Below are positions 1 to 64,000 of a stretch of 64,000 nt of DNA, piece by piece. Origin of the DNA: Octopus bimaculoides (lineage: Eukaryota). Every line of letters begins with the position of its first letter. The stretch's first letter is position 1. The position numbers and the translations under genes are program-made. Below the pieces are notes generated by a model. It had not been told where the DNA came from. It saw only the letters and a list, made by a program, of their open reading frames with translations, and made no database searches. Location: positions 100,026,478 through 100,090,477 of the forward strand of contig NC_068981.1 of the NCBI RefSeq assembly GCF_001194135.2, in the 5' to 3' direction.

Positions 1-227
1 CTGAAGTCAGGAGCAATAATGAAGGAGCATAGATAAAGGTCTTGAATAACACCTGTAATAACAGAACTTTATAGAATAGTGACTTACCATATAAAATAAT
101 CTACCTACTTAGATGTTTCTATTATCGACTTAATTTTTTGAAAAAAGAGACTTGATAGGTAAACCTCTTTCACAGAAATTACAGCCTTGAACATTCTTGT
201 CTTTTATTTCATCTGTTACCCCTGCAG

Positions 228-276
228 AAACAGATTTCCACACTATTATTATTGCAGCTAGCATTGTAGAAAGCTG
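228..276 (+). CDS. possible 49-nt micro-exon of an unidentified host gene
   Basis: Pyrimidine-rich acceptor ttcttgtcttttatttcatctgttacccctgcAG before 228 and donor ctg|GTAAGA after 276. One frame is open (TDFHTIIIAASIVES). No homology recognised and no partner exon found. Confidence 0.2.
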
Positions 277-330
277 GTAAGATTACTGCAATTTAAGTTT
301 GTGATTTAGTTTTGAGACACTACAGATGCT

Positions 331-628
331 AATTTCACTTCACTTGTACTGCTAATGCTCATGGGAAACACATAAACATCACAATACTCAATTTCCATTC
401 CTTTGAAAATCTTGTCCTTCATGCCTATCACACCAGTGTATCTTAACTGTTAGATCATGGCAGTAAAAAAGTAAGTAATGTTAAGCCAATTTCACTTCAT
501 TTGTGCTACTAATCCTCTTGGGAAACACAAAGATCACAGTTCTCAATTTCTATTCCTTTGAAAATTTTGGACTTCATGCCTATCACACCAGTGTATCCTA
601 ATTACTAGATTATGGTAGTAACAATAAG
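331..628. repeat. diverged tandem duplication, period about 157 bp
   Basis: aatttcacttca...gggaaacac...attcctttgaaaat...cttcatgcctatcacaccagtgtatc occurs starting at 331 and again at 488. Confidence 0.85.
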
Positions 629-3600
629 TTTAGCCAGAAATAAGTATGCTACTTAAAAATATGTACAGTTCCACTACTCTTAGAAAATTTTATTTATTTG
701 AAACTTACTGAGAATGTGTGCTTTGTTGAAGTGAACTATAAAAATGCTGAAGGTTAATTATTAAAAGTTGTTTAGGTAGAGTTTGATAAAAGAAATTTTT
801 GTATGAAGTAGATTCAAAGAGTATACACATAAATTAAAAATAAACTTATGACATCAATTAAGATGAATGCTAGATAATTGGTGGACATTAAACTAAGAGA
901 ATAATAGGATCTAGGATCTTTTATTATCAACAATATTGTTAGATTAGAAGTAAACAAATGGTTGCTATGGGACTTGTAAAGTCTTTTAAGTAGTTTATAT
1001 CAAACAGCTAATTAATTTTAGCCTGTTTTATGTTTGGGAAGTCATCTTAGGCTAAAAACATTACTTTTTTTACTGTCCCTTTAATGTACACTTTCAATAT
1101 ATTTGTGTGCAATTTGCCATTCTTTAGCTTTGAAAATTTTAAAACTATTTTCCTTATCTGTATACAAGTAAAATATTTTTCGGTTTGAACTGAGAATTTA
1201 TTGGTAAATATAATAATGTAATATTCAAGGTTTTCAAGATTTTATCTTCAACTGCAGCTATAAAGATTTCTGTTCCTGTCATTAACCTTTCAACAGTCTA
1301 CAGATTCACTCTTGCAGAATGCACAATCTGGTATATCTACAGATCTATGGCATAAAGGGAGTCACTCAAATGAATAGGCCAGCCTGTAAACCTACTATTT
1401 CAGGTAAACCCTGCCTCCACCTAACTGAGATTCATCAGGTGCACTTTAAGAATGCAGAAGTTAATAATATAGGAGAAACAGTGTTGTAGTTGGGATATGT
1501 TTTACTCTCTGCTTTCCAGTCAATTTCTGTACACCTGTTCTTGATTAGCTCCAGATCAGATCTGATACAGTGGCTGTTACAAACATGAACAATTCATTTC
1601 TTTGTATATCTAAGACTAGGTTGTCCAACATGTTTTTTTTCCTTTTCTTATTTAAACCATTGAGTGACTGCATAGAGATATCTGTAAAGTCTGTTAGTGC
1701 TCAGACCAGATGTTGGCAAGATTCACTTTGTCAGCCTGTGACAATTACCATTCTGATGTATACTGTTTATGGTTGAACATTTCAGTATTTTGGTAAATGG
1801 CTACATGGTTGTTTCATTTTTCATTTGATATAAGTTGTGCTTAAATTAATACCAAAAACAAAAAATTAAATTATGAATAGAAATCAACACGAGACAATAA
1901 ACTGCTTCCTGGCAGAATGCCAAACTTGAAACATAGTAGCCATTAGCTGTGTCTATTGACAACAATGAAGACAGCTGAATATTTCTAATGAGTAAAAATG
2001 ATATTTAAATAAAATAATAATGATGCTAGCCTTTAGGATTTAATTAAATGTTTAACTTTTTGACTGAGTTATTGTTAATAAAATAATAATTTTTTTACAC
2101 TAGTCACCTCATCATTAGAAATGAACCATTCATATAACTCATATTATCTCATTAAAACATTGCATAGATGTAACTATTCAAAAATGCTTCATCTTTAAAG
2201 ATGAGGTTAAAAGTTTAAACAATTATTATTATAGGGAGTTAATTACTAATTGAATTAACATCAAAAGAAAACCAAAACTTACACACTAACTGAAGTGACT
2301 AATCTTAGTGTAGATTTTGGTATTAAACAAAAATAGCATTCCCAAAAGAGCAACATTAAAACAGACATGAGTAACCATAATCCGTTGGCCACACCACTAA
2401 AATAATAATTAACAAACAGCATACATAGTATAGAGTACACCATATAGAAAACTAAGTAAATCATAAAAAAAAGTGTTTGACAGGAAGTCAGTAAATGGCA
2501 AGGAAAGAAACAAACAAAATTTCGCAAATTAACAGAATTAAACCAACAGATTTTGTTACAAATTTTCAGTAAAATATGTAGTGTACACCTGGTAGACAGC
2601 TATCATAGGGGAGATAATCTCTAAATTAAGTTAAGCTGAGTCAGGGTTGGAAGTTTGAAATTTAAACTAAAGATTAAAGAAGGTGTACAGAATATACACA
2701 TTTCTTATTTCTTTTTGCAACACATTATAAACATCTTAAAATTTCTACTTGTAGCCATGTACAACACTAGAACCATATGCTGGTCAAATACCAGAGGTTA
2801 CTTATATCTGCTTATTGAAAGTGTTCATATTTTACAAAAGGTTGTATTTATATACAAAGCACTCAAGCATAGTTGCCCACACATAAATGCATACACATCA
2901 AAAGTATTTTTTACTAGGTCACTTTACCTGCTAGAAATAGCAATAAAATGACCTTCAAATCATTGTCTTAAAGGAAAAGACACAATGGATAATGTAGACT
3001 TATGTATACACTTCTAATAAAATGGAATGTCCTTTACTGAAATAGATCAATCATATTTAATCTGGTGCTAAACAACAAAAACATATTCACAAATAAGTGG
3101 AAACTTAGACAAAGCACACATCTACATATACAACTTAAGGGCTGGCTAATGATTCTAAGCAGAAAGATATAAATGTATCCTTATGAAATCAGCAATAATT
3201 TCTTACAATTAATATAAAATCATGAATTTTATAAAGAACAACACTACATGACAGATATTTCAGTCTTTTCTGCTGCCTTTTCTTGGTTAAATTTCTTGGG
3301 CAAGGAGGTACTCACTTTTGTAATATCTCTTCTACACTTTTTCATTTACCTGCAATTGACTTATTTTTAGGAGCTCTTTTTAGTTCACAACAGTAGCAAA
3401 AGATGAATTGTGTGTTTGTAGAGACTTTTGTTATTGTCATAAAATTTTTGTTCTGGCAAATTTTTTTTCTCTTTTGCATTATGTTTATCATTAATAGCTT
3501 TCCGTTTTATTTTGAATATATAAAAAAACAAATACTTAAAATAGATACAAAAACAAAACAATAAAATGAAAACATCAATGGCTTATACAACAAAATTAAT

Positions 3601-4124
3601 AAATTTTTATAAATAAGCAAATCAAATATTGGTGGTGAGAAAAGAAATAGGAAGAAATATAAACATATTTCTACCATCATTTCAAATACTCATTCATTAA
3701 TACACACACACTGCTATCCAAATTCTATGTAAAACCCAAATGTCCAAAAATAATGTTAATACTTTGTTATAATTTCACTGCCAAACAACATATTAGCCAT
3801 CACAAACTATAATATATATACAGACCTCCTCTGCATCATGGTAATATTGCAGTTCAGAAAATCTTGCTGCCACATGAATTTTCATGTTATATGGAGATCA
3901 AGTGGGAAATATGTTTCACAGTATGAAACGTTACAGCAAGATTTTTAGGAACACAATACTTCTATAAAGCAGGTATTCCAGTACTCTTCACAATGGTACA
4001 AGTAGAAAGTTTCAGATTAAACTTTCTTCTCAAACCCCACACTATTTCACTAATAAATTATTTCTTGCTTTCAACATTATTGTATTAAATTCTATAAAAT
4101 GCTTGAACTTCAAGATCTGTAACT

Positions 4125-4369
4125 TTAATCCTGTAGCGTCTAAACTGACCAAAATATTCGACCAAAATATTCAGGCCAAAATATTCTACCAGTTTTATGT
4201 TCAAACCAGCCAGATCTGGCCTCTTGCATCCATCCTACAATATCATTCAGAAAATAAACAATCACATTATCAAAATCTCAAAACTACAATATAATGTATG
4301 ATTAGTTCAAAACAATTTGAATAAATAAGCATTACATTTGACAGAGTAATCTGAATGCTAAAGAGTTAA
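4125..4369 (+). mobile_element. TTAA-flanked MITE (piggyBac-like ends), copy 1
   Basis: Ends ttaa-tcctgtagcgt ... aatgctaaagag-ttaa. The body matches the copies at 22160, 22733 and 36653. Internal triple repeat of ccaaaatattc. Confidence 0.7.
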
Positions 4370-4374
4370 GACAT

Positions 4375-5690
4375 TGTGTTGGTGTTCTTGAAATCTACAC
4401 TGTTAACTATTCTTATGGCTCTTTACATAGTATACCTAATGGCATTAATAGGTGTTGCCCTGTACTTCCATGTATTAATTAAGATACAGAAATACAAATA
4501 ATACAGGGTCTGTAACACTTTAAGATTCAGAGTGTGTCCAGTTTTTCCTAAAACAGGTCATCTTTCTTCACATTTTTTAAATGTTTCCAGCAGATTTTAT
4601 GGTCTAATATCAAAGTTGATTTTAATTTTCACATACTTTCTCTATATTGACAGTGTCTATCATAGTTTGTAATTGAGTGTTTATTTTATAATTTCCAAAC
4701 AACATATTTGATTTGTTCAAGTTTAACAATAGGTAAACCACCATTTAAACGTTTTCATTTCTTTAGTAACTATCTCTAAAAGCTGTAAATTTTACCATGG
4801 AAATATTTATGTCATCTGAAAATATACAAATTTCTGTATTTTTGATACACTGCATATATTATTTATATACAAAATGAATAATTTTAGACCTCATACTAAC
4901 ACCTGAAGTATTCCACAAATAATAACTATGTATGTTGCCTGCTTCATAAACAACTTCTCAACCAATGAAACCCAATCCCTCTAAAACTATATCTTTTTAT
5001 TGAATAATATATTGTGAGATCAAAAGGTTTACTCCTACTGTATACATATTTTTTTCTGTACAATTAGTAACTTCAATTAATTCAATTCATGCAAAAGAGG
5101 TTGATCTGTTTGCTCTGAATACATACAAACTGTCTGTCAGCAATTGTGATGTCAATGACTTTCTCTATTTTCTCAGTAAAAGTTTTCCCAATATCATGCA
5201 ACAAACCAACAAGTAATTTGTAAAATGGTATTCATTTACAATTTTATATAATGGCAAAACTTCCACCATTTTATTTTGCACAGAAATATACCAGTTTGAA
5301 AGGACAACTGATGAGGTTTTGAAATTCCTTCAATAACTTACTTGAGTATTGTTATATCAATTTCATTCCAGTCAGTAGAATGTTTTTGCTCTTATATTTG
5401 CTGCCAATGTCTATTATTTCCGTTTCTTCTACTGCCTTAATAAAATTGAACTTAAATTTCTATCCCCATTATCGTTATCACTTTTCTCTTTAATTGTGTC
5501 TGGAACATTGATTTCTTTTCTGGCAATCTTGATCCCACATTTATAAAGAAGTGATCAAAAACAACCACCATATTATTTATGGTTTTATCACTATCAATAA
5601 AATAAAAGTTAACTTGAATTTTGAGACCCATTTCTAGCAACGCTGCATAACACACTCCATACTGCTTTAATGTTATTTTTAGTTATCTCC
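4375..5690 (-). pseudogene. decayed L2/CR1-group LINE ORF2 (reverse transcriptase)
   Basis: Minus-strand fragments in the expected RT order: FDHFFINVGSRL, KHSTDWNEIDITILK*VIEGISKP..SFQTG, a QYGFR-like segment, GPKLFILYIN-like, FSDDINI (YADD position) and WGNTY-like. Many stops and frameshifts. Confidence 0.7.
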
Positions 5691-6429
5691 ATTTTATTAT
5701 AATAGTCCTTCTTACATATCCTTATGATATGAGTCAGCATTTATGTTTTAAATATTTCTCAGCATTTATGTTTTAAATATTTCTCAGCATCTATAGTTCT
5801 ACATTTTATGTATACTTTATATGGTGCATTTTTCTTTTTAATGGCATTATGAGATCTCATTGTGATCTATAGATTGCCTGTATAAGTTTTTCTACTGTAT
5901 TGTTTAATTTTTGTAATATAGAGGTTCAACTGCGAAATAGAATGTTTTATATGCTTTGTCTATAACTTCTACATATACAATTTCCCAATTTTGCTATGAA
6001 AGCATCCATAGATTCCTTTGTTCTTATTCTTTTGCATTCAAAATTATTGGCATCTTTAACCTTCCTATATTTACAGTCATATACTACAAAACAGGCAAAT
6101 AGTCACTAATGATATCCAATAGTAGCCTGCCTACTGAAAATGTCTTTCATAATGGTTGTGAATATATTATCTATTAGAATACACAATGCACTGCAATTCT
6201 CCTAGGTCTAGTGGTTTTTGGATATAAACCCGTGCTATATCATTGCATTGCTAAATGCGTCGATCATTTTCTACTTCTGATTTCACAGGTCAATATTAGA
6301 ATCCACACAAATAAACATGAAATTAATAACTGTTTTTGTTTAATTCTTTTATTCATTTGGTAGTTTCAGTTGTAGGACTGCAACCATGCTGGAGCAACAC
6401 CTTACTTTATTTTCTTTCAGTTTTGTTGT

Positions 6430-7085
6430 CGCTTTATGGCTGGAAGTTGATCTATGATTGAATTCATAGCAACTGATTTTCTCTGAGTGTATCCTTGAAT
6501 GTTTGGTTGGTCAGTGTCATTGTTAGGAATTTATGCAATGCTTTTTTGAATGTTTCAGGAGAGGTCCCTTTTATATTTCTGATTTCTTTAGGTAGGCAGT
6601 TGAACAACTGAGGACCTCTGAATATCAGACTGGTACAATAGAGTGTTTTTGTTTGTGATTCCGAAGGTGCTATAGTTAGAAGATGACAGTATCACCCACT
6701 TTGTGCATTAAAATTCTCTTTAATACACAAGCTTGGAACATGCTCTTCCAGGATTTCCCATACATATATGATAGTATGTCTCCCCCTTCAGCATTCAAGA
6801 AAGTAGAGATGCAGAGCTTTCAAATGTTCCTAGTAATTAAGGCATTTAACTGAAGTCATTTTACAGGTGAATGTTCTTTGTAATCCTTCAATCTCTACTA
6901 TGAAACAGGATGGGAGCAGTAATCTAATCTGCTCAGGACTAAAGTTTTCCATAGAATCAGTTCTCTTATCACAAAGGTTCATAGGATCCATCCCATGAGA
7001 TGTCTGCATTTAGAGATCAGTTTGGTGATGTGGTTGATGAAAGATGCACCATCTGACATGATTACTCCTAAGCCTCATATGTCAT
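6430..7085 (-). mobile_element. CR1/L2-like LINE 3' fragment
   Basis: Minus-strand peptides RHTIIYVWEILEEHVPSL and GPQLFNCLPKEIRNI. Same type as the element at 26540-27595. Confidence 0.75.
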
Positions 7086-7451
7086 TAGCACAATGAATCA
7101 TTGTGTTATCTGATGTCAAATAATGTGACGTGTGTATTCCCTCCATATTACAGAACCTTTAATTTTGATGTATTAAATTTCATATTTTCATCTGTCCACT
7201 GATAAATGAGGGTTAACTCATTTTGAAGTGTGATGGCATCTTCTTAAGTTTGGAGAGCCACAAATATTTTTGTGTCATCAGTGTAGCTTGTCAGGTTTGC
7301 CACGTACACATTGATGCACTTTTGCATGCTTTTAATTAGATTATTTTTGATTGAAATTATTTAAGTTGTTTTTCTTTTCCCCTTTTTTTTTTGCAGTTGT
7401 ATCTAAGAATGTTTGATAAATAGTTTGGTGTATGAGTATATGATCTGATCT

Positions 7452-8282
7452 ATAAGTATCCAGGCTGTTGCTGTAGTAACAAAGCTAAAGCACACAGAGT
7501 GAAGCTGCTGGACACAGATTGACCTTGAACTCTGCTGTGCATGTGCACTAAGTTTTTATGTTCTAGCTCACTTCCACTGTTTACAGCAGTGCTCGAAAGG
7601 CAGGTGTGTACCATGTGATTGTCACATTGACCATGACAGAGAAAGTTGAAAAGAACATCTGCATCAAATTTTGCCAAAAGTTTGGCAATACCTGCTCAGA
7701 GGCCTCTGAAAAGAGATCTTGTGCAACTGAAAACCAAGTACCTTTTTTGTCAGCTGAAAGTAGTTTTGGTACAAAGTTGGCAGACAAGCATCTCATACCC
7801 AAATCTTCAGTGATAATGGTCTGAACTGAACCGTAACTAATCTGCATATCCTCTGATAACTCATGGATTATGATTCGATGATCTCCCCTCAGAGATACAT
7901 GCACATCTGCAATGTTTTCCTCATTTCTGCTGGTTGCAGGTCTCCCAGAATGTCTGTCAATATCAACATTTTTTTGGCCATCTTGGAAACGTCTGAACCA
8001 CTCGTACACTTGTGTATGGCTCATACACTCCTCTCCATACACTTTCTGCAACTTTGCATCAGCCTCTGAGCAGGTATTGCCATGACAACTTTCTCTGTCA
8101 TGGTCAATGCGATGATCACACACTACACACCTTTCTTTGAAGCACTGCTGTAAACAGTGGAAGTGAGCTAGAATGTTAAAACTTAGTGTGCATGCACAGC
8201 AGAGTTCAAGGTCAATCCGTACCAAGCGACTTCACTCTGTGTACTTTAGCTTCGTTACTATGGCAACAGCCTGGATACTTAT
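7452..8282 (-). mobile_element. mariner-derived fold-back element (5' end duplicated as an inverted arm)
   Basis: Arms 7452-7702 and 8062-8282 are reverse complements. The centre encodes mariner HTH-region peptide (QVYEWFRRFQDG...HSGRPATS...GMRCLSANFVPKLL) on the minus strand. No catalytic domain. Confidence 0.9.
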
Positions 8283-8577
8283 TAATCAAACCTCCTATGT
8301 TTAAGTTAAGAGGCATGTTTGTTTGTGTTCACTTCAGAGTAAATGGATGTTTATCCCATTACTTTGAGTAGAGGAATTATCTGTTTCAAACATGTTGTTT
8401 TTAAAACTGTTACACATATGTGACATTTGCAATATTTGCATAATGCAAAACTGGTAGGAACAGATGTTAATTACAGTACTTGATGTACTTTAATTTGAAA
8501 CCTAGAATGTAAACATTTAGGAAAAATGCTACTAAACCTATATTCTGATGCCCAGACAATTCTGCTAGCTCACTGTC

Positions 8578-8611
<34 letters not shown>

Positions 8612-8701
8612 TATTATTACAATTATTATTATTATTATTTCTATTACTATTATTATTATTATTACTATTATTATTCTTATTATTACTATTATTATTATTA
8701 T

Positions 8702-8733
<32 letters not shown>
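8578..8733. repeat. (ATT)n then (AAT)n microsatellite
   Basis: Imperfect ATT tract that flips to AAT near 8703. Confidence 0.95.
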
Positions 8734-8734
<1 letters not shown>

Positions 8735-8744
8735 TTTCTCATAT

Positions 8745-9045
8745 AGGCATGAGGCCTGAAATTTGGGGAAGGGGTAAGTCGATACCATTGACCCTGACAT
8801 CTGACAGGTGCTTTATTTTATCAACGCCAACAGGATAAAAAGAAAAAGTTCACCCTACGAAATTTGAACTCAGAATGTAAAGAGTCACAACAAATATAGC
8901 AAAGTATTTTGTCCGACAAGCACAGGGTTAGTAATTTTTGAAGAGGTGAGCAGTCAATACATTAACCCAGTACTTGACTAGTATTTTATTTTATCAACCC
9001 TGAAAGGATGCAAGGCAAAATTGACAGAACTTAAAGAACCTGAAC
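8745..9045 (-). mobile_element. two adjacent tRNA-derived SINE family A copies
   Basis: Each copy has the reverse complement of gagttcaaattcc...gactttgcctttcatcctt..ggggtcgataaaataagtaccagt...ggccttgtgcct. Confidence 0.8.
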
Positions 9046-9059
9046 AATTTTGTTTTTCC

Positions 9060-9310
9060 CTTATGACCAGTTTCAAACGCAGGTCACAGCAACAAAGTTC
9101 ACCCACCACACTTCTCAGTCCAACACCACTGCTTCAAGGCTCTGGATACATTCCAGGACAGTGTCTGTGATCAAATTGATAATGCGTGATGATGTTTTCC
9201 TCTTCTTATATCACCATGAAGTGGGTTCCACAAGACTGATTTGGATGCTTCCAGATCAGGGTAGCGCACACCATGACCAGATAGTCGCAGCCATCTTGCC
9301 TAACTTTCTC
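9060..9310 (-). mobile_element. RTE-clade LINE ORF C-terminal fragment
   Basis: Minus strand reads RWLRLSGHGVRYPDLEASKSVLWNPLHGDIRRGK, matching the RLxGH...WxPxxGxRxRGR ending of RTE-type ORFs. Confidence 0.7.
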
Positions 9311-9377
9311 ATTAACTTTTCAAACACTCTAAGGATTCTGCCAGTTTACTGCCATCTTTTTAATAATGGTTTCTAAT

Positions 9378-9790
9378 TTAGGCACAAGGCCAGCAGATTT
9401 TGAAAAGAAGGAGTTAGTCAATAATATTGACCCCAGTACATGATTAGCACATTATTTTATCAACTCCAAGAGATGAAAGGCAAAACTGATTATGATGGGG
9501 TTTGAGTTCAGAATGTAAATGGTCCAAATCCCATTGAGTATTTGGATTTTTTATGTTTAAATATAATAAAACTACTGAAAAATATTACTTATAATAATGG
9601 GAACTGACATGATTATGTTAAGTTTGGTCCCACTGATTGCATGTAGGACATCAATACTTGACTGGTACATTATTTTATCGATCAAGCTCAAATCTTCAAC
9701 TTGGCAGGAGTTGAATGTTGAACTCAAAAAATAACTGGAATAAATACCGCAAGGCATTTTGTCTGATGCTCTAACAATTCTGTCAGCCCC
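9378..9790 (-). mobile_element. two further SINE family A copies
   Basis: ggcacaaggccagc...gagttcagaatgtaa at 9378-9525 and a second degenerate copy at about 9600-9790. Confidence 0.75.
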
Positions 9791-10278
9791 CCACCAAACT
9801 TCTAGGAGGAGGAGGAAGAGGAGAAACTGGCTCTGGTCAAATAAGAATACGGATGTAGAAACCCAACTTGTCATGAAAACAGATATAAATCTTATAACAA
9901 TTACAAAACCCAAGATCAAAAGTATCAAACTAAGAAGATGCTAAGCAAATCCCCAATAAGTACAGCAGATGCTTCCTTTATGTCTTACATGTCATTATTA
10001 TATACAAAATATATTGTTTAGATATTATACAACAAAAGTGTAATGATAAGAAACAAATAAGCAATAGGACACAAACAAAACAAAATGACCTAATGCCATT
10101 TAAAACAGATCAGCAATATCTACCAGTCCAGGATTTATGATGCATGTTGTAATGTGAGTAAGTTAATGCAAAGTGTGCATTAGAAGCAGCATCCTCGCAA
10201 AAGTTATCACTCAACAAAAGAATTGTCTTGCACTGCTAGCATTCACCAAAATAAAATAGATATTACAAAGAACAATAC

Positions 10279-10313
<35 letters not shown>

Positions 10314-11204
10314 TGCAACTAATACAAACAGATGCACCATAGATGAGGTGGACCATAAAACAAAGATGTAATCCAAACATACAAACACACAAGTAAATGT
10401 ATGCAGGGATTAATTAATAATAAACAATAAAATTATCCCAGAAACCTAAACAGAAAAACTCATAGAAATAATTCTATGCTAAAGATATAACGAAACAAAT
10501 AATCTCATATAGAAAAAAGATAAGTTGCCACAACAGAATTTACCACACACAGAACACAAATCTCCAAAACGGAAAGAAAATAGCACAACAAAAACAAACA
10601 TTAACCACTACAATAAAAGCACCCTCAAAACAATGAAAATAGAAAGACAAAATAAGGAATGGTTGCAAAAAGAAAGAAAAAAACATACAAAAGCCAGAAT
10701 GGTGCTGAAAATCTTATAAGTCTATGTGCATATCTTTTGCTGCTGTATATCAGTGAAAGTTGTAAACAACATTGGAAAAACTGATAAACCAGCTTTTTCA
10801 AATAGAAAATATCTTGTATGATATTTGTTCCCTGCCTCATCACCATCACCACTGCCAAGTTACACAAACATTCCTTTGTCATTCTCACCATCAGAAAGGC
10901 ATTGAATCAATGATTATTCCATTGGAAATCTGTAACCAGATGATGAAATTCTTCATCAAATATAGTGTAAAAAATTAAAGAAAGAAACTGAATATCAACA
11001 TGCTGAATATACTAATCTATTCAGTAGCTATGGTGGTATCAAAGAAAAAGCAGGCTTGATCCTAATAAAGTAAGATGCCCCTCAGCTAAAATTGATAAAA
11101 AGAAAGTTGAAAGAAAATATATTATAATTCTACTTGTCACTCTGTTAGTAAGTTATCAAGTGCATTATGCTCTGATGGGCAGTTATCACTAAAAATTGGC
11201 ATTA

Positions 11205-11415
11205 AGGCCACAAGTTGGCAGAATTGTTAATATGCGGGATAAAATGCTTTACAGTATTTCTTTCAACTTTACATTCTGAGTTTAAATTCCACCAAAGTCG
11301 ACTTTGCCTTTTATCCTTTTGGGGACAATAAAATAAGTACCAGTTGAGTGCTGGGGTCAATGTATTGATCAGCAACGTACCCCAAAATTTCGGGCCTTTG
11401 TGCCTTTAGTAGAAT
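11205..11415 (+). mobile_element. SINE family A
   Basis: tggcagaattg (A-box-like), ctgagtttaaattcc (B-box-like), gtcgactttgccttttatccttttgggg, gggcctttgtgcct. Confidence 0.85.
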
Positions 11416-12552
11416 GGAATACTACTAATACTACTAGAAGAAATATTGCCTTCTGGGTGGTTTTCTGCTAGTACTTTGTAAAATAGATAAAGAAAAACAA
11501 AAGGAAGACTTATCTTTACTCGGTGAAGTGGAAAGTGAAGGGTTTAATATGAAAATAGGGAAAGAACTCTAAATAATCAGAAAATATAAGATGAATTGGA
11601 AAAAAGAAGACATCAGGAAATAAAAGAGAGAGTAACTCAAAACAAATTAGTAAAATAGTGGCAGATTAGCATATCCCAAAATGTGTGAGTGCTTCTTTTA
11701 GGAAAACAAAAACAAACGAAAAATTATCAAGACATTTTAGAGAGAGACATCCATAAAGAAAGAAGAAAGTACAGTACTGAATTACATACCAATATCAACA
11801 CGAGTTCAAATATACTGAGAGAAAATATAGAGCAAAAACATTCTGCTCAATCAAGAAGCATAACAGATTAGAAGGAAATGAAATAAGCTAAGTACTATAA
11901 AACCACAACACAACTCTGCTGGAAGTTATGTCCATTGGGCAGTATGCCAATACTTTAATATGAAAACTGAGGAAATTGTATAATACAATGACCTTACCAT
12001 GATAAATCTAGATATGCCTGACCAAACTGACAAGGAGATCGACATGATCCCATTAGATATATCAAGCCTCTGATATTAAATAAAGTGTTAAACACTTGTA
12101 GTATGCAAATTACTTGCTACAATTCTCTGAAGCTACTAGATTCGATGGATATATAAACAGATTGGATACTTATTTCTCTGGGATTGGTCAAATGGTGTTG
12201 ACACCTCTGAGAAGGCCCCCAATAAGGGTTGGAAATCAAAGGTTGTTCATTTTTTTCACTCTTCAGAGAAATAGGTAAATTTGATATGTTTAGATGTTAT
12301 ATAGGATAACATAATAATCAAAGAATAGTAATCCCTGTGCTGATAAACATTTCAATTCTCTCGTGAGAAACAAAAGTCAGAGACTATCAAAGCACAAGGG
12401 TCTAGAAATAAAGACTAAGCAGGATGCGGCATATAATTGTAAGAACAGTTACCAATAATAATAATAATCAATGGACTAGATAGGATAAAGACTATGAATA
12501 GAAATATTAAAAACCATATTACATCTGGTAAAGCAGCCATACACAGGAGCAG

Positions 12553-13165
12553 GTATGGATGTGTGGTCAAGATGCTTGTTTTGCAACCATATGGTTTTGG
12601 GTTCAGTCCAACTGAGCCACAAGCCAACCTGTGAGTGAGTGAATTTGGTAGATGGAGACTGTGTAGAGGCCTGTCACACATATATGTGCATGTGTGTAGG
12701 TGTGTATTTGTCTTTGTCCCCCACTACCACTTGGCAACAAATATTGATCTGTTTACACCCCCATAACTTAGCAGTTTAATAAAATAGACCTATAGAATAA
12801 GTACCACATTTAAAAATAAGTATGAAGGGGGGGATCCAGGATTTTTTTTTTTTTTTTTTTGAGTGTTGCCAAAACATATATGGCATCTGAAAATATCAAC
12901 AAAAGTAGTGTGCACACTCTATCCGGCAGGTCGGGCAACACCTAGTAGGTCTGGCAACACCTATTCTCATAAGAGTTGACTCGCTTTTCCTTGACTGTTG
13001 CTCATAAAACCTTGGTCCCGATATTTCTGGTGTTGGCTTGGCTAGGGCAACACTCTTGCATCCACCACTGGTATGAGAGTCGATTTGTTTAATAAACCCT
13101 TCTTGATGGTGCACCAACATAGCCACAGACCAATGACTGAAACAAGTAAAGGATAAAGATACCTG
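12553..13165 (+). mobile_element. tRNA-derived SINE family B, interrupted by a MITE
   Basis: Head gtgtggtcaagatgcttg...gggttcagtcc. The body stops at aagtatg (12824) and resumes at gtatgagagtcgatttg...atgactgaaacaagtaaa (13071). Confidence 0.8.
12826..13070. mobile_element. MITE-like element nested in a SINE
   Basis: Degenerate TIRs agggggggatccagga / tcttgcatccaccactg, a perfect sub-terminal inverted repeat gagtgttgcc (12861) / ggcaacactc (13046), and GTATGA on both flanks. Confidence 0.75.
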
Positions 13166-13704
13166 GCATAGCCACATCCTATGTAAAACATTTCTGCATA
13201 ACACAACACCTGATATTATAACACAAATCAAACAGTATGATAATCACCAATAAAATAATTGTTTCAATCCAAGACAGGAACCTCTCTATATGGTTACTGA
13301 CTCGATAGAAATAGGAACCAAATCTCACTTGAATTACATTATGCCATCTTGTAAAGGCAGGAATGCATTGCCTAATGTAAATCCAATTTTGCGAAGCTTG
13401 AGAGAGAGATAAAATGGTCATGGCTTTAATGCATTTGATTATAGATCTGCTCGAGCAGGGTTGACCTGGTGCTGAACAGCAACAAAATAACACAACATAC
13501 ACAACTCATATTCCATGTAAAAGGCAGACAAAACATTAAATTAACAGGAGAAACAACAAAACAAGATCCTCAAGAAATCAAGGCAAATGTAACAAACAAA
13601 AACCATCTTCTTAACAGACAATGTTGCATACATAACTCAGGAACACAGAGGTACACCAAGTAGTGAAGGAGAAATTCACATAAAATTGCTGAATAGGTGT
13701 AGGC

Positions 13705-14310
13705 ATGTCTGTGTAGTTAAGAAGCTTGATGCCCAACAGTGTAGTTTTAGGCTCAGTCCTATTGCATGACACCTTGGACATTTGTCTTCTTATATTGCCC
13801 TCAGCTGATCAATGCCTTGAGTGGGTTTAGTATACACACACACACACACATAGGTAAGTCCATAAATGCAAAACAAGGTGGTAAAATTAGTACTCAACTA
13901 CCAAAGGTAGAGTAATATGCTTTTACTAAAGCTGTAAAATTATCACAAAAACTATAACTCAGTTTCATATTTGCATTTGTCAGACAGTTGTCACAACTGA
14001 CAAATGGGTGAGTGAAACTTTGAGTAACTTTATGATAATTTTGCAGCTTTAATAAAAGTATACACACACACAAATATATATATATGGATGTGTGTTTTTA
14101 CTTTTGCGTTGTTTGTCCATGACCACCACTTGACAACCAATGCCAGTTTATTTATGACCCTATAACTTAGTGGTTCAGCAAAAGAGACTGATAGAATAAA
14201 TAACAAGCTAAAAAAAGTGATAATTGGTATTGGGGTCAATTTGTTTGACTAAGCCCATCAAACCAGTGCCCCAGCATTGCTGCAGTCCAATGATTGAAAT
14301 ACATACTGGC
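13705..14310 (+). mobile_element. SINE family B fragments (head 13705-13835, 3' half 14070-14310)
   Basis: gtgtagttaagaagcttg...ggctcagtccta at the head, and cataacttagtggttcagcaaaagagactgatagaataa...ccagcattgctgcagtc at the 3' half. Confidence 0.7.
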
Positions 14311-14495
14311 ACTTCGTCGTTTACAATGATGAGGGTTCCAGAGCCTGCTTGTGAAATTAATGTGGATGTGGCTGAGCACTCCACAAGCACATGTACCCTG
14401 ACATAGTTCTCAAGGAGATTCAACATGACACAGTGTGTGATAAGGCTGGTCCTTTGAAATACAGGTAATACTCATTTTTGCCAGCTGAGTGAAAG
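14310..14495 (-). mobile_element. SINE family C fragment
   Basis: gtggctgagcactccacaagcacatgtaccc...ggctggtcctttgaaatacaggta...ttgccagctgagt, shared with 28685-29000. Confidence 0.8.
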
Positions 14496-14549
14496 CACAT
14501 AGAAGATACGATAAAACATAGATGATAAAAAATAAACACTTCTAAGTTC

Positions 14550-14770
14550 GGCATAAGTCCAGCAATTTTGAGGAGAGAGAGTTAGTCAATACTATTGACC
14601 CAGAACTTAATTTGATACTTTATCGTCAATACTGAAAGGATCAATGGCAAAGTTAACCTAGGCAGAATTTGAACTCAAAACATAATGTGATGCAACTAAA
14701 TACTGAAAGACATTTTGTCTGATGCTTAAATGATTCTGTTAATTCACTAGCCTAGTCAATCCACCACCTT
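14550..14770 (-). mobile_element. SINE family A
   Basis: ggcataagtccagcaattttg...gaaaggatcaatggcaaagtt...atttgaactca. Confidence 0.8.
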
Positions 14771-14795
14771 TACCAGGAATAATATTAATAATAAT

Positions 14796-15114
14796 NNNNN
14801 NNNNNNNNNNNNNNNNNNNNNNNNNNNNNNNNNNNNNNNNNNNNNNNNNNNNNNNNNNNNNNNNNNNNNNNNNNNNNNNNNNNNNNNNNNNNNNNNNNNN
14901 NNNNNNNNNNNNNNNNNNNNNNNNNNNNNNNNNNNNNNNNNNNNNNNNNNNNNNNNNNNNNNNNNNNNNNNNNNNNNNNNNNNNNNNNNNNNNNNNNNNN
15001 NNNNNNNNNNNNNNNNNNNNNNNNNNNNNNNNNNNNNNNNNNNNNNNNNNNNNNNNNNNNNNNNNNNNNNNNNNNNNNNNNNNNNNNNNNNNNNNNNNNN
15101 NNNNNNNNNNNNNN
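14796..15114. other. assembly gap
   Basis: N run flanked by microsatellites. Confidence 1.
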
Positions 15115-15619
15115 ATACACACACACACATATTAGAAATAGATCAACAATGAATTGATTTTTCTTTAACTTCTTCCTCTAAATTGCCAAGTTATTGATAA
15201 TTCTCTGATGGTAAAGAAAGAATATAATCTAAAATAGAAAAAGTAAAACAAAAATATAAATAGATTTAAGAAAAGTAAACTACATTAATATAACAATTTA
15301 AAATAAATGTTAATTTGATTGGAAGATATAATCCAATGTCAACCTAAACTACCATGTTATATCAACTTAGTAACATAGAGATTGTTATAGCTTAGGTTCA
15401 AAAATATTGATTTTAATGTTTCAGATTTATCAATGACAAGCAATAAACTTTTGTGATATTCATGCCTTTTCCCAGATATTTTATTAGAGTAATTATGTAG
15501 TGAAATCATGACTTCACAGGAACTGAAATATGGATATAGGCTCCGTTTTCAGAAAGCTGGCTTGCTAGTTTAAGAAATTTGTTAAATAATCAAATTTATC
15601 TTCTTTTCTAATCTTTTAC

Positions 15620-15975
15620 TTGTTCAAGTCACTGATTGGTGGTTTTAAATTCAGCCTCACTGCATAGAACCTTAGGCAAATATGTTCTACTAGAGCACTG
15701 GACTGCTCAAAGCCTTGTGAATAGATTTGGTAGACAGAGACTGAAAGAAACCCATTGTATGTGTATGTGTAAATCTATCTTTACAGTTATATCTATTTAT
15801 CTAAAGATATGCATGCGTATGTGTGTTTATGTCATCATCATAAAAGTGGTGTCATTTTGTTGCAATCTTCAGTGAAAACATATCAGGCAATGAGGAAATA
15901 TTACCTTGCTTAGAAACAGATAAAGGTTGGTGACAGAGGGGTATCCCACCATAGAATATCTATCACAATGAATTT
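15620..15975 (+). mobile_element. SINE family B variant
   Basis: aaagccttgtgaatagatttggtagacagagactgaaagaaacc...gaggaaatattaccttgcttagaaacag. Confidence 0.7.
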
Positions 15976-16038
15976 AATCAGACTCATGCAAGCATAGAAA
16001 AATGTACATCATGATAATCATTATATATATATATATAT

Positions 16039-16192
16039 NNNNNNNNNNNNNNNNNNNNNNNNNNNNNNNNNNNNNNNNNNNNNNNNNNNNNNNNNNNNNN
16101 NNNNNNNNNNNNNNNNNNNNNNNNNNNNNNNNNNNNNNNNNNNNNNNNNNNNNNNNNNNNNNNNNNNNNNNNNNNNNNNNNNNNNNNNNNNN
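16039..16192. other. assembly gap
   Basis: N run. Confidence 1.
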
Positions 16193-16842
16193 TATATAAT
16201 ATAAATAATATATAAACATATGCATATATCCATACATATATGTACATATCTACATCTATATGTATACATACATGCATATATGGGTACAGGATATCACAAA
16301 AAAACGTTAAACACAATGAGAAACAAAAACATAAAGACGAAAATGGAAAACGAACTTTTTTTGAACAAAGAAAATAAACATAAAGAGTATAATCCTTCGT
16401 CAGTTGTCCCTGTTCCACCTACTGTGCATTTTGAAGGCAAGGACAATATGCGACTTTGTTGGAACAGTCCTTCCCGAAAGCAAATTAAATAAAATTTGGA
16501 ATTTTTTGTGTAGGACAGTGAAAACAAGACAGTAAAAAACAGTAAGAACAGGACAGTGAGAACAAGACAGGCTTAACAGCCCTCACTGTTTGTTTTACTG
16601 TCTTGTTCTCACTGTCCTGCTCTCTGTTTTTCGTCGTTCAAAAAAAGTTCGTTTTCTGTTATTGTCTTTATGTTTTCATTTCTCATTGTGTTTAACGATT
16701 TTTTGTGATGTCCTGTACCCATATATGCATGTATGTATACATATAGATGTAGATATGTACATATATGTATGGATATATGCATATGTTTATATATTATTTA
16801 TATTATTATATGATCAAACACCATGCATCCTTTCCCAAGTAA

Positions 16843-16847
<5 letters not shown>
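16193..16847. mobile_element. unclassified repeat family in head-to-head inverted configuration, carrying an HHR-like module
   Basis: 16193-16368 is the near-identical reverse complement of about 16630-16805. The same family occurs as direct repeats at 31185-32095. Confidence 0.85.
16392..16453 (-). ncRNA. rearranged hammerhead-like motif, probably inactive copy
   Basis: Minus strand GCATA-TTGTCCTTG-CCTTC-AAAATGC...CAGGGACAA-CTGACGA-AGG. The expected GAAA reads AAAA. Confidence 0.55.
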
Positions 16848-16899
<52 letters not shown>

Positions 16900-18433
16900 G
16901 GTGCACTAATGTTTTTCTTTTAGCAGGAAATTAGTTGTGTGTGCATCACTAAATGTAGATACCCATTAGTGACTTACAGTACAAATGTGGACTTCAAATG
17001 TCAATTAAGAAGTTGTCATTACATATTAACCATGGTCAAGTCTGTTGTGTATGATTTCATAGGTAACCTATGACTAATCTGCATAGATATTTGCTACATC
17101 ATCAACAGTCAATCATAAGTTCAACAGGATTATGGCAACAACACAGGATGTTGACAAGCATTTGGCTCCTTCCCAATGTGTGACTCTTGTGCAACATTTT
17201 TGAAGTTTTAAGTCCATTTGAAGATAATCAGTAGCAGCAAAATTCTGTTAGCAGTACTAAGCTGATAGACTTTGACTCCTGACAAACTTTCAACCCACAG
17301 AAATCACTAAACACTGCCCTTTTTGAAGTAAACAGAAAGTGGCTAACATAATAATAATAATTTATATGATGTTTCAAGTTTAAACCTGCACCTCATTTTC
17401 TGATTGATAATGGAAAACAAATTTTAAGTGCCTTATAGAAAAGTGTATGTATGTGTGTACACAAATATACATACAAGCACAACAACATTATCAGCATTTT
17501 AACATGTTAGGATAAGAAAATTAGTCTTATTTTCTGCATTTGTAGATTTTTTTTTTACATTCAACACTCATATCTTACTACCATGCACTTATATTTCATG
17601 CAGAGAGAATAATTTTTTTTTTTTTTACAGCAGAGGCAAAAACTTTTGAAGTACTACTGATTTATACTCTCACTGTGCTTTTACTGCATTCACATCAAGT
17701 TTTAATTAAGCTATCTAAGTAACAGAGATAATATGAAGTACACAAGTGACACGTCTAAGTAGTTAAGAGACTTTTTACATGGATGGTATTTCAATCACTA
17801 ATTATTCTTGTGCATTTATCACAATTGAAATTACAATTCTCTGGTAGCTTGGCACAAGGATTTTGTGCAATTTGTTATGAGAATTTTGGTTTTAGCCATG
17901 TTAACCTTTAAGCCTTTGCTTCCAAGATTAGGGAAATTTCTCATGATATATTAACAGATTTGAGGACCAGATCATCAAGCATAGAAGAGAACCCCCAGTT
18001 CTCAGTGTAAAGTGTTACAATAAATAGATCCCTGGTAAACACCTCATTATTCACAACGTTCCACATAGTAACTGCACAAATCCAAACTATAATTGTAAGG
18101 CTTTCACAAACCATTCTGCTAAACTTTCTATGCACACACTAAAACATTTAGGACTCTGTCAAACGTCTTCAACAAATCAAACAAAATAGTATAGATTTGT
18201 TCTTCATGAAGAACATCTCTTGTAGTTGTCCCACTAGAAATATAGCTTATGTTGTTCTAGAAACCTGACAGGAACCAAAACAGTATTTCATTCAAGCTAG
18301 ATAATACTGAGCTCACTTTGCTAAAATGTGCCCAATTAATTTTGTTTTATTAATTCAAGCAATAGGATTTTGTCTGTCAGGCAGAAATCAACTCCTTAAA
18401 AAGAATTCAAATAACTAAGAGAACCTTACCCAT

Positions 18434-18480
<47 letters not shown>

Positions 18481-18965
18481 CATACATATAAGTCAGTAAA
18501 TGGTGGAGTTGTGTTAGTCGCACATGGAGAAATAATAGGAAATACAAAATAATAATAGTAAGGCAGAATGCTAAAAAGAAAGCATATTTTAATATAGATG
18601 TGCATAAGGAGGATTAAAAAGGATTTCTAACTGGCTTTCATTGCATGGCAAATTTTCAAGAAGTGGGGATGTGAAAATAATGTTTTTTACAAAAATATAA
18701 AAAAATATATAAAAAAATAAATATACCGATACATTACACTGTCTTTGAGTTTTTAAAGTTCAATGGTAATCCATGTAGATAATTGTTAGATAGATTAGGA
18801 TGCATAGAATTAAGAATCATGTCTTTAATAAAGGCTGAGAGTTTATGTCTTAAACAGGAAATGTGGTGTCAAAACAGGAAGTGTGTGTAAGGGAAGACAA
18901 TTCTGTTGGCTTCATACTCTTTAGTTGAAGTTCTGGACTCTTTGTACACACACACACACACACAC

Positions 18966-19065
18966 NNNNNNNNNNNNNNNNNNNNNNNNNNNNNNNNNNN
19001 NNNNNNNNNNNNNNNNNNNNNNNNNNNNNNNNNNNNNNNNNNNNNNNNNNNNNNNNNNNNNNNNN
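18966..19065. other. assembly gap
   Basis: N run, followed by the RTE 3' tail ggaaagcggacgttaaacgatgatgatg (19066-19102). Confidence 1.
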
Positions 19066-19289
19066 GGAAAGCGGACGTTAAACGATGATGATGATGATGA
19101 TATATATATATAAAGCAATATATGTATATGTATACAAATATACATATACATATAAGTATATATATATATATATATATAAATACACATGTTTATATAAAAA
19201 TATTCTGGATTCTTGTTAGTATCATCATGGGTTTCAACTCTGCTACAGCCATTTTGTGGTTACTCCTTTGACAAAACTGCATCTCCTTG

Positions 19290-19610
19290 CTGTTAGTTGA
19301 GGTAGTAGCTTTCAGAACTTTTGCACCCTATCCCAATTCTAGCCACTACACTTTCAGTACACTGTAACCCACTGCTGATCAGGTCACCTAGGGAGCAACA
19401 GCCTTCAGCTCCTTCTATAGGAGATTACTTTATTGGAGCTATGAGGGCTCATCACACCTATCACACACAGTCTCTATTCACTGCCAACCTGCCTTTGATT
19501 CTGCTACATCACGAATGGATCCATAAATCACATATGATGCACTGTATAGAATTTCTACCCATTCATTTTCTATATATTGAAAATGGCCATTTCCTTGATG
19601 ATATCGGAGT
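19290..19610 (-). mobile_element. RTE LINE reverse-transcriptase fragment
   Basis: Minus strand CSLGDLISSGLQCTESVVARIG, matching the RTE FxYLGxxI....ARI motif. Confidence 0.65.
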
Positions 19611-19787
19611 CCAGTTTTTTTTTTCTACTAACTGAAGCCAATTGATTTTAAATATATCATCATCATCATCACTTAACATCCGGTTTTCATGCTGGCATGG
19701 GTTACATTCAAATAAACACAAATACACATATGATTAGCTGTAGTGTGCAAGATTGCATAAACATGCATATATATCTACATATCTACA

Positions 19788-19789
<2 letters not shown>

Positions 19790-19854
<65 letters not shown>

Positions 19855-20018
19855 GCAGGCAGAAAGACAGAAGATATATATGCATAGATATTAATACACA
19901 TATGATAATAGACACTGGGCTGTGCAGTAGTAAGTTGGCATAGAAGCCTGGAAATGCTGAGGTTTTTCATGAAAGAACGAAGAATTTATATCCACCAAAT
20001 CCATTTATATTACAGATA

Positions 20019-20052
<34 letters not shown>

Positions 20053-20230
20053 CACACACACACACATACATATAAACATATACACATACTTGCACGTATG
20101 TGTATATATATATATATATATACACACTCACACACGAACACCAAAACATACTTGCATACACACACACACATAAACATGTACGTACATACATACATACATA
20201 CATACACGCACATACACATACAAATTCACG
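19790..20230. repeat. compound (TA)n/(GA)n/(CA)n microsatellite region
   Basis: Directly visible dinucleotide tracts with short spacers. Confidence 0.9.
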
Positions 20231-20689
20231 AGTGCGTATTTATATAAATACATGACAGTGTTGCAATTTTTCTTGTTTAATACTTATTTTGTAATGAGCT
20301 ATATTTTTTTTTTATAGTCATTTGTTTGCTATATTTTTTAAGTCCACCCAACATCACGTTTTTCGATTCTCATGACTATATCATCTAGATGATATATTTA
20401 CTGCAATGACAGAATTGATCTTGGTGTTGTTTGAAAATTAATGGAAGAGAAGCACAAGATTTATTCATGCTCGCACACACATATCTATATGTATAATAAA
20501 TGATATTGCATTATGTTATATTACATTACCTTCTATATAATGACAGTCAGAACTAGTAAGCTGATGGTCTGTGTTAAGAATATTAATTGGACTGGTATAT
20601 GCTTCAATTTTGTTTTTTAAGCCTCAGTCAACCTTACTTGAGCAAATCTAAGGCAAAAACCATTCCAGCCATCACTATCCTCTATTGAC

Positions 20690-21070
20690 TGTGTGGTTAA
20701 GAAGTTTGCTTCTCAATAACATGGTTTCAGGTTCAGTCCCACTGCATGGCACCTTGAGCAAGTGCCTTCTACTATAACCCCAGGCCAACCAAAGCCTTGT
20801 AAGCAGATTTGGTAGATGGAAACTGAAAAAGGTCCATTATATATATGTGTATGTGTTTCTTTCTTTGTATTTGTGTCTGTCCCCCATAGCTTGACAACTG
20901 ATGTTGGTGTGTTTACATACATATAACTTAGCAGTTCAGCAAATAAAATTGACAGAATAAGTACCAGACTTATTAAAAATAAGTAATGGGGCCAATTTGC
21001 TCGACTAAAACTTTTTAAGGTGGTACCCCAACATGGCTACAGTCTAATAACTGAAACAAGTAAAAGATAA
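20690..21070 (+). mobile_element. SINE family B, near full length
   Basis: gtgtggttaagaagtttgc...caggttcagtcccactgcatggcaccttgagcaagtg...ataactgaaacaagtaaaagataa. Confidence 0.9.
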
Positions 21071-22159
21071 AAAAGATCTACAAGTAATGTATCCTTACTC
21101 TTTTAAGATGGTAGAGTGTAATTTGAGGGAGACTTGGTAGTAATTTCTAGCTGGTTTACTCACTGACTCATGTGATGTAGAACAGACTAACATTCCAAGT
21201 ACTACCTTTTAACATTAATGAAAGGCATTGTCAAAGTATTAGTCTCTGACTCCTCTTACAGGACAGCACCCAATGCTGCTTCAGCTTCTATAGTCTACAC
21301 ATGCCAATGAGGAAACCTCTACATGATCACTCAACATTTTAGAAATAGTAGTCTAGTGTTCCTCAATTCAGATCCCACCATCATAGAAAGGAAAGGACGC
21401 AATAATAAACAACAGTGATATACAAACCAAGAAAGTACTCTTCCTGTTGCAAATTATTAGGGTAATATCTAATTTTGTGGTGTTCAAAGTGAGATGAAGT
21501 TTTGTCAAAGGAGTTACCACAAAATGGCAGTAGCAAAGTTGAAACCTATGATCATGCTATCAAGAATCCAGAATTTTAATAGCATCTTTTTTAAAAAATA
21601 ATTTTAAAAAATGTCTCATTAAATTTACAAACTCTAAAACTGAAAAATATCAGGCATAAGAGTAAATTGATAAAATATCAAAACTATGCTGAATGTGGAA
21701 TTAATCGAAAGCAGTGAAATAAAGCTGTAAAAAGGGATGCAATAAGCCTTCACTACAGCTACAACAAAATAGATGCACAAACATACAGATACAGACAAAC
21801 TCACTTGCACATTAATACAGAAGCAGGCACACATACTGCAATCACAAAATATCCACAATGAGACAAAGTCTGCTTAGATATTGAAGGAACACATTTCATG
21901 TCAACACTCAGTTCTAACTCATATACTCAACTACATGTTCATTCCACAAAGATCACAATAATTGTGTCTCATTAGTAACCGTTTAGTGAATTACTATAAC
22001 ATCATATATCTACTATGCCCCTTATCCAAATAAACAGATCATACATATTATATGTACACAATAAAATAACTAAGCCATAAATTGTCTCATCAAGCCCATT
22101 CTATGCTGAGTTGCCAATCATCACTAATAAATCTGAAAGAATTGAAAATTATTTGAGCA

Positions 22160-22363
22160 TTAACCCTTTAGCATTTAAACCAGCCATATCAAGCCAAAAT
22201 ATTCTACGTTTTATGTTCAAACTGGCCTCTTATACCTATTCCACAGTGTCATTCTAAAAACAAGCAATTACATCATCAAAATCTTGAAGCTATGAGATAG
22301 TGCATGACTAATTCAAAACAGTATGAATAAATAAGCATTGTAATCTGAATACTAAAGGGCTAA
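22160..22363 (+). mobile_element. TTAA-flanked MITE, copy 2
   Basis: ttaaCCCTTTAGCATTtaaac...ctgaatactaaaGGGctaa. Confidence 0.8.
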
Positions 22364-22544
22364 ATATGTCCACTTCTCTCTACTGCAAAATGCCTCCTAC
22401 TACTAATTTCAATCATAAAGGAACAGACTAGATAGAAAAATGTCCTGTATGATAAACTACATTTTACACTTTATATAATGGAGTGTACATTGCAATCACA
22501 GATCAGTCTGAAGCATAATATGCTTTTAGTATGGAACATATTTT

Positions 22545-22665
22545 CCAAGGTTGACTTTGCCTTTCATCCTTTTGGGATCAATAAAATAAGTACCAGTTGA
22601 ACACTGGGGTTGAGCTAATTAACTCAGCCCCTTCTCTGAAATTTCTGGCCTTGTACCAAAATTTG
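22545..22665 (+). mobile_element. SINE family A fragment
   Basis: gttgactttgcctttcatccttttgggatcaataaaataagtaccagttgaacactgggg. Confidence 0.8.
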
Positions 22666-22732
22666 AAACCAGTATTGGACACAAGAGTTGTATACATAAA
22701 ATTTGGTTGGTTATCCCATTTTAAAAGTCTGT

Positions 22733-22962
22733 TTAAGCCTTTAAGCATTCAAATTACTCTATCAAATGTAATACTTATTTATTCACATTGTTTTGAATTA
22801 ATCATGCATTATCTCATAGCTTTGTGATTTCAACAATATGACTATTTATTTTTAAAATGACATTGTATGGGAGGTGTGAGAGGCTGGATATGGCTGGTTT
22901 ATAAATCAAGCAGGTAGAGTATTTGGGGCTAGTTATGGCAGGTTTAAATGTTAAAAGGGTCA
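22733..22962 (-). mobile_element. TTAA-flanked MITE, copy 3 (inverted relative to copy 2)
   Basis: ttaagcctttaagcattc...ggtttaaatgttaaaagggt. The body is the reverse complement of 22160-22363. Confidence 0.75.
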
Positions 22963-23616
22963 CCTAATAACAGGAATAAAAAAAACTGCGACATCAAGAT
23001 TTGAATCTTTGAAGATTTAACCAGCAGCCAAACAATTATGCTTCAATTGCAAAGAAACAAACAACCTAGATACAAATTTATTGAGAATGTGATAGTTATA
23101 TCACAGCACTAATTACAGTTTAACTTCTATTGAGTTATGCAACAAATCTATTACTCAGAAGCAGCACTAATTAGTTTAAGTAAAACATTAATGAAACTGC
23201 AAAATTTCCTGTAACAAATTACTGATTTTGTTTCTTAACTGTAACTACCATTTTAATTTATGGCCATTACAAGCAGTGCAGAAGGAAAATATTTGCAGTC
23301 TTATTATGATTGTGTAATATAAAAATTTAACTTATAAGCATGGAATATGAAAAAAGAAAAAACAAATAGAGGAGAACAAAGAAAGAGAAAAGACAAGAAG
23401 AAAAAGGAGGAGGCAGAGGTGGTGGTAAGAGTAGTGGTAGTTGTGTTGTTGCTGCTGTTGTTGTTGGTGGTAGTGATAATGATGATTTATACAATTTATT
23501 CTCTTCAAAGAAAATATTCTTAGATGTCTTTTTCCATTTTAGAACTGTTAACAATGATTTGCTGATAAAATTGGACATACTGAAAGAGTTTAATGAGTTC
23601 CCCACAACAGCAATAA

Positions 23617-23651
23617 TGATAATGATGATGATAATAATAATAATAATAATA

Positions 23652-23706
<55 letters not shown>
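23617..23706. repeat. (AAT)n microsatellite
   Basis: Directly visible. Confidence 0.95.
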
Positions 23707-24230
23707 TTTCTTAATTAAGCATTAAACATTTTTAAATGAGACAGGGAAAGGAAATGAGAATCTATGATGGAAATGGAAGTGAAGCAATTCTAAAGAGAAA
23801 TTCAAATTAGGCAAAGTATTTTCACTGAGAAATTATGTCAGCACCGTCTACACCACAAAGCAGTAATTGTTTAGGGGCTAAGCTAAGGACAACATTCTCT
23901 AATAAAGTAATTCTAAGTTAATGAATCCCAAAAGAGTTGACATATATGCTTAGTTAGTTTTATTTTTTTTTAATTCATTAGTTTAAAGAGAGGGTTTAGA
24001 CCAACTGTGGAAAAGAGATAACTGGAGAGATTAGTGTAGTTAATTTTCTGAAAACAAGTTTCAATAAAATGGCTTTGGGCAAGAAAGATTGAGCAAATGT
24101 TTAGTACATAGTCTGGGTTGTATATAATACATGAATAGTGGAGGAAAGATTAGTGCTTCAAATTGTGTGAGATCAGTTCTGACCAGTAAGGTGTATGATC
24201 AAAGCAGTTTAGCTTTGACTATTATACATA

Positions 24231-24276
<46 letters not shown>

Positions 24277-24279
<3 letters not shown>

Positions 24280-24630
24280 TCATCATCATTTAATCGTATA
24301 GGTAAGATGGTTTGACAGGAGCTGGTAAGCTGGAGAGTTACATCAGGCTCCAGTCTGTTTTGGCCTGGTTTCTATGGCTGGATGCTCTTCCTAATGCTAA
24401 CCACTCTACAGAATGTACTGGGTGCCTTTTGCATAACAGTGGCATGGGTGCCTTTTATGTGTAACTGGCACTGACCATGACCGCAATTTCACTTGACATG
24501 ACGTATCTTCTCAAGTACAGTTTTGGTCACTTATCACCTCTGTATGACTCAATACCTAAAGACCATATTTCAACCACCGTGTTCCACATCTTCTTGGATC
24601 TACCTCTTCACAAGTTCTCTTTCCCTTCCT
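24277..24630 (-). mobile_element. RTE LINE 3' end
   Basis: (CAT)n tail, ggctggatgctcttcctaatgctaaccactc 3' UTR motif, and a degenerate ORF end matching 37160-37423. Confidence 0.75.
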
Positions 24631-25230
24631 TTTTTAAAACAGTAGGGGTTGTTGTTTCAACTGAATTTAGGCAGAGGTGCTATACAGTTAACAATTTTGT
24701 AACAGTAAAGACTTATAAAAACAACAGAAGAGATTCTCTAGCATCAAACCAAAAGTTGAAAACTGTTGGTGAGTGAAAGCTAGTGTATCACTTGATTCTG
24801 AAGTAGTCTAAAATGCCTGAATGGTATTTTTTGATGCAATTCAGAATATGGTTTTTATAGGAATGCACTAACTCAGATGTACCAGACATTAGAAATTAAG
24901 TAAAAAAATGTATAACTAGAAGATAATGTCATAAGTATCAATCATGAGTTGACTGGGTTGTGAGGAATTAAAGACCACTCCAAAACCTTAGTTTTGATAT
25001 ACAAATTCAGAAATTTTGAGTGACAAGTTTTAATTTCACTTCAAAGGAAGTCAATCCAAATCTATTGTACTTGTTTTTGAGCAATTAGCAATTAGAGAAT
25101 GAAAACTATTTGATGAATTGGAGAAATGCTTTTTATATGGTCTCAATTGGATAATCTTGTCATTTATATAGAAACCAGAGAGCAGGTATGGAAAGAAATG
25201 ACCATACATACATACATATATATATATATA

Positions 25231-25292
<62 letters not shown>

Positions 25293-25492
25293 GCTTGGTA
25301 TCCATAAGATCCAACAGACAGGTAGGGCTATGTAAATGCTACGGAAGGACCGCTGTTAGACTCCCGGTTTGATAATAGTATGAGTGAGGAGTCTAACGCA
25401 GGTCATGTGTGAGTGTGTATAGGTTAAATAAATTGAGACAACAAAGCTAAGGCAGTGTGAAATTTCTAGGACATTTTAAAAAGAGAAGGGTA

Positions 25493-25540
25493 GTCTTACA
25501 GCTGTTTCAGGTATATAAAAGATATCCCATCATCAGAAAC
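25493..25540 (-). ncRNA. minimal type I hammerhead ribozyme candidate (palindromic stem III)
   Basis: Minus strand GTTT-CTGATGA-T-GGGATATCTTTTATATACCT-GAAACAGCTG-TA-AGAC. Confidence 0.7.
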
Positions 25541-26173
25541 AATATGAGAGAGTTAAATAGAAGGAAATAGTAGAGTTCAATATAAGAAGTTATTTTGGAA
25601 AGGAAGAGATATAGGAAGTATAAAGGGAAATATAAGAATAAAATTAAAGATATATGTTGGATGTTAAACTTGCTGTTCCATAATCCAAGGAATGCGTTGT
25701 GTAGAATGGGTAAAAAGGCTTCTTGCCCATGGTATATAAGTTCCAATACGAGTTCATATTTTGTTATTACAAATTACAAATGGATAGTGTACAGGTATTA
25801 ATTGTGTGTGATGTTCATTCAAAGGGATCTTGTAGTACAAATAAAATTTTGAGAATAGAATAGATAAGTATGTTAGGAGGAAGAAAATGGTATTGGTCAA
25901 AGGACTGGGGGAGGAAAGAAAGAGGAAGAGAAAATGAAAAGGGAGTGCCAGATGGTGGTCAAGATATTGTGAGAGGGTGGGGAGAGGAGAGCTATCAGTA
26001 GATAAAAAGAATAGGAAGAGGGATAGGAGGAGGAGATAAGAATGTAAGGAAGGAATATGTGTGAGAAGGGGGAAGTGGGGTGAAATGTCTGAAAGGCACT
26101 AAAGTGGAGGGATAAAGAATGTACATATATATATATAAATATTAATATTTCTAAGTCTCTCTAAAGGAGACTA

Positions 26174-26305
26174 GGACGAATGCTGCTGTTGATTAGTTCC
26201 AAGAGGCCATCGCCTCTAGCTAGCTATGTAACACAAAACTTTGTGTGTCACATAGCTAGCTAGAGACGATGGCTTCTTAGAGCTAATCAATGGAAGCATC
26301 CGTCC
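26174..26305. repeat. 132-bp near-perfect palindrome flanked by TA (hairpin MITE-like)
   Basis: ta|GGACGaatgc...agctagctatgtaacacaaa-ac-tttgtgtgtcacatagctagct...gcatcCGTCC|ta. Confidence 0.9.
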
Positions 26306-26343
26306 TATTTTTCTGGACTGTCATGTTAGCTTGGCGATAACTA

Positions 26344-26344
<1 letters not shown>

Positions 26345-26406
<62 letters not shown>
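26345..26406. repeat. (TA)n microsatellite
   Basis: Directly visible. Confidence 0.95.
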
Positions 26407-26415
<9 letters not shown>

Positions 26416-26539
26416 ATTTGATTTTGACTTAATTTGATCTAGTTTCAGCTCACAAGTTGTGGCTATGTTGCTACATAATTTTACTTCACTAATTCTTTTT
26501 AGAAATTGACATTTGGTGCATGAGGGAGTTTGATGCCAC

Positions 26540-27595
26540 TGCCCTCATCTGCACTTCTGCTGTGAAATTGGTTCATCTGGGACACTTGACAGTAATAGGT
26601 ATAGTTTTGCTTTGAAGACACCTAAATCCACCCCATATAGGTCTCTCAAGTCCTTCTGGAGGATAATGAAAAGCAGTGGGCCTTTAAAGCCCAGGCTGTT
26701 GCAATATCCTGTCCTATATCTTGAGTCTTTGGCACTATGCAGTGGCACCCTGTTCTAACATTAGTGTAACTCTCAATGCCAAAGTTTGGGACAAGTCCCT
26801 CTAGGATCTTCCAGATGTACATTATGGTATATCTTTCCCACCTATGCTCAAAGGAATAGAGTCTCAATCTCTTGAGTCTTTCCCAGTAGCTTATATGCTG
26901 CACAAAGGTTATCTTCTTCGTGTAGCTTCGTTGGATTGCCTCAAGTTCTGCAATTAATTTTACACTGGTCGGTGACCATAGCTGAGGGCAATAGTCAAAA
27001 TGGCTGAGGACAAGTGTCCTCCAGAGGACTATCATAGTTTCCTGATCACTTGTTCTAAAAGTTCTACGAATTCATCTGGTCAACCGTCTGCATTTCATTG
27101 CCAACTTAGCAACATGCACATGGAAGGATGCATCATACTCATGTAAATGCCCAGGTTTCGCACTAACTGTGTCTCTAGGATTGCAATTCCTCCACATCCA
27201 GTGTATTTAATTGGTGCTGCATTTAGTTTTGCATGCTGATAGCACAAGACTTGAAACTTTTCAGCATTAAACTGCATACTATTCTTTTCAGCCCACTTGT
27301 ATATTTCATCCAACTCACATTGTAGGTGCATAGTGTCTTCAGAGTTCTGTATCACCTGTGAAATTTCTGTATCATCTGCATAACTTGTGATCATGACTGT
27401 GTGGCTGAGAGCATGTCTGAGAGGGCCATTATGAACAGTAATGGTCCCAAAACAGTGCCTTACAGAACACCGCTCACTATTTGCGTGTCATTGGAGGTGG
27501 TCTCATTGGCAACTACCACCTGATTTCTATCCTTCAGAAAGTCATGCAGCCATTCTCCCAATTTCCCAACTATGCCAAGACCACAGTTTGTGCAT
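26540..27595 (-). pseudogene. CR1/L2-like LINE reverse transcriptase 3' region
   Basis: GTVLGPLLFIM-like segment, ITSYADDTEI, LVLSHFDYCPQLWSP, SYWERLKRLRLYS..RWERY. Frameshifted and truncated at a gap. Confidence 0.9.
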
Positions 27596-27632
27596 GACAT
27601 TGGAATTCAGAATTTGAATAGAGATTGACACA

Positions 27633-27957
27633 NNNNNNNNNNNNNNNNNNNNNNNNNNNNNNNNNNNNNNNNNNNNNNNNNNNNNNNNNNNNNNNNNNNN
27701 NNNNNNNNNNNNNNNNNNNNNNNNNNNNNNNNNNNNNNNNNNNNNNNNNNNNNNNNNNNNNNNNNNNNNNNNNNNNNNNNNNNNNNNNNNNNNNNNNNNN
27801 NNNNNNNNNNNNNNNNNNNNNNNNNNNNNNNNNNNNNNNNNNNNNNNNNNNNNNNNNNNNNNNNNNNNNNNNNNNNNNNNNNNNNNNNNNNNNNNNNNNN
27901 NNNNNNNNNNNNNNNNNNNNNNNNNNNNNNNNNNNNNNNNNNNNNNNNNNNNNNNNN
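27633..27957. other. assembly gap
   Basis: N run. Confidence 1.
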
Positions 27958-28397
27958 ATATATATACATATATATATAGTTAATTTGAGGAAGTCATATC
28001 CTCTTTTGGGATTATATAATCCAAGGTATTCCACTGGTTTAATCCTTATCATATAATGTGAAAGTCAATGGCATATGTTCAGGATTACTGAAATTATCAA
28101 TATTGAGGGAAAACATAAAGAAAATGGAGGATAAATGGATGTACTTACAAATTTACTTGTATGTTACAAAAAGATGACGTGCTTTTAAAAAATACATTAG
28201 AAATAAATTGTTTGGAAGTTTAAAAGCTCAAAGGAAAATAAATTAAGATAAAAAAGACAAGAAAAACTTACATATATGTTTCAGTTCTATCATGTAGTTG
28301 ATGGGAATTTCCAAGCATCTTGTTTAATGCCAAGAAAGTTACCATATTTTAGATTTATGACACTTATGCATAAAAGCAACAATATATATATATAATC

Positions 28398-28665
28398 CTC
28401 ATTATCAGTTAGCATCTGTCTTCCATTCTGGAATGGGTTGGATGATTTTTCAGGGGCTGATAAACTAGAGGACTGCACCAAGCTTCACTGTAATTTTAGC
28501 ATGCTTTTTATAGCTGGCTGCCCTTCCTAATACCAACCACTTTACAGAGTGGACAGAGCACTTTTTATATGCCATCAGTACCAGCAATGTCTGCTTGGCA
28601 CAGTTTATATGGCTGGATGCTTTTCCTAATGCCAAGCCCTTTACATAGTGGACTGGGTGCTTTGA
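28398..28665 (-). mobile_element. RTE-type 3' tail with an internal duplication
   Basis: The ggctgg(c/a)tgc..ttcctaat.ccaa..c.cttt.ca.agtggac block occurs twice, at about 28510 and 28610. Confidence 0.65.
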
Positions 28666-28684
28666 ATATATATATTTATATAAC

Positions 28685-29000
28685 ACTCCGTTGGTTATGG
28701 AAATGAGGGTCCCAGCTGATACGATCAACAGAACAGCTTGCTCATGAAAATAAAGTGCAAGTGGCTGAGCACTCCACAGACATGTGTACCCTTAACGTAG
28801 TTCTCAGGGAGATTCAGCATGACACAGAGTGTGACAAGGCTGGCCCTTTGAAATACAGGTACTTCTCATTTTTGCCAGCTGAGTGGACTGGAGCTAAGTG
28901 AAATAAAGTATCTTGCTCAAGGACACAATGCGTCACTGGGAATTGAGCTCATGACCTTATGATCATCAGCCAAATGCCCTAACCACTAAGCCATGTGCCT
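28685..29000 (-). mobile_element. SINE family C, near full length
   Basis: Minus-strand head ggcacatggcttagtggttagggc...gagctcaattcccagtg (A/B-box-like), then tgtgtccttgagcaaga. Confidence 0.9.
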
Positions 29001-30034
29001 TCATATATATATGTTTTTGTACAGCTTTCATAACATCAGCATTATTGATTTTGTAAATGTAAATATTTTTTCATTATAGGAACAACTGTTTTAAGCTGGA
29101 TATTTTGTTTACCACTAATCTCTAAGTTAGAACCTGTAAACCACCAGGTAAAGGCTACAGCAAGTAAAACCATGTGCCTTGCACAGAGCCCCATTACAAG
29201 AATTGTGTTATTTAACTCTTGAATCATGTGGAAAATAATCTAATACCTTAGCTTGACAGGTCATAGTGACTCAATGTGCAAATGCTAAAGTAAAATTAGG
29301 GCTTACTAAAATATATATTACATTGATTAGAAAAGGGGTATAGGTGATTGCATTTTCTAGAATTCAGTCTATTACAAGTAGTTATTAATTGGTATTAGAA
29401 TATTGAGGGCAATCCAGTATTAGTCGCAGCAAAGCTGGTGCCAAACTGCATTGGAACTAGCTCATATTGTAAACACTGTAATTCTACCAGTATTACAGAA
29501 AAGAAAACTGATGCATAAGTAATTACCAGTCTTCTAATTAAACTTGCTTTCATTTGCATTCTAAGTGTTCTTTTCGGACACAAATTCATAGTTGTTGAAG
29601 TTGAAGGATGTTTATGGATAAAAATGTTATTTATCTACAAAAGCTAACATTCACAAAGATTTTGTTGTAAAAAGTTTCAACAATCACAATGCCTCTCCTC
29701 AGAATTCTAAGTTAATTCATTTGACAAGGCAAATGGTTTCATATTTATTAGAAATTGAATTGGTACCATTGTCTCTCCTCCTCAAGTAATACATTTGGCC
29801 TTTCTGCCCAATACCACCCCTGGTTCTATCATATAAACCTACCATTTTAAAAAGATCTAAGCTGAAACCTTGCATCAAAATTTCATGTTAATTTATGTTC
29901 CAAATAGCGGCTCAATAATGGTAAAGTTATTTTACTAAATTCTTCAACTATTTCAAACAAAGACAGCATATTTTAACAAATATATGGTAACAAAAGTGTT
30001 ATAACTTCTAATTTAAGAAGAAAGACATCTTTTA

Positions 30035-30385
30035 TCTTTTACTTGTTTCCATCATTGGACTACAACCATACTGGGGCACTAGCTTGAGGGGTTTAATTGA
30101 AGAATTCATCCTCATTACTTATATTATTCAAGTTTGGTTACTTATTCTATCAGTCTCTTTTTAATGAAATACTAAGTTACGGGGTATGTAAACAAACCTA
30201 CACCAGCTGTCAAAGCAATGGAAGGAGACAAAACACACACACTTAAGATGGGATTCTTTCAGTTTCCCTCTACCAAATCCTTTCACATGGCTTTGCTCAA
30301 CCTAGGGCTTTAGTAGAAGTTACTTTTCCAAGGTGCCATGCAGTGGGACTGAACTTGAAATCATGTGGTTGGGAAGCAAACTGCT
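30035..30385 (-). mobile_element. SINE family B
   Basis: Reverse complement of ttgcttcccaaccacatg...agtcccactgcatggcacc through the tgaaacaagtaaaag tail. Confidence 0.85.
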
Positions 30386-30898
30386 CAATACACAATCTTG
30401 CCTACAATACATACATACATAAAAAAGGCATATGAAATAATATGATTCTCATCCATTTTTTTTTAATGGAATTAAATGTATGTGTGTGGATTAGCATTGA
30501 CCTAGAATCATAAAGAAGTTACAAAACAATATTATTAGATTACGATTGCAGCCCTAGCATTTCAAAATTACATATATATATTAATAGTGAATTAATATAT
30601 ATTGCAACTAAACCTCAATACTACTAAATACAAATCACAAAATAGCATGGTAGTAACAAACATCAATATTTTCATTAAATATTCATTATATATCCGTTCA
30701 CCAATTAAAAAAATTATGTTTACATCACTTTAAAATATATAAACGAACAGCAGAATTGTAAACTGAAAATTGGAGATAAAATCTATAATTTAATATTAAT
30801 GAACTTGTCTACAATTTGGCACCTTTCAATGCTCAATGAAAATTTATGATTACCAGACTAAAAGAAATAAATACCGGTATGTGTATGAATGAACATTT

Positions 30899-30899
<1 letters not shown>

Positions 30900-30933
<34 letters not shown>

Positions 30934-30998
30934 TTGTGTGTATGTATATGTGTGTGTATGTGTGTATTTGTGTGTGTGTGTATATATATATATATATG

Positions 30999-31046
<48 letters not shown>
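30900..31046. repeat. compound (TG)n/(TA)n microsatellite
   Basis: Directly visible. Confidence 0.95.
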
Positions 31047-31051
<5 letters not shown>

Positions 31052-31184
31052 TAGATTCAAGGTGAATATGGTACTTAAGTTTAGGCACCAGAATTAAGTA
31101 CGGTAATGTTCACAATGCTTAAGTAAATGGAGTCGCATGAAACGATCATACTGCATTAACTTTGGATATCCTTGTTGCTTATTA

Positions 31185-32095
31185 TGTTTTCGTTTCTAAT
31201 TGTGTTTAACGTTTTCTTGTGATGTCCTGTACCCATATATGCATGTATGTATACATATAGATGTAGATATGTACATATATGCATGGATATATGCATATAT
31301 TTATATATTATTTATATTATTATATGATCGAACGCCACGCATCCTTTTCCAAGTAAGTTTTATCTTAATAATTTACTATGCGCACTCTACTACTATTACT
31401 TCGCTGTCTATCTCTCTCCCTCTCTTGTTCTTCCTCCTTTCTGTTTTTCTCTCCCACCCTTTCCCTATTCTTCTCTTCCTTTCACCGTTCCCTCTCTCTC
31501 TCTTCCTCCTTGACCCTCTCTTCCTCCTTGACCCTCTCGTCACTGACACGTGATGAAAGGGATTCTTTCTTTCTATTCGCTGCCTTCCTATAGAGAAGAC
31601 GTGAATTTTCTGTCTCTCATTCACGTCCAACTAGTGTTCAAAATAATTTTTCTATTGTCTTGGCCTAACAGCCCTTACCGTTTCTTTTCACTGTCCTGTT
31701 TTCACTGTCTTGTCTTGTTTTTACTGTCTTGTTCTCACTGTCCTGTCCTTGTTAACACTTTCACACTCCGCAAAAAATTCCAAATTTTATTTAATTTGCT
31801 TTGCGGGAAGGACTGTTCCAACGAAGTTGTGTATTGTCCTTGTCTTCGAAACACGGAGTAGATGGACAGGGACAACTGATGAAGGAGAATATTCTTTATG
31901 TTGCATGTCTCGTTTCTCTGTTTGTTTTTTTCGTTGTTCGAAAAAATGTTCGCTTTATGTTTTCGTTTCTCATTGTGTTTAACGTTTTTTTTTGTGATGT
32001 CCTGTACCCATATATGCATGTATGTATACATATATATGTAGGTATGTACATATATGTATGGATACATGCATATATTCATATATTATTTATATTAT
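31185..32095 (+). mobile_element. unclassified HHR-bearing repeat, direct repeat with 773-bp spacing (Penelope pLTR/retrozyme-like by inference)
   Basis: tgtgtttaacg...gatgtcctgtacccatatatgcatgtatgtatac occurs at 31201 and 31974. Between them lie a CT-rich tract, a hairpin, cactgtc sub-repeats and the HHR-like module. Confidence 0.75.
31827..31888 (+). ncRNA. non-circularly permuted hammerhead ribozyme candidate, intact core
   Basis: TTGTGTA|TTGTCCTTG-TCTTC-GAAACACGG-agtagatgga-CAGGGACAA-CTGATGA-A-GGAGA. All three stems can be paired by hand. Confidence 0.65.
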
Positions 32096-32110
32096 ATATA
32101 TACATAGAGA

Positions 32111-32146
<36 letters not shown>

Positions 32147-35100
32147 TAGAGAGAGAGAGAAAGAGAGAGATACATACATGCATGTACACACATTTACAAT
32201 TAAAAAGACAAAAACAGAATCCAAGGAAGAGAAAAAGAGAATGAGAGAGATTGAGAAGAACAGCAGCTAATATTCATACATAAATGCACGCACACATATT
32301 TATGTCTATATACCTTGACATATTGACATACACACACACACACACACATTGTCATACATATGCACAAAATACAGTGTGTATGTGTATACTTAAGTATACT
32401 TACATTTTCAAATGCATGAAGATATACCTGTATTTAATGTCGCCTAACATACAGAATTAAATAAGATAAAAATAAAAAGATCATAATTTCAAATCCTTTT
32501 CACAATCACTTAAAAACAGGAATTAAAATATTCAAGTTAAAGTATTTGCATGAATAATATTTGAAACATGCTACAATGCAAACTGATATTTAAAGCGTGG
32601 CTACATTTTATATGTTATTTAGATTCCATTGTTATGTGTCATGCATATGTTTCTGTTGAACCCAGTAACCAATTTACTTTGAATTTGAAAATGAAGCCAA
32701 CTTTTTCTGCTAATGCCCCAAAGGAAGGCATGAATATTAAACAATCTCTAACTTTTCACAATAAAATCATGATCATGTTTAAGAAATATTTTGTAGCATT
32801 GAAATCATTTTTATCTTCACCCATTGTTTTGTAGCAAGTATCTTATGGAAGGCAGCTACCACCTAATTTTAATATATTTACTTTCAAGATTTTTTCTGTT
32901 ATGTTTGTTATTCAATTATATATTGCTAAAACATATACAATTTGCACAGGGAACTCATCATGGTAAACTGCTGTTTTGGAATGTAACAGTTTTGAGAACC
33001 AAATCAAATATCTATCTTTGATTCAATGATAGCAAATTAGTAGAAATAGCAAAACATTCAGCAAAGCAGCTTACAGTATTCTATTTTATCCTTCCTGGGG
33101 TCAATTTCACCTTACAATGCTCTAAGATCAATACAATAAGATTTAGTAATATATTGGAATTGACCCAATGAATTGTATTACCTATTCAAAAATAAATATT
33201 CCATTGAGGCATCAAGACTGCATTTAGAAAAAAAAACCCTTTTTAATTTTTTGTAATCCTCTTTGAGAATATGGACATATAGGTTTGCCTTGATTTATGA
33301 TACATGAGGATTTAAAAAAGTCTTAACTAGTACAAGTTCTCTAGATCATTAAATTGCACCAATGAGCAGAAACCTTGCAGAGAGAGCAAAGGGAAATCAC
33401 TCAAATGTATTCACAACTGCATAGTTACATGAACAGAAACTTTTTAATAGTGTCATAAGGGTTTATTACATTATAAGTCATTACTTAATTACCACCACTT
33501 AATATCAGAGTCCAAGGGACATATGCAGCATATAGTTCAGGTTTTATCAAAGAATGGTGACAGGTGTGATTTATTTACAAATTAAGGAACTAGAAGTCAC
33601 TATATAAGAAATATATCCACTGACCTATGCAACCAGAAATTGATTTTTGCCACAACCAGTCACTACATAATGACTTGTTTTGTTTGGATTCATACAAGAT
33701 AACAAATCTAAGATAGTGGTCGTAGGATTGCTTTAAGGTATAGTTCATAAGTCATGCTTGGCCACAATAATGAAATGTTGATGTTGCAAAGATCAACATT
33801 AATTTCATTTCAATAAAGTAGTGAGGACATTTTATTTCATTTAATTCAATCAAACAATTTAGCTATATAACAAATAGTACAAAATTGTACTGGTTTGTAC
33901 TATTTTTACCATTCATTATGTAGCTAAATTTTTGGATTGAATTAAATGAAATCAAATGTCCTTGGCCTATCATCACTAATTGTTTGCCTTTCCTCACTAC
34001 TTTAACCTATACCTACTGATTCAAAGGGAAACCACCATTAACTGCTTTTGAACAAACATTCACACAACCACAACTTCAACTGCTGTTCTAACTGGAATTT
34101 TGATGGCACACAAAACACATTTGAGCACTCAGACCTAAACTCCTCATATATTCTATGATGTATGATGTATTAAAATCATAAATAGTTCCCATATTAGTTC
34201 AGTAGACCACTGTGGTACAGGTTTCTTGCAAAGTTCAACTCCAAATAAACTGATTTAGCGTTCATCCTTTCAGGATGAATAAGCACCAGTATTATACTAA
34301 CATCATTGTACTGAATAACTTTAATTGATTCCATCCTTCTGCTACCCAAAATCTGACTAAAAACACTGAGAGAAATTCTTACTTTCAATTTTCTATCTGA
34401 GTATAATAGACAGAATGAGAAATTTTCATATGAACTGTTCAAAAGATTTTTATAGTAGCTGAATGACCTTTTTAATGCTTATCACTTAATCAGGAAGCCA
34501 AATTTATATCAACTTTTAATGAGGAAAATTGAAGTAACCAAGTAGCTAAAATGCAAAATGACCAAGATACAATTTAAACACATGACTATTCAGTTGATTG
34601 TCAACACTTTATCTTCACAGCTAGTCAGTTTATAATCTCTTTATAAACTCATTACACATTATAAGCTTATCTCATCAAAATGTTCTAACTACTTATGCGT
34701 ATTAGTATGTAATACAACTTGAAATTACAGAATACATTCACTGACACTATATAAAATTATTTGAATGAGAAAATGATACAGCTGATTGCTTATGAAATTA
34801 ATCTTTCACTTAAGTTTTCACATTTTTATGGAAGCAAAAAATGTACCTCAGGGATGTACATGTTTTTTTTATATTAACTAATAGCAATGTATGTGAAGTG
34901 AAATAAGTGCAGTTCAGTGGGTTGCATATTCAGTTAGTACATGACATTACTTTCTACTATGTATGAAGCTAACAATTTCATTATTTTAGCCTTATGGTAG
35001 TAGAGGCAGACTGAGGGCTGTTAATCAAAGGCATTGAAGCCATGACTATCGTATTTTTAGTATCTCAGGGTCTGTACTGCTCAATATATCCTTTATTAAA

Positions 35101-35274
35101 GAAAGTAGGGTGTGATTTGGGGGAGATTCAGCTGTTATTTAAAGTAATTTGGGAGAAAATACAGAGGTTCCCTAGTTGGCTTGCAGAGTAAATGCCTATT
35201 TATATGTTAACCAAGTTTAAGCTTTGAATACTTGAATAATTTAATATTTCATGATCCAATATATCATTTTGGAT

Positions 35275-36125
35275 CTGTTCAGTTTGGCGCACAAATTTTA
35301 AAATGTTTAAAAACTAAACTGTTTGAAACTTCATATACTGGTGGAATTTCTCACTCATAACATGGTTTACTTTGAACATTTTTGACAAAACTTCATATTT
35401 TAGAAGTTATTTCATGTTACAGTTGTTGTATTTAGGTAATTTAGTCAATCAACGACCTGCATTCAGTTGAAGAAATAGACTGCTGTTTGCGATAGTAATC
35501 AAAGAGGAACAACTTCTGGGTCATCTCTACTGAATGTCTCCACTCTGTTTTATTTGTATGTTGAGTGAAGATGATGCCACCTTTATCCATTCTTCCTTTC
35601 TAGTCAGCACCCTACATTCCTTACTCTTTCGCTCCCTACTGGCAGACAGCCACTAGAAACCAGCAAGCGAACTTGTCACTACCACTACAATTACTGTATT
35701 TTCCAGTATATAAGCTGCAATTTTTTTTTACCTGGAAAACTTATAGTAAAATAAAATCATAACAAAAACAATACATCTCACAGTTGTAAAATAAGGCATT
35801 TTGAAACTACATACACATCAACAACAGAAAAGCTAGCTGCAAACCCATAGCTCTATATGTTTACTGGTTACTCTGATGAACCAAACAATAAAAAAAGCAT
35901 GTAATGTGCAACACAGGCAGTAAACAAAAAATAAAATAGAATAGAGTGGTGACATTTAGAGATGACCTGGAAGTTGTTCCTCTTTGATTACTATCACAAA
36001 CAGCAGTAGCTTTCTTCAACTGAATACAACAACTCTAACATGGAATAAATTCCACCAGTATACGAAGTTTCAAACTGTTTGGTTAAAAAATATTAATTAA
36101 AAAACCTGTGAGCCAAATTGAACAG
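35275..36125. mobile_element. long-arm inverted-repeat element (fold-back MITE-like)
   Basis: Left arm 35275 to about 35555 matches the reverse complement of about 35930-36125, e.g. tttgaaacttc.tatactggtggaattt and ctgctgtttg.gatagtaatcaaagaggaacaacttc. Confidence 0.85.
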
Positions 36126-36652
36126 TCATCATTTTTTTATTGAAGAAAATAGAATGTCATCTGAGGAAGATTTAACTGCTATTTCTATTATACTATATAA
36201 CCAAAAAAAAAGGTGTGTACAAATACTCAAATATTTCTAACATCCAATAAAGATCACAGATGTGATTGATCACGCTATGAACACTCAAGCTACTCACAAA
36301 CGTAGTGCTCCCCATGAAGTCATTTTACTCTGGTTTTATCAGCAGATTGAGTCAGAAGTATTCATTCAATGCCATTCAACAAGCGGGAATTAATCACAGC
36401 TACAGAATATAAATTTACAACACATCAGCCAAAAATACTTGTGGCAGATTGTCAGTTATGAACCAAGTACAACAGTTAGTATGAACAAAAAAAATTCACT
36501 ATCTACCTCAGGCTTTCATTTTCATTGACACACAAGGCCAAAATCAATTATCAAACATTTTTATTCTAAGCAGTAAGCAGTATAAGAATGAGTTGCACTT
36601 TTTGGCATATACTTTATGAGACTGCTAATTTAATTTGTAGCATAAATGGATT

Positions 36653-36834
36653 TTAACCCTTTAGCATTTACATTGTTTTGAATTAATCATGTAGTTTTCA
36701 GATTTTGATGAGGTGACTTAATTTTTACAATGATATTGTAGTGTTGGTGTGAGAGGTGACATTTGGACAGTTTGAACATAAAGCGTGTAGAATATTTTGA
36801 CTAGATACAGCTGGTTTAAATGCTAAAAGATTAA
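36653..36834 (-). mobile_element. TTAA-flanked MITE, copy 4 (shorter)
   Basis: ttaaccctttagcattta...ggtttaaatgctaaaagattaa. Confidence 0.8.
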
Positions 36835-37159
36835 GGGAATACTCATTCAGTGAAACTGTAAACTAATCATTTGATAAGACAAGATGATGATACTTCACTT
36901 AGAATACCTACTGTAGTAGAACAAAAGACTAATGAGGTGTTTGTAAGTTTATAAAAAATTCTACAGAGCATCTAGTTCACTAAATGACTGTTGCTTCTAA
37001 GAAGAGTACATGTGCCTTATAACATATCTCATTGTTCACTACTGTAGAGTGATTGGCAGACATCTCCAGTTATACCAGCCAAGATATTCAAACTTTAACC
37101 ATTCACTCACTACAATGCAAAAAATACATCAAAATGTTTTTATTTTCTTTCCAAAATTG

Positions 37160-37915
37160 TTGGACATAAGAAGCATCAGATGTGGTGTGCAAGAGAGACA
37201 ACTTCACTGGTATGGTCATGTGCTGTGTATGGTTGAAGAGAGCTGTGTGAAGAAATGTCACCCCCTAATAGTTGAAGGAACCTGTGGAAGAGAGAGACCC
37301 AGGAAGACATGGGTTGAGGTGGTGAAGCATGACCTTCAAACGTTGGACTTCACAGAGGCAATGACAAGAGACCAAGGCCTCTGGAGATATGCTGTGATTG
37401 AGAAGACCCGGCAAGTAAAGTGAGATCACAGCCATAGCCTATACTAGTGTCGCATAACCAGCCCATTTAAAAAGTACCTGTGAATCGTCAGGCGACACAC
37501 CATGCTTGAGGAGACCAATTGAGTCAAATAAAATCAAAAACAAAAATGGCAATTGTAGTTGTGGCTGATGCCAATGCCACCTGACTGGCTCACATGTTGG
37601 TGGCATGCAATAAGCACCATTTATGCATGGGTCATTGCCAGAGCCACCTGACTGGTTCCCCATGCTGGTGGCACATAAAAAGCACCATCCAAATGAGGCT
37701 GATGCAGTGCCGCCTGAGTGGCTCCTGTGCCAGTGGCATGTAAAAAACACCCACTACACTCTCGGAGTGGTTGGTGTTAGGAAGGGCATCTAGCTGTAGA
37801 AACATTGCCAGATCAGATTGGAGCCTGGTGTGGCCTCCTGGCTTGCCAGTCCCCAGTCAAACTATCCAACCCATGCCAGCATGGAAAATGGACGTTAAAC
37901 GATGATGATGATGAA
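37160..37915 (+). mobile_element. RTE LINE 3' end (ORF C-terminus, 3' UTR and (GAT)n tail)
   Basis: QERQLHWYGHVLCM...GTCGRERPRKTWVEVVKHDL, then a repetitive UTR ending ggacgttaaacgatgatgatg. Confidence 0.9.
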
Positions 37916-38221
37916 TATAGTTATTGTGCTGCATCAAATCAGTTTTTATCAATAACATTACTTATTTCCTCATAATTTCAGACAGATTGCCTATAGCTAC
38001 CATGGTAAATGTCTATTATCTCGTTTACTAAGTAATTTCAGTACTTCATCAAGTCAGTTATTGATAGCTTTACCAATACATTACTTATTGACCAAAATGA
38101 CAGATTAAGTTGATTCTGATTGATTTTTGCTTGTTATTAAAAATTTGAACAACTATCAATCATCTTTTTTACCACACACACAAATTTTATTCAGTTTTTT
38201 GTCTTTTCAGATATTATCAAG

Positions 38222-38605
38222 GTTGTGTAGTTAAGAAGCTTGCTTCCTGACCATATGGTTTTGGATTCAGTCCAACTACATGGCACCTTGGGCAAGTGTC
38301 TTCTACTATAGTCCCAGGGTGACCAAAGCCTTATAAGTGAATTTGACAGACAGAAACTGAAAGAAGCCCACCGTGAGTGTGCATGTGTGTGTGTGTTTAT
38401 GTATACCCTTGTCTTAACATCAAGTGATGGTTATGAACAAGCAGCTTTGTCATACAAATGATGTTGTTTGGTTCCAGTTTTCTTTGGCCATGGGGAAATA
38501 TTACCTTGCTTGGAAACAGGTGAAGGTTGTCAATAGCAAGCACATCCAACCATAGAAAATCTGCCTCAGTAAATTCTGTCTTACCCATGAAAGCACGAAT
38601 AAGTG
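38222..38605 (+). mobile_element. SINE family B variant
   Basis: gtgtagttaagaagcttgcttcc...ggcaccttgggcaagtgtcttctactatag...ggaaatattaccttgcttggaaacagg. Confidence 0.85.
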
Positions 38606-38676
38606 GATGTTGAATGTTGTTGATTTTTAAAGATGTGTATGCTTGTGAGTGTATATGCGTGTGTGCAAATATATAT

Positions 38677-38700
38677 NNNNNNNNNNNNNNNNNNNNNNNN
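38677..38700. other. assembly gap
   Basis: N run. Confidence 1.
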
Positions 38701-39546
38701 TATCATCATTTAATGTTCATTTTCCACGCTAGCATGGGTTGGATGGTTTGACCAGGACTGGCAAGCTGGAAGGCTGCAGCAGATTCCAGTCTGATTTGAC
38801 ATGATTTCTACAGCTGGATGCTCTTCTTAATGCCAACAACTCAGAGTGTAATGGGTGTTTTTATGTACCACAACTGCAATTTTACTTAGCTTGGCAGGTC
38901 TTCTTCTCAAGCACGACATAATGCCAAAGGTTTTGGTCATTTGTCATTGCCTCTGTGAGGCGCAACACTCAAGAGGTGCTTTTCACATGCCACCAGCATC
39001 AGCTACTTTGCCTACGTGAGGCCCAACACTTGAAAGGAGCTTTTTACGTGCTACCAGCATGAGTACCATTTACGTGACACCAGCATTAGCCATGACTATG
39101 ATTTCACTTGGCCTGACAGGTTTTCTCAAGCACAGCATATCACCAAAGGATCTTGGTCACCAGTTATTGACTCTGTGAGGCCCAAAGTTCAAAGATCATG
39201 CTTCACCACCTTGTCCTATGAATTTCTGGGTTTACCTCTACCACAAATTCCCTCAACAGTTAGAGATCGGCACTTCTTTACACAGCTGTCCTCATCCATA
39301 CACATCACATGACCTTACCACTGTAGTCATCTCTCTTTGATACCTCTCGTGCCCAACTTTTCTCTCAAGATGCTTATACTCTATGAAACATGCACAGATA
39401 TTGCACATCAAGCGAAGCATACCAGCTTCATTTCTTTCAAGCCAATGCATATCCTCGGCTGTCACAGCCCATGTTTCACTGCCATGTAGCATAGCTGTTT
39501 GCACACAGGCATCATACAATCTGCTTTTCACTCTGAAGGAAAGGGA

Positions 39547-39548
<2 letters not shown>
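38701..39548 (-). mobile_element. RTE LINE 3' fragment
   Basis: RVKSRLYDACVQTAMLHGSETWAVTAEDMHWLERNE on the minus strand. The 3' UTR and tail are reverse-complementary to 37160-37915. Confidence 0.9.
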
Positions 39549-39592
<44 letters not shown>

Positions 39593-39607
39593 GATGCAGC
39601 ACAGAAT

Positions 39608-39658
39608 TTTGTCAGTGAACAGGTCGCGGTCTCAAAGCGACGAAAATATCTTGACAAA
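39608..39658 (+). ncRNA. hammerhead-like motif with G3-C8 swapped core
   Basis: TTTGTCA-GTGAACA-G-GTCGC-ggtctcaaa-GCGAC-GAAA-ATATCT-TGACAAA. Confidence 0.55.
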
Positions 39659-39736
39659 TTAAATTTAAATGTTGAAGTGAATCTAATGGATTTTGTGTGT
39701 TATTTTAAATGGCTTATAAACACCTTCCACGCTGCA

Positions 39737-39774
<38 letters not shown>

Positions 39775-42700
39775 CTAAAGAAAGGGATTAAATGTACACC
39801 TGGCACAGTCTGGGACTTTCTTGCAAAAATATGTTTGGGAATCAATTCAGACATAGCAGTAATTGCTCTATGACTTATGTAGAAATGGGTTTATGGATTT
39901 ATGTGGTGTACCACATTGTACCTAATAAATGAGACAGATCTTCATTCACAAATTCCACATCCATGATGGAGAACATATTCATACAAATGCTTCTTATGTT
40001 AGAAAACATCTGAGGAGATATCACCATTATTATCGAAGTAACAGAGTGGAAAATTGGAAAACTGAAGACCGAGGAGGTTGTTATTAATAAATCAAGTCTA
40101 TCTATCAACAGCACTGGAGTGTTGCACAAGGCTAAATGTTTAATATAACACTACCCATCTGCACATATCACATTCAACTCCATCCCTACATAGCTGTGCA
40201 GATCAGATTAAATTCAATTTCTCTTTTCTTTTGTTAAAGACTTATTAAAACCAAAATATTGAAATATGGAGTGTAAACCATTACTTTTTTTTGTATTACT
40301 TTTGTTTTCACTCTTTATTTCTAACTTCCATTGTAGGAGCCTCTTAGAACACTTTTAACTCTATTTCACAATACTTACATTAACTATACTTTTTTAATAT
40401 TATGTCAAAATATGTATGTATGTAAAATAGAATCTCAGTCACAAAATGCTGAATGCCAAGACTGGAGATATACTCCTACATAGTCGGAAGTTCTGGAGAC
40501 ATGTGTTTCATCAGTATTTGTGAGATGGAAAAGATCAATAATCTGGAAAGGATGAACAGCTGTCCGAAACAAAGAAACCTTACAAAATGCTGTTGATGTC
40601 TAACATATGTAATACTTACGGCTTCTTAGAAAGGTTTAAATTTATGTTGTTACTTTGTATGTATAATCAAGGTTGGAAATACTGTGTATTAATCCTTGAA
40701 GCTACTTGCTTACTTTAATATAAAAAGAAGTTGACCAAGACTTGTGAGTGGAAACTTGAATAGGGTAACCATTCATTTGTTTATCATTATATTAATAAAA
40801 TATAAAGAAGATTGTGGATATCAAAAACTATTTCATTCCAGGTCAAATGACTTGTAGTATTTAGTTTCATCCTTTTGCATTCTGGAAATAAATTCCACTG
40901 AGGTTGACAATCCTACACATAGTAAAATCCATACAATAATCACTAAATCAACAATACACATATACACATCAACCAACATCATGATAAGGACATTGCAGTT
41001 TGTTAAACTAAGTACTGTGGTCAATTGAGTTATTGATGCATCTTCCCAAAATTTGTGAGCTTATGCCAAAATTACGAGTGTCTACCCCACACACTATAAC
41101 TGAAAGAAACTCACAACACCAACCCAAATGACCCTGCTCCTAGAAATGACTACATAAAGACAAGTATCCTCTCCCCTTCTCACTAAGAACCTAACTGAAC
41201 AAGTAGCTTTCCCCAATTAAAGGGAATAAATAAACAGCAATTTAAAGATAAAATTCAAAAAATATAGACACATTACATCTCCAGGTACTGATGGCTGAAA
41301 AATACTAAACAAAAAGAACAAGCATAAGGAAGCCACTCTCCTGAAAAAAACAAACAAACAAGAAAAGGAAAATGAACAGAAAAACTTCTTTGCAAGAGCA
41401 TATCTATTGAGAAAATTCTTGTTAGTTATATACCTTGAAAACAAAAGGCAGATCTATGCCTTTAAATCTACAAAATCTATCAGCAGCTATCTTCACAAGA
41501 GATTCAAATTACACACTTCTCAAAAATTATAAATATGCTAACACATCCTAAATTCTTGAAGTGTCAACAAAACACACACACACACACACACACATGCCAA
41601 TAAACAACATGACAAGGACCTAAAAATCATGGAAATAAAAACATTTGTTGTATTAGTCTTAATACAAGTGAATTTGCTACCTTATGCTCTACATTAGTAG
41701 TTGTAAGAACTTTCTGGTTTGAACACTCCGATATGGAACTGGCTAAATCATAGATTCAAGATCTATGAGTTGTCAAAAGATCAAGTTGATGTATCAAGAG
41801 TTGGCACTACAGTGAAATGTCTAGAAAGGAAGTACTGCTATAAGCAATAACCTAAAAAGAAACCTAAGAGATTTGAAACTAATATGGTTCACTATTGTTG
41901 TGTGATTTTAGTCATTTCTAGATCCACCCAGCACTTACATAAATGTACTTGAGTTGATTCAAGTGCTTTCACATTGGTGAGCATTTGGCACATGTCCCAC
42001 TATCAGGACAGATTTGGTAGAAAAATAGTAGACATTGCTGATCATTGAACCATACAATTTACTATACATTATAAATAATCTCCCACCAAAAAAAAATCCT
42101 GACACACATAATCTTATTCTGATAGATTTATCTTCAGATACTATAACTCTAGAACATTTGTACCAGATCATAAACCTATGCAGTTAAAACAATGTTCTGT
42201 AGAGGGATAAATCAAAGAAGAGAAAAATAGAGTGCTAAAAAAAAGCCCAAACTTCTGAGACATGTAGTACAAACTTTAATTAATTTACTAGTCAACTATT
42301 TTTAAGGAAACGTGAAACCAATAAGACACGTACTCAGATGAAAACAAGTATATGCAAAGCTATAAACATTTTCATACTAAGCAAAATAATTACCTAAAAA
42401 AACAAAAAGGACAAAGTTTGCACTCATGAAAATGCAGAAGAACTTCCAGAAGGAATTACAATTTCTTCTATCACATAAAGAAGAAGAATACTAAAAAAAA
42501 AAAACAATATGTAACCTAGAAATTGCTGATCATTCTTATAGTGACATCTGAGCGAAGGCCGCAAGTGATGTAAAATGCTAGCAATCAAAACTGAGTCAGT
42601 TAATTTGACTCACTAAGAACCTGCATTCTAGTTATAAAGCCCTTTCTATCTTTTATTATAAAATATTTTATAAACAAGATTTAAACAATTTTGGAGGAAA

Positions 42701-43964
42701 GGAATTTAATTGGTTATATAAACTTGGTTTTTATTTTATCAACTTTAGATGAATGAAATGTTACCTGCCATTTCTACTAACTCATAGATTTCTATATTAT
42801 AACATATGGGTACTTTTTATTCAACACCAAATTCAATGTTAGTAGAAGGTAGGGTCATTGTTTACCAAATCAATTAGTATATCATTGATATTTATTTTAT
42901 TAATCCAAAGAGATGAACATAAAAATTATCAGAGTAGGATTTGAATGAGAAACCAAGAAGGAAAAAAATAAACAAGTAAAATAAATAATTTAGTCAATAC
43001 TCTGCTGTCTCACCAATCACCACCAGCTTTCTAATATGACAAGGAATTAAATTATGCAGAATTAAAGGAACAATTAATGGTGTAAAGTGTTAGAAGCTGG
43101 ATATGTTTATTATCACACTCTATTATATGCCAAAAAATTACACACTGATATACAATATTTTTAAGCCTTAACTATAAATGGTTCGGAGAAGAGATGTTTG
43201 ATTTCAAAATAGCTCCAAAGATTATTTGACTAATATCTTAAACACTATTTCTATAATATAAAAATAAAACAATAAAAAAATAGTATAAAAACAAGCTATA
43301 AATAGTGATTGCTTTCAAAAGAATATGAATTTCAAAACAGTAATGGTCTTAAAGATTAAAGTTCTTTCATTCATATTTCTCTGTAAATTTACCAGTAAAA
43401 TTTTTAGTTGATTTTTTATTGTTTATATGATTGGTTGCTTTTGCTGTTTTTAACATGAAGGCTATTTTTCCTCTCATTTATTTAATAATTGATTTTTACC
43501 ATTAATGGAAAGAATATTAATAAAGTAAATTAATTAAATTCATCGAAATGTTTCACAAAACTCCAATGTCTTTGTCCTGCGATAAGCTTAAGTAAATTAG
43601 TTTATTTCACATTTTACTTGCAACAAAAATAATCTTTCTATACTACTTGTTGATAGAAGAGATGTAACATGACTATGAAACAAGGAATTACAACAGGAAA
43701 ACAATCAACACAAATTATCTTCAGTAAAATATTCTGTAGTTTCATTGATTTATCAGTCCCTCGTTTTTCATCCTTCTCACCCTTCTATGGCTTAATCTCT
43801 CTTCACCAATCCTCTTACTCTTCCCGTCATTCCATAAAAATGAATGCATATGTATGTATGAGCACACACACATGTGTATACATACACACACATACATATA
43901 TACATACACACACACATTATATATTAAGAAATGAGAAGAAAAAGTAGACCACCTGCAACATGGG

Positions 43965-44430
43965 AGAGACAAGTTTTAACAAATGTTATATTAGTTTAAT
44001 GTTTAAAGAGAAGGGAAAATATTTCAGTATTTCAGACACTGGCCCTCCATAAGAAAAATAGAAGAATGAGAAAAGGTAGTGAGAAAACATAAAAAGAAAA
44101 TAGGCGGTTGGGAAAAAAATAGAGAAAGAAGTTAGAGGTAAGGTGAGAGGAAGGTGGAAAGGTTTAGCATGTTGGAGGAGAGTAAAGACAGGTAGGAGAA
44201 AAGGAGAAAGAAAAGGGGGGGGGGAAAGAGGTGAGATGGTGTGGGAAATGAGATGCAGTGGGAAATGGGTAGCAGTAAAAAAGCATTAAAAATATATATG
44301 CAATGAACTCAAAAAGAAGTCACTACAGGAAAGACAAGTTTTAATAAATTTTGTATTAGTTTAACATTTCAGAAGGAAAGGAAAAAATCTTGACATTTCT
44401 GACACTAGTCCTACATCAAAAATAAAATAA
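43965..44430 (-). repeat. diverged about 100-bp direct repeat, 365-bp spacing, purine-rich spacer
   Basis: gacaagttttaa.aaat.tt.tattagtttaa...atttc.gacact.g.cct.cat at 43968 and 44333. Confidence 0.75.
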
Positions 44431-44480
44431 AAATAATGAGGAAATTTAGTGGGAGGAATAAAAAGAAGACAAAGAAGACA

Positions 44481-44514
<34 letters not shown>

Positions 44515-44829
44515 NNNNNNNNNNNNNNNNNNNNNNNNNNNNNNNNNNNNNNNNNNNNNNNNNNNNNNNNNNNNNNNNNNNNNNNNNNNNNNNNNNNNNN
44601 NNNNNNNNNNNNNNNNNNNNNNNNNNNNNNNNNNNNNNNNNNNNNNNNNNNNNNNNNNNNNNNNNNNNNNNNNNNNNNNNNNNNNNNNNNNNNNNNNNNN
44701 NNNNNNNNNNNNNNNNNNNNNNNNNNNNNNNNNNNNNNNNNNNNNNNNNNNNNNNNNNNNNNNNNNNNNNNNNNNNNNNNNNNNNNNNNNNNNNNNNNNN
44801 NNNNNNNNNNNNNNNNNNNNNNNNNNNNN
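44515..44829. other. assembly gap
   Basis: N run in a (TA)n tract. Confidence 1.
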
Positions 44830-44915
44830 ATGGTTTTTTTCCCTTATGAATATTTTACACACTAGCTTCCTGATAAAATTCTTGTAAAAGATTTTTATCC
44901 AATTATTGAATTAAT

Positions 44916-44997
<82 letters not shown>

Positions 44998-45487
44998 TGA
45001 CAGGATGCATATAATCATAATAATGTTCCATGCGTACCCTCTAAATTGTCAGTTGGTCTGGATTACTAATGTAGTTCTGGTATACAACTCAAACTTCTTT
45101 CTGTTGGAAGGTAGTTGCTCAATGTCAGCATATCTTTTCTTTACAATTAGATTACCATGGTGGAAACTTACACATGAATCATTGCTGGTGTTCCAAATTT
45201 GGAAGAATTAGCAAATACATTGAGAGGTGCCAAGTGTGCAAGTCATATCTAGAACAAGCCCTTTGGTTAACAGGGACAAATGAGCAGCTGAGAAACTGAT
45301 TAAAGTTCCAAGAGGTGGAAGGCAAATCACTTAATGCAATTTCACATTTATGAAATCACCCACTGATTTCATTATCTTGTTTATGTTAGATGTCAATTAA
45401 AAAATATGGGAACATTATTTTAAAAGCCTATTATATTTTATACACTGTATAATTTAATGTAGTAAATGTTGAAAATACAAAATACAT

Positions 45488-45538
<51 letters not shown>

Positions 45539-45982
45539 NNNNNNNNNNNNNNNNNNNNNNNNNNNNNNNNNNNNNNNNNNNNNNNNNNNNNNNNNNNNNN
45601 NNNNNNNNNNNNNNNNNNNNNNNNNNNNNNNNNNNNNNNNNNNNNNNNNNNNNNNNNNNNNNNNNNNNNNNNNNNNNNNNNNNNNNNNNNNNNNNNNNNN
45701 NNNNNNNNNNNNNNNNNNNNNNNNNNNNNNNNNNNNNNNNNNNNNNNNNNNNNNNNNNNNNNNNNNNNNNNNNNNNNNNNNNNNNNNNNNNNNNNNNNNN
45801 NNNNNNNNNNNNNNNNNNNNNNNNNNNNNNNNNNNNNNNNNNNNNNNNNNNNNNNNNNNNNNNNNNNNNNNNNNNNNNNNNNNNNNNNNNNNNNNNNNNN
45901 NNNNNNNNNNNNNNNNNNNNNNNNNNNNNNNNNNNNNNNNNNNNNNNNNNNNNNNNNNNNNNNNNNNNNNNNNNNNNNNNNN
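45539..45982. other. assembly gap
   Basis: N run in a (TA)n tract. Confidence 1.
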
Positions 45983-46009
45983 ATATATATATATATATAT
46001 ATATATACA

Positions 46010-46300
46010 TATGTACGTGATGGACTCTCCCATCAAATATGACAGGAGAGTCAGCTTTTGCTGAATAACATACACAAATGATTTGTTTATAGTGACCAAA
46101 TGCTCGTGCCACATATTAGCTCACTCTCTCCATCAAATCAACGTTGCCTGAACAGGTGCACTGTGTATCACATGTCCAGTATTTAGTGATCACAGAGCAA
46201 CATGAGATGAAGTGTTTTGCTCAAGAACACAACACAACACCCAGTCTAGGAATTGAAATCATGATTGGCAGATCATGAGTGCAACACCCTCATCACTAGA
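46010..46300 (-). mobile_element. SINE family C-related copy
   Basis: gagcaacatgagatgaagtgttttgctcaagaacacaac...ggaattgaaatcatg. Confidence 0.65.
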
Positions 46301-49269
46301 ACACTTTGTATCATTCGAGATTTGTCAGCCATTCCTGGACACACTAAGACTTTTGAGCATATTAGTAATCCTGTTGAGCTCATTTTTATGGATGGACAAA
46401 TGAAAAAAATATGTGACTATTTGTGTATATATGCACACATATATACACACTCATATACACATGTACCACACACACATTTATAGCTATCCAGAACACAATG
46501 CGTAATATTCATAAATATTCATATTCATAAATATTAATATTTTTTCATTATAAATATTCTGCACATTAATGAATGTTACGAATCAATTATTTCTTTTAAA
46601 TGAAAGGAAATATAGTCTTCAGTTTAAAACAACAAAACTAAAAACAAACAATAAAAAACACCAAATTAAATAGACTGACCTATCTTCTCATTGAATTATA
46701 ATGTAAATGACTGAGTATTCTACAGACACTCATGCTGCTACCATAATCTATAGATGGAATCAGTATGGCACAGTGTGACAATACTGATTCTTTGAATTAC
46801 ATATGTGATTTAGCCAAGAAGTTTGACAGTATGACAGTTTTCCCTATTCTGTGGCTGTAGGTGCCCTCATCTGGGATACCAAAGGTGATGACACTGTTAC
46901 CAGTGGCAGCTTCGTGTGTTCAGCTACCAGCCCAAGCTCCGCTGCTCATCAAGCTGAGAAAAGCAAACTGTTAAGGTATTGGTTGCTCTATGACAGGTTT
47001 ATGGCTGAGCTTATGGCAGTGGAGAACTCCAGCATTCTCGGCCTCTGCACTGGCTATTCCAGTACATTTCCCTTGCTATCCTCTGGAGCAATGCTTTTTC
47101 CATTTTGTTTGGTGGGATCATGAGGCAGCAGTCTGACTTACATGGCTCCTTAATGTAAAGTTAGTCCATAAATTTAACATTTATAATGAAATAGACAGAA
47201 ATGTTGCCTTAATATTATTTTTTTGTGCTTCTGTTGAAGTTGTGATTAATTGTATTCGGTTTAACAGTTGTAGCAGTAGAAATCTTCAGGATAACTGAAA
47301 AAGCTTTCACACTATTTCTCTACAAAATTTCACTTACAAAACTTAGCTTGACCTAAAGTAGACAATTACCAAAGTGCTATACACTAAGAAATGAGCCTAG
47401 AATCTTATGCCTGTGAAGCAAACTTCCTAAACTGTATCTGACATATATCTCCAACAACCATAGAGGCTTATATAATAGGTGATTTCTTCTGAATCCAGTT
47501 GCATTATGTAGATGTGAAATGAATCTTTCTTCATACAATATGCTGGTCTATTGACAACAACATTTACAATAAATTTGATGTCAATTTCCCAATAGCTAAG
47601 TATTCTGCTCAATAAATAACAGAGCATCTATAGCAAAGAGGAAACTTAATCTCCAATGATCAAGTTATCCAATATTTTTAATACACTCAGCAATGTTATC
47701 TCAACAGTTACTGACCCAATGAGAGTCTTTTTATATGGCTCCACAATCAGCAAGAAATAGTGTCCAAATCTCTGTCACATCATACCCTACTGCTTTATAT
47801 AAGGAAAGGGTACATTAGATAATGTAATCCTACATAATCCTAAAAAGATGGGATGGTCACAGCTGAAAGGGTTTTGATCATACATAGGTCTGCTCTGACA
47901 AGTCTGGATGACCCGAGGTTAAACAATAACCTCAAAATAAACTATATAAAATCATTATTAAGATGTGTTCAACTGAGGGGACTGTCCTGATGCAGTGGTT
48001 CTTGGATAAATCAACCTGGCAGAATATATCCTTTTCCAATATAACCACAGGAGGAATAATGCAACTCAACATTGCAAGCTAACAAAATACTTATCGGTTT
48101 TATAGTGCTACTGTTGTTTAAGGAGATGTAGTCTACATCACTGTTGTAATAATTAAAAGTTATGCAAACTAGGCCATTTTGTAACATTTATTTCAGTCAG
48201 ATGACATATTGTTGTATAGGATGCAGGATATTTTGGATGGTAGTCTGGCATCCTATCAATGCAGCCATCTGTGATTCACATAGATATTATAAATCTGTAC
48301 AGATGAATGAAATATAAAATTCTCATATGTAAATATAGGAAATCTAATCATATCTACATTGAAATAAACAATGTTCAAAAGAAATATACAAAAGTAAGTA
48401 ATCTGCAATAAATATATAATATGCAAGAGATTCTTGCACAGTGATTCCTCAAGTGACTTTTTTCATCTGAATAGACACACACATAGCATTACATTATATA
48501 TTTTTTCCATGTTATATAATCTGCTGAGGATCTGGGGCTGCAGTGAAATTGAATGTTACTGAAGCTTGAAACTAATCAAAAACAAAAACAAACAGGATAA
48601 CATTAATGTAGTATATGGCATTGTCATCAGCATTATTTTGAAATTCTATTGAATTCTATTTAGATGAATCTTAGGAAAAGGCAAAATAAAACCCAAAAAC
48701 TGTTGTGTTCCAGACAAATAACAATGTTATTGTAATACTGTCCTTATCTTAGTGAAAAAATGCTGGGAAATAATATTTAATTTCGCAAAGGATTCAAGAC
48801 CTTATTGATTTGCTTTTAGTGTAGAGAAATGCTTCTGATTAAATTTGGATTCAATGAATGATACTAATTCAATACTGCATAAAAGAAACTGAAAATTTGG
48901 GAATAAACATGGGGAAGTAAATAAAATTTTTTTGAACATTTTTTTTTATTATTATTCAATGAGAAAATCTAATAATTTAAGAGCATGTTAAACTATTAAT
49001 AATAATATTATTATTATTAATAATTTCAAAAATAATGATTTAAATAATAAGAATATTAAATTTTTTTTTAATTTTATTATTTTCACAAGGATGATGGATG
49101 GTGGAGACATTAGGGAGAGGCTATAAAATGCATGTGGAGAGATTTATATTGAAATGAAATGACAAGTGATAGTATACACAGTATATAAATACAGCAGCTC
49201 ATCACACTCTCAGATTATTAGATTTGCTCATTGAATTAGAACACTATGTTTACTATTATTGTTATTATT

Positions 49270-49835
49270 ACCGAGGATGGTAGAATGGTAGACACAATAG
49301 TATGCCTTAGAGTAGTTAATTACACCTACTTACAATCTAAGTTCAAATCTCACCAGTCAACATTGCCTTTCATCTCCTTGTAAATTTCTGGCTGCCTTGT
49401 TAGAAATTATTATTATGTTAATGGTGATGGACTGGCAGAATCACTAAACCATTGGGCTCACAGTATTTCTCCCAGATTCTTACATTCTGAGTTCAAATTC
49501 TACCAAAGTCAACTTTGTCTTTCATCACTCTGGTTTTGATAAAAATAATGTACCACTCAAGTACTGGGGTCTATCTAATCAAGAATATTCCCTCCCACCA
49601 ATTCAAAGCCTTGTGCCTGAGTAAGAGATCATTATTTTGAAAGGTTACTGGATTATTAGTGTTGTAAAAATGTCATTCAGCATTTGTTCTGACTCCTTAC
49701 ATTAGGAGTTCAGATCCAATTGATGTCAACTTTGCCTTTCAACACTACAAGGTTGATAAAATAAAGTGTCAGTCAATTACTGTAGGTGGTGTTACTACCT
49801 TCTACCCTTAAAACTGCTAGCCTTGTGCCTAAATC
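49270..49835 (+). mobile_element. three tandem SINE family A copies
   Basis: Repeated ct(a/g)agttca(a/g)at...gtcaac(a/t)ttg(c/t)ctttca at about 49335, 49490 and 49710. Confidence 0.8.
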
Positions 49836-49904
49836 AGAATTATTACTGTTGCTATTATCATCATCAACATGACAATGGTTTTTAATCTTATTACAATGCA
49901 TTCT

Positions 49905-50115
49905 TCTTTAGGCACAAGGCCAGTAATTTTCAGGGGAGGATTTTAATCAATACCATTGACCCTAAGACTTGACTGATACTTTATTCTATCAACCTTAAAA
50001 GGATGGAAGATGATGTTGACCTCAGTCGGATTTGAACTCACAATTTAAAGAGCCAGAAGTAATACCACAAAGTATTTTTTTCTTCAACACTAACAATTCT
50101 GCCAGCTCACCTCCT
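49905..50115 (-). mobile_element. SINE family A, inverted relative to the preceding three
   Basis: aggcacaaggccagtaatttt...ggatttgaactcac...attctgccagctcacc. Confidence 0.85.
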
Positions 50116-51871
50116 TAATCTTGAGATTATAATAATTGCTTTTCCTTTTAGAATTTTACATGTACAAGATTATTATAATATATTGGATTTTTTATTACAT
50201 AGTCATTGTTGTGATGATGACCTTTTGCAGAGCCTCCAAAAATGATAGGCAGAAAAGAGGAGAGTATCCTCAGACTGAAGACTTGACATGAATGCTTGTA
50301 ACAGAGTAAAAACTGCTAGAGGTATTTTGTAGATCAGTTGCTGATATTAATCCAAAAGACAGATTAAGTCTACTATCTAAGATCAGGAACAATCCTTTTG
50401 ATGGGCTTCCACAGTTTCTGGTTATCAAATTTTATTCAAAAGCCTTTGGTTGAACAAGGACCAAGATGCTGCAAAGTGGAACTGAGCCCAAAATCACATA
50501 GTTAGGAACTAAATTTCTTAACAGAGCAATATTTTCAACCACGATGACTATCTAATGTATGTATACTTTTATATGTATTATTTTTATTATATGTGTGAAT
50601 GAATATGATACATGTGTGGTGGGTGTGTGTGTGGTGTATGTGTGCATGCACATCTATGGAGAAAGTAGTTTGGAAATTTTAGTTAGTTTGCAAAAATTAT
50701 TTCAAAAGCTACAAGTGATCTTCAAAATGATATTTTGAGAAGTGTGTACTAGCCAAACTTCAATAAGTCAGAAAATAAGTATATACTACTTATGTCTGTT
50801 GTATATTTAGTAATATTTGACAGATGCTGTACTAGAAAGTGTGTATAAGCTCATTATAAAATAGAAGGCCAATCCAGAAAATGTTTTCCTCACCATTGTT
50901 TTGCTTTCAGAGTATTTGCCTCTGCCAACACACATACTTCTTTAAACACTTTCTTTTAATTACCTTGCTTAATTATCTCTATACATTGATCTTGTCCTCA
51001 CCCTGAACCACCAATCCTATTTGGTACACTGAACACTCTCTTCTTATCACATATTTCAAAAATTAGTAGTCAGTACTTTTTCAAGCCGTACTATATCAAC
51101 AATCCATATTTTTATTTTCTAATAACTTTCTAAAATCAAAAATAGTACTCTGGGAATGGTACTTTTCCTTGTAAGACATTCAAAATCTCAATTCAGTTTC
51201 ATTGTCATTATTCTGCTGTATATTCAATCTGCCGCTGTTTTTGCTTAGCTCCAAGTCAGCCTTAATTAACCAGTCTTCTTATCATAAGCATTGCAGCCAT
51301 AACATCTTATCCTTTTTAAAGAGATAATTTATCTGTGACTAAATTATCCAATGTGTCCCTTCTTTTAAAATATTAAGGTGTAATTTTTAAGGGAGATCTG
51401 GTTGATATTTTTAGCACCTAAAATCTTTCTTGTTAATTGGTTCTATCTCATCAATGAAATTTTTATCAATCAGTCATAATTTTTATCCTCAACGGATTAT
51501 ATTTTTAGCATAACTTCCATGAAGCATTTTACACCCAAAAGCAATATCTTACTTGCAAGGCCTTCGCAAATTTTATATCATTTTTACTTTTCTTAATTTC
51601 CTCATATTCTTCTTTCTGCATTTTCTTCTTGCATGTTAAAGATGAAACAATTTTCCTGGAATTCAAGTAATAGCTTAGCTATCTATGACTTTTTATCTAA
51701 GCCATTAAATATTCTCCTCTGTAGAGTTATGCATTTATATGACTTTGAGATTTAGTTTTGAGCTCTTCAGTAGTTTCTTTTCAGTAGTCTTTTTCTATCT
51801 TCTGCTTGCATCTACCAGAAATATATCCATTTGAGATTTTCAGATGCGAAGGCTTTGATCTCATATGACAA

Positions 51872-51945
51872 CAACAATGATAATAATAATGATAATAATA
51901 ATAATAATAATAATTATTATTATTATTATTATCATTATTATTATG
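51872..51945. repeat. (AAT)n then (ATT)n microsatellite
   Basis: Directly visible strand flip. Confidence 0.9.
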
Positions 51946-52096
51946 GCTACAGTTTAGAATGTGAACTTGATATTCTTCACTAGTGTAGGGGTGAGGGTGG
52001 GGGTTCTTTGATGATTTTGAAATGCTAACAATAATTTTCTCATCTTTCTACTTAATTACATTAATATGTTTATCTTCAAGATCATTAATTATTTCT

Positions 52097-52290
52097 AATT
52101 TTGGCACAAGGCCAGCAATTTTGAGAGAAAGGGGAAGTCAATTACAACAACCCCAGTGCTTGACTGCTATTTAGTTTATCAACTCTGAAAGGATGACAGA
52201 TAAAGACATGCTCAGCGGCATTTGAACTCAGAAAGTAAAGAGCCAGAAGAAATACTGCTAAATATTTTGTCTAGCATGGTAACAATTCTA
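52097..52290 (-). mobile_element. SINE family A
   Basis: ggcacaaggccagcaattttg...catttgaactcagaaagtaaagagccag. Confidence 0.85.
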
Positions 52291-54964
52291 CCAGTTCACC
52301 TCTTCCAAGTTTATTCATTAAAATTACAAATTATAGTTCGTATATTATTTTATTTTAGCCTTTAAATTTATTCTGAGTAATACTCATTTGATATTCTTAA
52401 CTGATTTTTGTCTTTTATTCTTAAGTCTCTTCTCATACAGCTCATTTATTCCACAATATTTATAGACTTATTCTTGGTATAATTCCTTTATTTTTGTGTC
52501 ATTATCTAACCATATATCACATGTCTTTGAAGTCTTCCTCTTTTTAGAGTGACCTTTGCACATTTTTCCACTCCATTTTCTTATAAATATCACTTCTAAA
52601 TTCCTGAACCATTTGCAAATAAGTCTTCACTCGTTTGTTGTTATCTTTTTGAATAAATCTTTAAATCATCTATATATAAAAGATGATTTATTACCATCCC
52701 ATAACATTTGTGTCCATAGCCAATTTGGTTTATTATAATGGTCAGCAGAGTTTCAGCTAAGCAAAAGAGGAGTGAGATAAAATGTTCTTGTATTATTGTT
52801 GTTGTTGTTATTATTATTGATTTCTTTATTTACCTATGAATGCAGAGATATATTGAATTTTCCAATTCTATATTACAAAGAGGCACAGAAAGGTGTATAC
52901 AAAGGAAAAAATATTATTTGAAAGAATAAATGCTCTTGAAATATTTACTGGCATTAGTATTGTTATTTTCAAAATCTTGAATATGTTTATAGTTATAATT
53001 AACTTGGCATGAATATGTTTCATTCTAGGTGTCCCAGTGAAAAAAAAAAAAGAATTCTCTGATGATTTAATTAAAGAAATTTAATTAGAAGCAACACATG
53101 TATAATTTAAAAGTTAATTAAGTATAATTTCTTATATTTTCAAAATATTTCCATATAGCATTGTAGCATATTAGTATTACTTTAACAATTATGAAAACAA
53201 GATTACTATTTGTAAAATTACACTGGATTTCTTATATACAAGCTATAATCAGTCTAAAATCTTAAGTTATATAGAATTTTTTGATTATCATTTCCCAAAA
53301 TAAAAATACCAATAACACAGTCCAATATTTTAAGAATGTCGCAAAAGACTATATAATCAAATTAGTCAGTTTCCTAATGACTCAGGTCCTATAGTGTAAA
53401 ACCTCAAGTGCTGTTGTATCTTTATATATTCATCATTGATCCACAGCTGGATGAAAGCTTATTTATGTTGGTTGTAGGCCTAGCTGTCCATGTAGACCAA
53501 TTGCTGGTCAAATTGAGTGCTCCAGTGGCCAGGTGGTTAATCCAAGCCACTGGTGCCTAAAACCTGTACTTAACCTCCATGAGTTCTATAATTACTTTCT
53601 ATGTTTACCAGAGCATGTTTTTGGTAGTATTTAACAAGTAAGTTTTGAATTTGTGTAGCAATTACAATTATTTCCATCACCATTATATCTACAGGAATTT
53701 TCTGTATTCCATTAGCTAAAAATATTCTGTATCTGTAACTATCAGTCATATGTTGATATCTACCCAGATAAGTTATGCTTTGAGGTGTTCTTGTTTGTTT
53801 CTTCTGCTTTTATTTTTGTAGCTGTATGAATTAATCTGAGTTTATACAACATTTCCTAATTTATGTATGTTGGTAAATCAACGCACAAACTATTGAGATT
53901 TGATGCAGATGGTTTCCAGCAATATAAATTAATGCAAAGTTGACTGAAAAGCAACAGAAATAAACCCAAACCTAGGAGACTATTTAATAACAATATTAGT
54001 AATACATGGGATCTGTAAAAGTTTCAGATCAACTGTAACTGGAAGAGAATATCTTAAAATCTTGGAAAAATGGCAGAGAGAAATCTGATAAAAAAAGGAA
54101 ATTTCATGCATGTAAACATATTTAAACATATTTGAGCCATACTGTGATAATGTTTCTAAGACCTAGCTCAAGGCAATGAATAACCGTAGGTTTAGTAAAC
54201 ATAGTAAAGTTATTTTGATTAAATGGAAACAGATCTGCCATGGCATGGTTGAAGTCATATGCTCTCTCATGTTGACATAATAAAGTATACTAGTTTTCTG
54301 TAGGAAGAGAGACAGCATGAACTCAGTATATAAAACCAACAGATACACAAGAGATGCAGTGAGATTGCTAGCTGGTTGAAAGGGAATAAAGTCTTTGTGT
54401 GTACATCAGATATACACATGTAGTTAGCTGTAAGGGATCTATAAAATAAAGTCCAAATACTATTCAAATATGCTGCTAAAAGGAGAGTTGTAGATATATA
54501 CTTATATCAAAAATTATTTAACTTTCTATATGTTGTATAGTTTTTTTGGTTTTGCTTTTTTTTAATTTCAAAAATTTTGTATATTGTTGTGAATGTAAAC
54601 ATTAGAAATAGTATTGGTTGCAGACTTATCTTACAGCTGTAAATATGTAAGTAATTATAGAACATAGGAATTATAGTTTACACTGCTCCATGCTGTTAAA
54701 CAGACAATACTTTAGAGTGAATAAGATTTAAAGATGTAAATCATTTTCTAAGATCTAACACTATATTTTTGTGCAATTTTTCTTTCTCAGATGTACCTCA
54801 CACTATTAGATGCAATCTTCCTGCCAAACTTACATAAAGAATGCACCTGCCTGAAACTTTAGAATTTACATTTCTATTTGTGAATTTTTTCTAAGTGCAG
54901 ATCATCACCACTAGATTCTTGAGATTCAGGGTTACTTTGAAGTAAGGTAAGTTTACAAAAACAA

Positions 54965-55297
54965 GGCGTAGCTGCATGGTAAGAAGCTTGCTTCCCAACC
55001 ACATGGTTCCAGGTTCAGTCCCACTGCATACCACCTTGGGGAGGTGTCTTCTACTATAGCCTCAGACTGACCAAAGCCTCATGAGTGGATCTGGTAGATG
55101 GAAACTAAAAAAAACCCATCATATATGTGTGTGTATGTGTGTTTGTCTCCCTATTACCACTTGGTTCAGCAAAATGGGTCGATAGAATAAATACTGGGCT
55201 TAAGAAATAAATCCTGGGGTTGGTTTCTTTGACTAAAACCCTTCGAGGTGGTGCTCCAGCATGGCCACAGTCAAATGACTGAAACAAGTAAAAGAGT
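54965..55297 (+). mobile_element. SINE family B
   Basis: gcatggtaagaagcttgcttcccaaccacatggttccaggttcagtccc...aatgactgaaacaagtaaaaga. Confidence 0.9.
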
Positions 55298-58132
55298 AAG
55301 GGAGTATATGGTTAAATAAAGATATTTCCATAATAAATGTTTAAATAATGATTGGATTAAATAAGGAAGATGGTATACAATAGTCTAGAACAAAAGAAAA
55401 AAAAATCAGACATTGACACATTAAAGAAATACTCAGGACAGACTAAGTTCAAAGAATAAAGATGAAGTATTATTACATTAGCCATACCAGCAATAAACTA
55501 GTCCAAAATAAGTAAATTGGAAGCTGAACAAATTAAAAAACTCAATAAAAAATACCAAAGAAATTACTGTGAATACTTCAAATGAAACTATCAAAAAGTA
55601 GATGCTGTCATGTTATATTTACTATCAGAAGGCGTTAGAAGATTTTTGCAATTAGAAAATCACTAAAACAGCAACAGCAGTTTTATATAAATATTTATGA
55701 GAAAATAGTTGAAGACTAATCCAAATAATTCAGAAAAAAGAAAAAAAAAAAAAAGAAATTAGTTTGTCTGTAAGGGAGATGACAATATATAACATTCAAA
55801 TTAAAACAGATGACCAATAAAAATATAAAGTGAATATTTTGAATGAATTTTTTTAAAAAGCACTTGAACAGAGAGAGATAGTAATCAGAAAGCAGAGAAA
55901 AAATTTGCATGTTCAATTCTCTATTAGGCTCATAGGAATGAATAGAGACTATCAAAAATCACTTCGCTGGAAGTCTCTAAAGAACAACTTAAGTTCAATG
56001 CCTAACCACCAAAACCAATAATGGAAAATGTTATTAGATAAGTAAATTCTGAATATATACTGTGCACAAATTTCAAAAACAATTTACCATGTTGTCTTAG
56101 GATAGCCAGCCTTAGCAAAAAGCAAAATACACCAAAAGTTACAAAAACCTGGGTAATACCACTGATGAAAGTTTCTATGCAGTCACTAAATCTACAAAAA
56201 ATAGCAGTCAAATCTCCTCAGTTCATATGCTACAATCTAAAAAATGGAAGGACACATTTAGTATTGTCCTTCATAACTCTATGCCTGAATCAAAGACAGG
56301 ATTGGCTGACATTAGGATAACAACAACAATACTATAGCTATCACCTAAGTTTTCTGTTACATATGAACAACTTGAACAGTGAAAAAGAAAAATATGCCAT
56401 TGCTGTCACATGTCAAATCAGAATAAAAGAAATGATAAGAGTTCTCTTAGAGCAAACTCTACTAAAACAATCATCAATATGTCAAAACCATTAAATGCAT
56501 GTCATTGCCATTAACAGATTATTGCTAACTTGCTTAGAATAGTGAAGTCTGCTCAAGGTTTCTGAAATGAATAGACAGACTGCAAACGAAAGATGACAGC
56601 ATTGTATTCTAGTTCTACATTGTTAATCAACTAAATTGCTGACTTTTCTCCAATTGTTTTATAGCAATCTATATTTATGTGGTGTTAGCTGTAATATAGA
56701 GGCAATCTGCCAGAAAGGAAAGGTTGAAACTCCTTAAATTTCATTTAAGTATATAAACTTTACTCTTAAAAAACAAGTGTTACTCCTATTTCTTGTAAAC
56801 ATAAGATTCATCATTAATGAATATATTTGATAAGGAAGAGTCAAGTGATTAGCTCTATTTTTTCCACAAAATCATGAGATATATTCAAAACAAGTAAGCA
56901 CTGTAGTATACGTTGTAAGGACATGTATTCTTTATGTATCTGCAATGTATGTGTGATAAAGAGAAGGAAACTAACAAGTATACAAGTACACAGACACATG
57001 TATAGCCGGAAGAAAGATATGTGGCTGTTGAGAATATATTTGCAGTGGGATATACAGACAATCCATGAATTTATATAGAGATTACAACATGCCAAGGTAT
57101 AACATCACTAGTTTCTTCAGATTCTACTGTTTTGCAATGTTATAGGTATGAAGGAATTAAGATCACTAATTTATCGGGTTAATATAATTAAGTAAAATTT
57201 GAATTTCTGCAGGGGAAAATCGCTTGTTTCATTGCAAAAAATTTGTTTAATAAGACTAGCTTAATAGCTGCCCAAAGGACAGAGAAAATTAAATGTGAAT
57301 AGAGATTCTCATATTCAATTAAAGAATTGAATATTCAAATTATTTAAGCTGCATTAAGAATGCACAGCAACCCTTTGATTAGAGATATTATTAATGAGTG
57401 TTACTTGTCTTTTATATCAGCATTGTGTGTTTGAGTACTTTCTCTTAGTTTATTATGGTGTGTGTAGTGCTAAATTTGCATAACCAACATGAGGAAACAG
57501 TGGTGATAGAGTAGTAGTAAATTAATAACTCTGTAACTTAAAATTTATTAGCTCCCCAACAATAAAGTTCAACTCCAACTCACAAGCTTTACTTTCTTAG
57601 ACAATGTTGAGAATCAGATGAAATTCAAGTTTAATAAGAGTTTCAAATATTATTTAGAACAGACAGCTAGATAATAACATTGTTTGTATATCTGTAGCAA
57701 GAGCATGCAGACTGTCATATTATTCTTGATCGGAACAGTATATTTACTGAATTCTGTAGACATATTGAACAGAGTCATCTATAATTAAGATTTGTGAGAA
57801 CATCATATTTCATATTCACTCACAGTTTGATATACAATGTGGAAACGTATACAGGTTATTCTCAAAGTGATAAGTTTTCAAAATTCTGACTGTAACCTAC
57901 ATATTCCTAGACAGGACTATATTAGGCTCATCCACCACACGAGCCATTTTCAAGTAATCAAAACTTACTTTTGTGATACAAATAATTCAGGTCTGAATGG
58001 GCTAAATAGCAATTGCCATCAAGCTGGATAAACCTTGCCTCTTCTCGCTCTCTTGCCACACTAACACACACACAACACACACATATATGAGAAAGAGATG
58101 ACAAAACCTTAAAAATGGTACTTCAGGTTTGA

Positions 58133-58213
58133 GGCTCTGATGAAACTGTAAAGTGTTACTCTGGCACTCAACTATGAGTCCATTGCATCTTTTAGTGGAA
58201 ACAGCTGTAAGCT
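58133..58213 (+). ncRNA. type I hammerhead candidate with extended stem II
   Basis: GGCT-CTGATGA-A-ACTGTAAAG...CTTTTAGT-G-GAAACAGCTG-TA-AGCT. Confidence 0.6.
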
Positions 58214-58349
58214 AATGAAGTTCATGAGATAATCAATTATTCCTTTGTCCTCACTTTTCCTATTATTGCTCTGTACTCAACTAACACTTCATTCAGAAGC
58301 ATATGTATAATGATTTCTGCACCAGGTTTTTAGTATCACAATGCATAAG

Positions 58350-58382
<33 letters not shown>

Positions 58383-58387
<5 letters not shown>

Positions 58388-59267
58388 GGCACCCAAAAGT
58401 AACCAGACACATCCTTTGTGAGACAAACCTGTTGCAGTTCAGACTAATGCCACTAGAAGCCACTTGATGGGACTCTCAGGCATCAGTCTGCTGACCAGCG
58501 TTGTTGAGTGATGTCATATTGCTATGTGGTGCGGCACTGCTTTGCAGTGCTTCTCCCCTGTTCATCAATGTTTGCGATGACAGAAAAGAAGGAACAGTGT
58601 GCTTCCGTGAAATTCTGTTTTCTGCTGAGGAAAATGGCAGCTGAAACAGTTATGCTTCAAACAGCTTACAAGGACACTGCCATGACCAGAACACAAGTTT
58701 ATGAGTGGTTTTTGTGCTTTAGGAATGTTTACTTGTTACTTGAGGACCAACCTTCTTCAGGGAGACTGCTGACTATCTGAACGAATGAAAAAATCATGAA
58801 GATTCATGAACTGATCTTGGAGGACCATCACCAAACAAATGATGAACTTGTTGATATGACTGGTGTGTCTTGGAGTTCTGATCAATGAATTTTGAGCAAG
58901 GAATTGCAAATGAAAAGAATTGCAGCAAATTTTGTGCCTCTCTTGCTCGTGGAAGATCAAAAGCAGTTACAACTGAATGCATGCTGAGAACTGCAAAGAG
59001 CAGCTGGAAGTTGACCCAGACATTTTTTTCAAATGTCATCACTGGTGATAAAAGCTGGTGTCATGGAATTTGCAGATGTGGAAGAGGTGAATAAAAAATG
59101 ATGGAGGCATTAAAGGGCATCACTTTGCAAGAGTTCCAGCACTGCTTCCAACAGTGAAAAATGCGTTTGGACTGTTGCATTGCTTCAAGCAGAGAATATT
59201 TTGAAAGCGATAAAAGTGTAAACATGTAAAACTAAGTGAATAAAATAATATTGCAAAATTCCTCGTA
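58383..59267 (+). mobile_element. internally deleted mariner element
   Basis: MTEKKEQCASVKFCF...QVYEWF...SGRL, KRIAANFVP, NVITGDKSWC, then directly the C-terminal EALKGITLQEFQHCFQQ*...EYFESD. Left end tatatggggcacccaaaagtaacc, right end cctcgta, both within (TA)n. Confidence 0.9.
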
Positions 59268-59549
59268 TATATATGTATATATATATATACACACATACAT
59301 TCATACGAAAATGTGTTCATGTTTATGTGTGTATATATATATATATCACTCTTTCTTTCTTTTTCTCTCTCTTTCTTCAGTACTTATTTGTCTGTCATAC
59401 TTCTTTCATACACAGACATATGCACATATACTTATATATCAGTAACAAAGTGTTTATTTTGCAGATGTAGGTTAAAGGTAATTTTATATTTGAATCCTTT
59501 CAGATGTTTTGTTTGAATTTACATACTAGATAACTTTACATTGCATCAC

Positions 59550-59565
59550 TAGCTCTCTCTCTATC

Positions 59566-59643
<78 letters not shown>

Positions 59644-59670
59644 TCTCTCTCTCTCTCTCTCTCTCTTCCC
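59550..59670. repeat. (CT)n microsatellite
   Basis: Directly visible. Confidence 0.95.
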
Positions 59671-60049
59671 TCACTCCTTATATATTTGTTGAATGTCCAC
59701 TAGGAAAATGTCTTACTTTGTTTTAAAAAGCTATCTATGTTTAATAAGGAAATTAAATAGTTTCAGGTATATCCAACAATAAAAATCAGAGACTTCTAAG
59801 GTGCTCTCTGTTGCTTTAGCTTTAGTTTCATTGTCACAATAAACATCAGTGCAATCAGACAGCAAAACCATCTTAGGTTTGTTTCTATTACTTAACCAAA
59901 TCATCCACCAATGAATTTTAATTTCCAAAGCAGATTGACAACCAAAATCATTCTTTTCAAGTTGTTTCACTGCTTTTGATTTCATTCATTATGACCATAC
60001 CTACAAATGTGCATATTGTCTTGTTTCTTTTCTGTCCATTAATATAAAG

Positions 60050-61000
60050 AATGATTTTGGTTGTCAATCTACTTTGGAACTACAGCATGATAGAAATAAA
60101 GAAAATGCTTTTTTCAAAAGGGATTTGTAAACAGAAAAAAAGTTTGTCAACACTTTGGAAACCACCAACTCTGTGAATGTTGTCATGCTGTTACAGAACT
60201 GCATGTACAGATTCTTAAATGTTAGAGAATTGTTGGCTGCAACTGCGAGAAACATATGCAAACAAATAGTAAATATATAGTAAAAAATATTGAGTATTTG
60301 TACTTCCTTTGCTAACAAGGAATTGTCATGCAAAGAAATGTTGAATCATCTAACATAGATGACAGAAAGAGCTCAGCTGATTTCAGCTTGGTTTAACATA
60401 GCTAAAACATAGATAACTTAGCTATGATGTACAAAAGATACAAAATGTGATCTATTTTATAATGGTTAACTTTATGAGATTTACTTGATGAAAAAGGTAC
60501 GTACAAGCTTTCTTCTCTTTTATTTATTTATTTATTTGCTTTTCAACTACAGCTTACAAATATACGAATACATCCAATAAACAACAACTTACATTAAGTG
60601 TTTTTTCAGTTGACAAACACTTATTGGCCAATGAGGAATTTCTGGGCTTTCTTGCTAATTAGCCATAAAATATTCAAATATCTTTAGTTATCATAGATAT
60701 GCTCACAACATTACAACTGTGTTCATTCAACTGTAGATGAGTGTGCTCTAATGGAGCTGAAGGAAAATAATCTGGAGTGGCCAAGTGCTTCAGCTGAAGG
60801 CTTTAGCAACACAACACATTCTTTGTCTGAGCTTGAAAGATACTACAATGAAATATAAGATACTATTTGATGTGATGAGTAACAGTAAAGAACTTTTTAC
60901 TTTAATCAAATATTCAATAAAAAAAAAGGGTGAATTACTAAGTGAGCTGAAGAAAAATAAAAAAATAAAAACATGGAAGTCTCTGAAAACAGTCAACACC
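60050..61000 (+). pseudogene. decayed hAT-superfamily transposase (ZMYM1-like type)
   Basis: Fragments in the expected order: GFVNRKKVCQHF, YLYFLC*QGIVMQRNVES, NTSNKQQLTLSVFSVDK...EEFLGF, SGVAK, HILCLSLKD...ELFTLIKYSIKK. Many frameshifts. Confidence 0.7.
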
Positions 61001-61332
61001 TTTTACTTGTAGAACTTCAGCCAAACAAGTCAACCCCAGTACTTAGCTTTTCAAAGCTGGGTACTTATTCTATTGGTCTCTTTTGCCAAATTGCTAATTT
61101 ATGGGGATGTAAATGCACCAACACCAGTTGTCAAGCAGTGGTGGGGGACAGACTCAAAGACACACATACACACACACACACACATTGGACTTCTTTCAGT
61201 TTCTATCTACTAAATCCACTCACAAGTCTTTGGTCAGCCCGAGGCTATAGTAGAAGACACCAAAGTTTTATGCAGTGAGACTGAATCCAGAACCATGTGG
61301 CTGGGAAGCAAACTTCTTACCACACAGCCACT
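61000..61332 (-). mobile_element. SINE family B
   Basis: Reverse complement of gtggctgtgtggtaagaagtttgcttcccagccacatggttctggattcagtc. Confidence 0.85.
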
Positions 61333-61540
61333 TTGTGATATCTTAACCTTGAGTGAAACTAGATGGACAGTAGTACAAGCTGCTTCTTTCTTCCTTTGAT
61401 GAATCCTTGAAAATCTATTATGATAATGAGCTTGTTTGTAAGTTTGTCCAAAATCATGCAGTGAGGGAGTAACAGAGTTAAGTAAGAGTAAAAATGGTGA
61501 TAACAATGAGAGAGGGAGTGGTATCAAACAGTGCCTCTCG

Positions 61541-61810
61541 CACTCTCTCTCAACAAAAACCCTTTTCACTTCATTGATGAATGCTGCCTCTCTCTCTTTC
61601 TCTCTATCTATCTACAGACGCACACACTCTCTCACTTTTTCACCCACTCTCTCTATTTCTCTCACTCTCTCTCAACAAAAACCCTTTTCACTTCATTGGT
61701 GAATGCTGCCTCTTTCTCTTTCTCTCTCTCTATCTATCTACAGATGCACACTCTCTCTCACTTTTTCACCCACTCTCTCTATTTCTCTCAACAACATTTC
61801 CATTCAATGA
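61541..61810. repeat. CT-rich minisatellite, period about 122 bp, about 2.2 copies
   Basis: cactctctctcaacaaaaacccttttcacttcattg.tgaatgctgcc at 61541 and 61663, with a partial third unit near 61785. Confidence 0.9.
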
Positions 61811-62129
61811 ATGCTGATCTTTTTCCTGGTAAACATTAATAACAGTATATAAGATAAGTAAATACGATTTTTGCACCTCAAAATTATCTTTTCTGTATCT
61901 CTATGACTGTTCTGTAAGATTTATTCTTCTTAAAAAGTTGCAAACTTAATAGAATATAAAAGCAAATAGTGATTTTTAAGTCATAAAATTAAAATACTGT
62001 CTATTGAAAGAAAGCTTGATAATGTTGTCTGTTTAAAGAAAGTTAAATATAAAAGGAAGGTAATTATAAATATCTACAAATATTTACCGATACAGTGATT
62101 TTTGTAAATATTTATGAATGAAGAATTTC

Positions 62130-63478
62130 ACCAAGGTGGTGAAATTTGTCAAGATCTTTTTTCGGTTTCAGGTGGTAAGGCTATGCTGCAGAGATTTGCA
62201 TCTTCCAGTCCCAGCTGCAGTAGCCTTTCATGAAGTAACTGCAACAACAATGTCGAAGGAGTTGATACTGAGCGGCGCATTGTATCCTTCACTAAGGCTC
62301 AGTGCCAGGCCTATGAACACATTGCTGCAGCCATCAATGGTGATGAAAGACAGAGTAGATTCTTCTTCCTCGATGGCTCTGGAAGTACAGGAAAGACTTA
62401 CCTGTACAATACATTGATATCTTCACTGAGAAGGCAAAACAAGCGTGCCCTTTCCTTTACTACTACAGGCATAGCTGCTGATTTGCTTATTGATGGAAGG
62501 ACTGTTCACAGTAGACTCAAGCTACCCATCCCATTGCATGAGAATCCCTTCAGAGTCATTTGAAAAATTAAAGCAGGCTCACCTTTTAATTATTGATGAA
62601 GCATCAATGTTATCATGCTATGTTCTGAGAGCCATTGATCTGCTACTTAGGCAAATAATGAATCCACCCAGACCATTCAGTGGAAAAGTGCAGCTACTTG
62701 GCTGAGACTTCAAACAAACTGCACCTGGCACCCCACAAGGGTCCGATGCAGCAGTAACTGAGTCCTCAATTAAGCAATCTATTCTCTGGCATTTCGTAAC
62801 AAAACTTGAGGCAGTTGAAAGAGTGTCATCAACAATCATTTTGACTCGTAATAACAAAGATCGTCTTCATATAAACACAGACATAATGTCATTATTGCCT
62901 GGTGAGGCAACGATATGCAGAAGCATTGACACCATAGTTGAAGAAAATAGCGAAACTGTTCGCATTATCCAGTGGAGTTTTTAAATTCACTGACGCTTTC
63001 TGGGATGCCACCTCATATACTGACCTTGAAGAGGCATTCAATAGTCATGTTGCTAAGGAACCTGACCCCAATGAGAGGTTTACTCAATGGGACTCGAATC
63101 TTAGTGCTGTCCATCAAGGATCTTTTCATTCATGGAAAAATACTTAATAGAAGTAAGAAAGGAGAGGAGGCCTTTATTCCATGCATCAACTTCCATCCCA
63201 GCGAGAGAACCCTTCCCTTTAGTATGAGTAGACAACAGTTTCCTGTTATCCCAGTATTTGCAATGATCATAAACAAATCACAAGACCAGAGCTTCAATAA
63301 TGTTGGTATCATCCTACCATCACCAGCATTCAGCCATGGACAACTTTATGTTGTATTGGGTAGAAGTAGAAGTTGCAATAATATTAAAATATTGGTAAAG
63401 GACCATCCAAAACAAGGTGAACTCATTGCTGATCAGGTTTTCACTAGGAACATGGCGTTGAAGCAATTACTGAGATAA
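62130..63478 (+). pseudogene. Helitron RepHel C-terminal PIF1-family helicase remnant
   Basis: FLDGSGSTGKTYLYN (Walker A), GIAADLLIDGRTVHS, LLIIDEASM (Walker B), G*DFKQ, VMLLRNL..GLLNGTR, AMIINKSQDQS, FSHGQLYVVLGR. Frameshifts and stops. 62972-63478 is still open. Confidence 0.92.
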
Positions 63479-63774
63479 AGGTTGTAATGTTTTAATTTTA
63501 ATTTTACTTTCCGTATTATTTTCATGCCAAGACAGGTACACTAATTATTCAATAATTATTCAGTTCTAGTTGAGTGTGGGTAAGAATGTGTACAGTCACA
63601 ATTGAATACTGTCGTCTGGGGCCATATAATTAAATACCTAGCTCAAATGGAAACATTAAGTCTCTTGTTTGGATTAAATCTTCTCCAGTACTTACACTCG
63701 GATATAGACAATTTATCAAAGGCATTGTAAGCAACTAAAAAGGCATCAACAGATGCACAGAGGGTGGATGCAAT

Positions 63775-64000
63775 TCATCATCATCATCATCATCGTTTAA
63801 CGTCCGCTTTCCATGCTAGCATGGGTTGGACGATTTGACTGAGGACTGGTGAAACCGGATGGCAACACCAGGCTCCAGTCTGATTTGGCAGAGTTTCTAC
63901 AGCTGGATGCCCTTCCTAACGCCAACCACTCAGAGAGTGTAGTGGGTGCTTTTACGTGTCACCCGCACGAAAACGGCCACGCTCGAAATGGTGTCTTTTA
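63775..64000 (-). mobile_element. RTE LINE 3' end, relatively young (CpG-rich), runs off the window
   Basis: (CAT)n tail, then cgtttaacgtccgctttccatgctagcatggg...gctggatgcccttcctaacgccaaccactc. Confidence 0.9.

What the first reader, a model, noticed from the sequence alone, without database searches (positions are those of the whole stretch)
31827..31888. Hammerhead ribozyme candidate with non-circularly permuted strand order
Seen: all conserved hammerhead elements lie within 62 nt: CTGATGA (31876-82), GAAA (31848-51) and a GUA cleavage triplet (31831-33). Three helices pair by hand. Stem I is TTGTCCTTG (31834-42) with CAGGGACAA (31867-75), 9 bp with one G.U. Stem II is GGAGA (31884-88) with TCTTC (31843-47), 5 bp after one extra A. 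Stem III is ACACGG (31851-56) with TTGTGT (31827-32). The strand order is [III'-GUA-I][II'-GAAA-III][I'-CUGAUGA-II]. Established: types I, II and III are circular permutations of the opposite order, so this cannot be drawn as a nested fold and standard HHR searches would miss it. Inference: it needs a pseudoknotted or multimeric fold. The zero-length link from stem I to stem II is plausible because the distal ends of stems I and II lie close in the active hammerhead. From memory, natural non-circular HHR permutations have been reported, so whether this family is new must be checked.
Basis: partly seen in the sequence, partly recalled or inferred. Interest (0 to 1): 0.92.

Follow-up and report, generated by a model that had tools for sequence, protein, structure and literature searches.

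The report
Chance hammerhead-like motif in octopus repeat
A 62-base stretch in an octopus-like repeat carries every hammerhead ribozyme element in the rearranged "type SGC" order published in 2023, but the second copy and the fold energies point to a chance look-alike, not a working ribozyme.

Summary
The block order (cleavage site, then GAAA, then CUGAUGA) is the type-SGC hammerhead of Eckert et al. 2023 (PMC10085705), so the topology is known and experimentally validated, not new.

A match this good is expected about 0.0013 times per 64-kb window, by 3000 shuffles and by 719 decoy cores on the real sequence. That is rare for one window and expected dozens of times in a Gb-sized genome.

The motif lies in an interspersed repeat of a CpG-poor, octopus-like genome. 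The only other copy (16391-16453, minus strand) has G12 changed to A and two stem II pairs broken. The motif is less conserved between copies (78%) than the 58 nt just upstream (95%).

The two "compensatory" stem III changes are what neutral CpG decay of an ancestral CGCG/CGCG palindrome would produce. The fourth helix that published type-SGC ribozymes have (shown essential in SGC-3) is absent. A competing nested fold (-26.4 kcal/mol) is far more stable than the three hammerhead helices (about -14 summed).

No further copies could be fetched. My verdict is probably a chance motif. I put about 0.1 on a real or ancestrally active type-SGC ribozyme, which would be the first one encoded in an animal genome.

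The parts
31827..31833 (+). Block S, first part: stem III 3' strand TTGTGT (31827-32), with the G16.2-U16.1-A17 triplet at 31831-33. The predicted cleavage is 3' of A31833.
   Evidence: pairing counted
31834..31842 (+). Block S, second part: stem I 5' strand TTGTCCTTG. It is identical in both copies.
31843..31856 (+). Block G: stem II 3' strand TCTTC (31843-47), GAAA (31848-51), and stem III 5' strand ACACGG (31851-56). C31847-G31848 is a CpG, and copy B has CA there, which gives G12A.
31857..31866 (+). 10-nt connector AGTAGATGGA between blocks G and C. Published type-SGC ribozymes have one strand of a fourth helix here; no partner was found downstream.
   Evidence: best duplex -7.4 kcal/mol; 36% of shuffles are as good
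31867..31888 (+). Block C: stem I 3' strand CAGGGACAA (31867-75), CTGATGA (31876-82), extra A (31883), and stem II 5' strand GGAGA (31884-88).
16391..16453 (-). Second copy of the motif. Stem I is identical and the core reads CTGACGA (N7 changed). GAAA has become AAAA (G12A), stem II is reduced to 3 bp and stem III to 4 bp.
31711..32101 (+). Long-form interspersed repeat that carries the motif. It runs: CACTGTCCTG-type tandem motif, 58-nt conserved block (31769-31826), motif, variable part, then segment X with a microsatellite tail.
16193..16569 (-). Second long-form repeat copy, 82% identical to the first. It is cut off by the assembly gap at 16039-16192.
16570..16849 (+). Short form of the repeat, lying head-to-head with the long form. 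It lacks the 58-nt block and the motif.

Best explanation
The 62-nt stretch is a chance constellation of hammerhead elements. They fall in the type-SGC order inside a neutrally decaying interspersed repeat of a CpG-depleted octopus-like genome. It is not a ribozyme maintained by selection.

Stem I comes from an inverted copy of the repeat's own TGTCC-type motif. Stem III comes from a CpG-rich palindrome, ancestrally TCGCGT/ACGCGG, as inferred from the TG/CA/CG states of the two copies. The core words CUGAYGA and GAAA happen to abut these stems.

An RNA made from copy A would mostly adopt a competing nested fold. It might still show slow hammerhead-type cleavage in vitro, as lone hammerhead-like sequences can, but that would not show a biological role.
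For: 1. Chance level. A match this good is expected 0.0013 times per 64-kb window. That means tens of matches in a Gb-sized genome, so one instance carries little weight.

2. The other copy. Only one other copy is in the window.
- It has G12 changed to A. G12 is taken to be essential on textbook knowledge, not tested here.
- The two distal stem II pairs are broken.

3. Conservation. The motif is 77.8% identical between copies, against 94.8% for the 58 nt just upstream and 93.8% for segment X.

4. CpG decay explains most differences.
- Eight of the 13 substitutions in the motif are CpG versus TG/CA states, in a genome with CpG o/e 0.19.
- This includes both double changes in stem III.
- For two paired CpGs, 3 of the 4 neutral decay outcomes keep pairing, and one stem III pair did break in copy B. 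The apparent covariation therefore needs no selection.
- Formal counts with two sequences carry no power: 246 of 500 shuffles do as well.

5. Missing fourth helix.
- Published type-SGC ribozymes have a 7-bp fourth helix. It runs between the G/C connector and the 3' tail.
- It is essential in SGC-3, as shown by mutants M8/M9.
- No such helix exists here in either copy.

6. Energetics. The minimum-energy fold of 31815-31900 is a nested fold at -26.4 kcal/mol. It sequesters the stem III 3' strand, C3-U4, U7-A9 and stem II. The three hammerhead helices evaluated alone give -9.5, -2.0 and -2.1 kcal/mol.

7. Context.
- There is one motif per locus, with no tandem or flanking second ribozyme.
- The predicted cleavage site is about 120 nt inside the repeat unit.
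- A short form of the repeat lacks the region altogether.

8. Known distribution. All published type-SGC examples come from metatranscriptomes (RNA), although all of RefSeq was also pattern-searched.
Against: - The match is good. The core, cleavage triplet, A15.1-U16.1 and G10.1-C11.1 are all intact, with 20 stem pairs. It is the top hit in the window by a wide margin.
- Read with the three distal stem I pairs open, the layout copies validated SGC-1 and SGC-3: stem I of 6 bp, a 3-nt linker, stem II of 5 bp, and one extra nucleotide between A9 and G10.1. Those two sequences were reconstructed from the paper's oligos.
- The inferred CpG-restored ancestor has a stronger stem III, with four G-C pairs (-5.6 kcal/mol), and an intact core.
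- The one core difference outside G12 falls on the free position N7.
- Copy B keeps stem III better than it keeps the competing nested fold.
- A decayed daughter copy does not show that a master copy was inactive.
Confidence: 0.82

Rival explanations
1. It is a genuine type-SGC hammerhead, active now or in the ancestral master copy, carried by an octopus interspersed repeat. Stems I and II are tied together by the direct S-to-G junction, and the RNA cleaves 3' of A31833. Copy B would then be a dead copy that lost G12 by CpG deamination.
For: - The core and all three stems are complete, with E about 0.0013 per window.
- The block order and layout match validated type-SGC ribozymes, including the extra nucleotide after A9.
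- The CpG-restored ancestor has an intact core and a G-C-rich stem III.
- The G12A change in copy B lies at a CpG mutational hotspot.
- Classical hammerheads are common in metazoan repeats (background knowledge).
Against: - There is no fourth helix.
- A competing fold is much more stable.
- There is no sign of purifying selection on the motif relative to its flanks.
- The covariation is explained by CpG decay.
- Each locus has a single motif, with the cleavage site inside the repeat unit.
- No type-SGC example is known from any DNA genome.
- Only two copies are available.
Confidence: 0.1
2. The region is a structured RNA of another kind: the nested fold with the outer stem AGUUGU/ACAACU, the inner hairpin CUUCG/CGGAG and the 3' hairpin AUGAAGGA/UUCUUUAU. 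The hammerhead words are incidental.
For: The minimum-energy fold of copy A is -26.4 kcal/mol, z = -2.9 against shuffles.
Against: - The outer stem and inner hairpin are both broken in copy B, whose fold is ordinary (z = -0.46).
- No Rfam family matches even at E up to 10.
Confidence: 0.03

Closest known systems
Type-SGC hammerhead ribozymes (HRIMA-1 motif and type-SGC variants; Eckert, Friedrich, Weinberg & Weinberg, NAR 2023, PMC10085705)
   Same: - The same non-circular block order: cleavage site, then GAAA, then CUGANGA.
- One strand of stem I runs straight into one strand of stem II.
- Stem II is 5 bp.
- There is one extra nucleotide between A9 and G10.1 (U in SGC-1 and SGC-3, A here).
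- Stem III closes over the S-G junction, so the core is doubly pseudoknotted.
   Different: - The published ones have a stem I of 5-6 bp plus a linker of 2-3 nt. Here it is 9 bp and 0 nt as drawn.
- They have a 7-bp fourth helix, essential in SGC-3 and absent here.
- They are supported by hundreds of sequences, R-scape covariation and cleavage assays. Here there are two copies, one of them with G12A.
- They come from soil, spruce and sludge metatranscriptomes, often opposite a hairpin ribozyme, and so are presumed circular RNA replicons. This one sits in an interspersed repeat of an animal DNA genome.
GCS-1, the single type-GCS candidate from Caballeronia peredens (same paper)
   Same: It is a lone pattern match in a DNA genome with all the expected hammerhead elements in a non-circular order, with no covariation support and no biological rationale.
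   Different: GCS-1 was tested and cleaved partially in vitro, and its authors still call its biological significance unclear. The present candidate is untested and has a different block order.
Classical type I hammerheads of metazoan repeats: Schistosoma Sm-alpha SINE-like elements, newt satellite 2, retrozymes, Penelope-like elements (from background knowledge)
   Same: A hammerhead-type core embedded in a dispersed repeat family of an invertebrate genome.
   Different: - Those are nested type I folds that Rfam models detect.
- They occur in tandem or paired copies, so unit-length RNAs can be excised.
- Their cores are conserved over many copies.
- None of this is seen here.
CChMVd (+) hammerhead with an extra A between A9 and G10.1 (De la Pena & Flores 2001; from memory, not checked here)
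   Same: A one-nucleotide insertion (A) between A9 and the G10.1-C11.1 pair is compatible with activity.
   Different: That is a type III viroid hammerhead with a normal nested topology.

Membership tests
Hammerhead ribozyme (catalytic core) | C3-U4-G5-A6-N7-G8-A9 directly 3' of stem I | tested here: met
   CTGATGA at 31876-82 follows A31875 (N2.1). Copy B has CTGACGA, so only N7 differs.
Hammerhead ribozyme (catalytic core) | G12-A13-A14 followed by the A15.1-U16.1 pair | tested here: inconclusive
   Copy A has GAAA at 31848-51, with A31851 paired to T31832. Copy B has AAAA (G12A), an inactivating change by textbook knowledge.
Hammerhead ribozyme (catalytic core) | Cleavage site N-U-H directly 5' of stem I | tested here: met
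   GUA at 31831-33 in copy A and AUA in copy B.
Hammerhead ribozyme (catalytic core) | Three helices anchored at the core, with G10.1-C11.1 closing stem II | tested here: inconclusive
   Copy A has stems I/II/III of 9/5/6 bp with four G.U pairs, and G31884-C31847 pair after a 1-nt insertion. In copy B the stems are 9/3/4 bp. Stems II and III are weak, at -2.0 and -2.1 kcal/mol.
Hammerhead ribozyme (catalytic core) | Core and stems conserved or covarying across homologues beyond the neutral expectation | tested here: not met
   Only two copies are available. The motif is 77.8% identical against 94.8% for the upstream flank. The two double changes are explained by CpG decay, and 246 of 500 shuffles reach the same covariation score.
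Hammerhead ribozyme (catalytic core) | Site-specific, Mg2+-dependent self-cleavage | not testable with these tools
   This needs in vitro transcription and cleavage assays.
Hammerhead ribozyme (catalytic core) | The active fold is thermodynamically accessible | tested here: not met
   The nested minimum-energy fold is -26.4 kcal/mol and sequesters core and stem strands. The hammerhead helices sum to about -14 kcal/mol. Pseudoknot energies are only approximated.
Type-SGC hammerhead (Eckert et al. 2023) | Block order S, then G, then C | tested here: met
   S is 31827-42, G is 31843-56 and C is 31867-88.
Type-SGC hammerhead (Eckert et al. 2023) | Stem I (5-6 bp) joined to stem II by a short linker, typically 3 nt | tested here: inconclusive
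   As drawn it is 9 bp and 0 nt. It becomes 6 bp plus a TTG linker if pairs 31840-42/31867-69 open, which then matches SGC-1 and SGC-3.
Type-SGC hammerhead (Eckert et al. 2023) | Fourth helix between the G-C connector and the sequence 3' of block C (the stem I/II interaction), required for cleavage in SGC-3 | tested here: not met
   The best duplex is -7.4 kcal/mol in copy A (36% of shuffles are as good) and -4.6 kcal/mol in copy B (83%). The requirement is described.
Type-SGC hammerhead (Eckert et al. 2023) | Found in RNA (metatranscriptome) contigs, often with a hairpin ribozyme on the opposite strand | tested here: not met
   The window is an animal (octopus-like) DNA assembly. No ribozyme family was found on either strand.
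Rfam hammerhead families (types I, II, III, HH9, HH10) | Match to a covariance model | tested here: not met
   There was no hammerhead hit at gathering score over the window, nor at E up to 10 over 30500-33000. This is expected for a non-circular permutation, so it says little.

The most novel reading that the evidence does not exclude
The octopus repeat family carries, or carried in its master copy, a functional type-SGC hammerhead. That would be the first non-circularly permuted ribozyme encoded in a DNA genome and in an animal, working without the fourth helix of the environmental examples.
Probability: 0.1. Interest if true: 0.7.

Novelty: not a real feature. Interest (0 to 1): 0.22.

Why it matters
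If it were real, non-circularly permuted hammerheads would extend from uncultured RNA replicons to an animal genome and a mobile element. It would also show that the fourth helix is dispensable. That would bear on how easily hammerheads arise and on how ribozyme searches should be designed.

As it stands, the case is mainly a caution in two ways:
- Allowing all six block orders, G.U pairs and a one-nucleotide insertion yields a 'complete' hammerhead about once per 700 windows of 64 kb.
- In a CpG-depleted genome, paired CpGs produce changes that look compensatory without any selection.

Tried and rejected
Attempts to find more copies of the repeat:
- An exact-pattern scan of metagenome contigs with the conserved flank CGGGAAGGACTGTTCCAAC gave one unrelated GC-rich match.
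- A scan of prokaryotic genome contigs with ACAGGGACAACTGANGAAGG gave one unrelated match in a Solibacteraceae coding region.
- A scan of viral contigs with the 25-nt flank gave nothing.
- A protein search with the 114-aa minus-strand ORF across the element, hoping for spurious ORF calls in other copies, gave nothing.
- A protein search with an RTE-like ORF, meant to reach more octopus loci, gave a single hit on a short contig.
- The window's own Pif1 fragment is not on record.
- The one O. sinensis locus I could fetch (20.7 kb, L002) shares other repeats with the window but has no copy of this element.
- nhmmer with a two-copy profile found no further diverged copies in the window.

Other checks that gave nothing:
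- No tRNA-like origin was detected by ARAGORN.
- There was no Rfam match except microsatellite hairpins that resemble mir-297/466 below threshold.
- The published type-SGC alignments are held only as images, so I could not build a covariance model of that family.

Rejected idea: treating the two double changes in stem III as evidence of selection. Both are CpG-decay products.

Full report
**What is there**

In hammerhead numbering:
- T31832 is U16.1 and A31833 is H17.
- T31834-A31875 is the N1.1-N2.1 pair.
- C31876-A31882 is C3-A9, and A31883 is an inserted base.
- G31884-C31847 is the G10.1-C11.1 pair.
- G31848-A31850 is G12-A14, and A31851-T31832 is the A15.1-U16.1 pair.

Stem III has 6 pairs, the two distal ones G.U.

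**Is it more than chance?**

It allows any of the six block orders, stems anchored at the core with G.U allowed, 0 or 1 extra base after A9, and a total span of at most 150 nt.
- In the real window the candidate is the top hit, with 20 stem pairs. The next best hit has 12.
- In 3000 dinucleotide-preserving shuffles, the expected number of hits with at least 20 pairs is 0.0013 per window, counting both strands.
- A second null keeps the real sequence, with its repeats and low complexity, and swaps the core words for composition-matched decoys. One of 719 decoys reaches 20.

The motif is therefore unusual for one window. At this rate, tens of equally good chance matches are expected in a genome of a few Gb, so one occurrence is weak evidence.

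**What the topology is**

The order S-G-C is exactly the 'type SGC' hammerhead of Eckert et al. 2023 (PMC10085705).
- That work defines blocks S, G and C and reports 583 type-SGC sequences with R-scape covariation.
- It shows cleavage at the predicted site for five of them.

I reconstructed SGC-1 and SGC-3 from the paper's oligonucleotide table. Both have this layout:
- stem I of 5-6 bp;
- a 2-3 nt linker;
- stem II of 5 bp;
- a bulged U between A9 and G10.1;
- a 7-bp fourth helix formed by the G-to-C connector and the sequence 3' of block C.

If the three distal stem I pairs of the candidate open, it has the same layout: 6 bp, TTG, 5 bp and an extra A. It has no fourth helix, though. The best duplex between 31857-69 and the 40 nt after 31888 is no better than shuffled sequence, in either copy.

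All published rearranged hammerheads come from metatranscriptomes, although the authors also pattern-searched all of RefSeq.

**Context**

The window is 32% G+C, with assembly gaps, microsatellites and transposon relics.
- A Pif1/Helitron fragment has its best named relatives in Octopus bimaculoides (76% identity) and O. sinensis (74%).
- A 20.7-kb O. sinensis locus shares several short repeat families with the window.
- CpG is strongly depleted, with o/e 0.19 and TpG and CpA at 1.3.

The motif lies in an interspersed repeat, 31711-32101. Its parts, in order, are:
- a CACTGTCCTG-type tandem motif;
- a 58-nt block;
- the motif;
- a variable stretch;
- a segment X with a microsatellite tail.

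A second long-form copy lies at 16569-16193 on the minus strand (82% identical) and is truncated by a gap. It sits head-to-head with a short form that lacks the 58-nt block and the motif. Segment X also occurs alone.

There is one motif per locus, and the predicted cleavage site is about 120 nt inside the repeat unit. That does not resemble the tandem or paired arrangement through which hammerheads of animal repeats release unit-length RNAs (background knowledge).

**The second copy**

Across the 62 nt, the copies differ at 13 bases plus one indel, which is 77.8% identity. The 58 nt just upstream are 94.8% identical and segment X is 93.8%.
- Stem I is invariant, so it says nothing either way.
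- The core differs at N7 (U to C), which is allowed, and at G12 (G to A), which by textbook knowledge abolishes catalysis.
- The two distal stem II pairs are broken, and so are the two distal stem III pairs.
- Two stem III pairs change on both sides, C-G to U-A and A-U to G-C.

These double changes look like covariation, but eight of the 13 substitutions are CpG versus TG/CA states. Both stem III pairs are among them.
- The two copies are what results if an ancestral TCGCGT/ACGCGG decays at its CpGs.
- For two paired CpGs, three of the four decay combinations keep pairing (two Watson-Crick, one double wobble).
- One decay in copy B (G31855 to A) did break a pair.

The pattern needs no selection. 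G12 itself is the G of a CpG, and copy B carries the decay product.

**Energetics**

RNA 31815-31900 has a nested minimum-energy fold of -26.4 kcal/mol (z = -2.9). It pairs AGUUGU with ACAACU, UUGUCC with GGACAG in a shifted stem I register, and AUGAAGGA with UUCUUUAU. That fold occupies the stem III 3' strand, C3-U4, U7-A9 and stem II.

The three hammerhead helices evaluated alone give -9.5, -2.0 and -2.1 kcal/mol. This is only an approximation for a pseudoknot, but the gap is large.

The nested fold is not conserved in copy B, so it is not a rival functional structure either.

**Verdict**

Against a ribozyme:
- One of the two copies has lost the core.
- The motif shows no excess conservation.
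- The covariation has a neutral explanation.
- The fourth helix is missing.
- A competing fold is much more stable.
- The genomic arrangement gives cleavage no obvious role.
- The chance rate is too high for a genome-scale scan.

For a ribozyme:
- The match is of high quality.
- The layout is close to SGC-1 and SGC-3.
- The inferred ancestor is intact and has a stronger stem III.

I put about 0.82 on a chance look-alike, which might even cleave weakly in vitro. I put about 0.1 on a real or once-real type-SGC hammerhead, and a few percent on anything else.

More copies from octopod genomes would settle it. I could not obtain them with the collections available.

Noticed in passing
window 31769-31826 (and 16454-16510, minus strand): A 58-nt A/T-rich block just upstream of the motif (CAAAAAATTCCAAATTTTATTTAATTTGCTTTGCGGGAAGGACTGTTCCAAC...). 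It is 94.8% identical between the two long-form copies, far better conserved than the motif itself. Its function is unknown.
   Followed up: partly
window 31182-31363, 31955-32101, 16668-16849 (+) and 16193-16334 (-): Segment 'X', about 145-180 nt and ending in an ATGTATAT-type microsatellite, occurs four times at 93-95% identity, both attached to the long-form repeat and alone. Its AT/GT hairpins give sub-threshold Rfam hits to mir-297, mir-466 and similar (51 bits at most, against gathering scores of 85-90).
   Followed up: partly
window 16193-16849: A palindromic arrangement. The long-form repeat on the minus strand sits head-to-head with a short form on the plus strand, and the short form has a clean deletion of the 58-nt block plus the motif. 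The assembly gap at 16039-16192 truncates the left arm.
   Followed up: partly
window 20690-20856, 30233-30400, 38218-38398, 54964-55148, 61158-61332; L002 17223-17393 and 17954-18120: A SINE-like repeat family of about 165 nt is present at least five times in the window at 77-81% identity. It also occurs twice, inverted, in the O. sinensis locus.
   Followed up: no
window 7581-8225 (-), 62972-63478 (+), 37010-37423 (+), 39292-39657 (-), 26646-27035 (-): Transposon protein relics. There is a Mos1-type HTH_48 domain and a Pif1 2B domain (Helitron-like helicase), whose closest named relatives are in Octopus. Three more ORFs look like non-LTR reverse-transcriptase tails by eye but have no Pfam hit.
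   Followed up: partly
whole window: Strong CpG depletion (o/e 0.19) with an excess of TpG and CpA (1.3). There are seven runs of N (assembly gaps) and abundant (AT)n, (AG)n and (TG)n microsatellites.
   Followed up: yes
window 31498-31538: A perfect 18-nt tandem repeat, CTCTCTTCCTCCTTGACC, in 2.3 copies, lying between the upstream X copy and the long-form repeat.
   Followed up: no
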